From assembly GCF_006345805.1 (NCBI RefSeq), contig NW_021827347.1, positions 1 to 10,677 of the forward strand: a stretch of DNA of 10,677 bases, in the 5' to 3' direction. The notes under the pieces were generated by a model. It was not told the origin of the DNA. It ran no database searches and was given only the letters and a program-made list of their open reading frames with translations. The translations under genes and the position numbers were made by a program. Source of the stretch: Octopus sinensis (taxonomy: Eukaryota). Positions 1 to 10,677 of this stretch are shown piece after piece; the stretch's first letter is position 1; each line of letters begins with the position of its first letter.

Positions 1-445
1 TCTACTGACCCCGAAAACACACACGCTTGCAATGCGACCTTCTTAACCAAACCACACACAGCAACACAACAACTATTGAAGAGTATAAAAAAAAAGAATC
101 TATAGACTTGTTGTCACAACACCATAGAATCAAAATATCAGCTCACCGAAGTGTACGCATTAATTAGTCGGAGAGAAACAATAAACAAGATACGAAGACG
201 TATTCAATAGGAAAAATTTTAAAAAAGAAAAAGAAACGGAGATATATTAACGTTAGGGATGTGTGTTTGTTGTTGTGTGTTTGTTGTTGTGTGTTTGTGC
301 GTTTTGTTTATTTGATCAGAGTTTCTGCTTAAGTAGTTATTCCTTAGTGCGGTGATACTGTTGCCATATTTACAGAAGTTTGTTAAGCAGAGTGGAATTG
401 ATGAGAAACAGGAAGTGACATCGGAAGAAAGTGAAACGGAAGTGA

Positions 446-483
446 TTACATACATATATATATACATATATATATACATATAC

Positions 484-514
<31 letters not shown>

Positions 515-634
515 CATGTATATATATATATATATAAATATATATATACATATATATATATACATATATATATACATATACATATATATAAATATATATA
601 TGTATATATATATGTATATATATATATACAAACA

Positions 635-668
<34 letters not shown>

Positions 669-763
669 CATACATATATATATATTTATATATATGTATA
701 TATATATTTATATATACATATATATATATATACATATACATATTATATATATATATATACACC

Positions 764-794
<31 letters not shown>

Positions 795-808
795 CATATA
801 TATATTAT
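446..808. repeat. Imperfect (TA)n / (TACA) microsatellite array
   Basis: Direct reading; source of the YI-repeat ORFs. Confidence 0.97.
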
Positions 809-839
809 GTATACAGCAAATGAATTTCATCGTTGTTTA

Positions 840-920
840 TGTGTTGTGTGTGTATGTATGTATGCGTGTGGGAGAGAGAGGAAGAGAGAGAGGGTGAGAG
901 GAAGAGAGAGAGGGTGAGAG
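840..920. repeat. (GT)n/(GA)n compound repeat including a 20-bp tandem unit gagaggaagagagagagggt
   Basis: Direct reading. Confidence 0.85.
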
Positions 921-1361
921 TGAAAAGAATACACGCGTTTTTTGCTGCATATGCATATTTTCGACTGAATGAGTAGTTATGCAGGTTTTGTGCACCGAGC
1001 ATAGCAATATTCACACATGCATATATATATGTGTGTCTGTATGACTGTGCTTGAATATATAAGTATGCACATATATTTATTTACTAATTTGTGTATTTTT
1101 CCCTCACGGGCTACTTTTTACTGGTAGGCAATACTTTGTATTGCATTACTGATATTTTGAAACTTCTTCACCGTTTCTCGTACTGTTAGCGTTCCGTATT
1201 TCAGTCGAGTGTGTTAGTATTAATGTGGTAACATAGTAGATTTCGTCTTGGTATATGTTTGGCTGAAGAAGGTAAGCAAAATATGAGTGAGAGACATATC
1301 TTGCAAAACCTGAAACCTGCAGGTACCACATTATCCATTTTCCGGGTGTTTCATCTTTCAG

Positions 1362-1376
1362 ATGTTCTCCCTGGAG
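1362..1376 (+). other. Candidate 15-nt micro-exon of a host gene (ATGTTCTCCCTGGAG)
   Basis: Preceded by tttcatctttcAG and followed by GTaaga; an upstream donor AAG|GTAAGC at 1272 would give a 90-nt intron. Splice-site pattern only. Confidence 0.3.
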
Positions 1377-1523
1377 GTAAGACGGTTTTTTTTCTCTATT
1401 TTTTGTTGCACACACGCATTTTTGCTAATACATACGCGTGGAAGCTACACATTAGCGTCGTATTTTTACGTTCGCTATTTCCAGTAAATATCGGTACTTA
1501 GTTGTGCCATTTACTTACTAATT

Positions 1524-1526
<3 letters not shown>

Positions 1527-1597
<71 letters not shown>

Positions 1598-1612
1598 ATA
1601 GATAGATATAGA

Positions 1613-1655
<43 letters not shown>

Positions 1656-1700
1656 CACAGACAGGCAGACAGACAGACAGATAGATAGATAGATAGATAG

Positions 1701-1741
<41 letters not shown>

Positions 1742-1742
1742 G
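1527..1742. repeat. Compound microsatellite (TA)n-(GATA)n-(GACA)n-(GATA)n
   Basis: Direct reading; lies immediately 5' of the LINE fragment. Confidence 0.97.
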
Positions 1743-1954
1743 AGAGACCTGCATGGGGTGGATGCAGTTGTCTTTAAAATAAAACTGGATCTCTTCCTGT
1801 CAGGTGTCCCAGATGAACCAACTTCACGGCAGGAGGTGCAGATGAGGGCAGCTGCATCGAACTCTCTCATGCACCAAATGGCAATTGCTAAAAAGCATTA
1901 GTGAAGTAAAATCATGTAGAAACACCAAATGTCGGTGCCCCAGCATGGCCACAG
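1743..1954 (+). mobile_element. 5'-truncated non-LTR retrotransposon (LINE) 3' end: ORF2 C-terminus + 3' UTR
   Basis: 1743-1901 reads RDLHGVDAVVFKIKLDLFLSGVPDEPTSRQEVQMRAAASNSLMHQMAIAKKH*. The FKxKLDxFLxxVPDEP...SNSL pattern is recalled from invertebrate LINE ORF2 ends; clade not assigned. The UTR ends in cggtgccccagcatggccacag, shared with the SINEs. Confidence 0.72.
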
Positions 1955-2090
1955 ATATAGATATAGATACAGATATAGATATATCTGTATATATAATTTT
2001 TTTCGTAATTAGATAAAACAACCATTTATAGACAGAAGGTCTTACATCTGTTTCCAGGATAACTATTATATCCCTTCATCGGAGTGTATT

Positions 2091-2277
2091 TGTGTGTGTA
2101 TTAGTGTGTCTGTGTTTGTCCACCCAACATCGCTTGACAACCGATGCTGGTGTGCTTACGTCCCAGTAACATAGCTGTTCGGCAAAAGAGACCGATAGAA
2201 TAAGTACTAGACTTACAAAGAATAAATTCTGGGGGTCGATTTGCTCGACTAAAGGCGATGCTCCAGCATGGCCACAG
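2091..2277 (+). mobile_element. SINE fragment (3' half), same family as 2685-3120
   Basis: gtgtctgtgtttgtcc...cttgacaaccgatgctggtgtg...ttcggcaaaagagaccgatagaataagtact...ctccagcatggccacag aligns with ~2908-3079. Confidence 0.88.
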
Positions 2278-2583
2278 GATTAAAGTTAGACAGCACGATA
2301 AAGAGTAAATGGTCAGGCAGGCTACACTCTATAATAGCTTCGAGTGGGTGGTCATGACTGGAATGTCACAGCATAGGCTGATTTTGTCTGAGATGGCCAG
2401 GGGTCTGGCAGCAACAACACAACAATTGCAGTACATCAAATAATGTGTTACGATAAATTGCATAACCAACAGCTGTTCTGTCTGGAATTTCGCAGATTAT
2501 TGAGTTGCTTCATTGGAATTGGCCTGAGGTCAGACCATAACAAGAACAACAAAAATACCAACTCGAACTTCACAGAGGCACCA

Positions 2584-2586
<3 letters not shown>

Positions 2587-2621
<35 letters not shown>

Positions 2622-2639
2622 TCTCTCTCTCTCTCTCTC

Positions 2640-2684
<45 letters not shown>
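2587..2684. repeat. Compound microsatellite (CA)n-(CT)n-(TA)n
   Basis: Direct reading. Confidence 0.97.
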
Positions 2685-2686
<2 letters not shown>

Positions 2687-3120
2687 CGCAGGAGTGGGTG
2701 TGTGGTAAGTAGCTTGCTTACCGACCACATGGTTCTGGGTTCAGTCCCACTGCGTGGCACCTTGGGCAAGGGTCTTCTACTATAGCCTCTGGCCGACCAA
2801 AGCCTTCTGAGTGGATTTTGGTAGAAAATGATAGAAGTACGTCGTATATATATGTATATATATATGTGTGTGTGTGTGCGTGTGTGTGTGGTGTGTGCGT
2901 GTGTTTGTGTGTCTGTGTTTGTCCCCCTAACATTGCTTGACAACCGATGCTAGTGTGTTTACGTCCCCGTCACTTAGCGGTTCGGCAAAAGAGACCGATA
3001 GAATAAGTACTGGGCTTACGAAGAATAAATTCCGGGGTCGAGTTGCTCGATTAAAAGCGGTGCTCCAGCATGGCCGCAGTCAAATGACTGAAACAAGTAA
3101 AAGAGTAAAGAGTAAAAGAG
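2685..3120 (+). mobile_element. Full-length tRNA-derived SINE (Octopus-type) with internal (TA)/(TG) microsatellite
   Basis: Pol III A-box-like TGGGTGTGTGG at 2695-2705, B-box-like GGTTCAGTCCC at 2738-2748, 3' hairpin cagtc-aaat-gactg at 3077-3090, (gtaaaaga)n tail at ~3097-3120; (TA)n on both sides. Confidence 0.88.
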
Positions 3121-3699
3121 TATATATATATATATATATCACACATACACAAGCTCACGTGCACGCACACAAACAAATAGGTACAACGAATTGTTCTATA
3201 TTTTTATATCAGCTTTCAATTTTTTTTTCCCCCAATTTTCCAATTTTCCAAATAATAATTGTAATAAATCAATCAAAAACTCAACCAAGGAGACGCAACA
3301 TTGTTTATATATTATATACATCTTATAGAATATCGATTATTTATGCTTATTTTACGAACAGAGCAAAATTGATATCCGGTTGTCAGAGGGATGAGACGGA
3401 AATTTGTACATTTTGCGTTCTTTTCCAAGCCCTAGTGATTTCTTTCCTGTCTCTTTTTTTTTTAGTTTTATACTTTGGTATTATTTATTTTTTCTTATTT
3501 TGTCAGTTTTATGTGTTGTTTGTATTTTTTTAATTAAAGAAGGTTTTTTATCATTTTTTTTCTATTCTTCTTTACGTCTCCGTTTTGTCATATTCGTATT
3601 TCTGTTTATCTGTCAAAGAAATCATTCAGAAAATTCTTCAACGATCATTTGGTGTAAATATATACAAATATGCCAAAACAGACAAAAGTACAGCCACAG

Positions 3700-3915
3700 T
3701 CACATACACAAACACACACACACACACACACACGCACATAAACATATGCATAAATGAAAATACCCATGCGACCACATAATATAAAGTACAAAAATGTGTG
3801 GGGCAAATACACTTACATACAAACACATATTTATATGTATGTGAATATATATACACATATGTACAGATATATATGTGTATATATAAAAAACCCACCATAT
3901 ATAAAAAGATATATT

Positions 3916-3951
<36 letters not shown>

Positions 3952-4048
3952 AATAGATAACATATTCAAACCCCCATATATATATATAATATATATATAA
4001 CTGTTCTCGCGTTGTTGGTTTTTCTTGCTTGTTCATGTTTGGATTGAC

Positions 4049-4085
<37 letters not shown>

Positions 4086-4232
4086 TTATACAAGTATTTA
4101 TGCATATACATAAGTGTTATAGGTATATATATTTGAATATATATGTCTGTATATAAATGTATATATTATATATATATACATATATATATATATATTATAC
4201 ATATATATATAAATATATGTGTATGCATATAT

Positions 4233-4266
<34 letters not shown>

Positions 4267-4624
4267 TATATAATATATATTATATATTATAATATATATA
4301 TACATGTATGTGTCTATGTAATCTATGAAGTATTCAGTAGGTACTTCTAACGCTCAAAAGAGACATACCTCCGCAAAGCTACCGCATATCAATATGGAAT
4401 TTATCATATACATATATTCAATACACACGCCTGCTCCTCTCCCACGCACGCACATATGCTCGCACCCTCCCACACACACACCCACAGCACCAGCCCACGC
4501 ACACACGCACACAATCACATACAGATACTCACAAATACTGACATACATATCCATATACATATATGCATATATATATATGTATATATGTATGTATATATGT
4601 ATATATATATATATATATATATAC
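3700..4624. repeat. Interrupted (TA)n/(CA)n/(TG)n microsatellite field, ending in the left target (TA)n of the PLE
   Basis: Direct reading; includes short unique spacers such as ~4320-4400. Confidence 0.9.
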
Positions 4625-4654
4625 GCGAGAAAGAAGCAACAAGAATGGATAGGT

Positions 4655-4744
4655 TTTTAGTACAATCGTTTCATACAAGGACAGGCTTTATTAAAAGTTG
4701 TAAAAATTACAGCATATAACGTGTCCCGTACTCATCAGCTAAAA
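4655..4744 (-). ncRNA. Type I hammerhead ribozyme (3' pLTR copy)
   Basis: Minus strand: UUUUAG-CUGAUGA-GUACGGGAC...GUCCUUGUAU-GAAAC-GAUU-GUA/CUAAAA. Stem I UUUUAG:CUAAAA, conserved core, GUA cleavage triplet; predicted cut between 4661 and 4660. Confidence 0.88.
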
Positions 4745-4889
4745 TACATGTGTGTTCTCTAGACATCCTAGTGGTTGAGGCTATACTCATGAAGTAATGT
4801 ATAATTAAGTAACATAAACAGATTTCCAAAGTTCATTAAAGTTCTTTAAAGATGATGTACAGTCCTATCACAGAATTTTAAAAAAGTTC

Positions 4890-5173
4890 TATTAGCATCA
4901 CAGAGAAGGTGACCTAATCCATAGAGCACATATGAATTTCCAGAGATATGATGAGGGATTACATACTCACAGAAGACAAATTTATCCATTGTTAATCACA
5001 ACGAGGTGGTCTCAATTCCTGCTTATTAGCATTACAGAGAGGGTGAATTAATCCTTTGTATAGATGCACAATTTCCAATGGTGTAGATGTAAGTTTCCGG
5101 AGAAATGAAGAGGAATTTCATATTCACAGGCGATAAATTTATCAATGGTTGAACACAATGAGGTAGGTATCAA
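4890..5173. repeat. Diverged internal tandem duplication within the pLTR (units ~4890-5015 and ~5024-5173; also at ~9478-9762)
   Basis: tattagcatcacagagaaggtgacctaatcc vs tattagcattacagagagggtgaattaatcc, and tttccagagatatgatgaggg...gaggtggtctcaa vs tttccggagaaatgaagagga...gaggtaggtatcaa. The second unit has a ~20-bp insertion. Confidence 0.85.
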
Positions 5174-5278
5174 AACTTGTTATATGATTAGGTATTTGCT
5201 ACATTAATCACATTACTGCTATTTACAAGAGGCTGTAGCTATTTAACTTTTAAAGGCTGAAGGGCATTCTAGAGAGGC

Positions 5279-5460
5279 CAAGAATAGAAAGGAGGGAAGG
5301 GAATAGAGAAAAGAGAGAAAATAAAGGAGGAGGGATCAAAAAAAGGGGGGGGGAAAGGGGACTAAAAGAGAAGAGAAAAGGAAAAAGAATAAGAAGAAGA
5401 ACAGAAAAAAGAGAAAAGAGAAAGAAATGGGAAAGAAGGGAAAAAATAAAAATAAAAAGA
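5279..5460. repeat. Purine-rich low-complexity tract (polypyrimidine on the element sense strand); second copy ~9868-10037
   Basis: Almost only A/G on the plus strand, including a G9 run. Confidence 0.85.
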
Positions 5461-6197
5461 GGGTTCTAGTTATACAGACGAATTAGTAGACGGCAAGTCT
5501 GGTTTTAATTTACAGGCATCTAGGAACTAGAGGAGAATATTATTCTTTGGCCAGTAAAACAGCTAATTTATTGCTGTTGAAATCAGCTATGAATTTAAAG
5601 AGAATCTAAAGAGATAACACAGTCAGGGGGTTAGGGGTCAGATGCTAAAATCAAAAGAAAATACATTAGGAAAATCTAAGTATAATCTTATCAAAAAGTC
5701 AATAAAACTTACTTATTTAATTTATTCATTTTATTGTCTTAAGGAGTTGCCGTTATTATTCATACATTGACGGACTACAGGTCAAATCTTAGAAGATCAT
5801 TTACAAGGTGTTAGGGGATTGTCTATCATAATGAAGATAATCATATTATCACCGAGGGGTAGCCTTATTTATTTAATTTTGAAATAGAATTATGGGGCTA
5901 TAGTATCTCATTTTATTTTATTAGAGTTATGCTACTTAAATTAGATTAAGTTAGGAATTAAAATTAAAATTACAATTAAGATTTAAAATTAAGAATTTAA
6001 AAATTATGAGTTTGAAATTAAATAAAGCCTCAATTAAGCAGCGTATAAGTACTATTCACTTCCCTGTTCTCAAAAAACTGATGCAGATATAAGGAAAAAG
6101 ATAACTGTAGTGTGAGAACTCTTAGTTATCTACTTAAAGCAGTGCTATACTAGTAGAAATCAAGTTATATCTATCTATCTAGTTACGGATATTCTAA

Positions 6198-6621
6198 TCA
6201 TTTAAAATATTTTAAAGTCTTCAATTTAGCGTGGACACAAACTTGACCTAGTTCGATATGATTATTCAATAAGTTTACTATGTTTTCTATGCTTTAGAAT
6301 TTCATACGTCTCCATGGAGCATAGTTGGCAACCAACCCTACTATTTTTATACGGAATTGCTCTCCTAACTATTTCCCAATTAAGTTTATAATTTTTATTA
6401 TTATTTTTGAGTTCCCAGATTTTGTTTGAAAGTGGTGTGGTACCAGCTTTATGACGTAATTTAAAAGACGAGATGTGATTCCTAACTCTGGCTAGAAAAT
6501 TAATTGTACATCCAACGTAAAGATATTGTTTATTCTCCGTGGATATGGTACATTTATAGATTACATTATTTTCCCCACATAGACCAGGTGCCGGGCATTT
6601 TGATTTTATTCTACACTTACA
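6198..6621 (-). other. Cys-rich linker + GIY-YIG endonuclease domain
   Basis: CKCRIKSKCPAPGLC (CxCx5Cx5C, first Cys codon 6621-6619), then VIYKC...YLYVGCT (GIY/YIG equivalents), FLARVRNH (conserved Arg), CQLCSME (conserved Glu), and the repaired LLN...EL...CVH tail. Confidence 0.88.
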
Positions 6622-7724
6622 CACAGGAGGAGCAACTTCAGGCTTTGGATTATTCTTGGGTAGATGTCTTAGGTTCCTATTATTTTGATTATCATTTCTA
6701 TAGTTGGTGCTTATATCTAAAGTATTTCTATTATTTATTGATCCTTCAGCTTCATCATTTAGGTTTAAAGTCCTACCATGATTTCTTATATTATTGGTAA
6801 TGTTACTATTATTGTTAGTCTTTTTATCCGACTGCATATTGCTGTTATAAATATCACTGATTTTTTCATTCTCCTTATTTTCTCCATTAGCCTTATATCT
6901 ATTATTTCTATTATTAACATTATTACTTCTATTAATATCGGCATTGTTATTATTACTATTAATGTTAATGTTATTAGTCATTCTGTGGTTACTAATTTCA
7001 CCTATGTTTTGATAGTTACTATTGTTGTTTTTATTGTTGGTAGTATTATTATAATTGCTATTGGTATTCATGCTGATATTATTATTTTTATTTCTATCTT
7101 TCCTGGCTAGTTTAATGTTTTTATTATTAATCTTAGCTATTAAAGTGGACATATTTGGGAGGGTTGAATAAGAAATCCTAACTGTTTTCCTAGATATAAT
7201 TCTATGATATCTATGAGAGATAGGGAAATTTTTTTCCAGAATTACTTTAAATTTGTTCTGTATATCCGATTGTATCGCACAGTTGAAAGGGATATTCAGC
7301 CATAATATATCTTTTTTATTAAATTTAGGTTTCGTAGAATTACTACTATTCATCTCACCGGAGTTATTGTATTTATTACCATTATTTTTATTTTTATTTG
7401 TGTGCATCTTAGGTTTATCTACTTCAATATTATCCGAGTTACCTATGTTCTGGTCAATGCTTCTATTTGAATTGTTGGGCCTGTACGCTAGATTAGCGTT
7501 TACCATTAATTTAATTCTACTTTTATTTCGGGCTTGGTCTGTATTGCTGCTTATGTGATTACTGATAACTTCATTATTAGGAATACGTGAGTTCCCCTTA
7601 TCAACGAATGTAATCTTTTGGTTGTATCCAGCCTTAGTTAACGCCTCATTATAATGCTCAGAATGGGAGTTAAATATATCCTTATTGGATGATAATTTTG
7701 AAATTCTTAATGAAATATTTCTTA

Positions 7725-8557
7725 CTAAGATTCTATTATATTTGGGGGATGATTTGATAATTTATTTACGTAATTCGTGATTTCGCCTTCCTTTCTAAAT
7801 GGGTAATGTAGCTTGGAGTTAAGGTCTAGCGTAATATCTAGGAAGTTAACTATTTTAGTGCCCGGTTCATACGTTATACCGAGGTTGAAATCCTTAAAGA
7901 ACTTATTAATTTTCTTTCTAATCCTTTCTATAACAGATTTATTATTACTAGGGATAACAAACAGAGCATCATCCCTATATAGACCCCCCTGTATTTCTGG
8001 TATATCCTTGCTTATGCATTTTAATAGATATGCGCCCACTAGGTTGGTTACCTCAGCCGAATCACTGGAACCCATTGGTATATCAAAAAAATTAGGTGTA
8101 TCTGCTCTAGTCCATAATTTATCTTCAAATTCTATAAATGTCTTCCTAGCTAGTAGCACAATATTGATTTCTTCTCTAGATATGAGGGAGCGATTCATGG
8201 CAAATATTAGTGATTTGTTGAGTAAGATAGGGGAAATACTTGAGTAATAACTATTAATATCGAACTGAATAAAGGACAGACTACTAGTATTAGTTAGAGA
8301 GTTAAACCATTTTAGAACTTCATCCGTACTTAGCCATAGGTTTAAGGGAGAAGAGGGGTTATTTGGGGTAGAACACTATCCAGGATAGATTTACTAAGTC
8401 GGCCAATGTCCGACTTAGTTGGACAGATCAGCCTTACCGAAGGGTTTTCCAAGAAGTTCTTTTTGTGGTCTTTAAGGTTGATCCTGGGCTCACACGGTTT
8501 AAGTGGCTCCGTTCTATCCGTTAAATTTAGTTTCTCCATGATCTCTTTCATTTCCAT
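7725..8557 (-). other. Reverse transcriptase core domain (PLE type)
   Basis: Motif A FDINSYYSSI (Asp codon 8261-8259), motif B' FDIPMGSSDSAEV (~8090-8050), catalytic YRDD (7979-7968), and the VNFLDITLDL primer-grip region downstream. Confidence 0.92.
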
Positions 8558-9209
8558 GTTTACTTTTTCAAGTTGTTCTTAGTCGTAATTTTATATTTGG
8601 AGTTTAGTTCCTTCCTAATTAATTTGCTATAAATATCGTAATCAACTCTATACATATTACCCGTTTTATCTGCTGGTACTAGGATTCCATGTTTGCACCG
8701 GGTTGACTGAATAAAGTTCCTAAGGTGTCTAAGGTGAGGGTTATATCTTAACGGGTGTTCCTTGAAGCTAATATCATCTATAAGATTCAGCAAGTCTTTC
8801 TCAAATTCTCCAGGAATGGGTTCTGAGGTGGGCTTTTTCTACTTTTAAAAATTCTTCTAAAATTCTTTTCGGTGTTCTTTCCTGTGGTTTCTTCTTCTGT
8901 TTGACATCAAAATGGTACGTTTTCCACCTGATTCTTCTAATGAAATCGTTAATCCTATGAATGAGAAGCCAATTATATTCATCTATACTATGTAAGGGGA
9001 TGTCTTTAGGGGAGAACTCAATGTTTACCTTTTCCATTCTTGTTGAGAATTAAGTACCAGAAAAAATACAGACTGTATGGGAATATATTCAAAAAGCAAT
9101 AAAGATTCAAGTTAATTTAAATGAATTTACTTGAATATGGTACCTAACTTAGATGCACCAAAAAAAAACTATACTGTTTTAACAATACAGTAATGTGGGG
9201 TGATTATAA

Positions 9210-10037
9210 GCGAGAAAGAAGCAACAAGAATGGATAGGTTTTTAGTACAATCGTTTCATACAAGGACAGGCTTTATTAAAAGTTGTAAAAATTACAGCAT
9301 ATAAACGTGTCCCGTACTCATCAGCTAAAATACATGTGAGTTCTCTAGACATCCTAGTGGTTGAGGCTATACTCATGAAGTAATGTAGATAATTAAGTAA
9401 CATAAACAGATTTCCAAAGTTCATTAAAGTTCTTTAAAGATGATGTACAGTCCTATCACAGAATTTTAAAAAAGTTCTATTAGCATCACAGAGAAGGTGA
9501 CCTAATCCATAGAGCACATATGAATTTCCAGAGATATGATGAGGGATTACATACTCACAGAAGACAAATTTATCCATTGTTAATCACAACGAGGTGGGTC
9601 TCAATTCCTGCTTATTAGCATTACAGAGAGGGTGAATTAATCCTTTGTATAGATGCACAATTTCCAATGGTGTAGATGTAAGTTTCCGGAGAAATGAAGA
9701 GGAATTTCATATTCACAGGCGATAAATTTATCAATGGTTGAACACAATGAGGTAGGTATCAAAACTTGTTATATGATTAGGTATTTGCTACATTAATCAC
9801 ATTACTGCTATTACAAGAGGCTGTAGCTATTTAACTTTTAAAGGCTGAAGGGCATTCTAGAGAGGCCAAGAATAGAAAGGGAAGGTAGAAGAAAAGAAAG
9901 AAAATAAAGGAGGAGGGATCAAAAAAAGGGGGGGAAAGGGGACTAAAAGAGAAAGAAAAGGAAAAAGAGAATAAGAAAGAACAGAAAAAAGAGAAAAGAG
10001 AAAGAAATGGGAAAGAAGGAAAAAATAAAAATAAAAA
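9210..10037 (-). repeat. 5' pseudo-LTR of the PLE (direct repeat 2; 3' part of an upstream tandem unit)
   Basis: Starts gcgagaaagaagcaacaagaatgg as at 4625 and runs colinear with 4625-5458 to the A-rich end at ~10037. Confidence 0.95.
9240..9330 (-). ncRNA. Type I hammerhead ribozyme (5' pLTR copy)
   Basis: Same fold as 4655-4744: CUGAUGA at 9324-9318, GAAA at 9257-9254, GUA at 9248-9246; predicted cut between 9246 and 9245. Confidence 0.88.
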
Positions 10038-10306
10038 AACTACTAGGATGTCTGAGAACTCACATGTATTTTAGCTGATGAGTACGGGACACGTTTTATT
10101 GCTGTAATTTTTACAACTTTTAATAAAGCCTGTCCTTGTATGAAACGATTGTACTAAAACCTATCCATTCTTGTTGCTTCTTTCTCGCTATAATCACCCC
10201 ACATTATGTATTGTTAAAACAGTATATTTTTTTTTTTGGTGCATCTAAGTTAGGTACCATATTCAAGTAAATTCATTAAATTAACTTGAATCTTTATTGC
10301 TTTTTG
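10038..10306 (+). repeat. Inverted terminal segment, reverse complement of 9090-9362
   Basis: aactactaggatgtct...tctttattgctttttg is the reverse complement of caaaaagcaataaaga...agacatcctagtggtt. It spans the pLTR/leader junction and carries the right-pLTR allele at the one diagnostic substitution. Confidence 0.95.
10069..10159 (+). ncRNA. Type I hammerhead ribozyme (inverted copy, plus strand)
   Basis: ttttag 10069-10074, CTGATGA 10075-10081, stem II gtacgggac/gtccttgtat, GAAA 10142-10145, GTA 10151-10153, ctaaaa 10154-10159. Confidence 0.88.
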
Positions 10307-10310
10307 TATA

Positions 10311-10361
<51 letters not shown>

Positions 10362-10465
10362 GTATATGTATATATATATGTATATATACATATATATATC
10401 ACATACAAACTTACATATATATATAATATATATATGTAATATATATATATGCATATATACAGGTG

Positions 10466-10501
<36 letters not shown>

Positions 10502-10570
10502 CACATATATACATATATACATATGTTATATGAATATGAAACATGTTCATAATATATATATATGTTATAT
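10307..10570. repeat. Imperfect (TA)n array, right target flank of the PLE
   Basis: Direct reading. Confidence 0.95.
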
Positions 10571-10572
10571 TT

Positions 10573-10677
10573 GCGAGCTGGCAGACACGTTAGCGCGCCG
10601 GGTGAAATGCCTAGCGGTATTTCGTCTGTCGTTACGTTCTGAGTTCAAATTCCGCCGAGGTCAACTTTGCCGTTCAT
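10573..10677 (+). mobile_element. 5' part of a second tRNA-derived SINE family, cut by the window edge
   Basis: gcgagctggcagacacgttagc (A-box-like), gagttcaaattccgccgaggtc (B-box-like, ~10642-10652), then gaggtcaactttgcc; recalled as an abundant octopus SINE. Confidence 0.75.

What the first reader, a model, noticed from the sequence alone, without database searches (positions are those of the whole stretch)
4625..10306. Ribozyme-processed Penelope-like retroelement: hammerheads 4585 nt apart define a unit-length, possibly circular, RNA
Seen: complete hammerhead folds in both direct pLTRs (predicted cuts 9246/9245 and 4661/4660) would release a 4585-nt RNA holding the whole ORF. All three genomic copies run intact across the cut site, and the insertion ends 36 nt past the second cut. 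Established: PLE pLTRs often carry type I hammerheads (Cervera and de la Pena), and hammerhead retrozymes make circular RNAs. Inference: those 36 nt are the 5' end of a cleaved monomer, so finding them at the 3' end of the insertion requires an uncleaved multimer or a religated circular template. Rolling reverse transcription around a circle would give the observed ~1.2-unit tandem. The association is known; this family and its geometry may be undescribed.
Basis: partly seen in the sequence, partly recalled or inferred. Interest (0 to 1): 0.85.

Follow-up and report, generated by a model that had tools for sequence, protein, structure and literature searches.

The report
Octopus Penelope-like retrotransposon with hammerhead ribozymes
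This is an ordinary, well-preserved insertion of a Penelope-like retrotransposon (Hydra clade) in an octopus genome; its hammerhead ribozymes, partial tandem and short 3' "tail" are standard published features of this element class and do not show that it copies itself from a circular RNA.

Summary
On the minus strand, 10306->4625 is one composite insertion in a (TA)n microsatellite. It consists of a 257-nt inverted arm, an 836-nt 5'-truncated partial unit and a full 4585-nt unit. All three hammerhead (HHR) copies have an intact core. The cuts would fall at 9246/9245 and 4661/4660, and the insertion ends 36-41 nt past the second cut.

The HHR is probably real. It is below the Rfam threshold because helix II carries a 53-nt insertion, but five octopus relatives show compensatory changes and a self-complementary helix III typical of dimeric PLE hammerheads.

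The broken ORF (RT plus C-terminal GIY-YIG) carries the Hydra-clade motifs RWK, DKT and CxCx5C.

Partial tandem, inverted arm, 30-40-bp tail and (TA)n target are the published PLE architecture. The circle/rolling-RT idea was published in 2014. Biochemistry on a Poseidon element (2024) attributes the tail to internal RT initiation on unprocessed RNA.

New here: eight independent copy ends fall at two fixed sites, +36-41 and about +160 after the cut. In this family's unit each site is followed by a UA-rich patch that can pair with the (TA)n target.

Verdict: new member of a known kind, low interest.

The parts
4625..10306 (-). Whole composite PLE insertion, about 1.18 direct units plus an inverted arm, lying between (TA)n runs
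10050..10306 (+). Inverted 5'-truncated arm. It equals unit positions 9346->9085, that is the HHR region plus 160 nt past the cut. Its outer end at 10306 is 'site B'.
   Evidence: Alignments. About 9 differences in 257 nt against the direct copy.
9210..10045 (-). 5'-truncated partial unit (the upstream pLTR), equal to 5458->4625
   Evidence: Between 5292->4625 and 9880->9210 there are 1 substitution and 4 indel events in 668 nt.
4625..9209 (-). Full 4585-nt unit: 5'UTR, ORF, 1.6-kb 3'UTR, HHR and tail
4655..4744 (-). Hammerhead, 3' copy. Helix I 4744-4739 with 4660-4655. CUGAUGA at 4738-4732. Helix II domain of about 60 nt. GAAA, then C-GAUU-G, then UA. Cut at 4661/4660.
   Evidence: Rfam RF00163, 18.5 bits, full-length model. 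Pattern match. Covariation.
9240..9330 (-). Hammerhead, 5' copy. CUGAUGA at 9324-9318. Cut at 9246/9245.
10069..10159 (+). Hammerhead, inverted copy. CUGAUGA at 10075-10081. Cut would be at 10153/10154.
4625..4660 (-). The 'tail': 36 nt (41 with the shared TATA) between the cut and the 3' end of the insertion. This is recurrent end 'site A'.
   Evidence: The same end is seen in L001, L002 (twice) and L004, and at about +45 in L003.
9085..9209 (-). 5'UTR stretch between site A and site B in the full unit. It carries UA-rich patches at +38 (TATA) and +158 (ATATAT).
6200..9037 (-). Single ORF, broken. The frame changes near 8838-8804, 8578-8563, 8375-8345, 7761-7728 and about 6268. An Asn-rich low-complexity stretch lies at about 7560-6700.
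   Evidence: The comparison copy, L004 ORF 6255-8684, is intact over 809 aa.
7728..8375 (-). Reverse transcriptase palm and thumb piece (FDIPMGS, YRDD, FLDITLD)
   Evidence: Pfam RVT_1 E=0.003, below cutoff. 242 homologues. AlphaFold model pLDDT 82, with Foldseek hits to retron RTs, TERT and group II intron RTs.
6268..6678 (-). CxCx5C linker (CKCRIKSKC) plus GIY-YIG endonuclease (VIY...YVG...R...CQLC..E)
   Evidence: Pfam GIY-YIG E=0.0012, below cutoff. Homologue P0121 from O. sinensis, 71% identity.
5293..5458 (-). CT-rich low-complexity block of the 3'UTR. The 5' truncation point of the upstream partial unit lies at its start.
4551..4624 (.). (TA)n-rich target flank on the left; no target-site duplication can be read
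10307..10420 (.). (TA)n-rich target flank on the right

Best explanation
The feature is one insertion of an endonuclease-containing Penelope-like retrotransposon of the Hydra clade, in an octopus genome, inside a (TA)n microsatellite. Shown: the element's anatomy, the hammerhead, the clade motifs, and the recurrence of the two end sites. Inferred: both outer ends are cDNA start points. The GIY-YIG endonuclease nicked both strands of the (TA)n target. The RT then primed from each nick at an internal site of the element RNA downstream of the hammerhead. One site is +36-41 (site A, left end, 4625). The other is about +160 (site B, right end, 10306). At each of these sites a UA-rich patch of the RNA (UUAUAAU, AAUAUAUU) can pair with the TA-repeat primer. 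One cDNA ran 5.4 kb, through a whole unit and 836 nt into the preceding one. The other stopped after 257 nt. The two were joined head to head at about 10046-10049. The template was therefore an RNA longer than one unit whose 3'-most hammerhead was not cut. Most likely it was a linear read-through transcript of a tandem or pLTR-bearing parent copy. The hammerhead is a dimer-type PLE ribozyme with a 2-bp helix III inside a self-complementary octamer. It may process multimeric transcripts with help from the element protein, but the RNAs that get copied are those that remain uncleaved at that site.
For: Anatomy. Hammerhead: the core is intact in all three copies; Rfam gives a full-length but sub-threshold match; the motif is 400-fold above chance. 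With relatives from O. sinensis and O. bimaculoides, 88.5% of cells pair against 34-56% in slid controls. Six pairs change on both sides, and 0 of 500 shuffles reach the covariation score. The helix III octamer stays self-complementary through a change from ACAAUUGU to ACGUACGU. Clade: RWK, DKT, CxCx5C, no CxxC after GIY, CxxC..E..CxH, and a (TA)n target match the Hydra diagnosis. Host: best hits are Octopus sinensis and O. bimaculoides proteins at 76-85% identity, and flank repeats are 92-95% identical to O. sinensis loci. Ends: six independent ends lie at +36-45 (window, L001, L002 twice, L004, L003) and two at about +160 (window inverted arm, L004), all running into TA-type repeats; none lies at the cut. 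Sites A and B sit on two of the five alternating-TA runs in the first 260 nt, including the only 6-mer. A random position does so with chance 5% or 0.3%. Literature: internal initiation, cleavage and extension of both strands, dispensable HHR cleavage and unprocessed RNA as substrate in Poseidon; standard tandem, inverted-arm and tail architecture.
Against: Nothing in a genomic copy tells a linear uncleaved multimer from a resealed circle; both give a seamless junction. The biochemistry cited is from a different clade (Poseidon). There the RT start site was reported as not homologous to the target, whereas here microhomology is proposed. Only eight ends from five loci were examined. The two start sites here are about 120 nt apart, not 30-40 as in Poseidon. 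The inverted arm is about four times more diverged than the direct pLTR pair, which the single-event model does not explain.
Confidence: 0.55

Rival explanations
1. Both hammerheads cleave a multimeric transcript, the 4585-nt monomer is ligated into a circle, and the RT primes at +36-41 and runs around the circle more than once, giving the 1.18-unit tandem.
For: The junction across the cut is seamless in all three copies. Dimer-type hammerheads suit double cleavage of a two-HHR transcript. Small HHR retrozymes in animals do form circles (PMC7229834). A 504-bp HHR unit in O. sinensis (L002 1242-3026) shows the same tandem-plus-inverted-arm architecture. The model was proposed for PLEs in 2014.
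Against: The geometry does not require it. [quoted passage not shown] Naiad PLEs build the same tandems and tails without canonical hammerheads. No RNA data exist for this element. The monomer HHR fold is disfavoured.
Confidence: 0.15
2. Template jumping. The RT starts at +36-41 near the 5' end of a cleaved monomer, reaches the 5'-OH end at +1, and jumps to the 3' end of the same or another cleaved monomer. Helix I may hold the two ends together. This rebuilds a seamless HHR junction without ligation.
For: A seamless junction is expected because the cleaved ends are contiguous in the unit. End-to-end template jumping is a known property of related non-LTR and group II RTs (own knowledge; the GsI-IIC template-switching complex appears among the fold hits).
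Against: Jumps usually leave extra or missing nucleotides, and none is seen at 9246/9245, 4661/4660 or 10153/10154. Site B, at +160, would need the same mechanism.
Confidence: 0.12
3. Two events. An older 5'-truncated copy ending at site A was hit again by a new full-length copy, because the PLE endonuclease recognises its own tail region. The tandem would then not be the product of one cDNA.
For: The PLE endonuclease cuts its own tail/pLTR region. The (TA)n-like patch at the junction is a preferred target.
Against: It needs the second copy to start exactly at +37/+42 with no filler. The pLTR pair differs by only one substitution in 668 nt. The stretch TTATAATCACCCC that follows site A at the window's internal junction also continues past site A in L004's 3' HHR copy, so it is element sequence, not target.
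Confidence: 0.08
4. The hammerhead motif is a relic or a parasite of the pLTR with no role in this element's cycle. The conserved block is really an RT-binding or initiation signal.
For: Activity of metazoan PLE min-HHRs in vitro is low. Craig et al. raise the possibility that HHRs simply parasitise PLEs. The block from -136 to +41 is the only non-coding part that aligns between families.
Against: Compensatory changes keep helices I and II and the palindromic helix III. The core is invariant in seven of the nine copies; L001 has a GGAA core and L002b an A at the first helix III pair.
Confidence: 0.1

Closest known systems
Hydra-clade Penelope-like elements (Craig, Yushenova, Rodriguez, Arkhipova 2021, PMC8557442)
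   Same: C-terminal GIY-YIG. RWK instead of GxKF/Y. DKT instead of DKG. CxCx5C linker. No CCHH. CxxC and CxH around the conserved E and N. A very divergent RT (Pfam barely detects it). Insertion in (TA)n. Hammerhead present. Aquatic invertebrate host; Mollusca are listed among the hosts.
   Different: The unit is 4.6 kb against 'generally <3 kb', owing to an Asn-rich low-complexity insert in the ORF and a 1.6-kb 3'UTR. The hammerhead has a helix II domain of about 60 nt. No phylogeny was run here.
Poseidon PAc of Anolis carolinensis (Frangieh et al. 2024, PMC11167929)
   Same: Tandem or pLTR organisation. A hammerhead just upstream of the RT start sites. Two discrete internal initiation sites that define the genomic tail. 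AT-rich target. Both DNA strands cut and extended, which fits the inverted arm.
   Different: In PAc the HHR overlaps the start codon and the two sites are 30-40 nt apart. Here the cut is 209 nt upstream of the ATG and the sites are about 120 nt apart. PAc start sites were reported as not homologous to the target. Here both sit on UA patches that match the (TA)n target.
Minimal dimeric type I hammerheads of metazoan PLEs (Cervera and de la Pena 2014, PMC4209133)
   Same: Located in both pLTRs. Short helix III capped by a palindromic loop. Longer than usual helix II (7 bp proximal stem). Short helix I (4-6 bp). Inverted HHR pairs 100-700 bp apart are also described.
   Different: Helix II is extended by a conserved rod and hairpin of about 45 nt (UGUAA-UUU-UUACA, with covariation). 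This is why Rfam, and probably the standard descriptors, miss it.
Animal non-LTR retrozymes (Cervera and de la Pena 2020, PMC7229834; Li et al. 2026 preprint)
   Same: Type I hammerhead, tandem copies, and probably the same PLE machinery. A 504-bp example lies in O. sinensis locus L002.
   Different: Retrozymes are small (170-400 nt RNAs), non-coding, and shown to form circles. This element is a 4.6-kb autonomous-type unit with no RNA evidence.

Membership tests
Penelope-like element, EN+ | Reverse transcriptase domain | tested here: met
   YRDD and flanking motifs. RVT_1 E=0.003, below cutoff. Model pLDDT 82 with Foldseek hits to retron RT (6.5e-6), TERT (7.7e-5) and group II intron RT. A specific affinity to TERT was not resolved.
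Penelope-like element, EN+ | GIY-YIG endonuclease in the same ORF | tested here: met
   C-terminal VIY...YVG...R...E. Pfam GIY-YIG E=0.0012, 19.6 bits against cutoff 22.6. Contiguous with the RT in the intact L004 ORF.
Penelope-like element, EN+ | Partial tandem forming pLTRs, often with an adjacent inverted 5'-truncated copy | tested here: met
   Description.
Penelope-like element, EN+ | 30-40-bp tail at an end of the insertion | tested here: met
   36-41 nt after the cut at 4625-4660, recurring in five related copies.
Penelope-like element, EN+ | Hammerhead motif in the pLTR | tested here: met
Hydra clade of PLEs | RWK motif, DKT in place of DKG, CxCx5C linker | tested here: met
   RRIRWKTY, PADKTGN and CKCRIKSKC read in the translations. 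Criteria.
Hydra clade of PLEs | CCHH motif of the EN absent; CxxC and CxH around the conserved E and N | tested here: met
   No CxxC after VIY. CQLC..ME.. is present, and CIH/CVH follows (L004 ORF; in the window only after a further frameshift near 6268). This was read by eye, without a reference alignment.
Hydra clade of PLEs | Short element (<3 kb) | tested here: not met
   The unit is 4585 nt. The paper says 'generally', so this is not disqualifying.
Hydra clade of PLEs | Placement inside the clade in an RT/EN phylogeny | not tested
   No reference Hydra sequences were at hand. The supplement is not held.
Hammerhead ribozyme type I (Rfam RF00163) | Conserved core: C3-A9, G12-A14, A15.1-U16.1, H17 | tested here: met
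   CUGAUGA, GAAA and GUA are present in all three window copies.
Hammerhead ribozyme type I (Rfam RF00163) | Score at or above Rfam's gathering threshold | tested here: not met
   18.5 bits against 34. No hit at E<=1 in the whole window.
Hammerhead ribozyme type I (Rfam RF00163) | Helices I-III supported by covariation | tested here: met
   6 of 22 pairs show changes on both sides; palindromic helix III is preserved. The sample is small, about five independent lineages.
Hammerhead ribozyme type I (Rfam RF00163) | Self-cleavage | not testable with these tools
   Needs in vitro transcription of monomer and dimer constructs, with and without the ORF protein.
Retrozyme / circular-RNA retroelement | Small non-coding unit between hammerheads | tested here: not met
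   The 4585-nt unit carries an RT-EN ORF.
Retrozyme / circular-RNA retroelement | Unit-length circular RNA in vivo | not testable with these tools
   No RNA data are available.

The most novel reading that the evidence does not exclude
An autonomous 4.6-kb Penelope-like element really does replicate through a hammerhead-excised, religated circular RNA. The RT would start at fixed UA patches and run round the circle to make the pLTR tandem. The octopus family, with its two sharply defined start sites and a co-resident 504-bp retrozyme of identical architecture, would be the system in which to show it.
Probability: 0.12. Interest if true: 0.7.

Novelty: new member of a known kind. Interest (0 to 1): 0.25.

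Why it matters
The element class, its hammerheads, its tandem, inverted-arm and tail architecture, and the circular-RNA hypothesis are all in the literature, so the finding itself is ordinary. Three modest points are worth keeping. First, it places a Hydra-clade PLE family in octopuses, with an intact relative in O. sinensis. Second, its hammerhead carries a conserved, long helix II extension that makes it invisible to Rfam at genome scale. Third, eight independent copy ends fall on just two sites after the ribozyme cut, and in this family's unit each is followed by a UA patch complementary to the (TA)n target. The third point suggests microhomology-guided internal priming. It differs from what was reported for Poseidon and is easy to test.

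Tried and rejected
- Rfam over the whole window and over four related loci gave only microsatellite-driven miRNA false positives (mir-297, mir-1277, mir-3149 and others) and no hammerhead.
- Rfam on the L002 504-bp HHR array found nothing.
- Looking up the window's own 414-aa ORF in public assemblies found no record, so the exact source genome stays unidentified.
- The protein search with the N-terminal 78 aa found nothing. The search with the EN piece found only one hit.
- Pfam on the intact 809-aa L004 ORF gave no family at E<=0.01. A profile search of PDB sequences gave only a weak retron RT hit. The RT call therefore rests on motifs and on the fold search.
- The supplement of Craig et al. 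is not held, so no reference Hydra sequences could be aligned.
- TRF missed the 504-bp array because its longest period is 500.
- Unconstrained folding does not give the hammerhead fold for any copy, as expected for dimer-type or protein-assisted PLE hammerheads.
- I considered using pLTR identity to tell a circle from a linear multimer. I rejected this because near-identity is compatible with both.
- I considered that the ORF frameshifts prove an old dead copy. I rejected this as unsafe. The pLTR pair differs by one substitution but four 1-2-nt indels, mostly in short homopolymer runs, so long-read assembly errors are a live alternative.

Full report
OBSERVATION. The element lies on the minus strand. 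The repeat finder shows 4620-5458 repeated at 9205-10045 with offsets of 4585-4589 nt. Reading the minus strand gives, in order:
- a (TA)n flank;
- 10306->10050, a fragment in inverted orientation;
- 10045->9210, a 5'-truncated partial unit;
- 9209->4625, a full unit;
- a (TA)n flank.
Each of the three copies contains CUGAUGA, a domain of about 60 nt, then GAAAC-GAUU-GUA. The cuts after GUA fall at 9246/9245, 4661/4660 and, on the plus strand, 10153/10154. The cut-to-cut distance is 4585 nt and it encloses the whole ORF. The insertion ends 36 nt after the second cut, at 4625. The next five bases (G, then TATA) match the unit at four positions, so the end is 36-41 nt. Its 'three copies' are two direct copies and one inverted copy.

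IS THE HAMMERHEAD REAL? Rfam finds no hammerhead at E<=1 in the whole window; the table is filled with microsatellite artefacts. When only 221 nt are searched, Hammerhead_1 (RF00163) matches over its full length at 18.5 bits (gathering score 34, E=0.051), with a 53-nt insertion in helix II. A core pattern (CTGANGA, 40-70 nt, GAAAC, 2-8 nt, GTH) has 4 matches against 0.01 expected. Three of them are this repeat.

Related copies were fetched from Octopus sinensis and O. bimaculoides (L001-L004). They are 68-82% identical and give nine sequences. On the hammerhead structure, 88.5% of cells pair, against 34-56% when partners are slid. Six of 22 pairs change on both sides, and no shuffle reaches the covariation score. 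For example, pair 10.1-11.1 is G-U, A-U or G-C, and pair 26-77 is G-U, G-C, U-A or A-U. The distal part of helix II is a conserved hairpin (UGUAA-UUU-UUACA) with its own compensatory change.

Helix III is only 2 bp, but the octamer from A15.1 to U16.1 is self-complementary. It is ACGAUUGU in the window (two G-U pairs), ACAAUUGU in three relatives and ACGUACGU in O. bimaculoides. This is the signature of the dimer-type hammerheads of metazoan PLEs. As a monomer the hammerhead fold is about 6 kcal/mol worse than the minimum-free-energy fold. The motif is therefore very probably a genuine ribozyme of the low-activity, dimer-type or protein-assisted kind. Cleavage itself cannot be tested here.

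WHAT THE ELEMENT IS. The ORF (9037->about 6200) is split over five frame pieces. It reads:
- an N-terminal piece with RRIRWKTY;
- PADKTGN;
- an RT with FDIPMGS, YRDD and FLDITLD;
- a long Asn-rich low-complexity stretch;
- CKCRIKSKC;
- a GIY-YIG domain (VIY...YVG...R...CQLC..E).
Pfam sees RVT_1 and GIY-YIG only below its cutoffs. An AlphaFold model of the RT piece (pLDDT 82) matches retron RTs, telomerase RT and group II intron RTs. The best protein hits are Octopus sinensis and O. bimaculoides predictions at 76-85% identity, then many marine metagenome and cnidarian sequences at about 40%. Interspersed repeats in the flanks are 92-95% identical to O. sinensis loci. The window is therefore from an octopus.

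RWK, DKT, CxCx5C, absence of the CCHH arrangement, CxxC and CxH near the C terminus, a (TA)n target and a hammerhead are exactly the diagnosis of the Hydra clade of C-terminal-EN PLEs, which is reported from Mollusca among other phyla. The one departure is size: 4.6 kb against 'generally <3 kb'.

The closest fetched relative is L004, 79% identical over 2.9 kb. It has an intact 809-aa reading frame that includes the Asn-rich stretch.

The two direct pLTRs differ by one substitution and four small indels in 668 nt. This indel excess, together with frameshifts that sit in short homopolymer runs, means the breaks in the ORF may be assembly errors rather than decay.

COPY ENDS. Six independent 3' ends fall at the same place, 36-45 nt after the cut, and run into TA-type repeats. 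They are the window at 4625, L001, L002 twice, L004 and O. bimaculoides L003. Two further ends fall about 155-160 nt after the cut: the outer end of the window's inverted arm (10306) and the 3' copy in L004. No end lies at the cut.

In the unit, site A is followed by TTATAAT and site B by AATATATT. These are two of the five alternating-TA runs in the first 260 nt, and the second is the only 6-mer. A random position has a 5% or 0.3% chance of such a neighbour. The outer ends of a 504-bp hammerhead-bearing tandem in L002 also sit on TA-rich patches of its unit.

COMPARISON WITH WHAT IS KNOWN.
- Craig et al. 2021 describe PLE insertions as partial tandems forming pLTRs, often with an inverted 5'-truncated copy at the 5' side, a 30-40-bp tail at one end, hammerheads in the pLTRs, and a (TA)n bias in clades that have the linker motif.
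- Cervera and de la Pena 2014 found the hammerheads in both pLTRs, noted inverted pairs 100-700 bp apart, and proposed in their Discussion that cleaved PLE RNA may be ligated into circles. These circles would serve as templates for more-than-unit reverse transcription, which would explain the head-to-tail tandems.
- Frangieh et al. 2024 reconstituted a Poseidon element. The protein cuts and extends both DNA strands. Reverse transcription starts at two sites internal to the RNA, and the sequence between them is the genomic tail. [quoted passage not shown]
- Naiad PLEs make the same tandems and tails without canonical hammerheads.

MECHANISM. But 'uncleaved multimer or circle' is not a discovery of this window. 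It is the open alternative already in the literature, and the existing biochemistry leans to the uncleaved linear RNA.

My best account, at confidence 0.55, is two-sided target-primed reverse transcription at a (TA)n site. Each nicked TA 3' end would pair with an internal UA patch of an RNA longer than one unit, at +38 on one side and +158 on the other. The two cDNAs (5.4 kb and 257 nt) would then be joined head to head near 10046-10049. The anatomy and the recurrence of the two sites are shown. The pairing step, the linear nature of the template and the single-event origin are inferred.

Rivals are:
- the circle (0.15);
- end-to-end template jumping across cleaved monomers (0.12);
- re-insertion into an older copy's tail (0.08);
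- a hammerhead with no role in the element's cycle (0.10).
One observation fits none of these well. The inverted arm differs from the direct copy at about 9 positions in 257 nt, roughly four times the divergence of the direct pLTR pair.

VERDICT. This is a new member of a known kind: a Hydra-clade PLE family in octopus whose hammerhead has an unusually long helix II. The geometry is the published one and cannot decide between linear and circular templates. Interest is low (0.25). The circular-template reading remains possible (about 0.12) and would be of real interest if shown, but that needs RNA experiments, not more sequence reading.

Noticed in passing
window 1263-1325 (+): A second, unrelated hammerhead-like motif: CUGAAGA, then a helix II AGGU/ACCU, then GAAAC-CUGCAG-GUA. 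Its helix III region is a perfect 10-nt palindrome (ACCUGCAGGU). An 'ATCCATT' stretch downstream resembles the tail. Helix I is weak (3 bp plus), and there is no Rfam hit. It is probably the remnant of another PLE or retrozyme.
   Followed up: partly
L002 1242-3026 (O. sinensis VCDQ01005361.1): A 504-bp non-coding unit with a type I hammerhead-like core (CUGAUGA-UGGCUG...CAGCC-GAAAC-UAAUUA-GUA; no Rfam hit). It occurs as about 2.6 tandem copies plus a 453-nt inverted arm, between (TA)n runs. This is a retrozyme-like element with the same tandem-plus-inverted-arm architecture as the autonomous PLE. Its outer ends lie on TA-rich patches of the unit.
   Followed up: partly
window 10050-10306 versus 9346-9085: The inverted arm differs from the direct copy at about 9 positions in 257 nt, mostly 1-nt deletions. 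The two direct pLTRs differ at 5 positions in 668 nt. The cause is unexplained. It could be lower fidelity of the second cDNA, a different template RNA, homogenisation of the direct pair, or assembly error.
   Followed up: partly
window 4625-5292 versus 9210-9880, and the ORF 9037-6200: Differences between the pLTRs are dominated by 1-2-nt indels in short homopolymer runs (4 indels against 1 substitution). The ORF frameshifts also sit at such runs. This suggests long-read assembly errors, so the copy may be younger and more intact than it looks.
   Followed up: no
window about 6700-7560 (-): An Asn-rich low-complexity stretch of roughly 280 codons lies between the RT/thumb region and the endonuclease. 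The intact ORF of the O. sinensis relative (L004) also has it, so it is tolerated. It accounts for part of the unusual length for a Hydra-clade element.
   Followed up: partly
window 1741-1954; 2084-2272 and 2690-3115; 10573-10677: Short interspersed repeats are shared with O. sinensis and O. bimaculoides loci. 1741-1954 is 92-95% identical to L001 and L002. 2084-2272 and 2690-3115 are 85-88% identical to L001; within them, 2091-2234 and 2894-3037 are 89% alike. They are probably SINE-like elements, and no tRNA was detected in the window.
   Followed up: partly
window 440-830, 1520-1750, 3780-4320, 4550-4620, 10307-10520: Dense TA, TG and GATA microsatellites give dozens of sub-threshold Rfam 'miRNA' matches (mir-297, mir-1277, mir-3149, mir-466). 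These are artefacts of simple repeats.
   Followed up: yes
L005 12029-12132 (+) and L003 6909-6832 (-): Other octopus PLE hammerheads also have very long helix II domains (about 60-85 nt) and palindromic helix III loops (AGCU, GUAC). The long helix II therefore seems to be a lineage feature, and genome-wide HHR counts in cephalopods made with standard descriptors are likely to be underestimates.
   Followed up: no
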